From Bacteroidota bacterium (GTDB taxonomy: Bacteria; Bacteroidota; Bacteroidia; Bacteroidales; JACABE01), in the NCBI GenBank assembly GCA_026391675.1, contig JAPLDQ010000019.1, forward strand, positions 87,780 through 151,779: 64,000 bases of DNA. Direction: 5' to 3'. The notes under the pieces were generated by a model that was not told the DNA's origin, did not search any database, and worked only from the letters and a program-made list of their open reading frames with translations. Positions 1-64,000 of this stretch are shown here, in pieces (the first letter of the stretch is position 1; the number at the start of each line of letters is the position of its first letter). A program made the position numbers and the translations under genes.

Positions 1-834
1 GATATAATAATATGGAATAGAAAAATTATTATCTAACTGTAAGATTTCATTATATACATCAACGGCTTTTACATACTCTTCAAGCCCGATATATGTAGCT
101 GCCTTACTATAAAATGCTGATGGATTTTCATCATCGATAGCTATAGCAAATTCAAAGGCTTCAATCGCTTTTTCGTTTAATCCCTGGGTATTATAAGCTG
201 AACCTAAATTAATCCAGGCAGTATAACTATAAGGGTTTTCATTTAAATAGGCAGTAAAGAAACTTATACTTTCTTCAGTACGTTGAGCAAATTCAAAGCT
301 CATGGCCAATTCATACAAAACCATTTCATTTTCAGGCGATAATTCAAGCGCTTTTATTAAATATTCTATCGCTTTATCATAATTGCCGAGGTTTTCATAT
401 TCAAATGCAATATTGATATAAATCTCGTCCAATTCTTCAGTTTTCGCTATGGCTTTTTTATATTCTTCAATTGCCTTTTCATATAACTTTTGCTGACTGT
501 AAATAGCGCCTTTGGTGAAAAACACATCACTGTTATTGGGGTCAAGATTTTCCAGTTTTGCTAATAATTCCAAAGCCTTTTCCGTATTATCTGCATAAGC
601 ATATAATTGTGCTTTTTTAAGGAGTATTCCGACAGAATCAGGGTGTTGCATAATGGCATGCTGAATCAGTTGATTGGAATATGTTATGTTCTGATTATCA
701 ATATAATAATCAATTAACATTTCATATTCTTCAACATCAAAGAAGAAAGTTTGATTTAATTTAATTTTTTGTTCAAATTTATCAACTAAATCTCTAATTT
801 CATGCTCGTTATAGCTTTCGAAATTATCATCCAT
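1..834 (-). CDS. TPR-repeat protein, partial (start codon at 832-834; C-terminus runs off the left edge of the window)
   Basis: Hand translation of the minus strand from the ATG at 834 gives an open frame down to position 1 (MDDNFESYNEHEIRDLVDKFEQKIKLNQ...). It contains repeated TPR-like units (YEKAIEEYKKAIA, NYDKAIEYLIKALELSPEN, LNEKAIEAFEFAIAIDDEN). It is absent from the ORF track because no stop lies inside the window. Confidence 0.75.
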   Translation of the reverse strand, partial: MDDNFESYNEHEIRDLVDKFEQKIKLNQTFFFDVEEYEMLIDYYIDNQNITYSNQLIQHAIMQHPDSVGILLKKAQLYAYADNTEKALELLAKLENLDPNNSDVFFTKGAIYSQQKLYEKAIEEYKKAIAKTEELDEIYINIAFEYENLGNYDKAIEYLIKALELSPENEMVLYELAMSFEFAQRTEESISFFTAYLNENPYSYTAWINLGSAYNTQGLNEKAIEAFEFAIAIDDENPSAFYSKAATYIGLEEYVKAVDVYNEILQLDNNFSIPYYYI

Positions 835-926
835 CTATTAAAATCTTTTATAAGGCAAAATTAGTACTTTTAAAGGACATATTGTATAAGATAAAATATT
901 TTATCAACTTAAAAGAGTTAATAACA

Positions 927-1604
927 CTAATAATTCAGATTATAGGTAGTAGTATCAAAAGCTGTATAATAAATTGAATGTTCTGAAAGGGTTACTATAT
1001 TGTTTTTCTTAACATTCCATTTTACTGTCATATTCTGAGCACCATAAGTCCGGCATAGTATTGTATTTTCGTAAGACTGACCTGTAAAACTAATTTGGCT
1101 GTTATTACAGCAATTTAAGCCTGAAGGCTGAGGATTATAAAACCAGTAATTAATAAAATCGTTATTATTGAAAGGTATGGTGTTCTTAACAATCAGCTTA
1201 AAAAAGGCTTCAGGAAAGAGTGAAAAGTTTAACTGATGCGTACCGGGACTTAAAGTTTCAACAGAAATATCATTTGTCAGACTAAAATATTTAGATTTAT
1301 CCAATGTAATCCTATACCCGGCATCCTTATCTTTAGTTGCTTTCATATAGTAATAGCCATTTGCATCAGTAGTTGTATAAATTAACGAAACATAGTTTGG
1401 ATTATAGGTACTACCCTGAATCCGGCTTGCCCAAAAAGTTACTTCAACATTTGCCAATGGAATATGCTGATTAGCATCAATAATTATCCCCTGAATAATT
1501 ATCTCATTATCACTTGACTTTTTACAGGAAAAAAAAGACAGTAATGGGATAAAAACGAATAATAATAAAATTTTTTTTATTAGATGAAACTTTGCTTTAA
1601 TCAT
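927..1604 (-). CDS. Hypothetical lipoprotein with a carboxypeptidase-regulatory-like beta-sandwich N-domain
   Basis: ORF track, 225 aa. Signal peptide followed by a lipobox-like FFSC. 'IIQGIIIDANQHIPLANVEVTF' resembles CarboxypepD_reg-type domains. Confidence 0.55.
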   Translation of the reverse strand: MIKAKFHLIKKILLLFVFIPLLSFFSCKKSSDNEIIIQGIIIDANQHIPLANVEVTFWASRIQGSTYNPNYVSLIYTTTDANGYYYMKATKDKDAGYRITLDKSKYFSLTNDISVETLSPGTHQLNFSLFPEAFFKLIVKNTIPFNNNDFINYWFYNPQPSGLNCCNNSQISFTGQSYENTILCRTYGAQNMTVKWNVKKNNIVTLSEHSIYYTAFDTTTYNLNY

Positions 1605-1659
1605 AGCCTTACAAAGATAATGATTTGAATTCCAAAACTTAGAATTTTAATACATTAAA

Positions 1660-2769
1660 TTATTTAAAATGTAATATTTTTTGACTTATTACAGTATTAC
1701 CACTCTGAATAACAGCAAAGTAAATGCCATCAGGTAAATTTGCAGGTGTCCAGTTTATAATATAATCACCGGTATTTAAATTACCGTCTTTCAGTGTGGC
1801 AATTGTTTGCCCTTTTACATCTTTAATCTGAAATACAATATGTTGATTATGCTCAATAATTTTAAAATGAAAAGTAGTAGTATTTGCAAAAGGATTAGGG
1901 AAGTTTTGCTCAAATTCAGCAGCAACAGAAGTTTTAACTTCATTAATTCCTGATGGACTTCCTGCATTAACCCAGGCAGTATAAATTAATTCTGCCAATC
2001 TGTGTGATGCATTTTTAAATAGTAACGTAGTGTAGTTTTTAGTCTGATACCATAATGATTGTGTATAGGCACTTGAAGATGTTGAACCACCTCCTGCAAC
2101 TTTAGCAATGCTGTCAGCAATTAGAACAGAATCCTTATATTTATAATTGTTGTAAATATAATCAAATACATATTGATTAATATTTTGTATCACATTAAGA
2201 GTGGTATCACCGGTATAAACCAATTGTGTTATATTAGCAGTAATCATTGTAGATTCATAACGGGAATGTATACCTGAATTATTGGTTAATTGACCATCAT
2301 AATTTTTTGTAAGATGCAGCGGCATGTGTCCATCGCCGACATAATGACCCAAATCGGCTGCAATTAACACTGCTTTAGCAAAATCTGAACGCTGAAAACA
2401 CTTAACCAAAGTATCATAAGTTGTTACTGTAGCCCATGGCAAAATACCTTCATTAATTACATAAGCATTTCCATATATTGCATTTATTGAATCCCAGGTT
2501 TGAGGGATACGGTGCTGAGCATTAAAAACAGCATAACTATCAATATCAATAAAATGTTTAGGCGACTCATTGGGATCAGTGTTTTTACGATCATCGGCAT
2601 CGGAAGCATGATTTTGTAAACTAGTTCCCCATGATAAAAACTGTGCCATCTGATAGTTAAAGGACAAGCAGGCATTGAGATTTATTTTTTTATGACCTGT
2701 TGAGCCCCAACTGATAAGTAAAACAGAAATTAGTATTAGCGATAGTATTGATAGAATTCGTTTTTTCAT
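1660..2769 (-). CDS. Secreted S1/P1 nuclease / Zn-dependent phospholipase C superfamily protein with a T9SS C-terminal sorting domain
   Basis: After the signal peptide comes 'WGSTGHKKI' (S1/P1 'WG..GH' start) and 'GHYVGDGHMPLH' (metal-binding 'GD.H.PLH'). The C-terminus 'FPNPFANTTTFHFKI...GIYFAVIQSGNTVISQKILHFK' looks like a T9SS type A sorting domain. Confidence 0.6.
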   Translation of the reverse strand: MKKRILSILSLILISVLLISWGSTGHKKINLNACLSFNYQMAQFLSWGTSLQNHASDADDRKNTDPNESPKHFIDIDSYAVFNAQHRIPQTWDSINAIYGNAYVINEGILPWATVTTYDTLVKCFQRSDFAKAVLIAADLGHYVGDGHMPLHLTKNYDGQLTNNSGIHSRYESTMITANITQLVYTGDTTLNVIQNINQYVFDYIYNNYKYKDSVLIADSIAKVAGGGSTSSSAYTQSLWYQTKNYTTLLFKNASHRLAELIYTAWVNAGSPSGINEVKTSVAAEFEQNFPNPFANTTTFHFKIIEHNQHIVFQIKDVKGQTIATLKDGNLNTGDYIINWTPANLPDGIYFAVIQSGNTVISQKILHFK

Positions 2770-2924
2770 ATTATCCGATACGTTTAAAAGTACAAAATTA
2801 ATTTAAATTCAATAAAACTTATATTATTTTATGTTAAATGCAGATAGTTGATAGAAATAAACATATGAAATTTCTTCAAATTACAAACTTCTCATTATCT
2901 TTGCATGACTTCAAGCGTAAAAAA

Positions 2925-4163
2925 ATGAAATTCGAGAACTATCCATTTTCTAAACAAATATTAGCTAATTTAGTTGAAGCTGGTTTTATCAGACCAACAG
3001 ATATACAGTTTAAATCCATACAACCTATTTTAAAAGGTGAAGATGTATTGGCAATAGCACAAACCGGAACAGGAAAAACTGCTGCCTTTGCCATACCTGT
3101 AATTCAAATTTTACAGGATAGCAAAATCAATAAAGAAAAGAAAAATATTAAGTGTATAGTAATGGTTCCAACCCGTGAACTGGCTTTACAGATATCCACC
3201 GTATTCAATCAACTGGGACGAAATACAGGTATTAAAACTTTTTGCGTATTTGGAGGTATTGAACAGGATCAGCAGATTGCTCAATTACAAAGCGGACTTG
3301 ATATTCTGATTGCAACACCCGGCCGTATGTTTGATCTGGTAAGTCAGGGGTTTATACACCTTAATAATATTGAAATTCTTATCCTTGACGAAGCTGACCA
3401 TATGCTCGATTTAGGATTTATCAAAGATATCAGGGATTTAATCCGTTTTTTACCAAAAAAACGTCAAACCCTGTTTTTTTCGGCAACCATTGATGCAGAA
3501 ATTAAGAAACTGGCTTATTCATTGGTTGACAATCCGATACGTATTCAAATTTCGCCCAAGGATCCTGTTTCTAAAAATATTGACCATTCTGTTGCTAATA
3601 TTGAAATGGATGATAAGCGATTTTTTCTTGAAAGACTGATTAAAGAAAACCCTGAAAGTAAAATTTTAGTATTTGTACGTACCAAAGTCAGGGCTGAGCG
3701 GGTAAGCGATGCTATGTTACGTGTAAATATTGAAACAAAAACCCTGCATGGTGATAAAGATCAGAAAGACAGATTGTACGCATTGAAACAATTCAGAGAA
3801 GGAATTATAAAAGTGCTTATTGCTACTGATGTCAGCGCCCGTGGTATTGATATAGCTGATGTGGAATATGTGGTAAACTATGATTTGCCTGATAAAGAAG
3901 AAAACTATGTTCATCGCATCGGAAGAACCGGCAGAGGAAACAAAAGAGGCAGTGCCATTTCCTTTTGCAGTCCTGAAGAAAAGAATTTATTATCTGATAT
4001 CGAAGCCTATATTGGTAAAGAAATAAAAATTATAAAAATAGCATCATCAAGTTATCAGGATACGATTGACTTTTCAGGTGAAACACAAAGTGACTGGAAA
4101 ACCTTGTTAAAAGTTGCTGAAAAAAATGCCGAAACTTATCAAAAAAAGAAAAAGAAAAGATAA
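2925..4163 (+). CDS. DEAD-box ATP-dependent RNA helicase
   Basis: Motifs: Q-motif region 'FIRPTDIQ', motif I 'AQTGTGKT', 'PTRELA', 'LDEADHM' (DEAD), 'SAT', 'HRIGRTGR', and a Lys-rich tail. The ORF track opens at 2838, but the ATG at 2925 (MKFENYPF...) fits the usual helicase N-terminus better. Confidence 0.9.
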   Translation: MKFENYPFSKQILANLVEAGFIRPTDIQFKSIQPILKGEDVLAIAQTGTGKTAAFAIPVIQILQDSKINKEKKNIKCIVMVPTRELALQISTVFNQLGRNTGIKTFCVFGGIEQDQQIAQLQSGLDILIATPGRMFDLVSQGFIHLNNIEILILDEADHMLDLGFIKDIRDLIRFLPKKRQTLFFSATIDAEIKKLAYSLVDNPIRIQISPKDPVSKNIDHSVANIEMDDKRFFLERLIKENPESKILVFVRTKVRAERVSDAMLRVNIETKTLHGDKDQKDRLYALKQFREGIIKVLIATDVSARGIDIADVEYVVNYDLPDKEENYVHRIGRTGRGNKRGSAISFCSPEEKNLLSDIEAYIGKEIKIIKIASSSYQDTIDFSGETQSDWKTLLKVAEKNAETYQKKKKKR

Positions 4164-4205
4164 GTAAAACTAAAATTATTTAAAAACACTATTAATTTCT
4201 GCATC

Positions 4206-6509
4206 GTGGAAATAAACTCATTACATCAGGCTGAATTGGCAGCAAAATTTGTCAATCAAAGCGAACGCCATATTTTCTTAACCGGAAAAGCAGGTACAGG
4301 CAAAACAACATTTCTAAAGCAAATAATTCAACAAACCCATAAAAAAACCATTGTTGTTGCTCCTACCGGTATAGCAGCAATAAATGCAGGTGGCGTTACC
4401 ATTCATTCATTTTTTCAACTTCCATTTGGGAATTTTGTACCCAATAGTCTTGGAGCAGCTACTCCCCTGTATTTTAAAGTAAATGATCCTCAATCAGTTA
4501 TTAAGAATTTGCAAATGCGCGAAAACAAGCGTAAACTTATTCAGGAATTGGAACTTTTAATAATTGATGAGGTTAGTATGCTGCGTGCCGATTTACTGGA
4601 CGCCATGGATACTGTAATGAGATATGTCAGACGCAATCCTTATGTTCAGTTTGGAGGTGTACAGGTTTTATTTATAGGAGATTTGTTACAGTTACCGCCA
4701 GTTGTTAAAGAAAATGAATGGGAATTGCTTAAAAGATATTATACAAGCCTTAATTTCTTTGATGCCCGCGCTTTACAAAAAAATCCTCCATTATACATCG
4801 AGCTGGATAAAATTTACAGGCAGGATGATGCCGGATTTATAAATTTGCTTAACAATCTGCGTAATAATACGGTTACACAACAGGATGAAAGCTTGCTGAA
4901 TGAATATTACCAACCTCAATTCAGGGCAACTGCTGATGACAACTATATTTTACTTACAACACATAATTATAAAGCAGCAGAAATCAACGAAAATACACTA
5001 AAAAGGCTTAAAGGAGAAACACATCGTTTTGAAGCGATAATAATGAATGAATTCAGCGAACAAATGTTCCCTGTCGAAAAAGAATTAGTGCTAAAAAAAG
5101 GTGCTCAAATCATGTTTATTAAAAATGATAATTCAGGTGAACATCAATATTATAATGGGAAATTAGGAATTGTACATGAAATAAGTGATGATGGAATCTT
5201 TGTTAAACTTGCAGAAAGCGATAAAATAATTGCGGTAAACCGCTATGAATGGCAGAATGTCCGGTATGTTTTAAATGAACTCAGCAATGAAATTGAAGAA
5301 GAAACTATAGGAACTTTTACACAATTTCCTATCAAATTAGCTTGGGCTATTACCATTCACAAAAGCCAGGGTCTTACTTTTGAAAAAGCAATCATAGATA
5401 TAAGCGATGCTTTTGCGCCCGGACAGATTTATGTGGCACTTTCGCGTTTGCGCTCTTTAAAGGGTTTGGTACTTTCCTCAAAAATCAATTTCAGTTCATT
5501 ACATATTGATAAAACTATTGTAAATTACGCTAAAACGAAGGAACAACAAGGTAATTTAAAGGATATTATTAAAACCGAAGCATTAGCATATACACAGAAT
5601 TATATTACACAATGTTTCAATTACACAAATACAAAAAACAGTGTTAAATATCATGCTGACTCATATTTTAAGAAAGATGATGAAAAATCAGTTAAACACA
5701 AATATACAAAATTTGCAAGTAGTCTTGTTGAAAAAATTGAAGAATTACAACCGGTTTCAGAAAAGTTCCGCACACAGTTATCCAATATTTTCAGACAAAA
5801 TTCAGCAGATACAAATCAAAGTATCAGAAACAGGGTTGAAGCTGCAAAGGACTATTTTTTACCACTTTTAAACGATATTTCTGATTACATATTTGATCAT
5901 ATCGAAATTGCAGCTACGAACAAGCGTGTTAAAACCTATTTGAATGAACTTTTTGAACTTGAACTCATGGTTTTTGAACAAAGTAAAAGGACGATGAAAG
6001 CTTGTCTTTTTGCCGATGCATTAATGTATAACAAGATTATTTCAAAAGAAGATTTACAAAAAATTCCTGTAAACCATCATAGGTTAAGCAGAATAGAAGA
6101 AATTATCAACAAAACAGCAAATCCTTCTAAAAAAGAGAAAACAAAGACTGTAAGGGCAAAAAAAGAAAAGAAAGAAAAAAAGAAGAACAGTGAAAATTCA
6201 GAAATAAAAATTAAATCGAGAGAAATATCCTATCAATTATATTTAAAAGCAAATGATCTGGAAGAAATAGCACGTTTAAGAGCTATGGCAGTCAGCACAA
6301 TTGAAGGACATATATCTTATTATGTTACAACTGGTGATATTGATGTACTTCAGTTTATTTCTGATGAAAAGCTCAAGCATATTTTAGAGGTATCTGAAAA
6401 AACAGATTCAGAAAGTTTAACTGCAATTAAAGCATTACTGGGAGAAGAATATACTTATTCAGATATAAGATTTGCCATGGCACACAAGCTTTCCAAAAAT
6501 AAATCATAA
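4206..6509 (+). CDS. PIF1/RecD-like (AAA_30 type) DNA helicase with a C-terminal helix-turn-helix domain
   Basis: Walker A 'GKAGTGKTT', Walker B-like 'LLIIDEVSM', 'GDLLQLPPV', and 'AITIHKSQGLTF' (UvrD_C_2-like). The C-terminal 'ARLRAMAVSTIEGHISYYV' is HTH-like. GTG start. Confidence 0.8.
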   Translation: MEINSLHQAELAAKFVNQSERHIFLTGKAGTGKTTFLKQIIQQTHKKTIVVAPTGIAAINAGGVTIHSFFQLPFGNFVPNSLGAATPLYFKVNDPQSVIKNLQMRENKRKLIQELELLIIDEVSMLRADLLDAMDTVMRYVRRNPYVQFGGVQVLFIGDLLQLPPVVKENEWELLKRYYTSLNFFDARALQKNPPLYIELDKIYRQDDAGFINLLNNLRNNTVTQQDESLLNEYYQPQFRATADDNYILLTTHNYKAAEINENTLKRLKGETHRFEAIIMNEFSEQMFPVEKELVLKKGAQIMFIKNDNSGEHQYYNGKLGIVHEISDDGIFVKLAESDKIIAVNRYEWQNVRYVLNELSNEIEEETIGTFTQFPIKLAWAITIHKSQGLTFEKAIIDISDAFAPGQIYVALSRLRSLKGLVLSSKINFSSLHIDKTIVNYAKTKEQQGNLKDIIKTEALAYTQNYITQCFNYTNTKNSVKYHADSYFKKDDEKSVKHKYTKFASSLVEKIEELQPVSEKFRTQLSNIFRQNSADTNQSIRNRVEAAKDYFLPLLNDISDYIFDHIEIAATNKRVKTYLNELFELELMVFEQSKRTMKACLFADALMYNKIISKEDLQKIPVNHHRLSRIEEIINKTANPSKKEKTKTVRAKKEKKEKKKNSENSEIKIKSREISYQLYLKANDLEEIARLRAMAVSTIEGHISYYVTTGDIDVLQFISDEKLKHILEVSEKTDSESLTAIKALLGEEYTYSDIRFAMAHKLSKNKS

Positions 6510-6583
6510 TATTTGGTTTTAAAAGCAACCTTTTCTTAAAAATTTTGTCTTATATATTAATGTAGGGATTACACTTAGTTGTT

Positions 6584-6591
6584 TATTTTTG
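6584..6591 (+). promoter_or_regulatory. Candidate Bacteroidota -7 promoter box (TAnnTTTG) for the first 812-aa gene
   Basis: 'TATTTTTG' lies 18 nt upstream of the ATG at 6610 and matches the TAnnTTTG -7 consensus. Confidence 0.35.
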
Positions 6592-6609
6592 TTATTCTAA
6601 ATATTTGAA

Positions 6610-9048
6610 ATGAAATTTTTAAAATATACTCTTTTTATATTATTTTTATTATTGTCATCAATTGTTCAAAGCCAGCAATTATCAACCAAAGGTAAAGATT
6701 TCTGGATGGCATTTATGAATAATTACGGCAGTTTTTCAGGAGAATTATCGCTTTATATTTCATCAACCACTGCAACTTCCGGAAACGTAATAATTCCCGG
6801 ATTATCAATTAATTATCCATACACAGTATTGGCTAATTCTACCACAAAAGTTGTAGTTCCAATAACAGCTATGGTTAATTCTACTGGAGTGGTTGAAAAT
6901 AAAGGCATTCATATTACTGCTTTAGATACGGTTTCAGTATTCGCATTAAATTATAAACCGGCAACTTCCGATGCAAGCATTATTTATCCGACCAATACGC
7001 TGGACAGAGAATACCGTATTCTGACCATTCAGGGCTGGCCTTATCATATGGGAGAAGAATATCTTATAGTGGCTACCGAAAATAGTACAACCGTCGAAAT
7101 AACTCCTTTTGGAGGAGTACCCTATATTGTTAATCTTAATCAAGGACAAGTATATCAGATAATTAACACAACAACTGCTTTATCCGGAGCATTTATCAAG
7201 GAATACAATTGTCATAAAATTGCTGTTTTCGTTGGAAGTGTTTGTGATAATATAGGTGGATGTGCAGCCTGTGATCATTTATTTGAAGAAATGCTTCCTA
7301 TTAGCAGGTTTGGTCAGAATTTTATTACAACACCCTTATTAACCAAAGCTCAGGACTATTTTAAATTAGTTGCCCAATATAACGGCACTGCTGTTACCAT
7401 TAACAATGGATTACCGATTATACTGAATGCAGGTCAAACCTATCAGTTTAATTCAAGCACCCCTAATTTTGTACAGGCAACCATGCCAATTTTTATGCTT
7501 CAGTTTGCTCAGGGAAATGGCTGTGATGCAGTTGGTGACCCTTTTTCACTAGTTGTTCCGCCCATGGAACAATCCATTAATGATATTACTTTTAATGCTT
7601 TTACATCTACGATTATTACCAATTATTATGTTAATATAGTAACCAGAACTGCATTTACTTCAACTTTAACCTTAGACGGTTCTGCTGTTTCCAGTTTCGC
7701 TATAGTTCCTGGAAATCCTTTATATTCTTATGCCAGAGTTTCTATAACATCAGGTAACCATCGAATTATTTCACCCAATAAGTTCACTGCATCAGTTTAT
7801 GGTTTTGGGAACTATGAATCTTATGGTTATTCTGCCGGATTCAGTCTGAATAACCTACAATATACGTTTACCTCCAACCCAAATTACGTATGTCCCGGGA
7901 CTCCTATTGTATTTTTGGTTCAGTCCTATCCAAATATTGTAACTTATAAATGGCTGTTCGGAGATGGTACATTTGGCTACGGAATGAATGTTGCACATAC
8001 TTATACCGTTGGCGCTAACTATACAGTTGGACTGGTTTTAACAGATAATACAAGCTGCAACAGTGATACGATATGGAAAACGATAAATATTCTACCACCC
8101 TCTTTAGATACGATAAGTCCTTCAATTTGTATAGGAGATACTTTTACTGTTGGAACACATCATTATACAACTACAGGAATATACAATGACTCTTTAATTA
8201 AAAGCAATGGATGCGATAGTATTCTTACTACAAAACTTACAGTAAAACCCAAAAAATTCACCACTATAAACCAAACAATCTGTGAGGGAAATACATTTAT
8301 TGTCGGAACACATTCATACACCATTGCAGGAAATTATAAAGATACGCTCCAGACTTATTTAGGTTGTGATAGTATTATTACAACCCATTTAACTGTAAAA
8401 CCTATATCACAATTCACTCAAAGTCCAAAACGATGTCAGGGCGAAGCTTTTTCTGTTGGAATTAATAGTTATACATCCACAGGAAATTATACAGATACTC
8501 TTACGAACGCTTTAGGCTGCGATAGTATCATCAAAACCAATCTTACGGTTACTCCCTTTCCTTCTGTTGATTTAGGAAAAGACAGAGAAATTTGTGAAGG
8601 TGATATTACTGAACTCTTTGTTAATAATATATATACTTCATATTTATGGCAGGATGGCAGTACCAGCAACAGATTTACTGTATCACAACCCAGTAAATAC
8701 TGGGTAACTGTAAATAATGATAATTGCATCAAATCTGATACTATACAGATATATTTGTGTAAGGTGCCTATTAATATCTGGATGCCTAATGCATTTACAC
8801 CCAATGGTGACGGATTAAATGATTACTTTATAGTTGAAACTACAGGTGAATTTGCTGAATATCATTTAATAATTTACAACAGATGGGGAATGCTTATTTT
8901 TGAAACTTTTAATCCAAAAGTAGGCTGGGATGGCAAGTTCAATGGTGATGCCGTTGAAAGTGGAGTTTATACCTATAGTGTTACCTTTGTCGGGAAAGAC
9001 AGCAAACAAAAGTTACAGAAGAACGGAAAAGTGACAGTAATCAGATAA
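6610..9048 (+). CDS. Large secreted adhesin-like protein, paralog 1: IgGFc-binding-like N-domain, PKD domain, three Cys-bracketed modules, gliding-motility/CHU_C (T9SS type B) C-terminal domain
   Basis: Signal peptide. 'STKGKDFWMAFMNNY' is an IgGFc_binding-type start. 'WLFGDGTFGYGMNVAHTYTVGANYTVGLVLTD' is PKD-like. Three copies of C.G..F.VG.H.YT..G.Y.D.L....GCDSI..T.LTV.P. C-terminal 'PNAFTPNGDGLNDYF...GWDG' is the CHU_C signature. Confidence 0.85.
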   Translation: MKFLKYTLFILFLLLSSIVQSQQLSTKGKDFWMAFMNNYGSFSGELSLYISSTTATSGNVIIPGLSINYPYTVLANSTTKVVVPITAMVNSTGVVENKGIHITALDTVSVFALNYKPATSDASIIYPTNTLDREYRILTIQGWPYHMGEEYLIVATENSTTVEITPFGGVPYIVNLNQGQVYQIINTTTALSGAFIKEYNCHKIAVFVGSVCDNIGGCAACDHLFEEMLPISRFGQNFITTPLLTKAQDYFKLVAQYNGTAVTINNGLPIILNAGQTYQFNSSTPNFVQATMPIFMLQFAQGNGCDAVGDPFSLVVPPMEQSINDITFNAFTSTIITNYYVNIVTRTAFTSTLTLDGSAVSSFAIVPGNPLYSYARVSITSGNHRIISPNKFTASVYGFGNYESYGYSAGFSLNNLQYTFTSNPNYVCPGTPIVFLVQSYPNIVTYKWLFGDGTFGYGMNVAHTYTVGANYTVGLVLTDNTSCNSDTIWKTINILPPSLDTISPSICIGDTFTVGTHHYTTTGIYNDSLIKSNGCDSILTTKLTVKPKKFTTINQTICEGNTFIVGTHSYTIAGNYKDTLQTYLGCDSIITTHLTVKPISQFTQSPKRCQGEAFSVGINSYTSTGNYTDTLTNALGCDSIIKTNLTVTPFPSVDLGKDREICEGDITELFVNNIYTSYLWQDGSTSNRFTVSQPSKYWVTVNNDNCIKSDTIQIYLCKVPINIWMPNAFTPNGDGLNDYFIVETTGEFAEYHLIIYNRWGMLIFETFNPKVGWDGKFNGDAVESGVYTYSVTFVGKDSKQKLQKNGKVTVIR

Positions 9049-9299
9049 TGAATACAATATTTTTGTATCCAACAATTATTAATATTCGTTTATTCCGCAA
9101 TTATTTAGTAAACATCATAACCGTTGTTTTAATTATTTAAATATAAATTATAAACATCTTTATATCATATATTTATATAAAATACAACAAATCATATTTT
9201 TGATAAATATAATTTCAATTCAAAAAAAAGCATTAAAATACAACTTTTTCTATTTTTTTTTGTCTATTATATTAATATAATCTGACTAATAGTTTTTTA

Positions 9300-11738
9300 A
9301 TGACAATTAAGAAATATTTATATTTATTTATTACAATTTTAATTTCTGTAACTGCTCATAGCCAGCAATTATCAACAAAAGGAAAAGATTTCTGGATGGG
9401 GTTTATGAATAATTTAAACTATGTAGTTCCAAATATGGAATTATCAGTTTATATATCATCAACTACTGCTACATCCGGAACGGTGAGCATTCCCGGACTT
9501 TCATTTACACAGGCATTTACAGTACTTGCAAATTCAACAACAAAAGTTACACTTCCAAATAATGCAATGGTTCTAACCAGTGGAGTAGTTGAAAGTAAAG
9601 GTGTTCATATTACAGCAATAGATACTGTTACTGTTTATGCATTAAATTATAAACAAACATCATCAGATGCCAGTATAATTTATCCAACCAATACGCTTGA
9701 CAGGGAATACAGGGTTTTAAGTATACAGGGATGGACTTATCACATTGGCGAGGAATTTCTGATAGTTTCAACTGAAAACAATACTATTGTTGAAATAACG
9801 CCATACGGAGGAAGTTCGTTTTTAATATATCTCAATGCAGGACAAGTATACCAGTATATTTCAAATAATCAATTATCAGGAACATATATTAAAGTTTATA
9901 ACTGTCATAAAATTGCTGTTTTTGTCGGAAGTGTATGTGACTTTATCGGAGGATGTGCCTCATGTAATCACCTTTTTGAAGAATTGCTTCCTGTCAGCAG
10001 ATTAGGATGGAATTTCATCACTACACCATTAATGAACAAAAATAAAGACTATTTTAAAATAGTTGCTCATTATAATGGAACAGCTGTTACCATTAATAAT
10101 GGAACACCTATTATTTTAAATGCCGGCCAGACTTATCAGTTTTTTTCGAGTCAGGCAAACTATGTTCAGGCCTCAATGCCAGTTTTTATGCTTCAGTTTG
10201 CCCAGGGAAATCTATGTGATGGAGTTGGCGATCCATTTTCAGTAATTGTTCCTCCTATGGAACAATCTATTGATGATATTACATTTAATGCATTTACTTC
10301 AACATATATTACCTCTTATTTTGTAAACATTGTTACTAAAACTGCTTTTACATCAACTTTAACGCTGGACGGATTTCCTTTAACAACTTTTATTGCTGTT
10401 CCCGGAAATCCGATATATTCATATGCCAGAGTACCCATTACTTCAGGTAATCACCGTATTATTTCTCCAAATAAATTTACTGCTTCAGTTTATGGCTTTG
10501 GAAATTATGAATCTTATGGATATTCAGCCGGTTTTAGCTTGAACAACTTACAATATTCATTTACTGCCACAGATAATGTTTGCCCGGGAGTCCCTGTAAT
10601 ATTTTATGTTCAAAATTATCCAAATATTGTTAACATAAAATGGTTTTTTGGAGATGGTACAATTGCTAACGGCCAAAATGTTGCTCATACCTATACTATT
10701 GGGAACAATTATAATGTCGGACTTGAATTAACTGATAATACCGGTTGTACGAAAGATACAATCTGGAAAATTATACATATTTTACCTCCTTCCCGCGACA
10801 CAATTTATCCGTCAATTTGTATTGGAGATACTATTAATGTGGGCATACATCGTTATTACGCAACAGGTGTTTATCATGATACAATAGCTAAAAGTAACGG
10901 ATGTGATAGTATTATTACAACAAATTTAACAATAAACCCTCACAAACACACTTCAATTAACACAAGCATTTGTCAGGGTAAAGGAATTCAGGTTGGAACT
11001 CATATTTACACAAATGCAGGGAATTATACTGATACACTTTTTTCAGTTGCAGGTTGTGATAGCATAATTTCCACTCAAATATCAGTTAAACCGGTTTCAC
11101 AGTTTTCGCAAAGTAAAAAACTTTGCCAGGGTGAAGTATTTTCTATCGGAAATCACAACTATACTTCTTCCGGAATTTATGCAGATACGCTTACTAACTA
11201 TGTAGGTTGCGATAGTATTATCAAAACAAATTTAACATTTACACCTTATCCAATTGTAAATTTAGGAAAAGACCGGGAAATATGTGAAGATGAAATTATT
11301 GAACTAAGCATTAATAACATTTATACTTCCTATTTATGGCAGGATGGCAGTACCAACAACAAATTTACAGTAACACAAGCCGGAAAATACTGGGTTACAG
11401 TAAATAATGATAACTGCATTAAAACGGATACCTTGCAAATTTACCTTTGTAAAATGCCTATTGACATTTGGATACCTAATGCTTTTACACCAAACAGTGA
11501 TGGATTAAACGATTATTTTAAAGTTGAAACTGCTGGAGAATTTACTGAATATCATATGGTAATATACAACCGATGGGGAAATCTGATTTTTGAATCCAAC
11601 AATCCTAATGTTGGCTGGGATGGGAAATATAATGGCAATGAAATAGAAAGTGGTGTTTATACTTATAATGTTATATTTTCAGGGAAAGACTTCAAACAAC
11701 GGAGAGAATTAAATGGCAAAGTTACTTTAATAAGATAA
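9300..11738 (+). CDS. Large secreted adhesin-like protein, paralog 2 (same architecture and same length as 6610-9048)
   Basis: Colinear with the upstream gene over all 812 aa. Long identical blocks include 'SQQLSTKGKDFWM', 'NHRIISPNKFTASVYGFGNYESYGYSAGFSLNNLQY', 'YTSYLWQDGST', and 'PNAFTPN.DGLNDYF'. Confidence 0.85.
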   Translation: MTIKKYLYLFITILISVTAHSQQLSTKGKDFWMGFMNNLNYVVPNMELSVYISSTTATSGTVSIPGLSFTQAFTVLANSTTKVTLPNNAMVLTSGVVESKGVHITAIDTVTVYALNYKQTSSDASIIYPTNTLDREYRVLSIQGWTYHIGEEFLIVSTENNTIVEITPYGGSSFLIYLNAGQVYQYISNNQLSGTYIKVYNCHKIAVFVGSVCDFIGGCASCNHLFEELLPVSRLGWNFITTPLMNKNKDYFKIVAHYNGTAVTINNGTPIILNAGQTYQFFSSQANYVQASMPVFMLQFAQGNLCDGVGDPFSVIVPPMEQSIDDITFNAFTSTYITSYFVNIVTKTAFTSTLTLDGFPLTTFIAVPGNPIYSYARVPITSGNHRIISPNKFTASVYGFGNYESYGYSAGFSLNNLQYSFTATDNVCPGVPVIFYVQNYPNIVNIKWFFGDGTIANGQNVAHTYTIGNNYNVGLELTDNTGCTKDTIWKIIHILPPSRDTIYPSICIGDTINVGIHRYYATGVYHDTIAKSNGCDSIITTNLTINPHKHTSINTSICQGKGIQVGTHIYTNAGNYTDTLFSVAGCDSIISTQISVKPVSQFSQSKKLCQGEVFSIGNHNYTSSGIYADTLTNYVGCDSIIKTNLTFTPYPIVNLGKDREICEDEIIELSINNIYTSYLWQDGSTNNKFTVTQAGKYWVTVNNDNCIKTDTLQIYLCKMPIDIWIPNAFTPNSDGLNDYFKVETAGEFTEYHMVIYNRWGNLIFESNNPNVGWDGKYNGNEIESGVYTYNVIFSGKDFKQRRELNGKVTLIR

Positions 11739-11757
11739 TCTATCCGATACAATATTT

Positions 11758-13134
11758 CTACTTTACCAATTCTTTAAAGCGTTTTCCTCTTTCTTCAAAA
11801 TTCTTAAACAAATCATAACTTGCAGCTGCAGGTGAAAGCAAACAAATGTATCCTTTCCTGGTTTTTTCTTTTGCAATTTCAATAGCCTGTTCAAAACTCT
11901 CAGCTTTAAAACATTGATTATTAATTATCCCAAGCAATTTAATCTCTGCCAAAATGCGCTCACCTGCATTTCCGATAAATATTAAATTTCCAACCCCTGA
12001 AACTTTTAAGAATTGGGCAAGTTTTTTATAATCAATCCCTCTGTCGAAACCGCCAAGTATTAATGTATCAACATTTTTCAAAGCTTTAACGGCTGCAATA
12101 CAAGCCTCAGGAATGGTTGATATGGAATCATTGTAATACTGAATTCCCTTATATGTTCCGGCATATTCCATTCTGTGTTCCAGGCCTTTAAAACTTCCAA
12201 TTCCATCAATTATAAGTTCATCCTGAACTCCGGTTAATTTACAAACATTGATAGCAGCCATAATATTCAGCAAATTATGTTCGCCTTTAAGATATCTGGG
12301 TAGATTAGTATTATAATATGGGAAAATATGCCCGTCATCATTGAAATATATAATATCATCCTTCAGAAAACAACCATTACTGACTTCATTCAGCAATGAA
12401 AATTGTATCAGCTTTGAAGGAAATTCCAATTCACCTAAAATCGTATTAATTTCTTCATTATCAGCAATACAAATAAAATAGTCATCCGGATTTTGATATT
12501 TAGCAATATTGAATTTAGCCAGTTGATAATCCTTATAAGTCTGATAGTGATCGAGATGTTCCTGAAATAAATTCAATAAAACTGAATAATGGGGAGCTTT
12601 GGTGCAATTTTCCAATTGATGTGATGACATTTCGAATACAATAAACGTATTTTCATCAATAGCATCAGCCTGATCAAAAGGTGGAAAACCCATATTACCA
12701 ACCAATAAAACATTATCAGTATGCAATTTTAAAATATAATAAATTAAATTTGATGTTGTGCTTTTTCCTTTAGTTCCTGTTATTCCTATAATCTGAGATG
12801 AATATAAATGAAGAAACAAATCAGTTTGAGAACTAATATGAAGCTTTTTAAGATATAAATCATCCAGATTTTTCAATGAAATGCCAGGCGATTTAATAAT
12901 TAAATCAAAATCGCAAAGTGAATCCAAATAGGCTTCTCCTAAAATAAATTGCAGATTTTCATTCGGTTGAAAGGTATATTTTGCAGCTAATGCAGTATCT
13001 TTATCAGCAATATAAAATTCCTGTTTAGTAAAATGTTTTCTCAAAAACTTATAACTAGCCTGCCCTTCCTTACCAAAGCCAAGAATCAGCACTTTTTTAT
13101 TTAAAATTAAATCCTGTAATACTTTGATGTTCAT
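11758..13134 (-). CDS. murD: UDP-N-acetylmuramoyl-L-alanine--glutamate ligase (MurD family; possibly the MurD2 subtype)
   Basis: N-terminal Rossmann 'ILGFGKEGQASYKFL' and Mur ligase P-loop 'GITGTKGKSTTS'. The length (458 aa) is typical. It is not in a dcw-type context and lies 1 nt from the upstream gene. Confidence 0.8.
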   Translation of the reverse strand: MNIKVLQDLILNKKVLILGFGKEGQASYKFLRKHFTKQEFYIADKDTALAAKYTFQPNENLQFILGEAYLDSLCDFDLIIKSPGISLKNLDDLYLKKLHISSQTDLFLHLYSSQIIGITGTKGKSTTSNLIYYILKLHTDNVLLVGNMGFPPFDQADAIDENTFIVFEMSSHQLENCTKAPHYSVLLNLFQEHLDHYQTYKDYQLAKFNIAKYQNPDDYFICIADNEEINTILGELEFPSKLIQFSLLNEVSNGCFLKDDIIYFNDDGHIFPYYNTNLPRYLKGEHNLLNIMAAINVCKLTGVQDELIIDGIGSFKGLEHRMEYAGTYKGIQYYNDSISTIPEACIAAVKALKNVDTLILGGFDRGIDYKKLAQFLKVSGVGNLIFIGNAGERILAEIKLLGIINNQCFKAESFEQAIEIAKEKTRKGYICLLSPAAASYDLFKNFEERGKRFKELVK

Positions 13135-13135
13135 G

Positions 13136-14512
13136 CTAAATATAAAGTTTTAGAATATTTTCGAATTTTTCTTCAAGAAAATGCTCGTCATTAAAGAGAT
13201 GCAGGTATGAATTTAAATCCAGATGACTATAATAGTTGAATTTTGCAGTAGTTTTATAATACCTGAGTAACAAAGGTAAATCATCATCACTAAGTTTAAT
13301 GATAAGCATATTTACAGCCAGATTTACTTCATCAACTGTACCAACACATTCAAAGGGTTTTACTGCTTCAATGCCTGTTAACTGCTCAAAATAAAATTTC
13401 ATATTACCCTCATTCAACAAGTCTTTTTCAAAAATTGAAATTATGGTTTTTCTTTCAATAAATGGAGAAAGAATAATGAAGGCAAATAAACATTTCGGAC
13501 AATTTCCACACCAGATATCTGTTTTGCTTCCTGCGTTACAACTTTTAAATGATGAAAAATACTTACTATATTTGGCAAACAAGGAAGCAATCTGAAGTTC
13601 ACTCAACGGTCTTAAAAAACTAAAATAATTAAAACCGGACGAAATATACTTTTCTGTATAATTTCTGAAATCAGATTCAAATTCATAAGATTTTGAATAC
13701 TGATGATTTACAGTTGAATTTTCAACGGTCGACTCATTTGCACTTGATTCATTGGATAAAGCAATATGTCTTTTGCCGGTAAAAGCAGCTGATAAAAGCG
13801 TTACAAAAGCTAATAATGCAGAAAAAGGAGTATGACCATTCAAAAAGCCTTCATTATTTAGCTGAAGCAACTGAGGATGAATACTTCTGTTGATTTCAAT
13901 AATATTTTCACGTGGATAACCTCCTATCTCAGCAGTTTCTAAACTGGCTCCCCGTGGATTTAATATAAGCGCAAGGTTTTCTGAATTCAGTAGCTTCAAT
14001 AATTCGAGTGTTACAACAGAATCTTTTCCACCACCAACTGGTATTATAACAGCATTTTCTGTCAATATGTCAGTTTTTGACAACTTACTTCCTGTATCAG
14101 CTTTTATTTCAACAAAATCATTAATTGAAGCATTTATATTATTCAGGTAAAAAAATTCGCCAAGACCGTTATAATAAATCTTATTCCAGAAATTTATCTG
14201 TTCTTCAGTCAAGCTATGGGGCTTAATAAATAATGTTTTGGGACAAGCTGCTTTCCAGTAACTGATTAATTCTATCATACCGATATGAAAAACGATATTA
14301 TCAATTAATGCTGAGTTCAGATTATTCCAATTATAAAAACTTCTGGCAGGAAAACTTAATGTTGGCCTAAAATTATATTTATCAGCTAAATTAAAATGAA
14401 ATTCAGCAAAAAATCCTTCTTCAGTAATAGTATAAGAATAGGATTCATAAGAAAAAAACAGAAATTCTTCTCTTAGTTTCAGGTATTTATCAGCATTTGA
14501 CAGATTGTTCAT
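13136..14512 (-). CDS. PP-loop-like ATP-utilising protein coupled to murD; candidate MurL-type UDP-MurNAc-L-Ala-L-Glu epimerase
   Basis: 'IIPVGGGKDSVV' resembles the SGGxDS PP-loop. There is a Cys cluster 'SCNAGSKTDIWCGNCPKC'. The stop codon (13136-13138) is 1 nt from the murD start (13134), which implies one operon. Confidence 0.55.
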   Translation of the reverse strand: MNNLSNADKYLKLREEFLFFSYESYSYTITEEGFFAEFHFNLADKYNFRPTLSFPARSFYNWNNLNSALIDNIVFHIGMIELISYWKAACPKTLFIKPHSLTEEQINFWNKIYYNGLGEFFYLNNINASINDFVEIKADTGSKLSKTDILTENAVIIPVGGGKDSVVTLELLKLLNSENLALILNPRGASLETAEIGGYPRENIIEINRSIHPQLLQLNNEGFLNGHTPFSALLAFVTLLSAAFTGKRHIALSNESSANESTVENSTVNHQYSKSYEFESDFRNYTEKYISSGFNYFSFLRPLSELQIASLFAKYSKYFSSFKSCNAGSKTDIWCGNCPKCLFAFIILSPFIERKTIISIFEKDLLNEGNMKFYFEQLTGIEAVKPFECVGTVDEVNLAVNMLIIKLSDDDLPLLLRYYKTTAKFNYYSHLDLNSYLHLFNDEHFLEEKFENILKLYI

Positions 14513-14589
14513 AAATTGGTATAATATTTGTTGCTGAATATTCGTTTTATGGCATCAAAATTACTAAATTTGAACAAAGTAAAAATAAA

Positions 14590-15177
14590 ATGACAGATAT
14601 AAATAAGATATTAGAGATAAAACCTAATAAAGTAAAGCCATCGCAAGGTAAATTACTTATAGCTGAGCCATTTACGAGCGATTACTACTTCAAGCGTTCG
14701 GTAATTTTACTTGCTGAACATAATGAAGAAGGAAGCTATGGAATGGTATTTAATAAGCCTTTATACATTAATTTAAATGAACTTATCAAAGATTTCCCAA
14801 GTATAGATGCACCTTTATTCTTAGGTGGACCTGTTAAAACTGACAGTTTATTCTACATTCATAAATTTCCTGAAATAATAAATTCTATCAAAATTAATGA
14901 AGAATTATACTGGGGTGGAGATATTGATATAGTTAAAGATATGATTTCTTCACAACAGCTTAATAAAGATAATATCCGTTTTTTTGTTGGTTATGCAGGC
15001 TGGAGTCCAAAGCAACTGGACGAAGAACTAAGAGAAAATTACTGGGTTGTAAGCAGAGTTAAAACAGAACTACTGTTGAATGAACCACCTTCCAACATCT
15101 GGAATAAGGTTGTAGTTGATTTAGGCGATGATTATGCCCATTGGGTTAACTTTCCGGTTAATCCATCAATGAATTAA
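14590..15177 (+). CDS. YqgE/AlgH family protein (UPF0301)
   Basis: 'GKLLIAEPF..DYYFKRSVILLAEHNEEGSYGMVFNKP', 'LFLGGPV' and 'RFFVGYAGWSPKQLDEEL' are hallmarks of the AlgH/YqgE family. Confidence 0.8.
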   Translation: MTDINKILEIKPNKVKPSQGKLLIAEPFTSDYYFKRSVILLAEHNEEGSYGMVFNKPLYINLNELIKDFPSIDAPLFLGGPVKTDSLFYIHKFPEIINSIKINEELYWGGDIDIVKDMISSQQLNKDNIRFFVGYAGWSPKQLDEELRENYWVVSRVKTELLLNEPPSNIWNKVVVDLGDDYAHWVNFPVNPSMN

Positions 15178-15184
15178 ACAAAAA

Positions 15185-15338
15185 GGAGGCTGTCTCAAAA
15201 GTTTAATTTACTTGCATATCAACCTCTGTATAACTCTGTGACTTCTCATTAATTCTCTGTGTAATAAATATTTAATAATTTGCACAGAGTTACACAGAGA
15301 AAATTTAGAGGTTCACAAAGACTTTTGAGACAACCTCC
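15185..15338. repeat. ~154-bp palindromic REP/MITE-like element between convergent genes
   Basis: The outer arms GGAGGCTGTCTCAAAAGT (15185-15202) and ACTTTTGAGACAACCTCC (15321-15338) are complementary at 17 of 18 positions. Inner complementary blocks: AACCTCTGTATAACTCTGTG vs CACAGAGTTACACAGAG...AGGTT. Confidence 0.8.
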
Positions 15339-15371
15339 TTTTGTTTACTTTAAGTATATTTTTTAAACTTA

Positions 15372-16592
15372 TTATCTTTGAATGATTAACTTTTGTTTTT
15401 CAGTCCATTCATCTGATTTAATTTCAACGAAATAAATCCCGTTAGTCAGGTCACTACTATTTATTTTCTGATGGTTTTGATTCAGTAATAAGGTCTTAAC
15501 TAATCCTCCAGTAATATTATATATTTTCAAAATACAATTACTATGAGTGTTGTTGTCAATATTTATGGTAATGACGTCGTTGGCCGGATTAGGATAAATA
15601 GTAACAGCTTCAGTTGTTTTATTTTCGACTATGCCTACTCCCCCACCATTTATGGTTTTTAGGATTCTGCCTTTATTACCAACTGTAAAACCTGTAGTTG
15701 CATTGATAAAAAATATTCCATTCAGGTTATCATTCGTTCCGCTAATACCAGTAGCCTGAATAGTCCATGTTGATCCAGCATCGATAGTTTTTAAAACTTT
15801 TGTCCAACCAACAGCATAACCCGTATTGGCATCAACAAAATAAATAGAGAAAATATCATTTGATACACCACTTGTCAGTGCATTCCAGTTTGTACCACCA
15901 TTTATCGTTTTAATAATTTTTCCCATCTGACCAACTGCATAACCTGTATTCACATCCGTAAAATAAACAGCATTAAGATTATTATAAGTTCCGGTAATCC
16001 CGCTATTTTGTGCAACCCAGTTGGTTCCTCCATTAGTTGTCTTAAGTATAGTTCCTGAATCACCTACAACATAACCGGTAGTAGTATTGATAAAATACAC
16101 AGATTTTAGCAAGTTAGTTCTACCACTTGTTAGCGTTGTCCAGTTAGTTCCTGAATTTACAGTTTTTAAAATTGTTCCGCCACTCCCAACAACAAAAGCA
16201 TTAGTGGCACTAGGAAAACAGATTGATTTTAAATTACCAGTCACATTACTTGTAAGAAATGTCCAGGTAGTTCCACCATTGGTTGTTTTCAGAATGGTTC
16301 CTGATCCACCGACAATATAACCTGTATTAACATCAGTAAAACGAACTGAATTTAATATGGAATACGTATTACTGGTCTGCATTGTCCAGTTAGTTCCTCC
16401 ATTAGTTGTCTTCAGAATCATTCCACCACTCCCGGCGCCATCATCATCACCCACAACATAACCATTATTGGCATCAATGAAATAAGCTGAATAAAAATCA
16501 TTTATTTTACCACTTGTTTGTAATGTCCATTGAGCAAAACCTGTAAATGTAAAAGCGAATAAAACGCAAAGTAAAAGTATTTTTTTTCTCAT
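15372..16592 (-). CDS. Secreted Ycf48/BNR-like beta-propeller repeat protein with a T9SS C-terminal sorting domain
   Basis: About 7 repeats of 'G(T/K)ILKTTNGGTNWT'. The C-terminal 'TIYPNPANDVITI...GIYFVEIKS...KLIIQR' is typical of T9SS type A domains. Confidence 0.8.
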   Translation of the reverse strand: MRKKILLLCVLFAFTFTGFAQWTLQTSGKINDFYSAYFIDANNGYVVGDDDGAGSGGMILKTTNGGTNWTMQTSNTYSILNSVRFTDVNTGYIVGGSGTILKTTNGGTTWTFLTSNVTGNLKSICFPSATNAFVVGSGGTILKTVNSGTNWTTLTSGRTNLLKSVYFINTTTGYVVGDSGTILKTTNGGTNWVAQNSGITGTYNNLNAVYFTDVNTGYAVGQMGKIIKTINGGTNWNALTSGVSNDIFSIYFVDANTGYAVGWTKVLKTIDAGSTWTIQATGISGTNDNLNGIFFINATTGFTVGNKGRILKTINGGGVGIVENKTTEAVTIYPNPANDVITINIDNNTHSNCILKIYNITGGLVKTLLLNQNHQKINSSDLTNGIYFVEIKSDEWTEKQKLIIQR

Positions 16593-16776
16593 TATTAATT
16601 TGTCAGTGTTTAATGTGCTGACCCTGCACTTTTTGTTAATAAATTTTTTAATAGTAAAATCCTATTGACTTCAGCAATTGAAAATTATGATAATCAAAAG
16701 CTTGTGTGATTTTATTTTTAATCTGACCCATTATTACCAAGCATCATTTTCGATGAATTAAAATATATAAGTAATT

Positions 16777-17568
16777 TTACATATTATAATGAGATTCAAT
16801 AATTTTAAAGAACCAGGAATCAGGAAGCAGTCTTTTTATAAAAGCGCTTAATTTGTGTTCCAGACTTCCTGCAACATAGCGGAAACAAGGATTATTCTTT
16901 TCAATGATTTTAGCAATCAGCTTAGCACAATGTTTTGGATCTAATCCTTTGGTCTCATCCTTAACTATAGCTTTAACAACGGTATCAAAAACTTTTCTGC
17001 CTTCTTCATGAATCGGTGTTAGTATACGGTTGGCTGTAAAACTGGTTTTATAATCACCAGGATTAACGACAACAACTTTTATACCTGTGCCTATTAACTC
17101 GTAATGTAATGCTTCGCTGTAGCCGTTTATGGCAAACTTAGTGGTAGAATAAAATCCCTGATAAGGTATAGCAAAAACACCGGCAAGTGATGCAATGTTA
17201 ATTATTTTTCCCTCTTTTTGCTTTCTCATAACAGGAAGAACAGCATTAACCATATCAATATAACCAAAAATATTGGTGTCAAATAATCGTTTACGGTCTT
17301 CATTATCTGTTAGTTCCATTTCACCGGTTAAACCAAAACCGGCATTGTTTATCAGAACATCAATTTTCCCTGCTTGCTGCAAAACTTCATTAATCCCCGC
17401 TTGAATCGTTTCGGGTTTGCATACATCAACAATAATGGTCTTATATGCTAATGATTCGTTAGTAGCGTTTCTGACTGTTCCATAAACATTATAACCTTTT
17501 TCGGCTAAGGTTTCTGCAATTGCTTTCCCGAATCCACTGGATACGCCTGTTATTAATACAGTTTTCAT
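16777..17568 (-). CDS. Short-chain dehydrogenase/reductase (SDR) family oxidoreductase
   Basis: 'ITGVSSGFGKAIA' (TGxxxGxG), 'NNAG', and the catalytic 'YSTTKFA' (YxxxK). Confidence 0.85.
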   Translation of the reverse strand: MKTVLITGVSSGFGKAIAETLAEKGYNVYGTVRNATNESLAYKTIIVDVCKPETIQAGINEVLQQAGKIDVLINNAGFGLTGEMELTDNEDRKRLFDTNIFGYIDMVNAVLPVMRKQKEGKIINIASLAGVFAIPYQGFYSTTKFAINGYSEALHYELIGTGIKVVVVNPGDYKTSFTANRILTPIHEEGRKVFDTVVKAIVKDETKGLDPKHCAKLIAKIIEKNNPCFRYVAGSLEHKLSAFIKRLLPDSWFFKIIESHYNM

Positions 17569-17580
17569 AAAATTTAAATT

Positions 17581-17618
17581 TAAAAAGTCACGGGGTGACT
17601 CAAAGTTACCCCGTGACT
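17581..17618 (-). terminator. Intrinsic terminator downstream of gyrB
   Basis: On the minus strand, AGTCACGGGG...CCCCGTGACT forms a 10-bp GC-rich stem and is followed by TTTTT. It lies about 35 nt after the gyrB stop. Confidence 0.7.
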
Positions 17619-17652
17619 TTGAAACAACACGTTAGAAAGTTTTTTTTAATAA

Positions 17653-19668
<2,016 letters not shown>

Positions 19669-19910
19669 TTATAATTGATTTAAACAAGTTTGTAAGGTCT
19701 AAAAAACTGGAAGTTATTAACAATAGCTTTTTGATAAAATTTATCAAAACAGGAATATATTCAACTGAAATCATGATAGTTATTAATTATTTCAAAGTCT
19801 AACAGAAATAAGAAAGCTATCCGGAATATTATGTTTTTTATTTAATTGATTCAGGCCGATATTTCCAAAATTTATAATTCATAACTTATAACTCATAACT
19901 AAAATCTCCT

Positions 19911-19918
19911 TACTTTTG
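19911..19918 (+). promoter_or_regulatory. Candidate -7 promoter box (TAnnTTTG) for the ComB-like gene
   Basis: 'TACTTTTG' lies 19 nt upstream of the ATG at 19938. Confidence 0.35.
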
Positions 19919-19937
19919 CAAATCAAAAAAATCATAC

Positions 19938-20654
19938 ATGAACACTATCGAAGTTTGTTTTACACCCAAATTATACAGTGAAATCGTCACAAAAGAGAAT
20001 TTTATCGTAGTAATGGCAGACATCCTACGTGCCAGCACTTCTATCTGTGCTGCCTTTGAAAATGGCGTTGAAGCCATTATTCCTGTTGCAAGTCTGGAAG
20101 AAGCCAAAGCATACAAGGATAAAGGATTTCTGGTAGCTTCAGAAAGGGAAGGAATAGTAACAGGCTTTGCAGATTTTGGCAATTCCGCCTTTAATTTTAT
20201 GACTGAAGCCGTTAAAGGGAAAACCATTGCCTATAGCACAACCAATGGCACACAAGCTATAGAAATGGCAAGAAATGCAGAGGGATTGGTAATAGGAGCT
20301 TTCTCTAACATTAGCATATTGAGTCAATGGTTAATCAAACAAAATTGCAATGTAGTCATTCTTTGTGCCGGTTGGAAAAACAAATTTAATCTCGAAGATT
20401 CAATTTTTGCAGGTGCATTAATTGAAAAATTAAAGTACTCTCCTACTTTTACAATAGCATGTGATGCTGCAGAAGCCGCGCTGGATTTATGGCAAATTGC
20501 AAAACCAAATCCATTGGCTTACATTCAAAAAGCAGCCCACCATGAACGCTTAAGAAAACTTAATCTGGATGATGTACTTGAGTACAGTTTTCAGTTTGAT
20601 ACTGCGAATGTGGTTCCGGTATTAACCGATGGTGTATTGGTTAATAGTTATTAG
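19938..20654 (+). CDS. comB: 2-phosphosulfolactate phosphatase (ComB) family protein
   Basis: The length (238 aa) and N-terminal pattern 'VVMADILRASTSICAAFENGVEAIIPV' fit the ComB family (D-x-x-R-A-[ST]-[ST]). Confidence 0.65.
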   Translation: MNTIEVCFTPKLYSEIVTKENFIVVMADILRASTSICAAFENGVEAIIPVASLEEAKAYKDKGFLVASEREGIVTGFADFGNSAFNFMTEAVKGKTIAYSTTNGTQAIEMARNAEGLVIGAFSNISILSQWLIKQNCNVVILCAGWKNKFNLEDSIFAGALIEKLKYSPTFTIACDAAEAALDLWQIAKPNPLAYIQKAAHHERLRKLNLDDVLEYSFQFDTANVVPVLTDGVLVNSY

Positions 20655-20748
20655 TTATTGGTTATTGGTTATTGGTTATTAGTAATTAGTTTGTTTATTC
20701 ATAATTCATAATTCATAATTCATAATTTATAATTTATAACTCATAACT
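20647..20748. repeat. Short-period tandem arrays between convergent genes: (GTTATTR)x6, then (YATAAYT)x7
   Basis: Heptads were read directly. GTTATTA/GTTATTG run from 20647 to 20688 and start inside the last codons of the ComB-like gene. CATAATT/TATAACT/CATAACT run from 20700 to 20748 and end 6 nt before the stop of the 1515-aa gene. Confidence 0.9.
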
Positions 20749-20754
20749 ATCAAC

Positions 20755-23700
20755 CTACTCCTCCTTTTTTTCAGGTTCTTGCGGCGGAGGAATTTCGTCG
20801 CCGGTAGCACCAATAGCTTGCATTTTCTTTAGAAAATCAGTCTTTTTACGTTCAGTAGACAAATAATATGAATAAGCGGGCATGCCATTTTCAGCCTCCA
20901 AACGACGATTCTTAGGTTTCTCCAGGGTAATAAAATCATTAAAAGATTTAATGGAAGAATAAGCCTGCATTAAATTATTACTATAGGTAAAGAAATACCA
21001 TTCAGCATCGTCTAATTCAAGATACAAGGTAAATATATCCCCGCTTCTTTTTTTTATGATTTGAAGATTCCCTTTCACATATTTATTAATCTGATCTTTT
21101 CCGACATTGCCAATACCGATAGCTCCCATTGAAACAAAGGATTTGGTAATTGAATCGTATCTGAGTTTAACATCTGTCAGCATGAAAGTTTTATCCAGGG
21201 CATCAGGAACTTTCCTGAGCGACCCGTACATATTTAACTCATTGATTACTTTTTCAGCTCCTTTTTCTCCAAGAATTTCATAATAAGCATTTTTTACTTT
21301 TCCGGTATTACTATTTTCAATACTGCTCAGGCTGTTATTGGTATAAAGGCTTTTTCCCATCATCTTCATTGCATCATACTGGAAAAAGAAATTAACAGTC
21401 ATTACCAGATCAAAAGTAGCTTCATTACTTCTCATATTATTGGTAACCCTTCCAAAACTTGCCATCTGCATTCTGCCCAGATTGGTTCCCATATTTATAT
21501 TTCCATCTCCTGTTGTAACACAATTTGTAATATCCAGTACCAGCTTATTTCCAAGTGTATCAGGATTCAGTAATTTCTCTTTGGATGCAATGATATATTC
21601 ATTTTTTGGTTTATTATAGGTTAAAAATCCGGAAGCAGATACCACAGCTGTATCGCTGTAGAATCTTTTAGGTCCGGCAAAAGAAGTATAAATCTGTGCT
21701 GTATTTGCATATAATATGGCAGCAGCTAATTTTCTGCCATCAGTAGCTTTAGGATCAGCATCTATAGGGATAAAAATCTGTTTTGGATTAATTTCAGCAC
21801 TAAATTTTAACCAGGTTTTAGCTGATTCATCACATAACTGATTGATTCTGGTACCACCGCTGAATGTTAAAAATTCTCGGTTTGCTTTAAGCTGAACGCT
21901 ACCGGCGAAATCAAAAGCAGGGCTCAAAGCAAAATCAGATGAATCTGAAATTGTACCGTTTGCATAGGTACGAAGATTCGGGTCTACGCCCATTTTATCA
22001 AAAAACAGCTTAAATTTAATATCATTTTCATCAACATAATCATAATTAGCACTTGCAAAATAACTTTGTCTGCCTCTGACAGAAACTGTAGCATTATAAA
22101 AACTATGATATTTATTTGTTCTATTGGCAACAATTGTAGCATTGGTAAAAGATGACATTTCGGCCTGCCGTAATATCACAACCTTACCATCCGCCGGAGC
22201 AATAGCAGCATCAGCAACTTTAATAAGCTTTACATCTTCGGCAGTTAATATATAATCTTTCATATTAAATAAAGCCCTGGGAGATTTAAATCGCAGAGAA
22301 TCCTGAGAAGGATGCGTTGAAACAAAATCTGAACCTGGTAATTTAGCTGAAATGAGTTCTTTCAATGATAATTTATCGATATTTTCTTCAACTGTCTTTT
22401 TTGTATTCTTCAAAGCCAGTTCATCCTTATCCATAAACCATTCCAGAAAATCCATGTAACAGATATATTTGTTTACAGGAAAGTTAACCTTTGATGCATC
22501 AGAATTTGATTTGAATTCACCTTTACGTTTCTGAAAATCAATATGAGATTTATAATTCTCAGTATTAAAAGCTAAATCGGTTAAATCGTATGTTCTTAAA
22601 CGGAAATTCGCAGTATCTGCATCAAATAAATGCTGTTTGAAACTGTATAAATTTGATTCCATTTCAGCTTTTTCAAAAACCATTTTTCCTTTACCACTTA
22701 AACCTTTTGGTGTAAGCATTACCATTCCGTTAAGCTGAGATGCCCTGTTATACATTGCAAAAGCTGTATCAATCTGTGCAACTAACATTGAATCCCTGTA
22801 GGGAAACCAGCGTTGATTTACATTGGTAACAGTTAATTGCGGGTATTCTGTCAATGCAGTTTGTTCTTTTATATCAAAGTTTTGAGTAACAGCATGCATA
22901 GAATCCGGCAGAAAAATAAAATTATTTGATAATGATGTAGATGTCAGATAATCGAGCTTACCATTACCTCTTAAGCCCATATTACTCAAATCTATCTTAT
23001 TAAAATACCTGGCTTTGCCACCATAATTAGCCAAACCTGCAGGTGGTGTATTTCTCACAAATCCTAAGGAATAATCAGGTTGAACTCTCAAAGGCTCAAA
23101 TATTTCAGGGAATATACCTGCTGAAGTTAAACTGCCGTCAAACCTCAAACTATCAGTTTTAATCCTGTCAAGATTTTTAATAATAAAAGGTTGTAAGTGA
23201 TAGAAAAATTTATTCTTTTCATACGCTCCGTTCTGAATATATTGTTTATCGTAATAAACATAAGATTCATCCTTACTTTTAAATACAGGGTATTCGGGAT
23301 ATGGCTTTAATCCTGCTTTGTTGGTAGGATAATCTACTAATATTTCGCCCCTCAGATTTTGAATTACTGTTTTTAATCTTACCAAAGGACGTTCACCCTT
23401 TTCGTCAGGAACAAAAGATTCAACTTTTATACTCATGGAGTCGATAACAGGCATATTCAGTTTAAAATCATCATATTGAAATGAAGAATTTTTGGAAAAA
23501 TAATCAAAATTTCCGGCGTGAATTAAACCTGTAAATAAAAAATCCCTGTTTTTCTTTACAATTACTTCAGCATTAGTTGGAAAAATAAAAACCTGTTGCG
23601 AATCGCTCAGTAAAATAATCGGAACACCTTTAATTTTTAAATCAAAATTCAGTAAACTCAAAGAAGCGTTAACACCATTTTCAACCGTTGAACGAAACTG

Positions 23701-25302
23701 AATTGCATCATAATCAATCTTTTTATTTAAAGCTTTGATATATTCTCTTACTTTATCTTTAACAAAAACTGTCTCATCGGAAGGATTATAAATAAGAAAG
23801 CCCAAATTAGCAAGATTAATAAGCATGGCCTTAACCTGATCAGCATCAATTTTGATATATTTTGCAAGATCGCTCACAGTAAATGTATTAATACCATAGG
23901 CATCCATATATTGCTTAACTTTATATATGGGGTTAATTTCATCTATCCCCTGCAACTTCGCAAAACGTGCTTCAGAGTAATAATTAAACGATTCAAAGGT
24001 TGCCAGACTGGTTCTTCCGGGTGAGCGGACCATGCTGAAATCAATTTTTGCTTCATCCATTTTCCAATACATTGCTTCAATATACATATCCAGTTTATGA
24101 TATGTATTAAAAAAAGGACTTTTGGATACATCATTCATACCACGGATTAAGGTTAATTCCTTGAAGTCATTCAAATATTTCATTTCCAGATTTGGCTGAT
24201 AAATTGAATCTTCTTTCCAGTAAATAATTACAGATGCATTACTGGAAGAAACTTTATCGGTACGAATCACAAATAATTTAGAGGTTACATGTACAAATTC
24301 CTTATTATCTTTTTTGAAAATAAGTTTTGCATCATAATAGCTATCACCGGTACCAATAACCTTATTACCATTTATAGCAAAACCACCTTCATAATCAACA
24401 TTTGGAAAGAGATTTTTAATGCTTACGTTTTTTTCATAAGAGTTAAACCTTGGATAAGAAGCTTTATCTTCGGTAATATCAGCCATTATTTTCTCCTGAA
24501 GTGATCCGGTTAAAAAAGATTTAAAATAAGCAGGATAGAAAAACCTGACAGAATCTATAGTATATTTTGCAAATTTTAAATCAATCGAATATTTACCGAT
24601 ATAAGCATAGACATCATTGGGAGGAAAACCGGCTCTTTCCCAGGAAATTTTGCCGCCCTCTCCTATCCATTTATTATCAATTGGATAATAAACACCTTTT
24701 GTATTAAGAACTACAGAACTATCTTTACTTGCAAGACAGCATAAATCAAGTGAAGGAAATACTATTCTTAAACTTGAATCATTCACAAAATAATAATCAT
24801 CATTACTTGAATACCAACATACATTTCTTGAATTATAAATAAAATTTGATTTCAATAAATTTTCAGTTGTTTCCAAAAAACCGGCAAAATATCTTACCTT
24901 TTTTGCATCAAGTAAACTTATAACACCTTTAAACCAAGCAGTATAACTATTTTCCTTTTGCTTGCTATTTTTAAAAATGCTGATACAGCTATAGAAATTA
25001 TAAAAATTAGGATAAGCCCTTAATTTGGCTTTTAACATTAAATTAGATGCTGTAATGATCTGTGTTTTTTGTTCATCGGAAATATCTGTAGTATTCCAAT
25101 GCGCATCAAAGTCCATAAACATACTATCTATCTTAAGCTTAGTTTCTTTCTCAAGATTTTTATCATTATAAAAGAATGACTTAACTTCTTCCAGAAAGAG
25201 TTGCTGATCTTTTGGAAAATTACGGATTTGTTGAGAATATAAGGATTGAAATGGTATTAATAAACTTACAACCAAACACAAAAAGATATGTTTTTTAAAC
25301 AT
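20755..25302 (-). CDS. Very large (1515 aa) secreted protein of unknown function
   Basis: Long uninterrupted ORF with an N-terminal signal peptide (MFKKHIFLCLVVSLLIPFQSLYSQQ). I recognise no catalytic motifs. The C-terminus is acidic and Pro-rich (PPPQEPEKKEE). Confidence 0.8.
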   Translation of the reverse strand: MFKKHIFLCLVVSLLIPFQSLYSQQIRNFPKDQQLFLEEVKSFFYNDKNLEKETKLKIDSMFMDFDAHWNTTDISDEQKTQIITASNLMLKAKLRAYPNFYNFYSCISIFKNSKQKENSYTAWFKGVISLLDAKKVRYFAGFLETTENLLKSNFIYNSRNVCWYSSNDDYYFVNDSSLRIVFPSLDLCCLASKDSSVVLNTKGVYYPIDNKWIGEGGKISWERAGFPPNDVYAYIGKYSIDLKFAKYTIDSVRFFYPAYFKSFLTGSLQEKIMADITEDKASYPRFNSYEKNVSIKNLFPNVDYEGGFAINGNKVIGTGDSYYDAKLIFKKDNKEFVHVTSKLFVIRTDKVSSSNASVIIYWKEDSIYQPNLEMKYLNDFKELTLIRGMNDVSKSPFFNTYHKLDMYIEAMYWKMDEAKIDFSMVRSPGRTSLATFESFNYYSEARFAKLQGIDEINPIYKVKQYMDAYGINTFTVSDLAKYIKIDADQVKAMLINLANLGFLIYNPSDETVFVKDKVREYIKALNKKIDYDAIQFRSTVENGVNASLSLLNFDLKIKGVPIILLSDSQQVFIFPTNAEVIVKKNRDFLFTGLIHAGNFDYFSKNSSFQYDDFKLNMPVIDSMSIKVESFVPDEKGERPLVRLKTVIQNLRGEILVDYPTNKAGLKPYPEYPVFKSKDESYVYYDKQYIQNGAYEKNKFFYHLQPFIIKNLDRIKTDSLRFDGSLTSAGIFPEIFEPLRVQPDYSLGFVRNTPPAGLANYGGKARYFNKIDLSNMGLRGNGKLDYLTSTSLSNNFIFLPDSMHAVTQNFDIKEQTALTEYPQLTVTNVNQRWFPYRDSMLVAQIDTAFAMYNRASQLNGMVMLTPKGLSGKGKMVFEKAEMESNLYSFKQHLFDADTANFRLRTYDLTDLAFNTENYKSHIDFQKRKGEFKSNSDASKVNFPVNKYICYMDFLEWFMDKDELALKNTKKTVEENIDKLSLKELISAKLPGSDFVSTHPSQDSLRFKSPRALFNMKDYILTAEDVKLIKVADAAIAPADGKVVILRQAEMSSFTNATIVANRTNKYHSFYNATVSVRGRQSYFASANYDYVDENDIKFKLFFDKMGVDPNLRTYANGTISDSSDFALSPAFDFAGSVQLKANREFLTFSGGTRINQLCDESAKTWLKFSAEINPKQIFIPIDADPKATDGRKLAAAILYANTAQIYTSFAGPKRFYSDTAVVSASGFLTYNKPKNEYIIASKEKLLNPDTLGNKLVLDITNCVTTGDGNINMGTNLGRMQMASFGRVTNNMRSNEATFDLVMTVNFFFQYDAMKMMGKSLYTNNSLSSIENSNTGKVKNAYYEILGEKGAEKVINELNMYGSLRKVPDALDKTFMLTDVKLRYDSITKSFVSMGAIGIGNVGKDQINKYVKGNLQIIKKRSGDIFTLYLELDDAEWYFFTYSNNLMQAYSSIKSFNDFITLEKPKNRRLEAENGMPAYSYYLSTERKKTDFLKKMQAIGATGDEIPPPQEPEKKEE

Positions 25303-25317
25303 AAAATGAATAATATT

Positions 25318-26148
25318 TTATTTATAAAATCTTACCGCTGCCCAATTATTTTTCGATATAAAACGATCAAAACATAAATTGTATTTTGTACATTCGGATT
25401 TAATTACATCAATATCGTTTTCATAAAAACCGCTCATCATCAAAACGCCATTGGTATTTAATGCTGCTGCATAGGTATGAATGTCATTCAGTAAAATATT
25501 TCTGTTGATATTGGCTATAATTACATCAAAGTTCAAACCGTCAAGCTGTTGTGCATCACCTAATAAAACTTTAATATGAGGCTCATTATTTTTCAGGATA
25601 TTTTCAAGTGAATTATTATAAGCCCATTCATCATTGTCAATCGCCATTATGTTAACGGCTCCTAATTTTGCAGCTAAAATTGCCAGTACACTTGTACCAC
25701 AACCCATATCCAACGTGGTTTTCCCTTTAATATTCTCTGAAAGCAGCAATTCAATCATCATAGAAGTAGTTTCATGATGTGCTGTCCCAAAAGACATTTT
25801 TGGCTCAATGACCAAATCAAACTCTACATCATTATTTTCGGGATGAAACGGAGCTCTGATACCACATCTGCCGGCAATTATAACCGGCTCGTAATTGGAT
25901 TCCCATACTTCATTCCAGTTTTTATCTTCCATTTGCTGAAATATATATGAAAAGAGTGAAGGATTTTCTTTAATAATCTGAATATCTTTAATTTTATCTT
26001 CGTTAAAATCCTGTTTTTGAATATACGCAAGCATGCCTGTTTCTGTATCCACAAAACTTTCAAATCCTATTTCGCCCAGCTCAACCATAAGAATTTCCAT
26101 TAATGGATTCTCAGGATTTATTTTAACATCAAGTTCGATATAAACCAT
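25318..26148 (-). CDS. prmA: Ribosomal protein L11 methyltransferase
   Basis: 'FGTAHHETT' and the SAM motif 'LDMGCGTSVLAI'. The length (276 aa) is typical of PrmA. Confidence 0.85.
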   Translation of the reverse strand: MVYIELDVKINPENPLMEILMVELGEIGFESFVDTETGMLAYIQKQDFNEDKIKDIQIIKENPSLFSYIFQQMEDKNWNEVWESNYEPVIIAGRCGIRAPFHPENNDVEFDLVIEPKMSFGTAHHETTSMMIELLLSENIKGKTTLDMGCGTSVLAILAAKLGAVNIMAIDNDEWAYNNSLENILKNNEPHIKVLLGDAQQLDGLNFDVIIANINRNILLNDIHTYAAALNTNGVLMMSGFYENDIDVIKSECTKYNLCFDRFISKNNWAAVRFYK

Positions 26149-26157
26149 TTTAATATT

Positions 26158-26916
26158 TTAAAAAGAGTCAATAATTTTAAGAAAATCTTTAGCTTTTAAT
26201 GAAGCGCCACCAATAAGACCGCCATCTACATCTGGATTTGCAAACAGTTCTTTAGCATTTTCAGCATTACAACTACCACCATACAATATGCTTGTGTTTT
26301 TGGCAATTTCTTTACCATATTTTTCAGCTATAAGCGAACGGATATAAGCATGCATTTCCTGTGCCTGCATAGGTGTAGCGGTAACACCTGTTCCTATAGC
26401 CCAAACAGGCTCATAAGCTATAATAATCTTGGCAAAATCAAGTGGATCCAGATTAAAAACTGCATCTGTTAACTGTTGTTTAACCACATCAAATTGTTTA
26501 GCTGCTTCTCGCTCAGGCAAAATTTCACCACAGCAAAAAATGGGTAAAATATTATTTTTTAACAATAATTCTGCTTTTTGGGTAAGTTCCTTGTCTGTTT
26601 CATGAAAATATTTACGTCGTTCTGAGTGTCCGATGATACAATATTCAACGCCCATAGATTCCAGCATTTTAGCAGCAACTTCACCGGTATAAGCACCGGC
26701 ATCGTGACAACTGACATTCTGAGCACCAACAGCATAATCACTTTCCTGTGCATAATCTGTAGTCATTTCCAAAAAAGTAAAAGGAGGACAAAGCACTACA
26801 TTTACACTTTTTTGATTGGCTTCTTCCAGTCCATCCATAATTTCGTTGATCAATTCATCAGCTTCCTGAAAAGTATTGTTCATTTTCCAGTTTCCAGCTA
26901 CAATTTTTCTTCTCAT
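26158..26916 (-). CDS. tpiA: Triosephosphate isomerase
   Basis: 'AGNWKMN', 'IIGHSERR', 'IAYEPVWAIGTG', 'ILYGGS'. Confidence 0.95.
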   Translation of the reverse strand: MRRKIVAGNWKMNNTFQEADELINEIMDGLEEANQKSVNVVLCPPFTFLEMTTDYAQESDYAVGAQNVSCHDAGAYTGEVAAKMLESMGVEYCIIGHSERRKYFHETDKELTQKAELLLKNNILPIFCCGEILPEREAAKQFDVVKQQLTDAVFNLDPLDFAKIIIAYEPVWAIGTGVTATPMQAQEMHAYIRSLIAEKYGKEIAKNTSILYGGSCNAENAKELFANPDVDGGLIGGASLKAKDFLKIIDSF

Positions 26917-26929
26917 TTTTAAAAATTTA

Positions 26930-27047
26930 GTTATTTGGTTATTAGGTTATTGAGTTATTGGCTTTTGGCTTTTAGCATTTAGCTTTTAGCTTTTGGCTAT
27001 TAGCCTATATCTTATAACTTATAACTCATAACTCATAATTTATAATT
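26930..27047. repeat. Tripartite short-period array: (GTTATTN) units, (GCTTTTR)x5-6, then (TYATAAY)x5
   Basis: Read directly. GGTTATT-type units run 26930-26960. GGCTTTT/AGCTTTT/AGCATTT heptads run 26961-26997. TTATAAC/TCATAAC/TCATAAT units run 27012-27046. The array lies between the tpiA start and the permease stop. Confidence 0.9.
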
Positions 27048-27062
27048 CACAAAATCAGCGCC

Positions 27063-28142
27063 TTACTCCAGTCTTATTCTGGGGTCTAACAATCCATATA
27101 AAATATCTACAAAGATATTGATAATTACCAATATGACAGATATAAAAAGCAAAATACCCATTACCACAGGAAAGTCATATTTTTCCAATGCATCAACTAT
27201 AGCAACACCTACACCTTTCCAGTCAAATACATATTCAACAAAAACAGCACCAGCCATTAAAGATGCAAACCAACCTGAAACAGCAGTAATTACCGGATTC
27301 ATAGCATTTTTTAAAGCATGCCTTGTAATTACAGCATAGGTAGATAATCCTTTTGCTTTAGCAGTTCTAATATAATCCTGTGAGAGAACATCCAGCATTG
27401 AGCTCCGGGTTAACTCAACAATTACTGCAAGAGGTCTTATACCAAGAGTAAATGCAGGTAATATCAGGTTCTTTAAATCAAGATGTTCGCCATTGCCAAA
27501 ATCATCAACAGAATACATGCTGCCAAACATGCTTAATCCTGTATATTTAGCCAATACAAAAGCGAAAAGCCATGCAATAATTATAGCTGCAAAAAAAGAA
27601 GGTAATGACATCCCAAATGCTGACAATACTAATGATATCCTGTCGAAAAAACCATCCTTTTTAAGTGCGGCAAAAACCCCGACAGTGACTCCTATAACAA
27701 AAGCAAACAACATTGAAACACATGCTAATAATGCAGTTTTAGGAAATGCTTCTGCTATTATTTCAGTAACCATACGTTTACTTTGATAGGAACGGCGCAT
27801 ATAAGGCTTTTTCAGAACCAATGCATAATTTCCGAAAGGAATCAGCCTGACTACTGCAGTATATTTTGTAGTATCGAGATACCAGTAATTCTTATTATCA
27901 GATATATTATGAATGGAGATAATGGATAAATCATTCAGGTAATTGAAATATTGTGTTGTTAATGGTTTATCTCTGCCCAAATCCTTGTTGATGGCTTCAA
28001 CAGAAGCTATATCAGCCCGCTGTCCCAGCATCATTCGTGCAGGATCGCCCGGTAAGACATTAAACAACAGAAAAACAACTGTTATAACACCCAAAATAAC
28101 CAAAAATCCGTAAAACAGTCTTTTAAGAATAAATTGCAGCAT
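27063..28142 (-). CDS. ABC transporter permease (DppB/OppB-type binding-protein-dependent family)
   Basis: N-terminal 'ILKRLFYGFLVILGVITVVFLLFNVLPGDPA', an EAA-like loop 'DYIRTAKAKGLS...ITRHALKNA', and multiple TM segments. Confidence 0.85.
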   Translation of the reverse strand: MLQFILKRLFYGFLVILGVITVVFLLFNVLPGDPARMMLGQRADIASVEAINKDLGRDKPLTTQYFNYLNDLSIISIHNISDNKNYWYLDTTKYTAVVRLIPFGNYALVLKKPYMRRSYQSKRMVTEIIAEAFPKTALLACVSMLFAFVIGVTVGVFAALKKDGFFDRISLVLSAFGMSLPSFFAAIIIAWLFAFVLAKYTGLSMFGSMYSVDDFGNGEHLDLKNLILPAFTLGIRPLAVIVELTRSSMLDVLSQDYIRTAKAKGLSTYAVITRHALKNAMNPVITAVSGWFASLMAGAVFVEYVFDWKGVGVAIVDALEKYDFPVVMGILLFISVILVIINIFVDILYGLLDPRIRLE

Positions 28143-28218
28143 CTGCTTTTTGCTATGATTTTATATCAGTAAGCAAATTTAAACTTTTTTATAATTTGAT
28201 AAAAAAGTATTTACTAAC

Positions 28219-28266
28219 AAAAAAACAACCCTGAAAGGTATTTAAATCTTGTCAGGGTTGTTTTTC
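28219..28266 (-). terminator. Intrinsic terminator (A-tract / 9-bp stem / T-tract; could act in both directions)
   Basis: CAACCCTGA (28226-28234) pairs with TCAGGGTTG (28252-28260). The stem is flanked by an A-run on the left and a T-run on the right, just downstream of the 325-aa minus-strand gene. Confidence 0.65.
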
Positions 28267-28283
28267 AATTTTTGTCCGGTATT

Positions 28284-29261
28284 TTACTTTGCACAATCCA
28301 TTATTTCTTTAAAAACAGCTTTGCGGAAATAAGCTCCCGGCATTGTAAACTGGCCTCTGCCCGATTGGTAGTAATAAACACCATCTTTGGCATTTACCAG
28401 AAAGTGGGTAAATAATAATATATCATTTGCACCCTGTATTCCAAATGGTGAATTATATGCAATCAACACATCTTCTTCATTAAGTATTTTTGACTCAATT
28501 TCTTCACTGCTTACAACATAAACAGTAAATTTTTTATTTCTTTTAAAATCAGCAACATCAGCCGGTTCTTTTATAAATCTTTTATCAATATAAACATCTT
28601 TAGAGGCTATATTTTTGCAATTTTCTTCTGACTGATCTTTGGAAAGGTCACGTGTATCATATTTTTTCTTTTTATCTTTCTCAATTACACTTAGTTGATT
28701 GAGCAATATTTTGATACAAAGTTTTATTTCAGCTGTATTATATAAACGTTCAGGTTCAAATTCATAACCTGTATGATTTTCGATACGAAATTCATTAGCA
28801 AGTCTTTCTTTCAGATTTTTATCCTTTTCAAATTCAGGAGTATAAGTTGCAATAACCACATTATCCGGATTATTAGAACTTAATACTTTTTTATAATCCT
28901 CTAAACGGATTAATCCTATCATACTAAGTCTATGCGATGAATGCATTCTTTTAGGCTTGCCAAATTCTGATCCCTGATAATGCATTTCTTCATAATAATT
29001 GCCTAATACAAGATATTTCTCCCTTTGGTCCTTGGGAATATTCAAACATTCCTTTTGAGTTTTAAACTCAATTTTTTTATTTAATTTCCAGTTTTCGAGC
29101 AACCAGTCTCTAAGTGAATCACCTTGAAAATCAACAATTAAGATACGATTTTTCAATTCAGGCAAGTCATCCGGTTTGATGTCGCAGGGTTGGGCACTTA
29201 GTTTTGTAAATCCCATAAAAAGCATTACTGACATAGCAGTAGTAAAAATCAGTTTTTTCAT
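28284..29261 (-). CDS. Hypothetical secreted protein
   Basis: ORF track, 325 aa, with an N-terminal signal peptide (MKKLIFTTAMSVMLFMGFTKLSAQ). No recognisable motifs. Confidence 0.65.
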   Translation of the reverse strand: MKKLIFTTAMSVMLFMGFTKLSAQPCDIKPDDLPELKNRILIVDFQGDSLRDWLLENWKLNKKIEFKTQKECLNIPKDQREKYLVLGNYYEEMHYQGSEFGKPKRMHSSHRLSMIGLIRLEDYKKVLSSNNPDNVVIATYTPEFEKDKNLKERLANEFRIENHTGYEFEPERLYNTAEIKLCIKILLNQLSVIEKDKKKKYDTRDLSKDQSEENCKNIASKDVYIDKRFIKEPADVADFKRNKKFTVYVVSSEEIESKILNEEDVLIAYNSPFGIQGANDILLFTHFLVNAKDGVYYYQSGRGQFTMPGAYFRKAVFKEIMDCAK

Positions 29262-29378
29262 AAAATTGGTTTGGTTAATTTAAGGCAAAAATAGATTATG
29301 TTTTCTAATTAACAATAATTTTGTTTATTTAATCGAATTGTTTATTTTTGCACTTCGTCAATCATTAATATTAAACCT

Positions 29379-30236
29379 ATGAAAAGATTTTTATTTTTTA
29401 TTTCATTTTGTGCAATTATATCAGGAATTAATGCACAAGACACTATTATTGGCTATTCATTTCCGGCCAATGCTTTTACATCATGCTATCCTAATTCGGG
29501 ACTGGTTGTAAACCTTAACAATTCATTATTGTTTGAGAATTTTGCAATTCCATCCTTCGATTCCATTACTTTTACAAATGGTGTCAGCACTGGAGACTAT
29601 GCAGCCACAACCACCAAATGGGACAATGGAGACACTATTAAAGCATGGGTTATAAAATTTAAAGCAGCGAATTATACTAATTTTAAGATTTCATCCAAAC
29701 AACGCGGTGGAGGAACCAATGCTGGACCTAAAAACTTTCAGATTCAATGGAAAACAGAAACAGGAAACTGGACTGATGTAGCCAATGGACTTATTACCTG
29801 CGGAAACGACTGGACTACCGGAGTAGCTAACCAGTTAGCTGTACCGGTTAGCGGACAGGGAACAGGCTATGTTTATATCAGATGGCTAATGAAAGGAAAT
29901 ACTGATGTAAACGGAGGAACTGTCGGAGTTGCAGGCATTTCTAAGATTGATGATATTTTGCTTACAGCCACTTCAACAGTTGGTGTAAATGATAATACGG
30001 CAAAAAGCGATGTCAGCCTGTATCCTAACCCTTGCAATGGTAAATTTACAATAAATGCAGTAAAAGCAGTAAAAGAAATTAGTGTTTACAATATTATTGG
30101 AAAACAAATACTTACTGAAAATACTTTTTCATCTTATCTTTCAATTGATTTAACAAGCTTTGGTAAAGGAATTTATTTCGTTAAATTAAGATATAATGAT
30201 AACAGCTTTTATACAGAAAAAATACTGGTTAGATAA
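29379..30236 (+). CDS. Secreted protein with a T9SS C-terminal sorting domain
   Basis: Signal peptide. The C-terminal 'SLYPNPCNGKFTI...GIYFVKLRYNDNSFYTEKILVR' is a T9SS type A pattern. Confidence 0.75.
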   Translation: MKRFLFFISFCAIISGINAQDTIIGYSFPANAFTSCYPNSGLVVNLNNSLLFENFAIPSFDSITFTNGVSTGDYAATTTKWDNGDTIKAWVIKFKAANYTNFKISSKQRGGGTNAGPKNFQIQWKTETGNWTDVANGLITCGNDWTTGVANQLAVPVSGQGTGYVYIRWLMKGNTDVNGGTVGVAGISKIDDILLTATSTVGVNDNTAKSDVSLYPNPCNGKFTINAVKAVKEISVYNIIGKQILTENTFSSYLSIDLTSFGKGIYFVKLRYNDNSFYTEKILVR

Positions 30237-30270
30237 TTATTGTTGTTTGTTTTGTTTGTCTAATTGAGTT

Positions 30271-30303
30271 AAAAAGCCTTTCAGTAAATGGAAGGCTTTT
30301 TTT
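30271..30303. terminator. Bidirectional intrinsic terminator between convergent genes
   Basis: In AAAAAGCCTTTC-AGTAAAT-GGAAGGCTTTTTTT the stem is 7 bp including one G-U pair. An A-run sits upstream and a T-run downstream. Confidence 0.6.
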
Positions 30304-30319
30304 ATTTCTGATTATCATA

Positions 30320-32386
30320 TTAAAACTTCACACCTAAATCCAGTTCAATGAATCTGCCTGGTGCTAAACCACCTTTTTTATCAATATACTGAAGGTCAGT
30401 CAGATTTTGTATATCAACTGCAGCAACGAATCGTTTTAAAAATTGTCTCGATAAACGTAAATCAAGTGTTGTATGTTCCACCAGTTCTGTTGAATTCTGT
30501 TCATCAGCCCATTGTTTACTTATATAATTTAAAGTAAAGGTTGCATTAAGAATTTTGGATTTCAACAATGCACCGATAAAGAACTGATGTGGTGGTATTT
30601 CGGCAATATATTTGCCTTTCAGATTTACTCCGGTTTCATTTACTGCATTAAATTCAACAATTTCAGAATTATTATAGGTGTAATTGGCTTTCAACGTCAG
30701 GTAATTAGTGAGTTGATATTTTACTGAAGTTTCTAATCCATAAATATTAACTTTCCCGATGTTTTCGCGTCTTAACACAATTTTATCGATATCAATGAAT
30801 TCACCTGTAGCAACGAAATACTGAAAATCTGTTCCACGTGAATAATACACACTGCTTTCAAACAAAAGATTATTATTGGGCTTGTATGTATTCCCAATTT
30901 CCACACTGCTTACATATTCAGGTTTCAGATTGGGATTTGCCAGCTTAAAACCCTTGGTAATTTTGCGCGAGCTGCACATATCATCCAGCGTTGCCGGCAT
31001 AAATCCGCGTGAAAAACTTATAAAAACATCAGTTTTAGGGTTAATGAAATATTTTGCAGATAATTTTGGACTTAAACTAGTCCACTGGCTTGAAGGATAA
31101 TTTTCAACATAGGAAGTTGCAAAACCAGTGGTATAGGTTGGATTATCAATTGAAAAACTACCATCAAAAAATTGCGCAAAATCAAATCTTAAAGATGCTA
31201 TTATTTTAATATTCTTAACAGGTTGAAATTCATTCTCAGCAAAAGCGGCAATAAATCCGATTTTCCCCTGTCTGATGGCATGATCAGTAGATGTACGGTA
31301 GGTATCTTCTGCTTTCATATCGCCAGTTTTAAAATCCATACCTGCTGTAAGCTTATACAAGGGACTAAATCTTTTTGATGCATTCAGCCATAAACCCAAA
31401 TCATGAGATGACTGGTCGGTATCATATAATTTATAAACATCTCCTGTTTCATTTAACCTTTCGGTATGTTGCCAGAAATAGTCGTAATGATAAAATGTTT
31501 TTGCCTGAAAATCAATATTATTCTTAAATACAGTGGTAAAATCTGCCATTAGCACATTGGAATAATCATACAATAAACTGCCATCTGTTTCAAAAATTTT
31601 AATTCCATCACTCCTTTTATCATGATAGAAATTGTAGTTGACAGATATGCGTGTATTTTCATTAAACTGATAGGCTAATTTAAAATCTGTTGAAATTTCA
31701 TTCATTTTAAGTTTGGTATCGTTACTATCCCTGCTGGTTTCAGAGACAATAATATAACCGTCACCTTTACGGTAAAATGCATTGGCATACCAATACCAGC
31801 CTTTGTTATTCATTATCTGATTTCCTGAAAGGCTTATCCTACCTCCTGTTGTATTGTAAGTTGCATATAAAATACCTGCTGTTCCTGCAAATTTTTCCTT
31901 TGGTGTTCGGGAAACTATATTAATGATACCACTCATAGCATTGTTACCATATAAAGCTGAATTTGAACCTTTAATAACTTCAATTTTCTCAACAGTTTCC
32001 GGGTCTATAATATCCCAGTTTACACCACCCCCTGATGTCTTGTTTAAGGGAATACCATTGTATAAAACCAATACACGGTTGGTCCCGTCCATCCCCCTCA
32101 TGGTAACACTTGAATTCCTTGAAAATATACCTGAACTCCTGTTTACATAAACATTGGCGATGGATTGCAATAAATCATCAAAACTGGTACAGGGATAGTT
32201 ATCAATATCACTTTTAGCAATCACATCCACACTGGAGGCCATATTACTGATATTTTCGTTGTTACGTGAAGCATTAACAGTAATACCTTTAAGGAAAATA
32301 TTCTTAGAAACGGTATCCTGAGCATGCAGCGGAACAGAATAAACTAATATCAAAGCGAATATAATATGTAAAACTTTTACTTTCAT
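30320..32386 (-). CDS. TonB-dependent receptor
   Basis: Signal peptide, plug-domain motif 'VEKIEVIKGSNSALYGNNAMSGIINIV', a long beta-barrel region, and a terminal aromatic residue ('LDLGVKF'). Confidence 0.9.
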   Translation of the reverse strand: MKVKVLHIIFALILVYSVPLHAQDTVSKNIFLKGITVNASRNNENISNMASSVDVIAKSDIDNYPCTSFDDLLQSIANVYVNRSSGIFSRNSSVTMRGMDGTNRVLVLYNGIPLNKTSGGGVNWDIIDPETVEKIEVIKGSNSALYGNNAMSGIINIVSRTPKEKFAGTAGILYATYNTTGGRISLSGNQIMNNKGWYWYANAFYRKGDGYIIVSETSRDSNDTKLKMNEISTDFKLAYQFNENTRISVNYNFYHDKRSDGIKIFETDGSLLYDYSNVLMADFTTVFKNNIDFQAKTFYHYDYFWQHTERLNETGDVYKLYDTDQSSHDLGLWLNASKRFSPLYKLTAGMDFKTGDMKAEDTYRTSTDHAIRQGKIGFIAAFAENEFQPVKNIKIIASLRFDFAQFFDGSFSIDNPTYTTGFATSYVENYPSSQWTSLSPKLSAKYFINPKTDVFISFSRGFMPATLDDMCSSRKITKGFKLANPNLKPEYVSSVEIGNTYKPNNNLLFESSVYYSRGTDFQYFVATGEFIDIDKIVLRRENIGKVNIYGLETSVKYQLTNYLTLKANYTYNNSEIVEFNAVNETGVNLKGKYIAEIPPHQFFIGALLKSKILNATFTLNYISKQWADEQNSTELVEHTTLDLRLSRQFLKRFVAAVDIQNLTDLQYIDKKGGLAPGRFIELDLGVKF

Positions 32387-32393
32387 AATTTGA

Positions 32394-33281
32394 TTATTGC
32401 TGTAGTTTAACAGCTATTTGAACTGTGCCGCTTTCGAGTCCGTTAACATTTATAATTTTCATCAGCCCAAATTTCCCGGTTTGTGTCTGAAAGCCCCAAA
32501 TCTGATTGGCTGTCAATGCTTTTGCTTTTCTTCCACCATTACTAAAAATATTGGCAATTATTATACTATCATTCAACGCATTATCAAAAGATGAAAGCGG
32601 AATATTTATTACTGTGCGGCTAAAATAAGTGGTGTTTTTTACTGACCAGAATTCAGGTGCATTTGCACCACTAAATATGCCGGTAATATTAGCACCCGGT
32701 GAAGCAATACAGTTATATTCCTGATTGGTAACACTATAATAGTACAATAAATCAATTAATGCCTGATTGGTTGATGCATCATTCAGATTATAAACCAAGC
32801 CATTTGAGAATGAGGAAAAAGAACCAATTGAAGTATTGTTTTGCCCTCCCAGTGTTATGGATGGATAATAAATAACAGCTTTGTAAGCACTGCCATTTTT
32901 GTATAATTTCAGAACAATACTGTCGCACAGACCAGTTTTGTTATAAATGATTATTGAAATTTTCTGTATACTGTCGGTATTCTTATGAATAACAAAGTCC
33001 TTATCTATACTTGCTGCATTAAAGCCAAAATCAAGAAGACTCAATGAATTATTGGACTTGATAACGAGATTACAAAGGTTTTCACCTCCATTTGCCAGTG
33101 CTGAAATACCAATCGTTATTTGGGAACCTTCTGCAATAGCAGTATCATTAGCAATATATGAATTACCAATTTTTAAATGTAAGATTGGAGGTATTTTATT
33201 ATCGCTTTCGTCTTTTGAACAAGCAATAAAAAATAGAAAAGTAATAAAAGAAACAATGCTATAATTCCTCAATTTTGACAC
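32394..33281 (-). CDS. Hypothetical lipoprotein, probably co-transcribed with the TonB-dependent receptor
   Basis: ORF track, 295 aa, with a lipobox 'FFIACSK'. It sits 7 nt upstream of the receptor gene on the same strand. Confidence 0.65.
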   Translation of the reverse strand: MSKLRNYSIVSFITFLFFIACSKDESDNKIPPILHLKIGNSYIANDTAIAEGSQITIGISALANGGENLCNLVIKSNNSLSLLDFGFNAASIDKDFVIHKNTDSIQKISIIIYNKTGLCDSIVLKLYKNGSAYKAVIYYPSITLGGQNNTSIGSFSSFSNGLVYNLNDASTNQALIDLLYYYSVTNQEYNCIASPGANITGIFSGANAPEFWSVKNTTYFSRTVINIPLSSFDNALNDSIIIANIFSNGGRKAKALTANQIWGFQTQTGKFGLMKIINVNGLESGTVQIAVKLQQ

Positions 33282-33343
33282 TTTTACGAAAAGAATATAT
33301 TTACAATTCGATGATTAAAAAAATTATGAATTACGAAAAACCC

Positions 33344-33378
33344 AACTCATAACTCATAATTTAAAACTTATAACTCAA
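33344..33378. repeat. Short-period array (AACTCAT-type heptads x5) abutting a stop codon
   Basis: AACTCAT AACTCAT AATTTAA AACTTAT AACTCAA was read directly. It ends 5 nt before the stop (33384) of the 182-aa minus-strand gene. Confidence 0.8.
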
Positions 33379-33383
33379 CATAA

Positions 33384-33932
33384 TCAGCGTTTGTTTTTCA
33401 CCGCTTTTATCAATGAAACACCGCCTAAGCCACCAATAAAACCAAAAACAAAATGCATGGCTAAAGGATACAAAAATCCACCTAAAAAGCTTTCGTACAA
33501 ATATCCTGTTGAAATTGATATTAATAGCCGGGCAATCGGGATAATGGCATAAGCTATACCGGCAATTAAAGCCAGCAACCATATATTATTTTTAATTTTT
33601 GGTAAGGTATTGTAAAACAAATCAATCAGTATACCCGGTAATATGAAAACAACCGACATAAAAGGATCTTTAAAACCCAGCACAGGAATTAAAAGCATGG
33701 AAGCCACACCCAGCGAAGAAAGTGAAGATGCAAACCTGAAAGATGAAAAACTGCGGCCAATCAGTAATAACATCATGAATTCAATACCATGACGACCGGG
33801 TAAATGCAACGGAATTCTTAATCTTGCATGCAAAACAATTGCTAAACTTCCCAATAAAAAAAGCAAAATAAATTCAGCAATAGTCAGCGCAGAACTACGA
33901 TTTTGGACTGTTGTTGTTGATTTTATTCCCAT
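33384..33932 (-). CDS. Integral membrane protein (about 5 TM segments), unknown function
   Basis: ORF track, 182 aa, hydrophobic throughout, with Gly-rich TM helices (FVFGFIGGLGGVSLI). It sits 19 nt downstream of the TiaS-N-like gene. Confidence 0.7.
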   Translation of the reverse strand: MGIKSTTTVQNRSSALTIAEFILLFLLGSLAIVLHARLRIPLHLPGRHGIEFMMLLLIGRSFSSFRFASSLSSLGVASMLLIPVLGFKDPFMSVVFILPGILIDLFYNTLPKIKNNIWLLALIAGIAYAIIPIARLLISISTGYLYESFLGGFLYPLAMHFVFGFIGGLGGVSLIKAVKNKR

Positions 33933-33951
33933 AATTCAATGATTAAAAATG

Positions 33952-34692
33952 CTACTGTGTTAAAGCTTTTACGTCAATTTTTGTTAATGCTTTCCAATCG
34001 TAAGCTGTTGATTCTGATTTTTCTACAATTATTACGGCTTCATTGTTTTTTAAGATTGGCCTTAACCAGTCTTCAATAAAAACGGTATCAGAATCTGCAA
34101 CAAAGTTATAATTTTCTTTCGTAAGAATAGCATTAATTGTTGAAATATTTTTCAAGTCATTTACGGTAAAAACACCCTGTATTTCACGCATTTCTTTACC
34201 TGCAATCCATAAATATCTTCCATCGTTACCATCAAAATGCAAACCGACTGCGGCGAGAGAGCCGATAACACCGATTTTTTCACCGGTAAGTCCCTCCAAA
34301 TAAAGATTGTTTCTTTCGGCTAAAGCATGTGCATCAGCTTTAGTAAGCACTTCGATTTTTGCTTTATTCCCCCAATCAATAATTTCACTGTTTATATTTT
34401 CATATTTTGCAATACATAAGCCTGCATCTGAACCTTCTGCTGCCACTTCAAGCAAAAAATCCCTGCAAAGCTTTATTAAAGGTTCAAAATCGAAGATTTC
34501 TGCTTCAATACAAGCTGAGCTGTTATGAGAAGTATAAGGAATATTATCATGTACATACAATTGATGACGCGTAATTCCATTGATTTTACCGATTTCCTTC
34601 TCTGCTATCAATCTACCCAGCTGACGGGCCTGAAAACCGGTACCTCTGCTTTCCAGATTATCTGTATCATCAATGGCTATCAAAACTTTCAT
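33952..34692 (-). CDS. Protein resembling the N-terminal domain of archaeal tRNA(Ile2) agmatidine synthetase TiaS (DUF1743-like)
   Basis: 'KVLIAIDDTDNLESRGTG' compares with the TiaS N-terminus as I remember it ('...GIDDTDS..G.CTTY'). 'GVIGSLAAVG' compares with TiaS 'GLIGALAAVG'. The protein is only 246 aa and lacks the OB and Zn-ribbon parts of TiaS. Confidence 0.45.
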   Translation of the reverse strand: MKVLIAIDDTDNLESRGTGFQARQLGRLIAEKEIGKINGITRHQLYVHDNIPYTSHNSSACIEAEIFDFEPLIKLCRDFLLEVAAEGSDAGLCIAKYENINSEIIDWGNKAKIEVLTKADAHALAERNNLYLEGLTGEKIGVIGSLAAVGLHFDGNDGRYLWIAGKEMREIQGVFTVNDLKNISTINAILTKENYNFVADSDTVFIEDWLRPILKNNEAVIIVEKSESTAYDWKALTKIDVKALTQ

Positions 34693-34781
34693 TAATATAT
34701 TTTTGTAAAAATAAGAAAAAAATAAAGCCGATATTTAAACTTAATACCGGCTTTACCTGATAATATTTATTTATTAAAGGA

Positions 34782-35273
34782 TTATTCAGTTACGTCGCCG
34801 AATTTAATTTCTTCAGCTGTAGCTTCTCTTACACTTAATATATTTCCTTTAAAATAAAGTGTTTCGCCTGCCAGAGGATGGTTAAAATCAAGTTTCACAT
34901 CTTTATCAGTTACTTCAGTAACAATTGCTTCAGCGTGAATATCATTTTCTTCGTCTTCCATAGGAATTATAGCACCTTCATAAACCATTTCGTCATCAAA
35001 TTTACCATCAATAAAGAAATTTTCTTTAGGTAAATCAATTAATTTTTCATCATCATACTGACCGTAGGATTCATCAGGACTTAAGGTGAATTCAAAAGCA
35101 TCACCTGCTTTTAGCTTTAATATTTTTGCTTCGAATTTCTCAAAAAGATTTTCGTGACCGATTAATACATTTTCCGGATTTATTTCATCAATTTCTTCAA
35201 TAAGATCACCTTCTGCATTGTCGAATCTTAATGTATAAGTCAGAGAAACGACTTTATTTTTTTCAATAAACAT
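34782..35273 (-). CDS. slyD: FKBP-type peptidyl-prolyl cis-trans isomerase (SlyD-like)
   Basis: 'VVSLTYTLR', 'LIGHENL...FE..L..LKAGD.FEF.L.P...YG', 'FNHPLAGETLYF.G.I..VREAT.EE' together form the SlyD/FKBP plus IF-domain pattern. Confidence 0.8.
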   Translation of the reverse strand: MFIEKNKVVSLTYTLRFDNAEGDLIEEIDEINPENVLIGHENLFEKFEAKILKLKAGDAFEFTLSPDESYGQYDDEKLIDLPKENFFIDGKFDDEMVYEGAIIPMEDEENDIHAEAIVTEVTDKDVKLDFNHPLAGETLYFKGNILSVREATAEEIKFGDVTE

Positions 35274-35354
35274 GTTCTAAATTTTAATTATTATATGATG
35301 TCGCAAAATTAAAAATAAATTCAGAATTTCAAACTTTAATTATAAATTATAATA

Positions 35355-37712
35355 TTATTCTGCGATTTGTTGTTGCGGCGACACAGGTTCTTCGCTTATT
35401 GTACTGTCATTTTTATGAAAATAAGTATGACAACTGTAATTCTTATTTATTTTAATTTTAGGTTTTGGATATTTCTTTTTGTACTCAAGATATCTTGGGT
35501 CTTTCAACAATTTCTCCATAAAAAGACCATAAATAGGTAAAGCTGTTTTACAACCTTCACCTAATTCAGATGTACGAAAATGGACGCTTCTGTTATCGGC
35601 CCCTACCCAGGAAGCTGAAATCAAATCAGGTGTAACACCAATAAACCAGCCATCAGAATGATTGGAAGATGTTCCAGTTTTACCTCCAAAATCTGTTTTA
35701 TTGTCTGCAAATAAATCATATTCAAACAGTGCCTGTGTTGTACCTCCGGGTTCATGCAAACCACCCTGTAACATCTGATTCATTAAAAAAGCTGTTTCTT
35801 CACTTATCACCCTTTCCTTTTTAGGATTCATTTCATACAACACCCTGCCTTTTTTATCCGTAATTTTTGTAACGAGTATAGGTTCTATTTTATAGCCTTC
35901 ATTATTTAAAGGGCAATAAGCTGTAATCAATTCAAATAAGGATACATCGCTGGAACCCAGACAAACAGAAGGTACGTCGGCTAATTTGGTTTTTATACCC
36001 AACTTATAAGCATATTCAATTACTTTTTGCCAGCCTAATTTCTGTGTTAACTGGACAGCAATAGAATTTATTGATTTTGCAAAAGCATATTTCAATGTAA
36101 CACTGGAACCTGTAAAAACCCAGTCAGCATTGCTGGGTGACCATGATTTATTTTTACCATTTTCCACATAGTTATAGGTTACAGGGACATCGTTCAGTTG
36201 ATCACAGGGAGCATAACCGTTATCCATGGCAGCGGTATATACAAATGCTTTAAAAGTTGAACCCGGCTGACGTTTTGATTTCATTACATGGTCAAACTTA
36301 AAGCTGTTAAAATTAATGCCTCCGATATAGGTTTTTACATAACCATTATTCGGGTCCATTGTAATGAACCCGGCATGCAATAATGAATTATAATATTTTA
36401 TTGAATCAATAGTACTTAATAGCGTATCTCTGTCACCTTTATAGGTATAAACGCGCATTTTCCTCAGTTGATTCAGATATAAATCTATGCTATCCTTTTG
36501 AGTAGGAAATTTCTTAACCAGATCTTTATAATGCTGGGTTTTAACGACTAAATTTGAAACGAAATCATCTATTTCCTCACCATTTTCCTTACGCCAGGGG
36601 TTCTCTCCTTCCCAATGCTGGAAAAATCTTTTTTGCAATCGTTTCATATGCTCATCCATTGCTTCTTCAGCATATTGCTGCATACCCATATCAAGGCTGG
36701 TATATATTTTCAGTCCATCTTCGTATAAATTCAGATCTTTTTCCTTTAACCAGGCTTTTAAATAATTACTTACAGCTTCCCTGAAATAAGGTGCTTTTCC
36801 ATCATAATTATTTTCAACACTGTAATTGAGTAGGATTGGAATTTGTAATATAGAATCATGCTCATTCTGAGTAATCATCTTATATTTAAGCAATTGACCA
36901 AGTACAGTATTTCTTCTTTCCAACGCCCTGTCAGCATGAGAAATTGGACTATAGTAAGTTGGTGCCTTTAACATACCAACAAGCAAAGCTGATTGTTCAA
37001 TGTTTAACTGTGAAGGTTTAATATTAAAGAAAGTTCTGGCAGCTGTTTTAATACCGTATGCATTACTGCCAAAATCAACGGTATTAAAATACATAGTTAA
37101 TATGTCATCTTTACTGTAAAAAAGTTCAATTTTAAGTGAAGTAATCCATTCTTTGGCTTTATAAATAGCAGTTTTAACTCCCGGAATATGGCCAAACAAT
37201 CCTCTTGAATAATTATTTCTGGTCTTAAAAAGGTTTTTTACCAATTGTTGTGTAATAGTACTTCCTCCCCTTTTCTCCCCTTTGATCATGTACCAGAAAA
37301 TAGAAAAAGTAGCACGTAAATCAATGCCATGATGCTCATAGAACCTCACGTCTTCTGTATTGATAAGTGTTTTAATCATCAGTGGTGATACTTCGCTTAA
37401 TTTTATTGGTGTTCTGTTCTCATCAAAATATTTACCTATCATTTTACCATCTGCAGCATAAAGTTCAGAGGCTGTTTTCTGTTTTGGGTCATTAATCTGG
37501 CTCAGTTTGGGAGACTTGCCGAATAACCAAAGAAAATTCATATCCACTAAACCCAGAAACAATATAAACAGAATAAAAACATGAACTAACCTTATTAAAA
37601 TCTTTTTATATCTGGGCCATTTGGATGGTATATAAAATACCCATTTAATGATATTCCGGGCTTTTTGAAAAATTAATTTTAAGAAAGTAAGCAATTTGCT
37701 GATATACTTCAT
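35355..37712 (-). CDS. mrcA: Class A penicillin-binding protein (PBP1A; glycosyltransferase 51 plus transpeptidase)
   Basis: GT51 motifs 'EDVRFYEHHGID' and 'GGSTITQQLVKN'. Transpeptidase motifs 'GSTFK' (SxxK) and 'GKTGTS' (KTG). Confidence 0.9.
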   Translation of the reverse strand: MKYISKLLTFLKLIFQKARNIIKWVFYIPSKWPRYKKILIRLVHVFILFILFLGLVDMNFLWLFGKSPKLSQINDPKQKTASELYAADGKMIGKYFDENRTPIKLSEVSPLMIKTLINTEDVRFYEHHGIDLRATFSIFWYMIKGEKRGGSTITQQLVKNLFKTRNNYSRGLFGHIPGVKTAIYKAKEWITSLKIELFYSKDDILTMYFNTVDFGSNAYGIKTAARTFFNIKPSQLNIEQSALLVGMLKAPTYYSPISHADRALERRNTVLGQLLKYKMITQNEHDSILQIPILLNYSVENNYDGKAPYFREAVSNYLKAWLKEKDLNLYEDGLKIYTSLDMGMQQYAEEAMDEHMKRLQKRFFQHWEGENPWRKENGEEIDDFVSNLVVKTQHYKDLVKKFPTQKDSIDLYLNQLRKMRVYTYKGDRDTLLSTIDSIKYYNSLLHAGFITMDPNNGYVKTYIGGINFNSFKFDHVMKSKRQPGSTFKAFVYTAAMDNGYAPCDQLNDVPVTYNYVENGKNKSWSPSNADWVFTGSSVTLKYAFAKSINSIAVQLTQKLGWQKVIEYAYKLGIKTKLADVPSVCLGSSDVSLFELITAYCPLNNEGYKIEPILVTKITDKKGRVLYEMNPKKERVISEETAFLMNQMLQGGLHEPGGTTQALFEYDLFADNKTDFGGKTGTSSNHSDGWFIGVTPDLISASWVGADNRSVHFRTSELGEGCKTALPIYGLFMEKLLKDPRYLEYKKKYPKPKIKINKNYSCHTYFHKNDSTISEEPVSPQQQIAE

Positions 37713-37719
37713 ATATTTT

Positions 37720-38958
37720 TTACTTTTTTATTAAATTTAAGGCTGCTAAGCGTTGCAACAAAGTTGGATGAGAATAATGAAAGAAAACATATGCCGGATG
37801 TGGTCTTAAATTACTTAAATTATTTACTGATAACTTCTTTAATGCTGATTGCAATGCTTCCGGCTGGTAATTTTCCCCGGCAAAGCGGTCTGCCTCATAC
37901 TCATGCTTACGCGATAAAATATTTAATGCCAGACCTAAAATTAAAGATAGCGGAGTGTATAACATTCCGAAAACGATGATACTTATATGAAAACTTGGTA
38001 TGCTTACGCCCAATGCTGCTGATAATAGAGGATTTCCGATAAACCATGATAAAATAAAGAGCATCAATCCTGTCTGTATTAAAGATATTATCATGCCTGT
38101 GTAGGTATGTTTCTTTTTGTAATGCCCTACTTCGTGAGCCAGTATGGCAACAAGTTCTTCGATACTATGGTCTTTTATCAAAGTATCATATAAGACAATA
38201 CGTTTTTTCCCGCCTAAACCTGTAAAATAAGCATTGGCTTTATTTGAACGTTTTGAACCATCTATAACAAAAATATTATTCAGTTTAAACCCAACTTTTT
38301 CGGCAAAGGAGTGAATAGCATTTCTAAGTTCACCTTCCTCCAGTGGTGTTTGCTTATTAAACAGCGGAACAATAAGATTTGAATAAAACATAGTGAAGAA
38401 AATTGTCACTACTGAAAAAACAATCCAGGCAATCCACCAAAAATTTTTACCGGTAAATTTATAAATGAAAACAAACAATGCCAGCAATCCACCACCCAGA
38501 ATAATGGCCAGCAAATAGCCCTTAAGCTTATCAAGAATATAAGTCTTTGCAGTTGTTGTATTGAATCCGAATCGTTGTTCAATAACAAAAGTGTCGTAAA
38601 TATCAAAAGGAAGAGAAAGAATGTCAGCAAAAAAGGCAATGATACCAAAAAAGAACAAAGCCATTAGTATAGGATTAACAGTATATTGTCTTACAAAGTC
38701 ATCAACAAAGGCAAAGCCGCCCAAAAACAGCATTAATAACATTACAACAAAAGATAATGTTGATGTAATGAACGAAAACCGTTGATTTACCTTATGATAA
38801 TCCTGAGATTTTTTATATTTTTCAGCATCATAGATACCTTCCAGCTCTTTTGGCAGCTCATTGGTCCAGTAAGTAATGTTCAGATATGAGAGCAAACGTT
38901 CTAATATATATTCGAAAACGATGATTGCTATTATGATGATAAAAATTGTATTGGCCAT
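37720..38958 (-). CDS. M48 family (Ste24/HtpX-like) integral membrane zinc metalloprotease
   Basis: Multiple N-terminal TM segments, 'LAHEVGHYKKKH' (HExxH), and a downstream 'EYEADRFA'. Confidence 0.85.
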   Translation of the reverse strand: MANTIFIIIIAIIVFEYILERLLSYLNITYWTNELPKELEGIYDAEKYKKSQDYHKVNQRFSFITSTLSFVVMLLMLFLGGFAFVDDFVRQYTVNPILMALFFFGIIAFFADILSLPFDIYDTFVIEQRFGFNTTTAKTYILDKLKGYLLAIILGGGLLALFVFIYKFTGKNFWWIAWIVFSVVTIFFTMFYSNLIVPLFNKQTPLEEGELRNAIHSFAEKVGFKLNNIFVIDGSKRSNKANAYFTGLGGKKRIVLYDTLIKDHSIEELVAILAHEVGHYKKKHTYTGMIISLIQTGLMLFILSWFIGNPLLSAALGVSIPSFHISIIVFGMLYTPLSLILGLALNILSRKHEYEADRFAGENYQPEALQSALKKLSVNNLSNLRPHPAYVFFHYSHPTLLQRLAALNLIKK

Positions 38959-38978
38959 TTAGTTTGAAAGTTTGTAAA

Positions 38979-39096
38979 GTTATTGGTTATTGGTTATTGG
39001 TTATTGGTTATTGAATATTGGTTATTGGTTACTGGTTATTGGTTATTGGTTACTGATTATTCAGCATTCATAATTCATAATTCATAATTCATAATT
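38979..39096. repeat. Short-period arrays: (GTTATTG/GTTACTG)x~12, then (CATAATT)x4
   Basis: Read directly. The GTTATTG series begins 20 nt from the M48 start codon. The CATAATT series (39069-39096) ends 1 nt before the stop of the DUF218-like gene. Confidence 0.9.
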
Positions 39097-39097
39097 T

Positions 39098-39868
39098 CTA
39101 TGCGTATCCCATCATCTTATATACCAAAAAGCCTGTCCATTCATGCAATAGTTTGCTCCAGCATTCAAAGCTTTCAATATGTGGAATTAAAAGATGATTA
39201 AAATTGTAAATTCTGTCACCTGATATTTTAGAAGTTGGATATGCTGTTGCAAAAATACCAATTTTATTAAATATAGCTATTGATCTTCGCATATGTAAAG
39301 CAGAAGTTATCAGCAAACAGCTCCCCTTATTATAAGATAATGAATCTAATATTTTTTTGGTATTCAGTGCATTTTCGCGGGTATTATCAGATATGGAATC
39401 CACTAAAATATCAGATTCAGGAATATGAATGCTTAACAGATATTTTTTCAGAAAGCTAGCTTCATACTGATCGCGAAAGAACAAACTTCCAGGACCACCT
39501 GTAATTAATATTTTTTTAATTTTTGCCTGCTGGTATAATTCAATTGCCTGTAAAAACCTGTCAGCCTGTTCTCTGAATATCAACTTGTCTTTCTGATAAT
39601 CATAATCTGCAATTTTCCCTCCTAAAACAATACCAACATCGTATGTTTTCGCCATCACAATGCTGTCAGGGTAATTGCTTTCCCATTTCCTGATAAATTC
39701 ATCACAAATAAACATGTTCGAAAAAAAGTAAAAAACAATGAGGGTTATCAGTAATAATTTTCTGCCAAGTACTTTGTTTTTTCTTGTATATGAAATTATA
39801 ATTAAAATGAACACCCAGATAAGGGGGTTTAAGAAAAATGACAATATTTTTGAAATAAAGAAAAACAT
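39098..39868 (-). CDS. YdcF/ElyC (DUF218) family protein
   Basis: N-terminal TM segments followed by 'VGIVLGG...', 'ILITGGPG' and 'ITSALHMRRS', which fit the DUF218 pattern. Confidence 0.7.
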   Translation of the reverse strand: MFFFISKILSFFLNPLIWVFILIIISYTRKNKVLGRKLLLITLIVFYFFSNMFICDEFIRKWESNYPDSIVMAKTYDVGIVLGGKIADYDYQKDKLIFREQADRFLQAIELYQQAKIKKILITGGPGSLFFRDQYEASFLKKYLLSIHIPESDILVDSISDNTRENALNTKKILDSLSYNKGSCLLITSALHMRRSIAIFNKIGIFATAYPTSKISGDRIYNFNHLLIPHIESFECWSKLLHEWTGFLVYKMMGYA

Positions 39869-39869
39869 A

Positions 39870-41951
39870 TTAATAACCTCCGTTACGTTTTCTTAAAAAC
39901 CATTCAGAAGTTAACAAGGCAATAATAAGAATTAAAATCCAGTATAAATTAACCAAATCATTAAAGCGTTTCTGCGTATATTTTACAACTTTAATATCTT
40001 CTCTGTTATTCAACAAATCTGTCAACTTATCCAGTTCATTTGGATACAACATTTCGCCACCGTGTTTTTTAGCGATATTGTATAATAATTGATGATTAGC
40101 AACGGTATTCACAAATTCAATATCTTCTGCAACAACTGTAAAGGATCCGTTCTGAGTCAGGGTTTTGCTTTTTTGTTTTACAGTGGACTGATATTTATAA
40201 TCACCTACCGGAAAACTGCCTGCATTTAAATGATAGGCATTGGAAGTTTTACTAAACTGATAAGGGAATTTTTTTCCTTCTTTATTTGTAATAATCAGGT
40301 TTAAATCAGCGTCATTAACCAATTCATAGCTATCGTTATATAATTCAGCATCAAATTCTATAGCCTGATTTTCGTTAAAAACATGATTACCGATTACCCT
40401 GAACAAGCCTTTATCCACCTTAACAGACAGATATTGAACAGTTTTACAGATAATTTCATCAAATGCTTCAGTATTGTTTCTTTGGGCATAATTTGCCAGT
40501 TTCCATTTCCATAAGCCTTCGCCTGTAATTATTCCTGTTTTATTATTCAACGACTGATTAAATAAAATTAAAGGCTGATTACTGACTATATTACCAATTT
40601 TTTGCATTATAAAAGGCTCAGCAGAAGTAACTTGCTGATAGTTGCCAAAAGGAGAACTTAAAGGTGGAAAATTATTCAGCATTTTACGGCATTCATCACT
40701 TACAGTAAAATAAGAGAATTCATTTGAAACTGAAGGCAATGCATCATTGTAATTCTGATTTTTCACAACAATATTTAATCCGCTTTGTAAAGTATTGAAT
40801 TGTGTTATATTACTCTGAGCTCCTAAAATGTAAAGCAAAGGCAAATTTGTTTTTTGTATTGCATTGAAAATCCTGCTTGAATTTACTGTAATTGCAGGCA
40901 GCTGATGTAAAATTACCAGATTATAATCTGTAATTGTTTTATTAAAATCATTGGCCAATGAAACTTCAACTTCATAATTCTTATTGTTTTCGAGGCTTTG
41001 TTTAATTGCAGAAACATCAGGATGAGGATAAGCAGCTAAAATTAAAATTTTCTGGCGGGCATCCAGCACTTCTATAAAAATATCCTTACGGTTGTTACTC
41101 AGAGTCAACTCTCCGCTAACCGGTGTAATGCTGATGGTATAACGCTGTAAACCGCTTTCTTTAGCTTCAGTTACAACATTTACTGTTTCAATATACTCAT
41201 CACTACTGAAATTAATAGTTTTATTAAAAATCTCTTTTTCTCCGTGCTTTACAATTAATTTTGAAGATAAGCCCTTTGCTTTATTGGCATTCACGAGAAT
41301 TTCAAGCGGAAAAGTATTGCCTAAATAGGTAATGCGGTTAAAGTTCACTTTTTGTATCAGTAAATCCTTGTGAACACTCGTATCGCCTAATGCGATGGTA
41401 TAAAAAGGAACTTTGATTTTATCAGCAACATACAAAGGATTGCTGCCTTTATTGTAAATACCGTCACTGGCAAGTATTATTGCTCCTATATTACGATTGG
41501 TATATCTGGTAATCAGTTCATCAAATACATTGGAAATATCAGTTTGCTTTCCGTTAAAAGCAAAATTCAGTTCCTCATGCATTTTATCATCAAAACTAAA
41601 AGTCTTAACCTCATACTTTTTTTCGAGTGTTGATATTAAACTTTCAAGCTTTTTGCGGTATTCAGTTTTATAAAACAAAGAATCTTTAGCAACTGCGATG
41701 GATTGAGAATTATCCTGTACAACAACAATAACAGGTTTTTCGTTATTTTGTGTTACTATTTTGATTAAAGGAGAAAGCAATAAAAAAGCAAGTAAAAAAA
41801 CAGTAAGAAAACGAAGAACAGCCATTGACTTCTGAAGCAATGGCGAATACATACTGCTTTTGTTTTTATAGTATAAAATGCCTGCATATATTAATCCTGC
41901 AGCTACACAAAAAACTATCATCCAAATTGGATATTCAGTAGTAATATTCAA
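39870..41951 (-). CDS. Large membrane-anchored protein of unknown function (N-terminal 2 TM, C-terminal TM; BatA/vWA-neighbourhood-like)
   Basis: ORF track, 693 aa. TTG start at 41951 (alternative ATG at 41924). The C-terminal 'LTSEWFLRKRNGGY' anchor motif is seen in Bacteroidota Bat-like membrane proteins. The family assignment is uncertain. Confidence 0.7.
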   Translation of the reverse strand: MNITTEYPIWMIVFCVAAGLIYAGILYYKNKSSMYSPLLQKSMAVLRFLTVFLLAFLLLSPLIKIVTQNNEKPVIVVVQDNSQSIAVAKDSLFYKTEYRKKLESLISTLEKKYEVKTFSFDDKMHEELNFAFNGKQTDISNVFDELITRYTNRNIGAIILASDGIYNKGSNPLYVADKIKVPFYTIALGDTSVHKDLLIQKVNFNRITYLGNTFPLEILVNANKAKGLSSKLIVKHGEKEIFNKTINFSSDEYIETVNVVTEAKESGLQRYTISITPVSGELTLSNNRKDIFIEVLDARQKILILAAYPHPDVSAIKQSLENNKNYEVEVSLANDFNKTITDYNLVILHQLPAITVNSSRIFNAIQKTNLPLLYILGAQSNITQFNTLQSGLNIVVKNQNYNDALPSVSNEFSYFTVSDECRKMLNNFPPLSSPFGNYQQVTSAEPFIMQKIGNIVSNQPLILFNQSLNNKTGIITGEGLWKWKLANYAQRNNTEAFDEIICKTVQYLSVKVDKGLFRVIGNHVFNENQAIEFDAELYNDSYELVNDADLNLIITNKEGKKFPYQFSKTSNAYHLNAGSFPVGDYKYQSTVKQKSKTLTQNGSFTVVAEDIEFVNTVANHQLLYNIAKKHGGEMLYPNELDKLTDLLNNREDIKVVKYTQKRFNDLVNLYWILILIIALLTSEWFLRKRNGGY

Positions 41952-41960
41952 GTTTCGTAT

Positions 41961-42118
41961 TTGGTTAGTGGGTTAATAAGTTATTAGGTTATTAGGTTAT
42001 TAAGTTATTAGGTTAATAAGTTATTAGGTTAATAAGTTATTGAGTTATTGGTTATTGGTTATTGGTTATTAAGTAATTACAATATCCATTCATAACTCAT
42101 AATTCATAATTTATAACT
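41961..42118. repeat. Short-period arrays: (GTTATTAG/GTTAATAA 8-nt and GTTATTG 7-nt units), then (CATAAYT)x4
   Basis: Read directly. The CATAACT/CATAATT/TATAACT series (42091-42118) ends 3 nt before the fabG stop (42122). Confidence 0.9.
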
Positions 42119-42121
42119 CAA

Positions 42122-42868
42122 CTAAGTGTTCATTGCACCGCAAACATTAATAACCTGTCCGCTGATATAAGAAGAAAGATCAGAACCGAGGAATAAGCAT
42201 AAATTAGCTACATCTTCAGGTTTACCGGTACGTTTTAAAGGAATATCATTAACCCAGGTATCTTTAACTTCTTGTGGAAGCTGAGCTGTCATTTCTGTTT
42301 CAATAAAACCGGGAGCAACAGCATTGCAACGGATATTGCGTGAGCCTAATTCCTGTGCAATGGATTTTGTAAATCCAATAATTCCGGCTTTTGATGCTGA
42401 ATAATTTGACTGTCCAGGATTGCCTGATCTTCCGACAACAGAACTCATATTAATGATAGAGCCAAAGCGTTGTTTAAGCATCACTTTCTGTACTGCCTTG
42501 GTAAGATTGAATACTGATTTCAGGTTAACATTCATTACCAGATCCCAGTCATTTTCGCTCATTCTCATCAACAGTCCGTCACGGGTTATTCCGGCATTGT
42601 TTACTAAAATATCAATCCTGCCGAAATCTTCGGCTACATCATTTATCAATTTATCTGCAGCTTCGAATGAAGCAGCATTTGAAGCATATGCTTTTGCTTT
42701 AATACCCATTGCATTCAGTTCTTTTTCCAGATTCTGTGAATTTTCATCCAGTGCCAGATCAGAAAAAGCTACATTAGCACCATTTGAGGCAAAAGTTATT
42801 GCAATTGCTTTGCCAATACCACGTGAAGCACCTGTAATTAAAGCTGTTTTTCCTTCTAATAATTTCAT
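42122..42868 (-). CDS. fabG: 3-oxoacyl-[acyl-carrier-protein] reductase
   Basis: 'ALITGASRGIGKAIA', 'NNAGI', 'SSVVG..GNPGQSNYSASKAG', 'PGFIETEMT'. Confidence 0.9.
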   Translation of the reverse strand: MKLLEGKTALITGASRGIGKAIAITFASNGANVAFSDLALDENSQNLEKELNAMGIKAKAYASNAASFEAADKLINDVAEDFGRIDILVNNAGITRDGLLMRMSENDWDLVMNVNLKSVFNLTKAVQKVMLKQRFGSIINMSSVVGRSGNPGQSNYSASKAGIIGFTKSIAQELGSRNIRCNAVAPGFIETEMTAQLPQEVKDTWVNDIPLKRTGKPEDVANLCLFLGSDLSSYISGQVINVCGAMNT

Positions 42869-43048
42869 TTTTTGTCTTTATTAAATTTCGTGCAAAGATA
42901 GTGTTTTTTGGTGTAAAAACAATCAAAAATATCATGAAGCCTGAAGTCGGAAATCCGAAGACCGAAGTCTGGCTGCAGGGGTTAGAAGCTTGCCGGGAAT
43001 AATATTAAGATGAGGATTACATAATGTTTTTTAGAAGTGATTTTAATT

Positions 43049-43078
43049 CCTTACTTTTCCCTCTTGATGGAAAAGTAA
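43049..43078. repeat. Perfect 11-bp hairpin inside a repeat-rich intergenic zone
   Basis: CTTACTTTTCC-CTCTTGAT-GGAAAAGTAAG. It is part of a composite repeat that also occurs around 48.73-48.96 kb. Confidence 0.6.
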
Positions 43079-43360
43079 GCAAAAGATCAAGTCTGCAAAT
43101 CCTTTACTTCAAATCTACGCTTTTAAAATCCCTGCGCAATACAAGCCGTAGCGAAAATAATATTATTTCATTTATGTTTCCTTTAAACTTCGCTATCTTC
43201 TGTATTGCTTGCGCAAAGCCACCGCTATTTAAAAAGCTTGATTTGTAACGTAAAGTATTTGAGGACAGTCCAGCTTCGTAGAGATAACAGTACTTAAAGT
43301 ACTTAAACAACTATCTGTTTTAAAGATTAACAATCGACGGTATTATAAGCCATTTTAAGT

Positions 43361-43400
43361 AAATCACCAAATCGCGAAATCACTAAATCACTAATTTGAC
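43361..43400. repeat. Octamer tandem array (AAATCACN x5; reverse complement of the NGTGATTT units at 62472-62527)
   Basis: AAATCACC AAATCGCG AAATCACT AAATCACT AATTTGAC was read directly. Confidence 0.8.
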
Positions 43401-43470
43401 ATTTTTTCTGAATATTTCTATCCTCAACGTTTATGCTTGATTCTTTTGATTATCGTATCTTCTTTTGCAT

Positions 43471-43496
43471 AAAAAAAGCCACCCAAAAGGATAGCT
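43471..43496 (-). terminator. Intrinsic terminator downstream of the small lipoprotein ORF
   Basis: The minus-strand RNA reads AGCUAUCC-UUUU-GGGUGGCU followed by UUUUUUU. The stem is 8 bp including two G-U pairs. Confidence 0.5.
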
Positions 43497-43520
43497 TTTA
43501 AAAGGGATAATATATGGTTT

Positions 43521-43712
43521 TTATTTATTGATAGTAGTTTCGTAATTATATGTTTTGGTATCAACGCTATCATTTCTAATTGATTTAGAATTATCAGGCA
43601 TTTCAACAGAATTTATAAAACGGAAACCTGGTAAACTGACATTTAAATCTGAATTACATTTATTTAAACCTATTGCTCCTGAAAAAATTAAAATAAGTAC
43701 TGACGTTTTCAT
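43521..43712 (-). CDS. Small putative lipoprotein (63 aa)
   Basis: Signal peptide plus Cys (MKTSVLILIFSGAIGLNKC). A terminator-like hairpin sits about 25 nt downstream. It overlaps alternative-frame ORFs that look spurious. Confidence 0.45.
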   Translation of the reverse strand: MKTSVLILIFSGAIGLNKCNSDLNVSLPGFRFINSVEMPDNSKSIRNDSVDTKTYNYETTINK

Positions 43713-43953
43713 GTGTTATTATTTTTATATAATTTATCATTATGACGAGAAGATAAATGAAAAAGTTACAACTAAAACCTGATTTCATTTGTTAAAATTG
43801 TACTTTTGCCGTGCAGCAAAGGCTGCATAAAAAATTAAATATAATAATTACAACTTATAGATATGAAATGCCCAAGGTAAATATTGCAAATAAAGCAGAA
43901 TTGATTATTTGGGCATTCATTTGTACATATAAATTAAATCAAAAAATAAACAA

Positions 43954-45027
43954 ATGAAATTTAGTCAGGGAGATAAAGTAAAATTTTTAAACACAAGTGG
44001 TGGAGGAATAGTTACCAAGATTATAAGTACTACAATGGTAAGTGTTGCTATTGAAGAAGGGTTTGAAGTACCTACATTAGTTACTGAACTGATAAAGATT
44101 GATGAAAGTTCTGCGGGGGCCCGTTTATTTAATAAGGATTTTAACGTAAACCCTAAATTTACACAAGAAGAAAACGAAATTGAAGAAGATGATGGAAAAT
44201 CAGCCTTACAAAAATCATACGGGAACAGCAATCAGGCTGCAGGCGTTTATCTTGCATTTGTGCCTCACGACCAACGCTGGTTACTTACCGGTAATCTTGA
44301 TGTTTGTTTAATCAATCATACGGAATATTACACCTTGTTCAACTTTACACTTTTCAAAGATGATGGAAAATTCTATGGTATGGATTATGATGTGATGGAA
44401 GCTGAAAGTAAAAAAATTATCACCACTATCGAAAGAGAAGACCTGGAAGACTGGAGTTCGGGCAATGTACAAATATTGTTTCATGCCGAAACAAAAGACC
44501 GTTTACTTACGCCTTTAAATGCTGATTTTAAAATAAAACCCAGCCGTTTTTACAAAGAAGAAAACTATATTGTTTCTTCCTTTTTACGTGAAAAAGCTTT
44601 GTTGTTAACCCTTGGGAATTTAATTGAAATTCCAGTCAATCAATCTCGTTTTTATAAAGCTGCTGATAAATCAACACCTGAAATACAGCTAAAAAAATCA
44701 AGCCAGTTAAAATCAGAAACTATTCTAGACAGCCATCAGATTAATCCAACTACTGCTGAAATTGACCTCCATATCGGAGAACTCGTAGAAGATTATTACC
44801 TGCTGGATAATGCAGAAATGCTGAAGATACAGCTTGATTATTTCGTTAAATGTCTTGAATCGGCATTTGTAAATAAAACACAGAAATTGATTTTTATCCA
44901 TGGTGTTGGCAATGGTGTGCTTAAAAACGAAATGATTAAAATCCTTAAAACTTATGATAATCTGCATTACTTTGATGCTTCTATGGCAAAGTACGGTGCC
45001 GGTGCGACGGAGGTTTATATAAGGTAA
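43954..45027 (+). CDS. Smr (MutS2 C-terminal-like) domain protein with a DUF2027-like N-terminal region
   Basis: The C-terminal 'EIDLHIGEL...LIFIHGVGNGVLKNEMIKIL' matches the Smr domain pattern (DLHG.../hGkG.G.L). Confidence 0.75.
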   Translation: MKFSQGDKVKFLNTSGGGIVTKIISTTMVSVAIEEGFEVPTLVTELIKIDESSAGARLFNKDFNVNPKFTQEENEIEEDDGKSALQKSYGNSNQAAGVYLAFVPHDQRWLLTGNLDVCLINHTEYYTLFNFTLFKDDGKFYGMDYDVMEAESKKIITTIEREDLEDWSSGNVQILFHAETKDRLLTPLNADFKIKPSRFYKEENYIVSSFLREKALLLTLGNLIEIPVNQSRFYKAADKSTPEIQLKKSSQLKSETILDSHQINPTTAEIDLHIGELVEDYYLLDNAEMLKIQLDYFVKCLESAFVNKTQKLIFIHGVGNGVLKNEMIKILKTYDNLHYFDASMAKYGAGATEVYIR

Positions 45028-45069
45028 GTTATGAGTTATGAGTTATGAGTTATGAGTTATGAGTTATGA
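45028..45069. repeat. Perfect (GTTATGA)x6 tandem array starting immediately after the Smr stop codon
   Basis: Six identical heptads were read directly from 45028. The TAA stop occupies 45025-45027. Confidence 0.95.
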
Positions 45070-45086
45070 GTGGCACTGGATGTTTT

Positions 45087-45221
45087 GTCATTCCGAGTTT
45101 TAACATTTAGAAAAATGCTTGAAGGTACGATGACAAAAATATAAAATCATTGCTTTTTCAATCTCTGCGGTCCTTTGCGCCTTCTTTGCGGCTCTCAGCG
45201 GTAAAAAAGTTTAACCGCAGA
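45087..45221 (+). repeat. 135-bp repeat, copy 1 (upstream of rnpB)
   Basis: Identical by eye to 45741-45875. It contains two hairpins: TTTTGTCAT...ATGACAAAA and TCTGCGG...CCGCAGA. Confidence 0.9.
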
Positions 45222-45288
45222 AATATCTTAATACCATTTGCCAATTCTAAATGCAAATTCCGTCTTCTCACTTCCGGCTTTTTTTTCG

Positions 45289-45296
45289 TATCTTTG
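45289..45296 (+). promoter_or_regulatory. Candidate -7 promoter box (TAnnTTTG) for rnpB
   Basis: 'TATCTTTG' ends 5 nt before the predicted 5' end of the RNase P RNA P1 helix. That spacing fits a transcription start about 6-7 nt downstream of the box. Confidence 0.5.
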
Positions 45297-45300
45297 CCAA

Positions 45301-45670
45301 CGAAACAACAGTTCGTTCTATCGCTGTCCCGCCATAGGCGGGAGAGAGGAAAGTCCGGGCAACATAGAGCAAGCATACTTCCTAACGGGAAGGTCCCTTC
45401 TTTGAGGGGAACAGCAAGTGCCACAGAAAATAACCGTCCCGCCTTGTGCGGGATAAGGGTGAAAATGTGAGGTAAGAGCTCACGTTCTGCTTTGGCAACA
45501 AGGCAGAAGGGTAAACCTTATGCGTTGAAAGACCAAATATACCGGATGTTAAGGGCTGCTCGTCCGATGCCGGGGGGTAGGTCGTTAGAGGCTACCGGCG
45601 ACGATAGTCCCAGATAAATGATAGAAGTCCCTTTGGGAAACAGAACCCGGCTTACAGAACTGTTGTTTTA
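45301..45670 (+). ncRNA. rnpB: RNase P RNA, bacterial type A
   Basis: Universally conserved P4 strands are present: 'GAGGAAAGTCCGGGC' (5') and 'ACAGAACCCGGCTTA' (3'). The terminal P1 pairing is AAACAACAGTTC (45303-45314) with GAACTGTTGTTT (45657-45668). Internal 'GGTAAGAGCTCAC' and 'GGGTAAACC' elements are present. ORFs called here (45150-45470 +, 45158-45424 -) are artefacts. Confidence 0.92.
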
Positions 45671-45740
45671 TTTTTATTGAGCGATAAGTGACAAGTTATA
45701 AATTATTAGTTTTAAGTTATATTTGATGCTGAGTGTTTTT

Positions 45741-45875
45741 GTCATTCCGAGTTTTAACATTTAGAAAAATGCTTGAAGGTACGATGACAAAAATATAAAA
45801 TCATTGCTTTTTCAATCTCTGCGGTCCTTTGCGCCTTCTTTGCGGCTCTCAGCGGTAAAAAAGTTTAACCGCAGA
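45741..45875 (+). repeat. 135-bp repeat, copy 2 (downstream of rnpB)
   Basis: Identical by eye to 45087-45221, in the same orientation, offset by 654 nt. Confidence 0.9.
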
Positions 45876-45900
45876 GTCAAAAAATCAAGACTTCAAATAC

Positions 45901-46013
45901 TCCCGCACGTGCGGGAGTATTTGAGGTCGGTCTGGCTTTGCAGGGATAACCCTACCCTATTTATTTTTATCCTATGTTGTAGTTGATTTTGATTTTTATT
46001 TACTTTTGTGAGT
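45901..46013 (+). repeat. ~112-bp repeat, copy 1 (left flank of the two-gene cassette)
   Basis: TCCCGCACGTGCGGGAGTATTTGAGGTC...GGATAACCCTACCCTATTTATTT...TTACTTTTGTGAGT recurs at 48850-48961 with about 3 substitutions and a 1-nt indel. It begins with the palindrome CCCGCACGTGCGGG. Confidence 0.85.
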
Positions 46014-46066
46014 GAAGGATTGGGTTAAAACTAAATCGGCAGCTATAATTTAAGTTATATAAACTA

Positions 46067-46624
46067 ATGAGAATTTTAATTTTTACAATCATAACATTAT
46101 TAATTTGTGCTAATAATTGTAATTCGCAGAATAATTCTCCTAACGGGTCTATTGAGCAAAATGCTTTAAATTATTTTGTTGAGAAAATAAATGGCACTCC
46201 AATATATTATGATGGTTTCAGGAAATTTGATATTGACTCAGGTTTGATATACATAATACCCCATACTGCTACATCAAAAAATGTAGGTCTTTCGTTAAAT
46301 TCGTTCAAATATTCAAGGAAATCAAACTTTTTAGTTTTACATGATTCTACTGACTATTTAAAAGTCATTAATTGTGACACTCAAACATACCGTCTAAATA
46401 TAAATCATCTAAGAGTTAAAGATTATTCTAATCTTAACCTGGAAGAAATCAGAAAGCCTAATGACATTTCTATTGTTTTGACTAGCAGATACTATTATAA
46501 TAATTATTATTACATTCGAATTTTTATTTATGTTAAATTAGACTGGAAATCATATGAGGCAATTATTAAATTAGATTCCAATGGAATTCCTATCGACATT
46601 ATTTTTGAATATGGAGACATTTAA
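46067..46624 (+). CDS. Hypothetical secreted protein or lipoprotein (185 aa)
   Basis: ORF track. Signal peptide with Cys (LLICANNCNSQ). AT-rich with Asn/Tyr/Ile-rich composition. No motifs recognised. Confidence 0.55.
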   Translation: MRILIFTIITLLICANNCNSQNNSPNGSIEQNALNYFVEKINGTPIYYDGFRKFDIDSGLIYIIPHTATSKNVGLSLNSFKYSRKSNFLVLHDSTDYLKVINCDTQTYRLNINHLRVKDYSNLNLEEIRKPNDISIVLTSRYYYNNYYYIRIFIYVKLDWKSYEAIIKLDSNGIPIDIIFEYGDI

Positions 46625-46688
46625 ACTGCACATTTAAAATATTGCAAGAGTTTAAAAACAAAATGAATTAAACATCAAAATATAAAAT

Positions 46689-48602
46689 ATGAATAAGCAT
46701 TTATTAATTTTATTACTTTCAGTATTTACATTAAATCTTCCGCTCAATGCCCGTGAAATACATGTTGCTGTGAATGGAAACGATAAAAATGACGGTAGTG
46801 TTTTAAATCCTTTCAGAACAATAAATCATGCAGCTCAACTGGCAATGCCAGGTGATATAATAACAGTACATGGCGGAGTATACCGCGAACAGATTATACC
46901 TCCCCGAGGAGGAATCTCTGAGAATGAAAGGATAACTTACAGAGCAGCCAAAGGTGAAAAGGTAGAAATTAAAGGTTCTGAAATCATTAAAGGCTGGCAA
47001 AAGCTGGACAACGATTGCTGGGTAGTTAAAATTCCAAACAGCTTTTTTGGGAATTTCAATCCATATAAAGATATAATCAGAGGGGATTGGTTCTGGCCAA
47101 CACCCAAAGAACGTATATACCATACCGGAGCTGTTTATCTGAATGGCGACTGGCTGATGGAAGCTCAGAAAAAAGAAGAAGTTACAGCTAAAACAGATGA
47201 AAAGAATCCGCTATGGTGGACAGAAACAGATTCTGCAACGACAACAATATGGGCTCAGTTCAGGAATACAGATCCCAATCAGCAAACCGTTGAAATTAAC
47301 GTTCGCCAGACTGTTTTCTATCCCGATAAGCCATTTATCAATTTTATCAGCATTTCAGGATTTATCCTGCAGCATGCAGCTACCAACTGGGCACCACCCA
47401 CAGCAGAACAGAAGGGACTTATAGGTACAAACTGGAGCCGTGGATGGATAATTGAAAACAATATAGTTCAATACTCTAAATGTGTGGGTATAGCTTTGGG
47501 TAAACATGGTGATGCTTATGACAATAAGGATTCTGAGTCGGCATTGGGTTATGTCGGGACTATTAACAGGGCACTGGCATTTGGCTGGAACAAAGGAACC
47601 GTTGGCGGTCATATTGTCAGAAACAATACTGTTGCCTATTGTGAACAAGCAGGTATTGTGGGCAGTATGGGATGTGCATTCAGCATCATCAGCGGGAATA
47701 CGATACATGATATTCATGTAAGACGCCTGTTTACAGGTGCAGAGATGGCAGGTATAAAATTTCATGGAGCCGTAGATGTACAAATTAACAACAACCATAT
47801 CTATAATGTAAATATGGGAATTTGGCTCGATTGGATGGCACAGGGAGCACAGCTTAACAATAATCTGATGCACGATAACTTGCTTGATATATTTCTTGAA
47901 GTGGATCATGGTCCGATGCTGATTAGCAATAACATTTTGCTTTCACCAATAAGTCTGCTTATGAACTCCAGTGGGGCTGCATTTGCGCATAATCTATTTG
48001 GTGGAAGGACTGATGTAATTTCCTATGATTCGCGGCTTACACCTTTACACCTGCCCCACTCAACATTTATAAAAGCAATGCACGACAATCCCTCGGGAGA
48101 TGTTCGCTTCTATAATAATATCTTTGCAGATAAAGGCGATGTGAGCCAATACAGCAAGGCACTATTGCCGGTATTGTTTGATGGGAATCTATTTACAAAG
48201 GGGAGCAAACGTCCGCAAGCTGATTCAATGGAAAACAAATTCGGCGAACTGAGTGAAAGCGGAAAAGAGAAATTTAAAAATGCCAGTCAGGAAACTGCTG
48301 TTGAACGGAATTCAGTTATTAAACAGGATTTTGATACGGATATTAAACTTATTATTGACAGTGTTGCTGTATATCTGGAAATAAATTTTTATAAGGATTG
48401 GGTGTTACAGCAACAAAGAAAAATTGTAAATTCCACTATAATGGGTAAAGCAGTAATTCCTGACCTGCCTTTCGAAAATGCCGATGGAACACAGATAAAA
48501 ATTATTACTGATTATTTTGGTAAGTTGCGTTATATGAACTATCCTTCGCCAGGTCCTTTTGAAATAATTAAAAGTGGAAGGCAGAAAATTAAGGTTTGGT
48601 AA
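46689..48602 (+). CDS. Secreted right-handed parallel beta-helix repeat protein (DUF1565 / pectate-lyase-fold)
   Basis: Signal peptide followed by 'IHVAVNGNDKNDGSVLNPFRTINHAAQLAMPGDIITVHGGVYRE', a typical DUF1565 N-terminus. There are multiple 'N.I....GI' beta-helix coil repeats. Confidence 0.8.
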   Translation: MNKHLLILLLSVFTLNLPLNAREIHVAVNGNDKNDGSVLNPFRTINHAAQLAMPGDIITVHGGVYREQIIPPRGGISENERITYRAAKGEKVEIKGSEIIKGWQKLDNDCWVVKIPNSFFGNFNPYKDIIRGDWFWPTPKERIYHTGAVYLNGDWLMEAQKKEEVTAKTDEKNPLWWTETDSATTTIWAQFRNTDPNQQTVEINVRQTVFYPDKPFINFISISGFILQHAATNWAPPTAEQKGLIGTNWSRGWIIENNIVQYSKCVGIALGKHGDAYDNKDSESALGYVGTINRALAFGWNKGTVGGHIVRNNTVAYCEQAGIVGSMGCAFSIISGNTIHDIHVRRLFTGAEMAGIKFHGAVDVQINNNHIYNVNMGIWLDWMAQGAQLNNNLMHDNLLDIFLEVDHGPMLISNNILLSPISLLMNSSGAAFAHNLFGGRTDVISYDSRLTPLHLPHSTFIKAMHDNPSGDVRFYNNIFADKGDVSQYSKALLPVLFDGNLFTKGSKRPQADSMENKFGELSESGKEKFKNASQETAVERNSVIKQDFDTDIKLIIDSVAVYLEINFYKDWVLQQQRKIVNSTIMGKAVIPDLPFENADGTQIKIITDYFGKLRYMNYPSPGPFEIIKSGRQKIKVW

Positions 48603-48849
48603 AATAGTTTTATGCTGAAGCCTTTTGATAAATAAATATCAAATGAAGTAAGGATAAGACAAATTGATTTAACCTGGAAATAGCTGACAGATTTTTATTA
48701 AATCCTGTATTAAGTTAACATTTATTTTTCTTTTACTTTTACTTTTACTTTTTACAAAAGAAACAAAAATTCTAGACTCCAAATCCTTTACTTCAAATCT
48801 ATTCATTTAAAAATTCCTGCGCAAGGACACTGCTTTTTATAAATCTTGA

Positions 48850-48961
48850 TCCCGCACGTGCGGGAGTATTTGAGGTCAGTCCGGCTTCGCAGGGATAACC
48901 CTACCCTATTTATTTTATCCTATGTTGTAGTTGATTTTGATTTTTATTTACTTTTGTGAGT
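48850..48961 (+). repeat. ~112-bp repeat, copy 2 (right flank of the two-gene cassette)
   Basis: See 45901-46013. Same orientation. It is preceded (48782-48830) by 'AAATCCTTTACTTCAAATCT...CCTGCGCAA', which also occurs at 43098-43150. Confidence 0.85.
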
Positions 48962-49040
48962 AAAGAGAAGATAATAGCTATTTCGATAACAGGAAATAAA
49001 ATGAATATCATTCAACACTCAAAACTTTAATCTCAACGCC

Positions 49041-49742
49041 ATGAAAAAACAACAGAAAACAGCATTAATTTCAATAATCATTATTTCGACTATACTGATT
49101 TCCAACCTGTGTTTTGCCCGTGCCGGTGGTGGTGGTGGAACAGGAAGTGGTGGCGGTGGCATACTTATGGTAATACTTGCTTTTATTCTTGCTCCTTTTT
49201 TTTTGGTTTATTCAGCTATACTTACAGTTATGCTTGAAAGAAAAAGAAATAAAGTAGAAAATCTGACCGTAGAATTAAACAAAAGAGATAAAATATGGAA
49301 TTTCAGATCAATGATGGCAAGAGTTGAAGAAGTATTCTTTAAAGTGCAGAAAGCATGGAGTGAAAGGGATCAGGAGTTGGCCAGAGACTGCATGAGCGAC
49401 AGAATTTATCAAAAACATAAAATGCAGACCGATGAAATGATTGCAAAAGGGACAAAAAATGTATTGGAGCGTATCAACTTGAAAGAGGTAATGATATTCA
49501 GTGTTTCAGACTATAAGGATGATTCACTGGATACTTTTTCGGCCCGTATTGAAGGGTCAATGATTGATTATCATAAGGAAGAACTAACTGGCATTATCAT
49601 CTCAGGTGATATAGCTCAACCTGATTCCTTTACTGAAATCTGGACTTTTATCAGGATTGGCAATAAATGGGTATTGGACGAAATAGACCAAAAAGTCACT
49701 ATGGGTGACATCAGACATGGTAAGATATTTACTGAAAAATAA
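49041..49742 (+). CDS. Tim44-like domain membrane protein
   Basis: N-terminal TM, a Gly-run (GGGGGTGSGGGG), a second TM, then 'FFKVQKAWSERDQELARDCMSDRIY...FTEIWTFIRIGNKWVLDEI', which fits the Tim44-like domain pattern (...Aw...D...l......WtF.R....W.L..I). Confidence 0.7.
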   Translation: MKKQQKTALISIIIISTILISNLCFARAGGGGGTGSGGGGILMVILAFILAPFFLVYSAILTVMLERKRNKVENLTVELNKRDKIWNFRSMMARVEEVFFKVQKAWSERDQELARDCMSDRIYQKHKMQTDEMIAKGTKNVLERINLKEVMIFSVSDYKDDSLDTFSARIEGSMIDYHKEELTGIIISGDIAQPDSFTEIWTFIRIGNKWVLDEIDQKVTMGDIRHGKIFTEK

Positions 49743-49819
49743 GTTTTATTTCTAAAAGTAAATAATTGAAAACTGAGGAAAATTCAAATCAATTTAATAG
49801 CAACAAAAATCAATAACCT

Positions 49820-50584
49820 ATGAAAACAAAAATCATTCTTTTAGCAGCAGTAATTATGATAACAACATTTGGCTGTATTAAAAAAACAAGAACTGACAAG
49901 CCGTTAGCTAAGAAAAACAATGCCCTTATCATTGGGAACCCGCTTGATTGTGGGATTGAAAATTTACTTATTTTTCCTGTCGGCTCCAATTACAAAGCTG
50001 TTGTTTATGAATCATCGGAAAACGAAGCTGATATTAAGTTTGCTAAATCTTCAGGTAAATTATCTTTTAGCCTTAATACTTCCAGTAGTTTATACGACAG
50101 AGCTGCAGAAAAAGAATATCTGAATACAGATGAAGATAAGTTTGATATTCGTAACATTCTGTTTTATGACCTCAGCACCGGTAAGACCTATCCCCTGGTG
50201 ACAGACACCCTACATATTCTTTCCTTCGCCATACACAGGGAATTTGGGAAAGCATTGATTTTTTACCGTGTTGTAAAAAATGACAACAACAGTGATTCCA
50301 TCTATAATTCCAAAGATCCTGTTATGCTCTTTATTTCAGATATCTATGGAAAAAATCTGACACAGATTACGCCTGCTGATGAGCAATTTTCTGAATATAC
50401 CTATTACAAACAAACAAAAACTATATTGATTAAATCGATAATTGACAGCGATAAGGATAAATGTTTCACTAATATTGATGAAACAAATTTCAGGGAAATG
50501 AAGATTCTTGAGCCTAAAATGGGGCGTGAAATATTTGCAAAATCTCTGAAAGATTCTTTACGGACACAGTTGAAGGCAAATTAA
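49820..50584 (+). CDS. Hypothetical lipoprotein (254 aa)
   Basis: ORF track. Lipobox 'TTFGCIKK'. No motifs recognised. Confidence 0.65.
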   Translation: MKTKIILLAAVIMITTFGCIKKTRTDKPLAKKNNALIIGNPLDCGIENLLIFPVGSNYKAVVYESSENEADIKFAKSSGKLSFSLNTSSSLYDRAAEKEYLNTDEDKFDIRNILFYDLSTGKTYPLVTDTLHILSFAIHREFGKALIFYRVVKNDNNSDSIYNSKDPVMLFISDIYGKNLTQITPADEQFSEYTYYKQTKTILIKSIIDSDKDKCFTNIDETNFREMKILEPKMGREIFAKSLKDSLRTQLKAN

Positions 50585-50618
50585 ATTTTATATATAAAAA
50601 ACTTCAAAACAAATCAAT

Positions 50619-52220
50619 ATGAAATACAAATTCTCAGTTTTAATCGCATTCTTATGGCTGGCAGCATTCACAGTTTCAGCCGGAAACATTGAGCGTTTTA
50701 CACCGGCAGTCAGCTCAATAAAGGTTTACCTTAATGCAGCCCAGATTACACATACACAGCAACTCACGATTAAGAAAGGTGATAATAAATTTCTTTTCTG
50801 TAGCCTTGCGTCATGTATAGAACCCCGAAATTTAATCCTTGAAAAGCTGGGTAGTGCAAAGCTATTTAAACTTTCATTGATTGCCATAAATGACAGCATT
50901 GATATCTTTAGCCTTGAGCCTGAAATAGTTCAATTATTGGGAGCAAAAAAGGATACATTAATGGTTTTAGAAAGAAGAATACAGAAATTAAGGGCTGAAA
51001 TTGAAGGGCTGGAGATTCAAAAAAGAGCTATCATTAAAAATGGTAATCCTGTTGCTATTGAGATGAACAATCAAATTCTGAGCGTTAATCCAAACCTGCT
51101 GATGGATACATATGCTTCCATATCAACAACCTTAATTGATAAGAAAAAGGAGTTGAAAGATGTTATGCGGGACAAAAGGTATTGCCTTTTGACAGTATTT
51201 GGTATAAACAAGACCTTTTCCTATTCATCACAAATCAATATTATTTTTGCCATTATAAGTAATGATGGAGATGAATATACTACTGAGCTCAGCCTCTCCT
51301 ATCTTACTACCGAAGCGGCATGGAATCCTTTTTATGAAGTAGTAGCTTTAGATAATGCATCTTTAAAGCTTAATTATAATGCGAAAGTACTTAACAACAG
51401 TGGTTTAAACTGGAACAATACAGCAATTACACTTTCCACAGCAGATCCTTTTAATTATTACCGTGCTCCTTTTCTAAGTCCGGTTTATGTTGGTAAATAC
51501 AGAACAACAATAAATAATCAGAATGATAGAAACAATACTCCCATTAATGGATACAGGGATATTAAAGTACCTGACAGGGAAATCAACTTTAAGGTTGCCG
51601 GTTTATACAAGCTTTTAACTAATCCTGAGCCTTATCAGATAAATATCTGTGAATATGAACTGCATCCGGTCCTGGCTTACAGGACTGTTCCTAAAAAAGA
51701 CGCCAATGTTTATATGGTAGCCCGGATAGCAGATTGGGAAAAACTGGACCTGATAGATGGTGAAGCCAGCATTTTCAGCAATGGTCAATATCTTGGAAAG
51801 ACAATAATCTCAGCAAGTGAAACCGAGGATTCGCTGGAAATACCATTAGGCATAGTGAAAAATATTATTGTAAATTATAAGCTTTTAGGTGAATACTCAA
51901 GTAAGAAAATTTTAGGAGGAGACATTGTTTCCACTTATAGTTATGAGATGAAAATAAAGAATAATGATAATACAAAAATCTCACTGGAAATCCTTGACCA
52001 GATACCAGTTTCAGAAGAATCAGCCATTAAAACAGAAATCAATGAAATAACTGATGGTGCCGACAGGGATTTACAAACAGGATTGATTGTCTGGCGTAAA
52101 GAAATCAAAGCTACGTCAGAATGCAGTTTTACATTTAAATATTCTGTTTCCTATCCCAGACGTGGTGGTTATGGTATTCCAAAAGGGAATTACAGATACA
52201 GGAATGCGAGGTTTTTGTAA
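50619..52220 (+). CDS. DUF4140/DUF4139 (MuiA 'mucoidy inhibitor'-like, TIGR02231-type) protein
   Basis: Signal peptide. 'VSSIKVYLNAAQITHTQQLTIKKGDNKFLFCSLASCIEPRNLIL' fits the DUF4140 N-domain. There is a central coiled coil, and the C-terminal beta-rich region fits DUF4139. Confidence 0.65.
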   Translation: MKYKFSVLIAFLWLAAFTVSAGNIERFTPAVSSIKVYLNAAQITHTQQLTIKKGDNKFLFCSLASCIEPRNLILEKLGSAKLFKLSLIAINDSIDIFSLEPEIVQLLGAKKDTLMVLERRIQKLRAEIEGLEIQKRAIIKNGNPVAIEMNNQILSVNPNLLMDTYASISTTLIDKKKELKDVMRDKRYCLLTVFGINKTFSYSSQINIIFAIISNDGDEYTTELSLSYLTTEAAWNPFYEVVALDNASLKLNYNAKVLNNSGLNWNNTAITLSTADPFNYYRAPFLSPVYVGKYRTTINNQNDRNNTPINGYRDIKVPDREINFKVAGLYKLLTNPEPYQINICEYELHPVLAYRTVPKKDANVYMVARIADWEKLDLIDGEASIFSNGQYLGKTIISASETEDSLEIPLGIVKNIIVNYKLLGEYSSKKILGGDIVSTYSYEMKIKNNDNTKISLEILDQIPVSEESAIKTEINEITDGADRDLQTGLIVWRKEIKATSECSFTFKYSVSYPRRGGYGIPKGNYRYRNARFL

Positions 52221-52308
52221 AACAAAAGAATGATATTAAATTACGGTAATATTTAATATAAATCAGACAGCAGTTAAGGAATTATGATAATTGATTTAAA
52301 ACATACTT

Positions 52309-52575
52309 ATGAATGAAAATCTAAATATTAAAATAAGAAGTATGTTCATTTTTTTTGTTGGGTTTTTCCCATTTTACGTATCTGTATTTAGTGACTTTTA
52401 TAATAAATTTGAATTAGGGGTAATATTTATCTGCTTGGGTTCTATAATGCTTTCTCTTGTTTTAGGAATACTTTATTACTTTTTAAGTAAAAAAATGGCA
52501 AATACATTCAGAAACTTAATTTTAATAATTTTTATTTTAATGATAATATATGCCAATTTATGGGCTGTAAATTAA
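52309..52575 (+). CDS. Small hydrophobic protein (88 aa, about 3 TM)
   Basis: ORF track. Three hydrophobic segments. AT-rich. No homolog recognised. Confidence 0.4.
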   Translation: MNENLNIKIRSMFIFFVGFFPFYVSVFSDFYNKFELGVIFICLGSIMLSLVLGILYYFLSKKMANTFRNLILIIFILMIIYANLWAVN

Positions 52576-52637
52576 ATTCAAATTTTTGACTTCCTAAACT
52601 TTACGGATCTACTGGAAGCAGCTCTAATTTTTCAACA

Positions 52638-53507
52638 TTAAGATTTATAGCAATCCAAAACCACAAAAGGCACCTCCATTTGTAAACCGCCATTAGTTTC
52701 AGCTATTTCATTCAGCTTATTCTCACATATTGACATTATTTCATCCGCATTATCAGTGGATTCCATTATTTTCATCCAATGATTTTTAAATGCAGTTTTA
52801 ATAAAATGATGTTGCAGAAATGCAGTTCCGTCCAGAAACTTCATCACATAATTTTCTTCATAAATATGACGGATGCTGAAGCCGGCATGCTCAATCATTT
52901 CAATCTGTTGCTTTATGCTTTTCCTTTTTTGACTGATATGCTGAATGATAGCTTCAATCACTGAATAATAGCCTTCTTCGAGTAAAAGTTCTGTCAGGCA
53001 TTCGTAAAAGAGCGAAAATGTTCCCGGCAGGTTGGCTGTAATGACTAATTGCGCATTTTTTCCTGCGGTCCTGTATGCTTCTTTTAAAACAAGATCAGCA
53101 TTTTCTGTATTATTGATGCCATTATTTGAAACAATAAGATGGAAGATTTCATCATCGAAGGGCATTTCTTCGGCTTTACAATCGAAACAGCGAATGTTTT
53201 TCAACTGCATAGCTGCTGCTTTTGCTTTTAAACGGGAAATGGCAGCTTCTGAAGGATCTATACCATAACAAGTGGATGATAAACCCAGACGCTGAGAAAT
53301 TTCCAGCAGGGGGAATCCTGCACCACAGCCTATATCGAGTACATTTATATTCTTTTTATATTGTAACACATCCAGTAACTTCAGGCCGAAGGGTGCTGAC
53401 CACAATGATAATTCATCAGTTAATCCAGACATTATTTGTGTATTTTCAGCGATGCTTTCGCTGTTGAATACATTTATATCATTTAGATTTGGCTCTTGTG
53501 TTTGCAC
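52638..53507 (-). CDS. Class I SAM-dependent methyltransferase
   Basis: SAM motif I 'VLDIGCGAGFPLLE' and post-I 'YGIDPSE'. GTG start at 53507. A perfect TAGTTTTG -7 box lies on the minus strand at 53531-53524. Confidence 0.8.
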   Translation of the reverse strand: MQTQEPNLNDINVFNSESIAENTQIMSGLTDELSLWSAPFGLKLLDVLQYKKNINVLDIGCGAGFPLLEISQRLGLSSTCYGIDPSEAAISRLKAKAAAMQLKNIRCFDCKAEEMPFDDEIFHLIVSNNGINNTENADLVLKEAYRTAGKNAQLVITANLPGTFSLFYECLTELLLEEGYYSVIEAIIQHISQKRKSIKQQIEMIEHAGFSIRHIYEENYVMKFLDGTAFLQHHFIKTAFKNHWMKIMESTDNADEIMSICENKLNEIAETNGGLQMEVPFVVLDCYKS

Positions 53508-53867
53508 GTTAACATTTTTTTTACAAAACTACATAATCTATTGTTATCAAATAAACATTTGCTGTTCAATGACGCATTTTTTTTGTTAAATGACGAAAAT
53601 AAGGTATTGAACAATGATTAAATTCCGGTAAAATCAAAATTAGCTTAGTAGTTTGTGCCACAATTGAAGTGAGACTGTGAGAAATGTTTTCAGAAATTTA
53701 GTATTTATAACTGCTTTACTTGATAAGTTTTAATTCCAGCATCTTGGACAACCAATATTTTTATTAAAATGCACTTAAAGGTCTTAAAAAACTAATAGAT
53801 TGATATCGCTTTCATTTTACTATTATATAAATTAAATTTTATTAAAATCATTTCTAATTTATAAATA

Positions 53868-54116
53868 GTGCTGGTGCATTAACTTTTTATTTATATTTAT
53901 AACACGTTGATAACAAAATATATATAAGTATTCTTTGATTTTTTGAATTGAATTGACTTTTAGTTTAGCATTAAATTAAAGTGCAAGATTATGAATTCAG
54001 TAAGTATTTTTTGTTCAGCTATTAGTTTAAATAGAACTACTTACAAAAATACAAGTCAATTAAAATTTCAGAGAACAATAGGATATATTTAACTATTAAT
54101 TTTAACGCACCAGCAG
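53868..54116. other. Nested inverted repeats defining a ~250-nt potential long hairpin or structured RNA within an ORF-free AT-rich leader
   Basis: Outer arm TGCTGGTGCATTAA (53869-53882) pairs with TTAACGCACCAGCA (54102-54115) at 13 of 14 positions. Middle arm AATTGACTT (53951-53959) pairs with AAGTCAATT (54053-54061), 9 of 9. Inner arm GTAAGTA (54000-54006) pairs with TACTTAC (54038-54044), 7 of 7. Confidence 0.45.
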
Positions 54117-54495
54117 TAATTTATAAAAACAAATAACTTAAAAAATAATTATGAAATTAATCCTTCTAATTTTATTTTATTAATTTTGGATTGATAAAAT
54201 TATTATTAATTCTTATTTGATATAATGGATCTAACAAATAAACTAATAAATATTATTTATTTCTATTAGATTTTGAAATAAGTATTTAAAAAAAATAGAA
54301 ATTTAACAATAATAAAGACATTACTATTAATTAATTACAGTTACTCTAAGGGAAATAATCTATATTAAAGTTTTTATTTATTATTTTTTTGTATATTATT
54401 AAGTTAATTAAATTAAGATTTAATATCTAAAATTGTAATTTTATTAATTTTAATCTACAAAATGTATTAATATTAAAAAAATCTAATTTTATAAC

Positions 54496-54503
54496 TATTT
54501 TTG
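54496..54503 (+). promoter_or_regulatory. Candidate -7 promoter box (TAnnTTTG) for the ATPase/HNH-like operon
   Basis: 'TATTTTTG' ends 13 nt upstream of the ATG at 54517. Confidence 0.4.
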
Positions 54504-54516
54504 TAAAAAACATGAT

Positions 54517-55905
54517 ATGAAAATTCATAAAATAAGTCTAAATAATTATAATCAATTTAATAATTTAGAAATTGATTTAACTTATCCTAAAGGACATAAA
54601 AAAGAGGGAAAACCTTTGGATAAAATTTGTTTTATTGGACAAAGTGGTACAGGAAAAACAAGTCTATTAAGATTAATAAAGTACTTTATTACTAATAAAA
54701 GAGGAATAGGGACAGGGGTTTCATTAGATCCAATTGAAAAAGATAAAGTTAAAATGATAATGAGTTTTGATAAATTTTTATATGAAAAATTTGTTGAACC
54801 AAAATCTTTTCTAATTCATAATATAACAGACAAAAGCGATGATTCTTGGTTTTCTGAATGGCAAATAGCATTATCAAATCATTTCTCAACATATAAACCG
54901 ATATTAATTAATTTCCCAACTGAAAGATTAGTAAATAAGAATGAAGAGGTTATAAATGATGAAATTATCAAAAATTCTGACGAAAAGAAGAATAAAAGAA
55001 TTAAATATTTAGAAGACTTAAAACCTGGAGAAATAGTTGATTTTGCATTTGAAGATAGCTCAAAGGCATGGGATTTAGTTCTAAGTGATATAAAAAAACA
55101 TCAATCAATAGATTTAGAATGGAGAAGTAAAATTTCAGAAATTATTTTAAAAACAAACTCAGAACCGTCTGATTTTGAAAAGATAAATAGAGAATTTCAA
55201 AATTGGCTAACTAAAAACCCCAATCCACTAGATTTACTAGCAAAAGAAATAAATAAAATTCTTATAGAGTTTGGTATAAAAATCAAAACTGATATTGATA
55301 AAGAATCAATATTCCACATAGGAAGTATTCTATTGCAGACTTTAGATGGAAAAACAATAGATAGGGATTTTTGGAGTACAGGAACAAAGCAAATAATTGA
55401 CACAGCAATCCCATTAATTGAAATAAAACCTAAAAATGCAATAATTCTTATTGATGAACCAGAACGTTCATTATATCCAAATCTTCAACAAAGAATAATT
55501 GATTTTTATACAAATCTTGGAAATAATTGCCAATTCTTTTTTGCAACTCATTCACCAATTATAGCTTCAGCATTTGATCCTTGGGAAATAATTGAATTAA
55601 AATTTGATGAAAGTAAAACAAATGTTATTCAAGAAAAGAATTATCTAAATGAGCGTCATATCGATAATTATACTGTTTTTCCCAAATATTTAAAATGGGA
55701 TGGTATTTTAATGAAACTTTTTGATTTAACTGATGAAGGGAATAATAAATATAGACAAGAAGAATTACAGAAAGTTGCATCTTTAAAAAATGAATTAAAT
55801 GAATTAAAAAATAAAAGAAAAAATAAAGGTGCTGCTTTTGAGAAAAAATTAAATGAATTTATTAAACTGAAAAACAAAGTTGGATGGGATGAAAAAACTG
55901 AATAA
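54517..55905 (+). CDS. ptuA: ABC/AAA_21-type P-loop ATPase, PtuA-like (Septu-type defence ATPase candidate)
   Basis: N-terminal 'IHKISLNNYNQFNNLEIDL' (SMC/RecF-like head start). Walker A 'GQSGTGKTS'. Walker B plus D-loop 'ILIDEPERSLYP'. 'FFFATHSPIIAS' is the ATHSP signature of AAA_21/OLD-like ATPases. C-terminal coiled coil. It overlaps the next gene by 17 nt. Confidence 0.65.
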   Translation: MKIHKISLNNYNQFNNLEIDLTYPKGHKKEGKPLDKICFIGQSGTGKTSLLRLIKYFITNKRGIGTGVSLDPIEKDKVKMIMSFDKFLYEKFVEPKSFLIHNITDKSDDSWFSEWQIALSNHFSTYKPILINFPTERLVNKNEEVINDEIIKNSDEKKNKRIKYLEDLKPGEIVDFAFEDSSKAWDLVLSDIKKHQSIDLEWRSKISEIILKTNSEPSDFEKINREFQNWLTKNPNPLDLLAKEINKILIEFGIKIKTDIDKESIFHIGSILLQTLDGKTIDRDFWSTGTKQIIDTAIPLIEIKPKNAIILIDEPERSLYPNLQQRIIDFYTNLGNNCQFFFATHSPIIASAFDPWEIIELKFDESKTNVIQEKNYLNERHIDNYTVFPKYLKWDGILMKLFDLTDEGNNKYRQEELQKVASLKNELNELKNKRKNKGAAFEKKLNEFIKLKNKVGWDEKTE

Positions 55906-56527
55906 ATCGTTACAATTATCCACAAAATTTAGTTATTGGTATTCAAAAAATAAAACTAAAGATTACAAATCTACCAATGATCCTTTTTATTATGACGTTT
56001 TATATGAGTTATTAATAATTCAAGAGGGTTTATGTGCTTATACTGAAATCAGAATGATTGATGAAAAATCATTAGAAACATTAAAATCAGGATTTAATGA
56101 CGGTAAGTATTCTATTGATTTTAGACCTCAAACACCTGCACAAATTGAACATTTTTCAAAATTAAAGAAGAAATCAAATGGATGGGATTGGAATAATTTA
56201 TTTGCAGTTTATATTGATATAAATCACAAAAAAAACTATTTAGAGGATAGGTATGGAGTTTCATCTATTTTAAAACCCGATAATCCAAGTTATGATCCTT
56301 TAAAATATTTAATGTACGATTCTTCTAATCATATATTTTTCCCAAATTCAAAATTAAAAAAACCATTACAAGATAAAGTTTCAAAAATGATAATAGTTTT
56401 AGGAATAAATAATGATTTTATTAAAATGCAGAGAAGAGAATATATTAATTCAATAAAAGAGAAAGAATATTTTTTGGAAAAGAAATTGGTTATCAATCAG
56501 TTTATTACTGCTTACAATATGATTTAA
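55889..56527 (+). CDS. ptuB: TIGR02646/PtuB-like HNH-family protein with degenerate zinc ligands
   Basis: The HNH core pattern is 'GLCAYTE' (canonical C-A-Y-C-E), 'QIEHFSKL' (I-E-H-F), 'WDWNNLFAV' and 'INHKKN'. The tail 'ILKPDNP...LKYLMYDSSNHIFFPNS...VLGINNDFIKMQRREYI' matches the family's C-terminal '...LNLN..L...R'. The ATG at 55889 is preferred over the TTG at 55880. Confidence 0.6.
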   Translation: MKKLNKSLQLSTKFSYWYSKNKTKDYKSTNDPFYYDVLYELLIIQEGLCAYTEIRMIDEKSLETLKSGFNDGKYSIDFRPQTPAQIEHFSKLKKKSNGWDWNNLFAVYIDINHKKNYLEDRYGVSSILKPDNPSYDPLKYLMYDSSNHIFFPNSKLKKPLQDKVSKMIIVLGINNDFIKMQRREYINSIKEKEYFLEKKLVINQFITAYNMI

Positions 56528-56568
56528 AATATTTTTTACGTATTTATTAATATACTCCCAAATAATAC

Positions 56569-56760
56569 CTAATCATCTCTTTCAGGTCTTTCATCAACAG
56601 GTCTTCCATGAATTGGCCAATCATTTTGGCTTTTCTTTATTTCATTATCACGTCGAGCTTGGTCTTCCCTTTGCCTTCTTTCTTGTTCCTGTCGTTGTCT
56701 TTCTTGTTCAGCTCTTCTTCTTTGTTCTTCTTCAATTCTTTTTTGATCTTCATTACTCAT
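56569..56760 (-). CDS. 63-aa highly charged Glu/Arg/Gln-rich (ER/K single-helix-like) peptide
   Basis: 'RIEEEQRRRAEQERQRQEQERRQREDQARRD'. It lies 12 nt downstream of the 3-TM gene on the same strand. The low-complexity composition means a chance ORF cannot be excluded. Confidence 0.45.
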   Translation of the reverse strand: MSNEDQKRIEEEQRRRAEQERQRQEQERRQREDQARRDNEIKKSQNDWPIHGRPVDERPERDD

Positions 56761-56772
56761 AACTTAAAATAT

Positions 56773-57240
56773 TTAAAGTGAAATAATCATAAAAACAACT
56801 AATATAATAATTGCAAAAATTAATAACAATAAACTTAATCCATTTAAAATATGAGTAAGTTTATTATAAATACATTTTTTACATTCGATTTCGATTTGAT
56901 CTTCTTTTAATTCTTTACCTTTTTCTTTTTTAATAATATTTTTTATTAATTGTACCTCAAATTTATTCGCATAATATGATGTAACCTGTGAAAGTAAATT
57001 TGACACTATTGATAAAGTAAATAATATCCATGAAATTTTTAACATTAAAAAATTCACATTAGGTTTACTTAACAAAATATCTTTTACAAAGCCCATTGAT
57101 AGGGCTAAACCACCACTAGATATCGAAATAATTAATATATCAAATCGATTAAGTGAATATTTAAGATTATCTTTTGTTGCATCTAAATGGGCTTCTAAAT
57201 TAACAATATATTGACTATTTTTATTTGATATTTCTTTCAT
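56773..57240 (-). CDS. Small 3-TM membrane protein (SLATT/DUF4231-like topology; possible membrane effector)
   Basis: N-terminal soluble helix, TM1 'FDILIISISSGGLALSMGFV', TM2 'ISWILFTLSIVSNLLSQVTSY', a charged helix, and a C-terminal TM 'GLSLLLLIFAIIILVVFMIISL'. The similarity to SLATT is topological only. Confidence 0.6.
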   Translation of the reverse strand: MKEISNKNSQYIVNLEAHLDATKDNLKYSLNRFDILIISISSGGLALSMGFVKDILLSKPNVNFLMLKISWILFTLSIVSNLLSQVTSYYANKFEVQLIKNIIKKEKGKELKEDQIEIECKKCIYNKLTHILNGLSLLLLIFAIIILVVFMIISL

Positions 57241-57409
57241 ATTTACAAAATCTATTATAAATTTTCAAATCAATAACAAAAATAATACTTATTTATAGCA
57301 ATAATTAAAATGTTGATAACTTATATTATTAATTTTTTGCTATAAACAAGAATTATTGATATTTAGATAAGTTTTTTAAGAATGTTTTGAATTGTTAAAG
57401 TAAAAAAAT

Positions 57410-57886
57410 ATGCATTTTCATACTATTTTTTTATACTTTTGTCTAGTGAAAAGGATAACATCTTATATCAGTTGCATTGTCATCATTATTTTATTCCTGG
57501 CTTCTTCCACAGGAATCAGCTTTGTTATTCACCACTGCTCCAATGATCATTCCGAAGAAATACGTTTTTTTGCCATTGATTACCAGTGCGCTCACGAAAA
57601 AATTACCGATGACTGTGCAAAAGATAACTATGGCCAGCATCATTGTGATAAACACAGCAACCATCACTGCTGTAAAAACACCAGAGGCTATTTTAGAATT
57701 GCTGATGAATATACTGTTTCTAAAAGTGACATAAAAATCAATATTCCGGTTTTTGTTAATACTGCTGTAGTTGTTTCTCCTGCTTCAATTCATTCTGATT
57801 TCTTTACCTATAATAATATTTGCAGTCAGCACCCCTCCTCTTCAGGAGTGAGTATTTATTGCATGAATTCCCAGTTTCTTATCTGA
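57410..57886 (+). CDS. His/Cys-rich membrane-anchored protein upstream of the metal efflux genes (HYC_CC_PP-like putative metal-binding protein)
   Basis: N-terminal TM, then 'VIHHCSNDHSEE', 'CAHEKITDDCAKDNYGQHHCDKHSNHHCCKN'. Its position directly upstream of czcA is typical for such proteins in Bacteroidota. Confidence 0.6.
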   Translation: MHFHTIFLYFCLVKRITSYISCIVIIILFLASSTGISFVIHHCSNDHSEEIRFFAIDYQCAHEKITDDCAKDNYGQHHCDKHSNHHCCKNTRGYFRIADEYTVSKSDIKINIPVFVNTAVVVSPASIHSDFFTYNNICSQHPSSSGVSIYCMNSQFLI

Positions 57887-57905
57887 TTTTATACTGTTTT
57901 TGCCA

Positions 57906-58061
57906 CTAAGGCACTAAGACACAAAGGAAATTAAATAAAAATCTTTTTGTCTTAAATGTATTATTTAGCTAATGCTTTTATTAATAATAAGACTTAGTGC
58001 CTTTGTGGCAAGACCAAATTTGTGTCTTTTTGGCAAAAAACTTAGTGTCTTAGTGCCTTAG
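57906..58061. repeat. Palindromic REP-like element in the czc leader
   Basis: CTAAGGCACTAAGACAC (57906-57922) and GTGTCTTAGTGCCTTAG (58045-58061) are perfect 17-bp inverted repeats. The interior carries related 'CTTAGTGCCTTTGTGGCA' and 'TTTGTGTCTTTTTGGCA' units. Confidence 0.85.
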
Positions 58062-58079
58062 TTGCTAATAATAAAAATC

Positions 58080-61000
58080 ATGATAGAACATATTATAAAA
58101 TTTTCAATCAAAAATAAATTCGTTATCGGATTATTCATTGTGGCTTTAATCGGATGGGGAAGCTATTCGCTGATCCGTCTGCCCATTGATGCCATACCCG
58201 ATATTACCAATAACCAGGTACAGGTAATTGCACTGGCTCCTTCGCTGGCGGTGCAGGAAGTAGAAAGTTTCATTACTGCTCCAATAGAGGTGTCTGTTGC
58301 CAATATACCCAATATTGTGGAGCTGCGTTCTATTTCGCGACTTGGTTTATCGGTAGTTACCATTGTTTTTAAAGATAATGTTGACCTATACTGGGCGCGG
58401 CAACAGTTAAACGAACGTTTAAAGGAAGCCGAAGAAGCCATCCCTCCCGGACTGGCCAAGATTGAGCTTGCCCCTGTTTCGTCAGGATTGGGTGAGATAT
58501 TCCAATACCGCCTGGCAGTAGCAAAAGGTTATGAAGACAAGTATAATCCAATGGAACTGCGTACCATACAGGACTGGATTGTACGCCGCGAAATGCTGGG
58601 AACTCCGGGCATTGCTGATATCAACAGCTATGGTGGTTTTGTCAAGCAATATGAGATAGCCGTAAATCCTGAAAGACTCAGAGGGATGAACCTTAGTCTT
58701 ACAGATATCTTTACCGCACTCGAAAAGAACAATGAGAATACAGGCAGTGCCTATATTGATAAAAAACCCAATGCCTATTTTATACGCGGTATCGGTTTGG
58801 TAAAAACACTGGCTGATATCGAAAAGATAGTGGTTAAAAACAATACATCGGGGATTCCTATATTAATCCGTGATATTGCCAAAGTGGAATATGGCAGTGC
58901 TACCCGTTACGGCGCTTTTGTGGTTGACACATCAGAAGCTGTGGGCGGTGTGGTTATGATGCTGAAAGGAGCCAATGCCCATGAAGTGATAGAAGATGTT
59001 CAGGAACGCATTAAAGCCATACAAAAATCATTACCAAAAGCTGTAAGAATTGAACCTTATTTAAACCGTTCCGACCTTGTTGGACGTGCCATTGGTACGG
59101 TTTCAAAAAACCTTATTGAAGGGGCTTTAATAGTAATTTTTATTCTTGTTCTTCTGCTGGGAAATATGAGGGCCGGTCTCATTGTGGCTTCTGTGATTCC
59201 GCTTTCCATGCTCTTTGCTATTTCACTGATGAATCTGTTCGGAGTATCGGGTAATCTGATGAGCCTGGGTGCCATTGATTTCGGATTAATTGTAGACGGT
59301 GCTGTTATCATCGTCGAAAGCGTGGTGCACAGGATATCGAAAAGCAAGACACATCACTTAGGTATTGAACGGCTTTCGCAACAGCAAATGGATGAGAATG
59401 TATTTGAATCAGCCAAACGCATGATGAGTTCAGCTACTTTCGGACAAATCATCATCCTTATCGTTTATCTTCCTATTATTGCGCTGGTAGGCATTGAAGG
59501 AAAGATGTTCCGCCCGATGGCCCAGGTAGTGGCTTTTGCACTGCTGGGTGCTGCTATACTTTCCCTGACTTATGTTCCTATGGCTTCCGCACTATTTCTG
59601 AGTAAAAAGACTGTATCTAAAGCAAATTTATCGGACAAACTGATGGAATTGATTACTAAAGCTTTTAATCCTGCAATTGCTTATGCATTAAAACATAAGA
59701 TGCAGGTTTCATTGGCAGCTATAGTATTATTTATTCTGAGTCTTTTGCTGTTCACACAATTAGGAGGCGAATTTATTCCTCAGCTCGAAGAAGGAGATCT
59801 GGCAGCAGGTGTTATGACACTACAGGGCGGGTCATTGTCAAATACAGTTGATCAGGTAAAAAAAGCAAATAAGATATTACTTGACAATTTCCCTGAAGTT
59901 AAACATGCAGTCTGTAAAATAGGTGCAGGAGAAATCCCTACTGACCCCACTCCTATGGAAACCGGTGATTATATTATTACACTCAAGGATAAAAGTGAAT
60001 GGACTTCTGCTAAAAGCCGTGAAGAACTGGTAGCAAAAATGGAAGATAAACTGGTAACACTGGCAGGGGTTAAATTTGAATTCCAGCAACCTATACAAAT
60101 GCGATTTAACGAATTGATGACAGGGTCAAAACAGGATGTAGCCATTAAAATATTTGGCGATAATCTTGGGACACTGGCTGATAAAGCAGCAGAAGTAGAA
60201 AAAATCATTCAGAAAGTTGAAGGAGTAGAAGATATTAATGTGGAGAAACTCACAGGACTGGCTCAGGTTCAGATTAATTTCAACCGCGACAGGCTTGCAC
60301 AATACGGACTTTCTGTGGATGATGGCAGTAAAATATTACGTTCTGCTTTTGCAGGGAGTCAGGCAGGTGTGGTTTATGATGAAGAAAAACGATTTGCACT
60401 GGTAGTGCGTCTGGATAAAGATTACCGCCAGAGTATAAAAGATGTAAAAAGCCTAACCCTTGCCCTGCCCAATGGCGGACAAATTCCTTTTGAACAGGTG
60501 GCGGATATCAGCATACAATCCGGACCGGCTCAGGTTTCAAGAGAAGATACCAAACGAAGGATAACCATTGGATTTAATGTCCGAATGCGGGATGTGGCAA
60601 GTGTTATTGAAGATGTTAAAACCAAAATTGATCAGCAGATTATATTACCCAGTGGATATTATGTATCCTATGGCGGACAGTTCAAAAATCTGGAAGCTGC
60701 CAGAAACAGACTGGCCATTGCTGTTCCTGTGGCTTTATTATTGATTTTTGTATTACTATATTTTACTTTTCATTCCGTTAAACAATCCCTGTTAATTTAT
60801 ACTGCAGTTCCCATGTCAGCCATAGGCGGTATTATCGCACTCTGGCTTAGAGGAATGAATTTTTCCATATCAGCCGGTGTTGGTTTTATTGCTTTGTTTG
60901 GTGTGGCGGTACTCAATGGCATCGTATTGATTGCCGAATTTAACCGGCTGGAAAAAGAAGGTATCACAGATATCAACGAACGCGTGCTTAAAGGATTGAA

Positions 61001-62468
61001 AACCCGTCTGCGTCCTGTAATCATGACGGCTGCCGTTGCTTCGCTCGGATTTTTACCCATGGCATTATCAACTTCAGCCGGTGCCGAAGTACAGAAACCT
61101 TTGGCAACTGTTGTAATTGGTGGGCTTATCACAGCAACATTACTTACATTGCTTATACTTCCTGTTTTCTATATTATTTTCTCCAACTATAAATTCAGCA
61201 TTTCATTTAAAAGCAAAACATCCAAAGTAATTAGCATAGTTATATTAGTATTTATGACAACTTGCTGTTTTATGAATGTAAAGGCACAGGAAATAAAGTA
61301 TATCAATTTGCATGATGCGATACAAATGGCGCTGGACAGGAATTTAAATCTCCGTTCTTCCGCTTATGCCGTTGACGAACAAAAAGCGATGAAAGCTGCT
61401 AGCTGGGATATCAGCAAAACCAATATTGAACTGCAATACGGGCAATTTAATTCTTATGAAAAAGACAATGGGTTAACAGTATCCCAGTCCTTTGCATTTC
61501 CAACGGTATATATGATGCAAAGCAAACTGGCCAATGCCAGGGTAAAAAGCAGTGAATGGCAGTTGAAAAGTGCACAACTTGAAATTACCACTCAGCTTAA
61601 GCAACTTTACTGGCAATTGGCTTATCTGTTCTCAAAACAAAAATTACTGATCTATCAGGACAGTCTTTTTTCAAGTTTCCAACGGGCAGCTGAATTAAGG
61701 GCTAATTCGGGTGAAACCATTAAACTTGAAATGATTACGGCACGTTCGCAAAGTATGGAAGTTAAGAACCAGCGTTATCAGGTAAATGCTGATATAGGCA
61801 TTTATTTACGTAAACTGAGGACATTACTGAATACTGATATTTTAGTTTATCCGGCTGATATCATACTTAAACGGATTAATTACACAGTAGTTCCCTTAAC
61901 TTCTGAAATAGCCAATAATCCATCTCTGGCTTATATGCAGCAACAGATAGAGGTTTCGCAAAAAGAAAAACAAGTCGAAGTAAACCGCAGCTTACCCGAT
62001 CTAAGTATTGGCTATTTCAGCCAAACCATAAGGGGTACGCAGGAGGTAAATGGCCTTCCCCGTAGCTTCGGTGCCGGTGACCGTTTTACCGGCGTACAAT
62101 TGGGTATCTCCATTCCGCTTTGGTTTATGCCTTATAAAGCAAAAATAAAGTCGGCTCAGATTCAGGAGAATATGGCCAGGACAGATGCTGAAAATTACAA
62201 GAATACACTATCAAATAATTATCTTTCCTTATTGGATGAATATGCAAAATATCTCGGGAGTATTAATTATTACGAACAGCAGGCAGTTCCTGAAGCTGAG
62301 TTAATCATTGAACAAGCCAGCCAGAGTTATAAAGCCGGTGCAATGGATTACCTGGAATATATACTGAGTCTGAACCGTGCGCTGATTATTAAACAAAATC
62401 AACTGGATGCCATTAACAACTATAATCAAACCGTTATCAACATTGAGTTTGTTTGCGGGAAGTTGTAA
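58080..62468 (+). CDS. czcA: CusA/CzcA-family heavy-metal efflux RND pump fused in frame to a TolC/CzcC-like outer-membrane factor
   Basis: 'MIEHIIKFSIKNKF' is a typical CzcA start (the ATG at 58080 is preferred to the TTG at 58062). The RND region has 12 TM segments and runs to about aa 1040. 'KSKTSKVISIVILVFMTTCCFMNVKAQE' is signal-peptide-like, beginning near 61210. 'LHDAIQMALDRNLNLRSS...' opens a TolC-type region with two-repeat helical content running to the stop at 62468. Confidence 0.85.
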   Translation: MIEHIIKFSIKNKFVIGLFIVALIGWGSYSLIRLPIDAIPDITNNQVQVIALAPSLAVQEVESFITAPIEVSVANIPNIVELRSISRLGLSVVTIVFKDNVDLYWARQQLNERLKEAEEAIPPGLAKIELAPVSSGLGEIFQYRLAVAKGYEDKYNPMELRTIQDWIVRREMLGTPGIADINSYGGFVKQYEIAVNPERLRGMNLSLTDIFTALEKNNENTGSAYIDKKPNAYFIRGIGLVKTLADIEKIVVKNNTSGIPILIRDIAKVEYGSATRYGAFVVDTSEAVGGVVMMLKGANAHEVIEDVQERIKAIQKSLPKAVRIEPYLNRSDLVGRAIGTVSKNLIEGALIVIFILVLLLGNMRAGLIVASVIPLSMLFAISLMNLFGVSGNLMSLGAIDFGLIVDGAVIIVESVVHRISKSKTHHLGIERLSQQQMDENVFESAKRMMSSATFGQIIILIVYLPIIALVGIEGKMFRPMAQVVAFALLGAAILSLTYVPMASALFLSKKTVSKANLSDKLMELITKAFNPAIAYALKHKMQVSLAAIVLFILSLLLFTQLGGEFIPQLEEGDLAAGVMTLQGGSLSNTVDQVKKANKILLDNFPEVKHAVCKIGAGEIPTDPTPMETGDYIITLKDKSEWTSAKSREELVAKMEDKLVTLAGVKFEFQQPIQMRFNELMTGSKQDVAIKIFGDNLGTLADKAAEVEKIIQKVEGVEDINVEKLTGLAQVQINFNRDRLAQYGLSVDDGSKILRSAFAGSQAGVVYDEEKRFALVVRLDKDYRQSIKDVKSLTLALPNGGQIPFEQVADISIQSGPAQVSREDTKRRITIGFNVRMRDVASVIEDVKTKIDQQIILPSGYYVSYGGQFKNLEAARNRLAIAVPVALLLIFVLLYFTFHSVKQSLLIYTAVPMSAIGGIIALWLRGMNFSISAGVGFIALFGVAVLNGIVLIAEFNRLEKEGITDINERVLKGLKTRLRPVIMTAAVASLGFLPMALSTSAGAEVQKPLATVVIGGLITATLLTLLILPVFYIIFSNYKFSISFKSKTSKVISIVILVFMTTCCFMNVKAQEIKYINLHDAIQMALDRNLNLRSSAYAVDEQKAMKAASWDISKTNIELQYGQFNSYEKDNGLTVSQSFAFPTVYMMQSKLANARVKSSEWQLKSAQLEITTQLKQLYWQLAYLFSKQKLLIYQDSLFSSFQRAAELRANSGETIKLEMITARSQSMEVKNQRYQVNADIGIYLRKLRTLLNTDILVYPADIILKRINYTVVPLTSEIANNPSLAYMQQQIEVSQKEKQVEVNRSLPDLSIGYFSQTIRGTQEVNGLPRSFGAGDRFTGVQLGISIPLWFMPYKAKIKSAQIQENMARTDAENYKNTLSNNYLSLLDEYAKYLGSINYYEQQAVPEAELIIEQASQSYKAGAMDYLEYILSLNRALIIKQNQLDAINNYNQTVINIEFVCGKL

Positions 62469-62471
62469 TGT

Positions 62472-62527
62472 GCTGATACGGTAATGCGGTGATATGCTAA
62501 TTTGGTGATTTTGTGATTTTGTGATTT
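62472..62527. repeat. Degenerate octamer tandem array (GSTRATNN x7, ending in GTGATTTT GTGATTTT GTGATTT)
   Basis: GCTGATAC GGTAATGC GGTGATAT GCTAATTT GGTGATTT TGTGATTT TGTGATTT was read directly. It begins 3 nt after the czcA-fusion stop. Confidence 0.8.
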
Positions 62528-62564
62528 AAAATTGAATTAGAAAAAAAACAATAAAATTAAAGAT

Positions 62565-63749
62565 ATGTCAAAGAAAAATATAATAATTATAATGATGTTT
62601 TTAAGCTTCATTTTAATAATAGGAGCATGCAAAAACGGGGCTAAGAACAATAAAGAAGCTGAAAACAAAGAAGTTATTCCTGAAAATATTGTCGAGATGC
62701 GGGATGATCAGATTAAACTGGCGGATATTCAATTAAGTTCAATCGAATTACGTTCATTAAGCGGTACCATTAAGGTGAATGGGCTGGTAGCTGTTCCGCC
62801 TCAGAATTTCGCTACCATTTCTGCACCTATGGGTGGATTTGTCAGAAGTTGCAGTCTGATTCCTGGTAATACGGTTAAAAAAGGACAGGTAGTTGCAATC
62901 ATTGAAAATCAGGAATTTATTGATATCCAGCAAAATTATCTGGAAGCTAAAAACAAGCTAGAGTTTGCTGAAAATGACTATAAAAGGCATAATGACCTGT
63001 ATAAAAACAATGTGTATTCACAGCAAAATGTACAGCAGGTGACAACAGATTATAAAAATCTTAAGGCTCAGGTAAAATCGCTTACACAAAAACTTGCCCT
63101 TATCGGTATTAATGCTGCTAGTCTGAACGAGGATAATATCAGCCGCGAGGTAAAGCTGTATTCACCCTTTGATGGTTTTATAAAAACGGTGAATGTAAAT
63201 ATCGGCAAATATGTAACGCCTTCGGATGCCATGTTTGAAATTGTAAACACCAGCCATCTGTTTCTTGAGCTAACACTGTTTGAAAAGGATGCCGATAAAG
63301 TTGAAATTGCACAGAAAATAAAATTTATGATCAATAACGAAACAGAGCAGCATGATGCTGTTATCACACAGACTGGTAAGGCCATTAATCCCGACAAAAC
63401 ATTTAAAGTATATGCCAATGTAACGGATGAATGTATGAATATCATACCGGGTATGTATGTAAATGCCATTATAGAAGCTACATCCAATAAAGTAAGTGCT
63501 TTACCATCAGAAGCCATTGTTAGTTTTGATGATAAGGATTATATCTTTGTTTTTGAAAAAAATAAAACAGAAGATGGCAGGGCATTCAGCGAATACCGTA
63601 TGGTTGAAGTTCAAAAAGGGGTCAGTGAAAACGGCTATACAGCCATCATTTTACCAAAAGGAATGGATATGAATACGACTAAAGTTGTAATCAAAGGAGC
63701 TTATAATCTGCTTTCGGCTAAGAAAAACGCCGGTGATATGGCTTGTTAA
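62565..63749 (+). CDS. czcB: Efflux RND periplasmic adaptor (membrane fusion protein, CzcB/CusB-like)
   Basis: Lipobox 'IIGACKN'. It has the biotinyl-lipoyl-like, hairpin and beta-barrel pattern ('V.AP.GG.V......GN.VKKGQVVA.IE', 'L.SPFDG.I...NV..G.YV'). Confidence 0.8.
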   Translation: MSKKNIIIIMMFLSFILIIGACKNGAKNNKEAENKEVIPENIVEMRDDQIKLADIQLSSIELRSLSGTIKVNGLVAVPPQNFATISAPMGGFVRSCSLIPGNTVKKGQVVAIIENQEFIDIQQNYLEAKNKLEFAENDYKRHNDLYKNNVYSQQNVQQVTTDYKNLKAQVKSLTQKLALIGINAASLNEDNISREVKLYSPFDGFIKTVNVNIGKYVTPSDAMFEIVNTSHLFLELTLFEKDADKVEIAQKIKFMINNETEQHDAVITQTGKAINPDKTFKVYANVTDECMNIIPGMYVNAIIEATSNKVSALPSEAIVSFDDKDYIFVFEKNKTEDGRAFSEYRMVEVQKGVSENGYTAIILPKGMDMNTTKVVIKGAYNLLSAKKNAGDMAC

Positions 63750-63860
63750 GCTGACTTATGTATTTTCTTTTCCAATAGAGAAAAGCGATTGTTCCAGGTT
63801 TACCAAAACTATTTGCAACTGCCATTGTTATCTTATATATTAAATTTTAAGCAAAAAAAA

Positions 63861-64000
63861 TTGAGCTTAACCGAAGAAAAATTATACAGACAAGCCTATT
63901 GGCTGAGTCTGTTCACTATATTTTACAATATACTTGAAGGGCTGATTTCAATGATATTGGGTTATAAAGACGAAACGCTTACACTGTTTGGTTTTGGTGC
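63861..64000 (+). CDS. Cation diffusion facilitator-type transporter, N-terminal fragment (runs off the right edge)
   Basis: Hand translation from the TTG at 63861 gives LSLTEEKLYRQAYWLSLFTIFYNILEGLISMILGYKDETLTLFGFG... This resembles the first TM of CDF-like cation transporters. An in-frame stop at 63840-63842 bounds the ORF upstream. Confidence 0.45.
   Translation, partial: MSLTEEKLYRQAYWLSLFTIFYNILEGLISMILGYKDETLTLFGFG

Follow-up and report, generated by a model that had tools for sequence, protein, structure and literature searches.

The Bacteroidota window (the whole 64,000-nt stretch of DNA that was analyzed) encodes a cassette of two minus-strand genes, one for a 155-aa three-helix membrane protein (3TM) and one for a 63-aa hydrophilic peptide. 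The pair is real and has been co-inherited across deep divergence. It represents a family of at least 732 clusters (50% identity) that none of the libraries searched annotates, and the cassette moves among the defense islands and prophages of Bacteroidota. We tentatively suggest that the pair works as a membrane effector of toxin-antitoxin or abortive-infection character under the control of its peptide, a function that sequence, predicted structure and gene context make quite possible.

Organization of the locus

The original prediction placed two ORFs on the minus strand with 12 nt between them, and the coordinates and lengths check out. It also placed the cassette tail-to-tail with an ATPase/HNH pair, PtuA/PtuB, in the same AT-rich island, which is what the GC profile and PADLOC show: the stretch at ~53500-57400 that holds both pairs has a GC content of 15-27% vs 33-43% in the flanks.

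54517-55905, PtuA (PADLOC PtuA, 4.4e-65)
55880-56527, PtuB (PADLOC HNH_I-A/PtuB, 1.6e-18 and 1.1e-13; NCBIfam PtuB, 8.5e-15)
56569..56760, minus strand, partner peptide gene, 63 aa, ATG start, Glu/Arg/Gln-rich type (ORF list)
56572..56607, minus strand, codons of the C-terminal motif of the peptide, G52-R-P-V-D-E-R58-P59-E-R-D-D (alignment A3)
56761..56772, minus strand, spacer between the 3TM gene and the peptide gene, 12 nt, ATATTTTAAGTT
56773..57240, minus strand, 3TM gene, 155 aa, ATG start (ORF list)
57241..57409, minus strand, intergenic region upstream of the 3TM gene, divergent from the HYC_CC_PP/CzcA operon

In relatives from the window's clade, 2-12 nt separate the 3TM gene from the peptide gene, and spacers this short fit co-transcription of the pair. 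The promoter is presumably located in the upstream region 57241..57409, which contains a 29-nt inverted repeat (57281-57309 / 57329-57357). No consensus promoter could be assigned there: sigma-70-type scores in the AT-rich DNA of the locus are no better than in shuffled sequence, and the bipartite Bacteroidetes promoter TTTG-N17-21-TAnnTTTG has no match near the locus. An Rfam search of the locus was empty, and the island borders have neither flanking direct repeats nor tRNA genes. Opposite the GAA/AGA-rich peptide gene, the plus strand has two ORFs (56608-56781 and 56613-56762), which are its antisense shadows.

A small partner peptide with a conserved C-terminus

In the window's peptide, Glu, Arg and Gln make up 56% of the residues and hydrophobic residues 13%, and the net charge is -2. 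Chance does not account for the 63-aa ORF. An open frame of 63 codons has a probability of ~0.003 at the local base composition and, more decisively, virtually all related loci contain a homologous small ORF with the C-terminal motif listed above. Conservation in homologous loci had been set beforehand as the check on which this ORF would stand or fall, and it was found.

The Glu/Arg-rich composition that first drew attention to the peptide holds for the window; it is not an essential feature of the family, since the body of the homologous peptides can be Glu/Arg-rich, Pro/Thr/Arg-rich or Ser/Asn/Gly-rich, depending on the locus. Their net charge ranges from -2 to +15, so that a single binding mode is not obvious. 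Conservation is confined to the C-terminal motif K-G-x(3-6)-R-P-x-K, which is also present in peptides of unrelated composition and in convergently encoded ones. Alignment A3 shows no variation at G52 and P59 and almost none at R58 (>=90% conserved). The G-R-P core was considered as an AT-hook and this reading was rejected, as 10 peptides of all composition types gave no match to Pfam AT_hook at E<=10; the flanks of the window's motif are acidic (DERPERDD), unlike the consistently basic flanks of AT-hooks.

Peptide lengths in the family range from 42 to 69 aa by locus. A peptide profile searched against 5.8 billion proteins returned 21 matches only, all of 49-71 aa, and the three that were examined for context all adjoin a 3TM gene (3/3). 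The window's own 63-aa product is absent from a collection of 15 billion proteins. Gene annotation pipelines sometimes miss the partner peptide. The family peptides resemble disordered hydrophilic small proteins.

Pairing and gene arrangement across relatives

The original prediction of a two-gene cassette is borne out by the co-occurrence check in related loci: a small hydrophilic partner ORF accompanies the 3TM gene in 61 of 63 distinct loci. Within the window's clade, the peptide homolog lies directly 3' of the 3TM gene in all distinct loci with enough sequence (29/29). The sister clade encodes the peptide convergently on the opposite strand, typically with an overlap of ~11 nt with the 3' end of the 3TM gene. 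Across 204 kb of sister-clade loci, the motif occurs in 28 of 409 small ORFs, and 24 of these 28 ORFs are those located at the stop codon of the 3TM gene. The co-directional or convergent arrangement tracks the 3TM tree. Third-codon variation (AGA/AGG, CCT/CCA) along the peptide strand points to selection at the protein level. A further matter for annotation is the sister-clade arrangement, where the peptide gene runs into the 3' end of the membrane gene from the opposite strand.

A three-helix membrane protein

The family of the 155-aa protein comprises 732 clusters at 50% identity, and all members are stand-alone proteins of ~150 aa. AlphaFold predicts three long helices (residues 6-58, 65-106 and 115-154) with a pLDDT of 92.5, and the hydropathy maxima lie at about residues 33-51, 61-87 and 129-155. 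Both agree with the layout read from the sequence at the outset, i.e., a helix, two closely spaced transmembrane (TM) helices, a charged helix and a C-terminal TM helix. In the model, the cytoplasmic halves of the three helices would form a stalk and the membrane halves a three-helix transmembrane bundle.

57067..57141, minus strand, TM1, residues 34-58, Ser- and Gly-rich, ILIISISSGGLALSMGF, conserved D34 at the cytoplasmic end
56977..57048, minus strand, TM2, residues 65-88, conserved N81-L-L-S84-Q85 near the cytoplasmic end
56785..56856, minus strand, TM3, residues 129-152, strongly hydrophobic, conserved N133 and S136 at the cytoplasmic end

The positive-inside pattern of the family is strong, with Lys and Arg counts of 7.1 at the N-terminus, 0.3 in loop 1, 8.3 in loop 2 and 0.4 in the C-tail. 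The predicted topology is N-terminus inside and C-terminus outside. Only ~3 residues follow TM3 in the window's protein, and the family C-tail averages 3.2 residues with 0.4 Lys and Arg. The near-invariant residues Y28, D34, L36, N81, S84, N133 and S136 were determined from family alignment A1; the conserved polar residues cluster at one membrane face, on the cytoplasmic side.

Two singleton fusions (P0090 and P0145, one contig each) have the peptide attached after TM3, which would place it in the periplasm, contrary to a model with a cytoplasmic peptide. The fusions may be frameshifts and, being singletons, were set aside as topology evidence. A single-sequence AlphaFold prediction of the P0090 fusion, made without an alignment, was uninformative (pLDDT 60). 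One 3TM gene (L073) was considered as a pseudogene and this was rejected; the seeming break is a scaffold gap of Ns.

Library searches with the 3TM family were negative: Pfam, NCBIfam and PADLOC with the window's protein, Pfam also with 74 diverse members, and PHROGs with eight proteins of the family. The best hit of the family profile against PDB sequences had an E-value of 0.22, and Foldseek searches of the model against PDB and BFVD returned nothing below E 0.2. Keyword literature searches found the pair undescribed, which does not disprove that a description exists.

Genomic neighborhood and relation to Septu

Cassettes typically lie among defense and mobile-element genes according to profile searches of their neighbors, in keeping with the defense setting proposed originally. 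Neighbor counts were pooled over the two nearest genes per side and cover 94 proteins from 28 loci of the window's clade and 67 proteins from 22 loci of the sister clade (161 proteins and 50 loci together). The sole recurrent neighbor is a Type IIG restriction enzyme, which in five loci is encoded co-directionally with the 3TM gene, 1-27 nt upstream of it. These enzymes have three different architectures and accompany three branches of the 3TM tree. Other neighbors include KAP NTPase, SLATT_5 (Pfam, 1.4e-39), HepT/MNT, TIR/bSEFIR, Type I restriction-modification and PtuA proteins, as well as AriA-like ATPases, DUF4238, AbiJ, integrases and IS elements. SMODS/SLOG, reverse transcriptases, RADAR and CBASS are not among the top families of the 161 neighbor proteins. 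An all-against-all clustering of neighbors from 30 loci, performed in search of a third conserved gene, yielded the Type IIG cluster (four loci) and one small cluster only; recurring adjacent ORFs of ~260-305 aa are unrelated among themselves.

Some copies occur within prophages, beside lysis genes. In L081 and L008, the sister-clade 3TM gene lies ~1 kb (0.9-1.2 kb) downstream of a same-strand endolysin gene, with two ORFs between. The L081 endolysin matches a PHROG family (2e-40). In L008 the endolysin is of the GH108 type, and a lipoprotein-like ORF and an integrase come after it. L072 carries a GH108 gene 5 kb away, and L082, which has terminase and portal genes, is a true phage. Only five IMG/VR contigs carry the 3TM family, and the GenBank phage collection and the plasmid reference collection returned no match. 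Several further copies stand alone among housekeeping genes, e.g., purE, dxs and adk/obg.

The cassette is independent of Septu. A four-gene system made up of the cassette and PtuA/PtuB had been raised from their adjacency in one AT-rich island, and the peptide gene contains a terminator-like hairpin for ptuAB; the PtuA model is also matched by 2 of the 67 sister-clade neighbor proteins (22 loci). However, within the window the two pairs converge on each other and are not co-transcribed, and nearly all other loci that carry the cassette lack PtuAB. Checked for co-occurrence in other genomes, Septu is rarely adjacent: PtuA and PtuB are absent from the 25 PADLOC families most matched by the 94 neighbor proteins (28 loci) of the window's clade, and phmmer searches with the window's PtuA and PtuB across L001-L071 gave one weak match only. 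Many unrelated systems pair with the cassette. We give hardly any credence to a single four-gene Septu-like system.

Proposed function and alternatives

The membrane-effector reading draws on the confident three-helix model, the strong positive-inside pattern, the Ser and Gly residues of TM1, the polar face and the stand-alone size of ~150 aa. The defense reading draws on the presence of Septu in the island, the recurrent Type IIG enzymes, the other defense and mobile-element neighbors, the prophage copies and the precedent of SLATT proteins (PMC9226505). The loci share with toxin-antitoxin and abortive-infection modules two small, adjacent, co-inherited genes with a patchy mobile distribution and variable flanks. 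The small partner is most plausibly a regulator or antitoxin.

In the mechanism that we propose, the locus would act as a self-contained mobile two-gene module. 3TM would present its polar cluster (Y28, D34, N81, S84, Q85, N133 and S136) at the cytoplasmic face of the membrane and could oligomerize into a membrane-permeabilizing or depolarizing effector that acts like holins, RexB or SLATT proteins, to which it is non-homologous. The peptide would be cytoplasmic, extremely hydrophilic and of low complexity, with a compositionally free body and the C-terminal motif as its functional part. Through this motif it may bind 3TM and hold the effector inactive or gate it. If phage infection or host shut-off led to the peptide being lost, titrated or displaced, the effector could be freed and cause cell death or arrest. 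The module may often serve as a second line behind restriction enzymes. That the peptide physically binds 3TM, that 3TM is toxic, that regulation runs in this direction and that the pair acts against phages is all inferred.

No known effector, holin or toxin family is matched by 3TM, and the housekeeping-gene contexts of several copies likewise speak against an effector. Lone copies among housekeeping genes could suit a pair with no role in immunity, either a selfish addiction pair that stabilizes islands or a membrane-associated, stress-related or hydrophilin-like pair; the likeness of the peptides to disordered hydrophilic small proteins and the lack of a sensor domain would fit as well. We consider this unlikely given the patchy distribution, the AT-richness of the window's island relative to its flanks, the restriction enzymes that recur upstream in operon-like arrangement and the many immediate neighbors from defense systems and mobile elements.

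The prophage copies bring up a lysis-timing or accessory module in which 3TM is holin- or antiholin-like, the peptide is its regulator, and chromosomal copies, including the window's, are remnants or domesticated. Endolysin or GH108 genes near 3TM in L081, L008 and L072 and the true phage L082 are in line with this. But PHROGs, holin families included, give no match to 3TM, GenBank phages lack the family, the IMG/VR contigs number only five, and most loci, the window's too, have no phage genes and lie beside restriction or other defense genes. There is no endolysin within the window. Phage holins typically carry a charged, hydrophilic cytoplasmic C-tail, whereas that of 3TM is ~3 residues long and predicted to be outside. 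The flank of a lysis cassette is also a site for prophage moron and defense genes. We consider a lysis module improbable. We rate a superinfection-exclusion module just as low. Here, 3TM would stop DNA injection or uptake in the manner of T4 Imm, P22 SieA or Sie2009-type proteins without killing the cell, and the peptide would be accessory. A small inner-membrane protein without an enzymatic domain, found in prophages and defense islands, has the right appearance for this. Known exclusion proteins work alone, however, whereas the predicted cytoplasmic peptide is retained here in 61/63 loci, and the conserved residues are on the cytoplasmic side rather than in the periplasm where the injection machinery arrives. 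No homology to Sie families was found; one SieB match among 74 members (E=0.01) is noise.

The peptide-regulated membrane effector can be extended to a bolder picture, which we regard as rather doubtful as a whole: a widespread, unrecognized Bacteroidota family of peptide-gated effectors, in which 3TM is locked by K-G-x(3-6)-R-P-x-K, the freely evolving peptide body perhaps decoys or senses phage factors or proteases, and the pair acts as a portable second-line suicide switch behind Type IIG and other defenses, with antisense-overlap control in one clade.

The defense repertoire of Bacteroidota is poorly explored. If the proposed function holds, the pair would be a new addition to it, an immune or toxin module both compact and abundant. 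Its regulation would be unusual, with a micro-peptide that is fixed only in a C-terminal motif of ~10 residues while its body switches composition. With its repeated operon-like linkage to Type IIG enzymes, the pair may offer a testable example of layered defense.

Comparison with known systems

SLATT proteins, small and stand-alone, combine 2-3 TM helices in the membrane with cytoplasmic helices; they are highly mobile and recruited as effector or accessory genes beside varied defense systems (PMC9226505). The three TM helices and cytoplasmic stalk of 3TM are compatible with this loose description (PMC9226505), which is non-discriminating. As homology, the originally noted resemblance to SLATT/DUF4231 finds no profile support in Pfam, PADLOC or hhalign. 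The SLATT/DUF4231 models PF18181, PF18183, PF18184, PF18186, PF18160 and PF14015 do not match the window's protein at E<=1, and the 74 diverse members gave no SLATT match in Pfam at E<=0.1 and a single DUF4231 match (E=0.018) that is noise. PADLOC, which includes SLATT-type effectors, had 0 matches to the window's 3TM at E<=1. An hhalign comparison of alignment A1 with 128 neighbor proteins, SLATT_5 among them, reached a best probability of 1.2%, with sensitivity limited by the single-sequence targets. Like SLATT proteins, the cassette is appended to diverse systems, in its case Type IIG enzymes, Septu and others. Unlike them, 3TM has no association with nucleotide signaling or reverse transcriptases, and it comes with a micro-peptide partner, whereas SLATT proteins have no micro-peptide of their own.

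The cassette also resembles lambda RexA/RexB and holin/antiholin pairs, which are prophage-borne and place the lethal or depolarizing activity of a small multi-pass inner-membrane protein under the control of a second product, as we suppose for 3TM. There is no homology between them. The partner in the cassette is a low-complexity peptide of 42-69 aa, whereas RexA is a folded sensor and the antiholin is an N-terminally extended isoform. The N-in/C-out topology of 3TM without a cytoplasmic C-tail is likewise unlike holin/antiholin and RexB-type systems.

Type II toxin-antitoxin systems act through protein-protein contacts, and type I systems include convergent pairs that overlap at their 3' ends, e.g., fst/RNAII and bsrG/SR4. 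With toxin-antitoxin modules, the cassette shares the format of a compact mobile two-gene unit, operon-like in the window's clade with genes 2-12 nt apart. The ~11-nt 3' overlap of the sister clade is a geometry that type I systems use for antisense control. Type I toxins, however, are shorter than 60 aa with one TM helix, whereas the membrane protein of the cassette has ~150 aa and three, and the overlapping partner is more than an RNA, as it encodes a conserved peptide.

The window locus and its surroundings

The ORF list and the sequence confirm the originally predicted pair of minus-strand ORFs, 12 nt apart, that encode a 155-aa three-helix inner-membrane protein (3TM, a name used here also for its relatives) and a 63-aa partner peptide. 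This cassette stands tail-to-tail with a Septu (PtuA/PtuB) defense pair. All four genes lie in an island at ~53500-57400 with a GC content of 15-27%, set in flanking DNA of 33-43% GC.

Genes of the AT-rich island and its flanks
52638-53507, minus strand: 289-aa ORF flanking the island on one side
54517-55905, plus strand: ptuA (PADLOC PtuA, 4.4e-65)
55880-56527, plus strand: ptuB (PADLOC HNH_I-A, 1.6e-18, and PtuB, 1.1e-13; NCBIfam PtuB, 8.5e-15)
56569-56760, minus strand: 63-aa ORF, partner peptide
12-nt spacer between the 63-aa and 155-aa ORFs: ATATTTTAAGTT
56773-57240, minus strand: 155-aa ORF, 3TM gene
Other flank: HYC_CC_PP gene, then a 1468-aa ORF (58062-62468) taken to be CzcA-like

The ptuA and ptuB genes overlap by 26 nt (55880-55905), with TTG called as the ptuB start. 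The best PtuB matches are retron-associated HNH models (PADLOC HNH_I-A and NCBIfam retron Ec78 PtuB). Upstream of ptuA lies ~1 kb of non-coding DNA (53508-54516, GC merely 15-23%) that gave no match in an Rfam scan and holds no ORF of at least 150 aa, thus no evident reverse-transcriptase gene. The sole terminator-like hairpin of the island (56615-56631, plus strand, GGCCAATCATTTTGGCT followed by a T-run) falls within the 63-aa ORF, ~90 nt beyond the ptuB stop, so transcription from ptuAB, convergent with the peptide gene, probably runs on into that gene's 3' end. Plus-strand ORFs at 56608-56781 (57 aa) and 56613-56762 (49 aa) were rejected as antisense shadows of the GAA/AGA-rich peptide gene. 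An intergenic 29-nt inverted repeat upstream of the 155-aa gene (57281-57357, 83% complementary, arms 19 nt apart) could be an operator or a chance feature of AT-rich DNA. The stretch at 57899-58068 carries repeats of CTTAGTGCCTT and inverted repeats of 24-28 nt; it lies between the HYC_CC_PP gene and the 1468-aa ORF, whose length makes it look like a CzcA-type RND pump with a putative fused outer-membrane-factor domain.

The 3TM membrane protein family

No family in Pfam, NCBIfam, PADLOC or PHROGs matches the 155-aa protein. The original prediction likened it to SLATT-type effectors; tests for SLATT membership gave no support. A word-indexed search found 49 relatives, and an exhaustive HMMER search across 1.84 billion cluster representatives gave 732 (E<=1e-3), of which 110 pass E<=1e-10. 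Among the best 150 of the 732, most are stand-alone proteins about 140-180 aa long, the full span being 83-210 aa. Across 74 diverse members (alignment A1), Y28, D34, L36, N81, S84, N133 and S136 are nearly invariant, and Q85, K53 and D54 are additionally fixed in close relatives.

The AlphaFold model built from this alignment is confident (pLDDT 92.5, pTM 0.80) and predicts three long helices (6-58, 65-106 and 115-154). Lys and Arg residues are concentrated in the N-terminal part (family mean of Lys+Arg 7.1) and loop 2 (8.3) and are scarce in loop 1 (0.3) and the 3-residue C-tail (0.4); together with hydropathy, this distribution gives a predicted topology with the N-terminus in and the C-terminus out. 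We infer that the cytoplasmic helix halves form a stalk and that the conserved polar residues gather on the membrane's cytoplasmic face. Foldseek searches of the model against PDB and BFVD returned no credible structural relative, nor did the family profile find one among PDB sequences.

A hydrophilic partner with a fixed C-terminal motif

Related loci (numbered L001 onward) were gathered by exact-protein look-ups and a GTDB genome scan, and their ORFs were called mechanically. In the clade that includes the window, a same-strand ORF of 49-69 aa (107 aa in L020) follows the 3TM gene, usually after 2-12 nt, in all 29 distinct loci with enough downstream sequence. The hosts are Bacteroidota (Bacteroidales, Flavobacterium, Pedobacter, Maribellus, Prolixibacteraceae, Saprospiraceae and Winogradskyella); two more MAGs are labeled Clostridia and Rhizobium.

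Glu, Arg and Gln make up 56% of the window peptide (net charge -2), a composition that the original prediction stressed and that proves incidental: other partners are Pro- or Ser/Asn/Gly-rich and keep the C-terminal motif. Peptides of L025, L035 and L038 have a Ser/Asn/Gly/Lys-rich body, not a Glu/Arg-rich one, and retain the ending (...KKGLGAGDRPKR, ...EKGQGSGNRPKRD). Among 24 aligned peptides (alignment A3), G52 and P59 are invariant and R58 nearly so (>=90%); all three belong to the conserved C-terminal motif, G-R-P-V-D-E-R-P-E-R-D-D in the window. The profile of this alignment matched only 21 of 5.8 billion proteins, all of 49-71 aa and all annotated 'hypothetical', and the three that were looked up all directly follow a 3TM gene of 148-154 aa. 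The window's own 63-aa product is absent from a 15-billion-protein collection and has thus seemingly been reported by no gene caller.

A sister clade with a convergent partner

A metagenome scan with a sub-alignment of distant 3TM members (A6), which share the TM1 motif R-I/M-D-L-L-I-I-S-I-S-G-A-G-I-Y, recovered loci with no co-directional partner. Translation of their opposite strand reveals a convergent ORF of 28-60 aa in 32 of 34 distinct loci, its stop codon usually ~10 nt within the 3' end of the 3TM gene. With the 29 co-directional loci, this bears out the original claim of a real two-gene pair. These peptides are mostly Pro/Thr/Arg/Lys-rich (for example MGKQPTRPSKPSTPNSPSRPQQPRSPQPGSPRTDQNKGIGRPPTTKNPNK), a minority being Ser/Asn/Gly-rich or Glu/Arg-rich (L071, L083), and end in K-G-x-G-R-P-P-K-K or near variants. 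In a control covering 204 kb of sister-clade loci, only 28 of 409 small ORFs carried the motif, and in 24 cases the carrier was the one at the 3TM stop. The G-R-P codons fall beyond the overlapping region, and their third positions vary (AGA/AGG, CCT/CCA), so the constraint is on the peptide rather than the 3TM gene.

The two arrangements separate cleanly on a neighbor-joining tree of 3TM proteins, where L071 (convergent, Glu/Arg-rich) is sister to the co-directional clade. Net charge (-2 to +15) and proline content (0 to 23 residues) vary across the peptides; the constant features are their size, an extremely hydrophilic character (hydrophobic residues 4-17%) and the motif at the C-terminus. 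The convergent layout implies that sister-clade mRNAs are complementary at their ends. Such 3'-overlapping geometry is familiar from type I toxin-antitoxin pairs and might serve regulation here too.

Two family proteins, P0090 (L072:6001-6627) and P0145, fuse 3TM in frame to the partner peptide (...VNLNS-MSDKDKNK...KKGQGAGDRPKRDK). Both are single-contig singletons and may be rare natural fusions or frameshift artifacts. Taken at face value, they would put their peptide part beyond TM3 in the periplasm, which makes this a possible compartment for the peptide.

Genomic neighborhoods and rival roles

The module is autonomous, mobile and ancient, with an apparent preference for defense islands and prophages. 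It has no third conserved gene. Neighbor annotation was pooled over loci and covered the two nearest large ORFs per side. Only one neighbor recurs in the window's clade, a Type IIG/IIL restriction-modification enzyme encoded immediately upstream in the same orientation, at 1 nt (L029, L076-79), 3 nt (L033), 8 nt (L030), 12 nt (L016) or 27 nt (L005). These enzymes have three architectures (full MmeI, Eco57I+TaqI_C and Type ISP_C), and the linked loci occupy three tree branches. In L076 the restriction gene is itself closely preceded by an integrase, which suggests a mobile unit of restriction enzyme plus cassette. Further neighbors in this clade include a KAP NTPase, HepT/MNT, a SLATT_5 protein, a C5 methylase, RteC, IS1595 and ordinary housekeeping genes. 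Neighbors in the sister clade (67 scanned, from 22 loci) include Type IIG (3) and Type I (2) restriction-modification, PtuA (2), AriA-like ATPases (3), TIR/bSEFIR (2), DUF4238, AbiJ, PDC-M01A (2), integrases and IS110/IS1595.

The original prediction also raised a four-gene system with the adjoining ATPase/HNH pair, a reading essentially excluded by the module's independence of Septu. Prophage copies bear on a role in lysis cassettes. L082 carries terminase and portal genes. In prophage-like L081 (4544-6438), an endolysin 0.9 kb upstream and two small ORFs precede a sister-clade 3TM gene that is last in its block; in prophage-like L008 (4236-6441), a GH108 enzyme, two ORFs (one a lipoprotein-like 265-aa protein ending ...ILRF), the 3TM gene and then an integrase stand in that order. 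The L008 and L081 blocks hint at a link to lysis cassettes. Superinfection exclusion is another rival role. The family is rare in IMG/VR (five contigs), and neither the plasmid collection nor the GenBank phage collection contains it. The pair might also be selfish or stress-related, with no part in immunity; certain cassettes stand alone amid housekeeping genes.

The reading we favor over these rivals, as possible rather than probable, is a toxin-antitoxin-like or abortive-infection switch in which a peptide would restrain a membrane-damaging 3TM. The peptide motif would bind the conserved polar cluster of 3TM, and unrestrained 3TM would damage or depolarize the membrane. As a back-up, the module may often share a transcript with a restriction enzyme ahead of it.

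Comparison with known systems

No description of the 3TM-peptide pair was found in the libraries or papers searchable. The behavior proposed for the cassette resembles that of SLATT proteins, described as pore-forming accessory effectors that are mobile and have been recruited to many systems (PMC9226505). The general kind, in which a small regulator accompanies a small membrane effector in defense islands, is already known. The new features are the protein family itself, a micro-peptide whose body varies freely while its C-terminal motif is fixed, and a partner gene that is co-directional in one clade and convergent and overlapping in the other.
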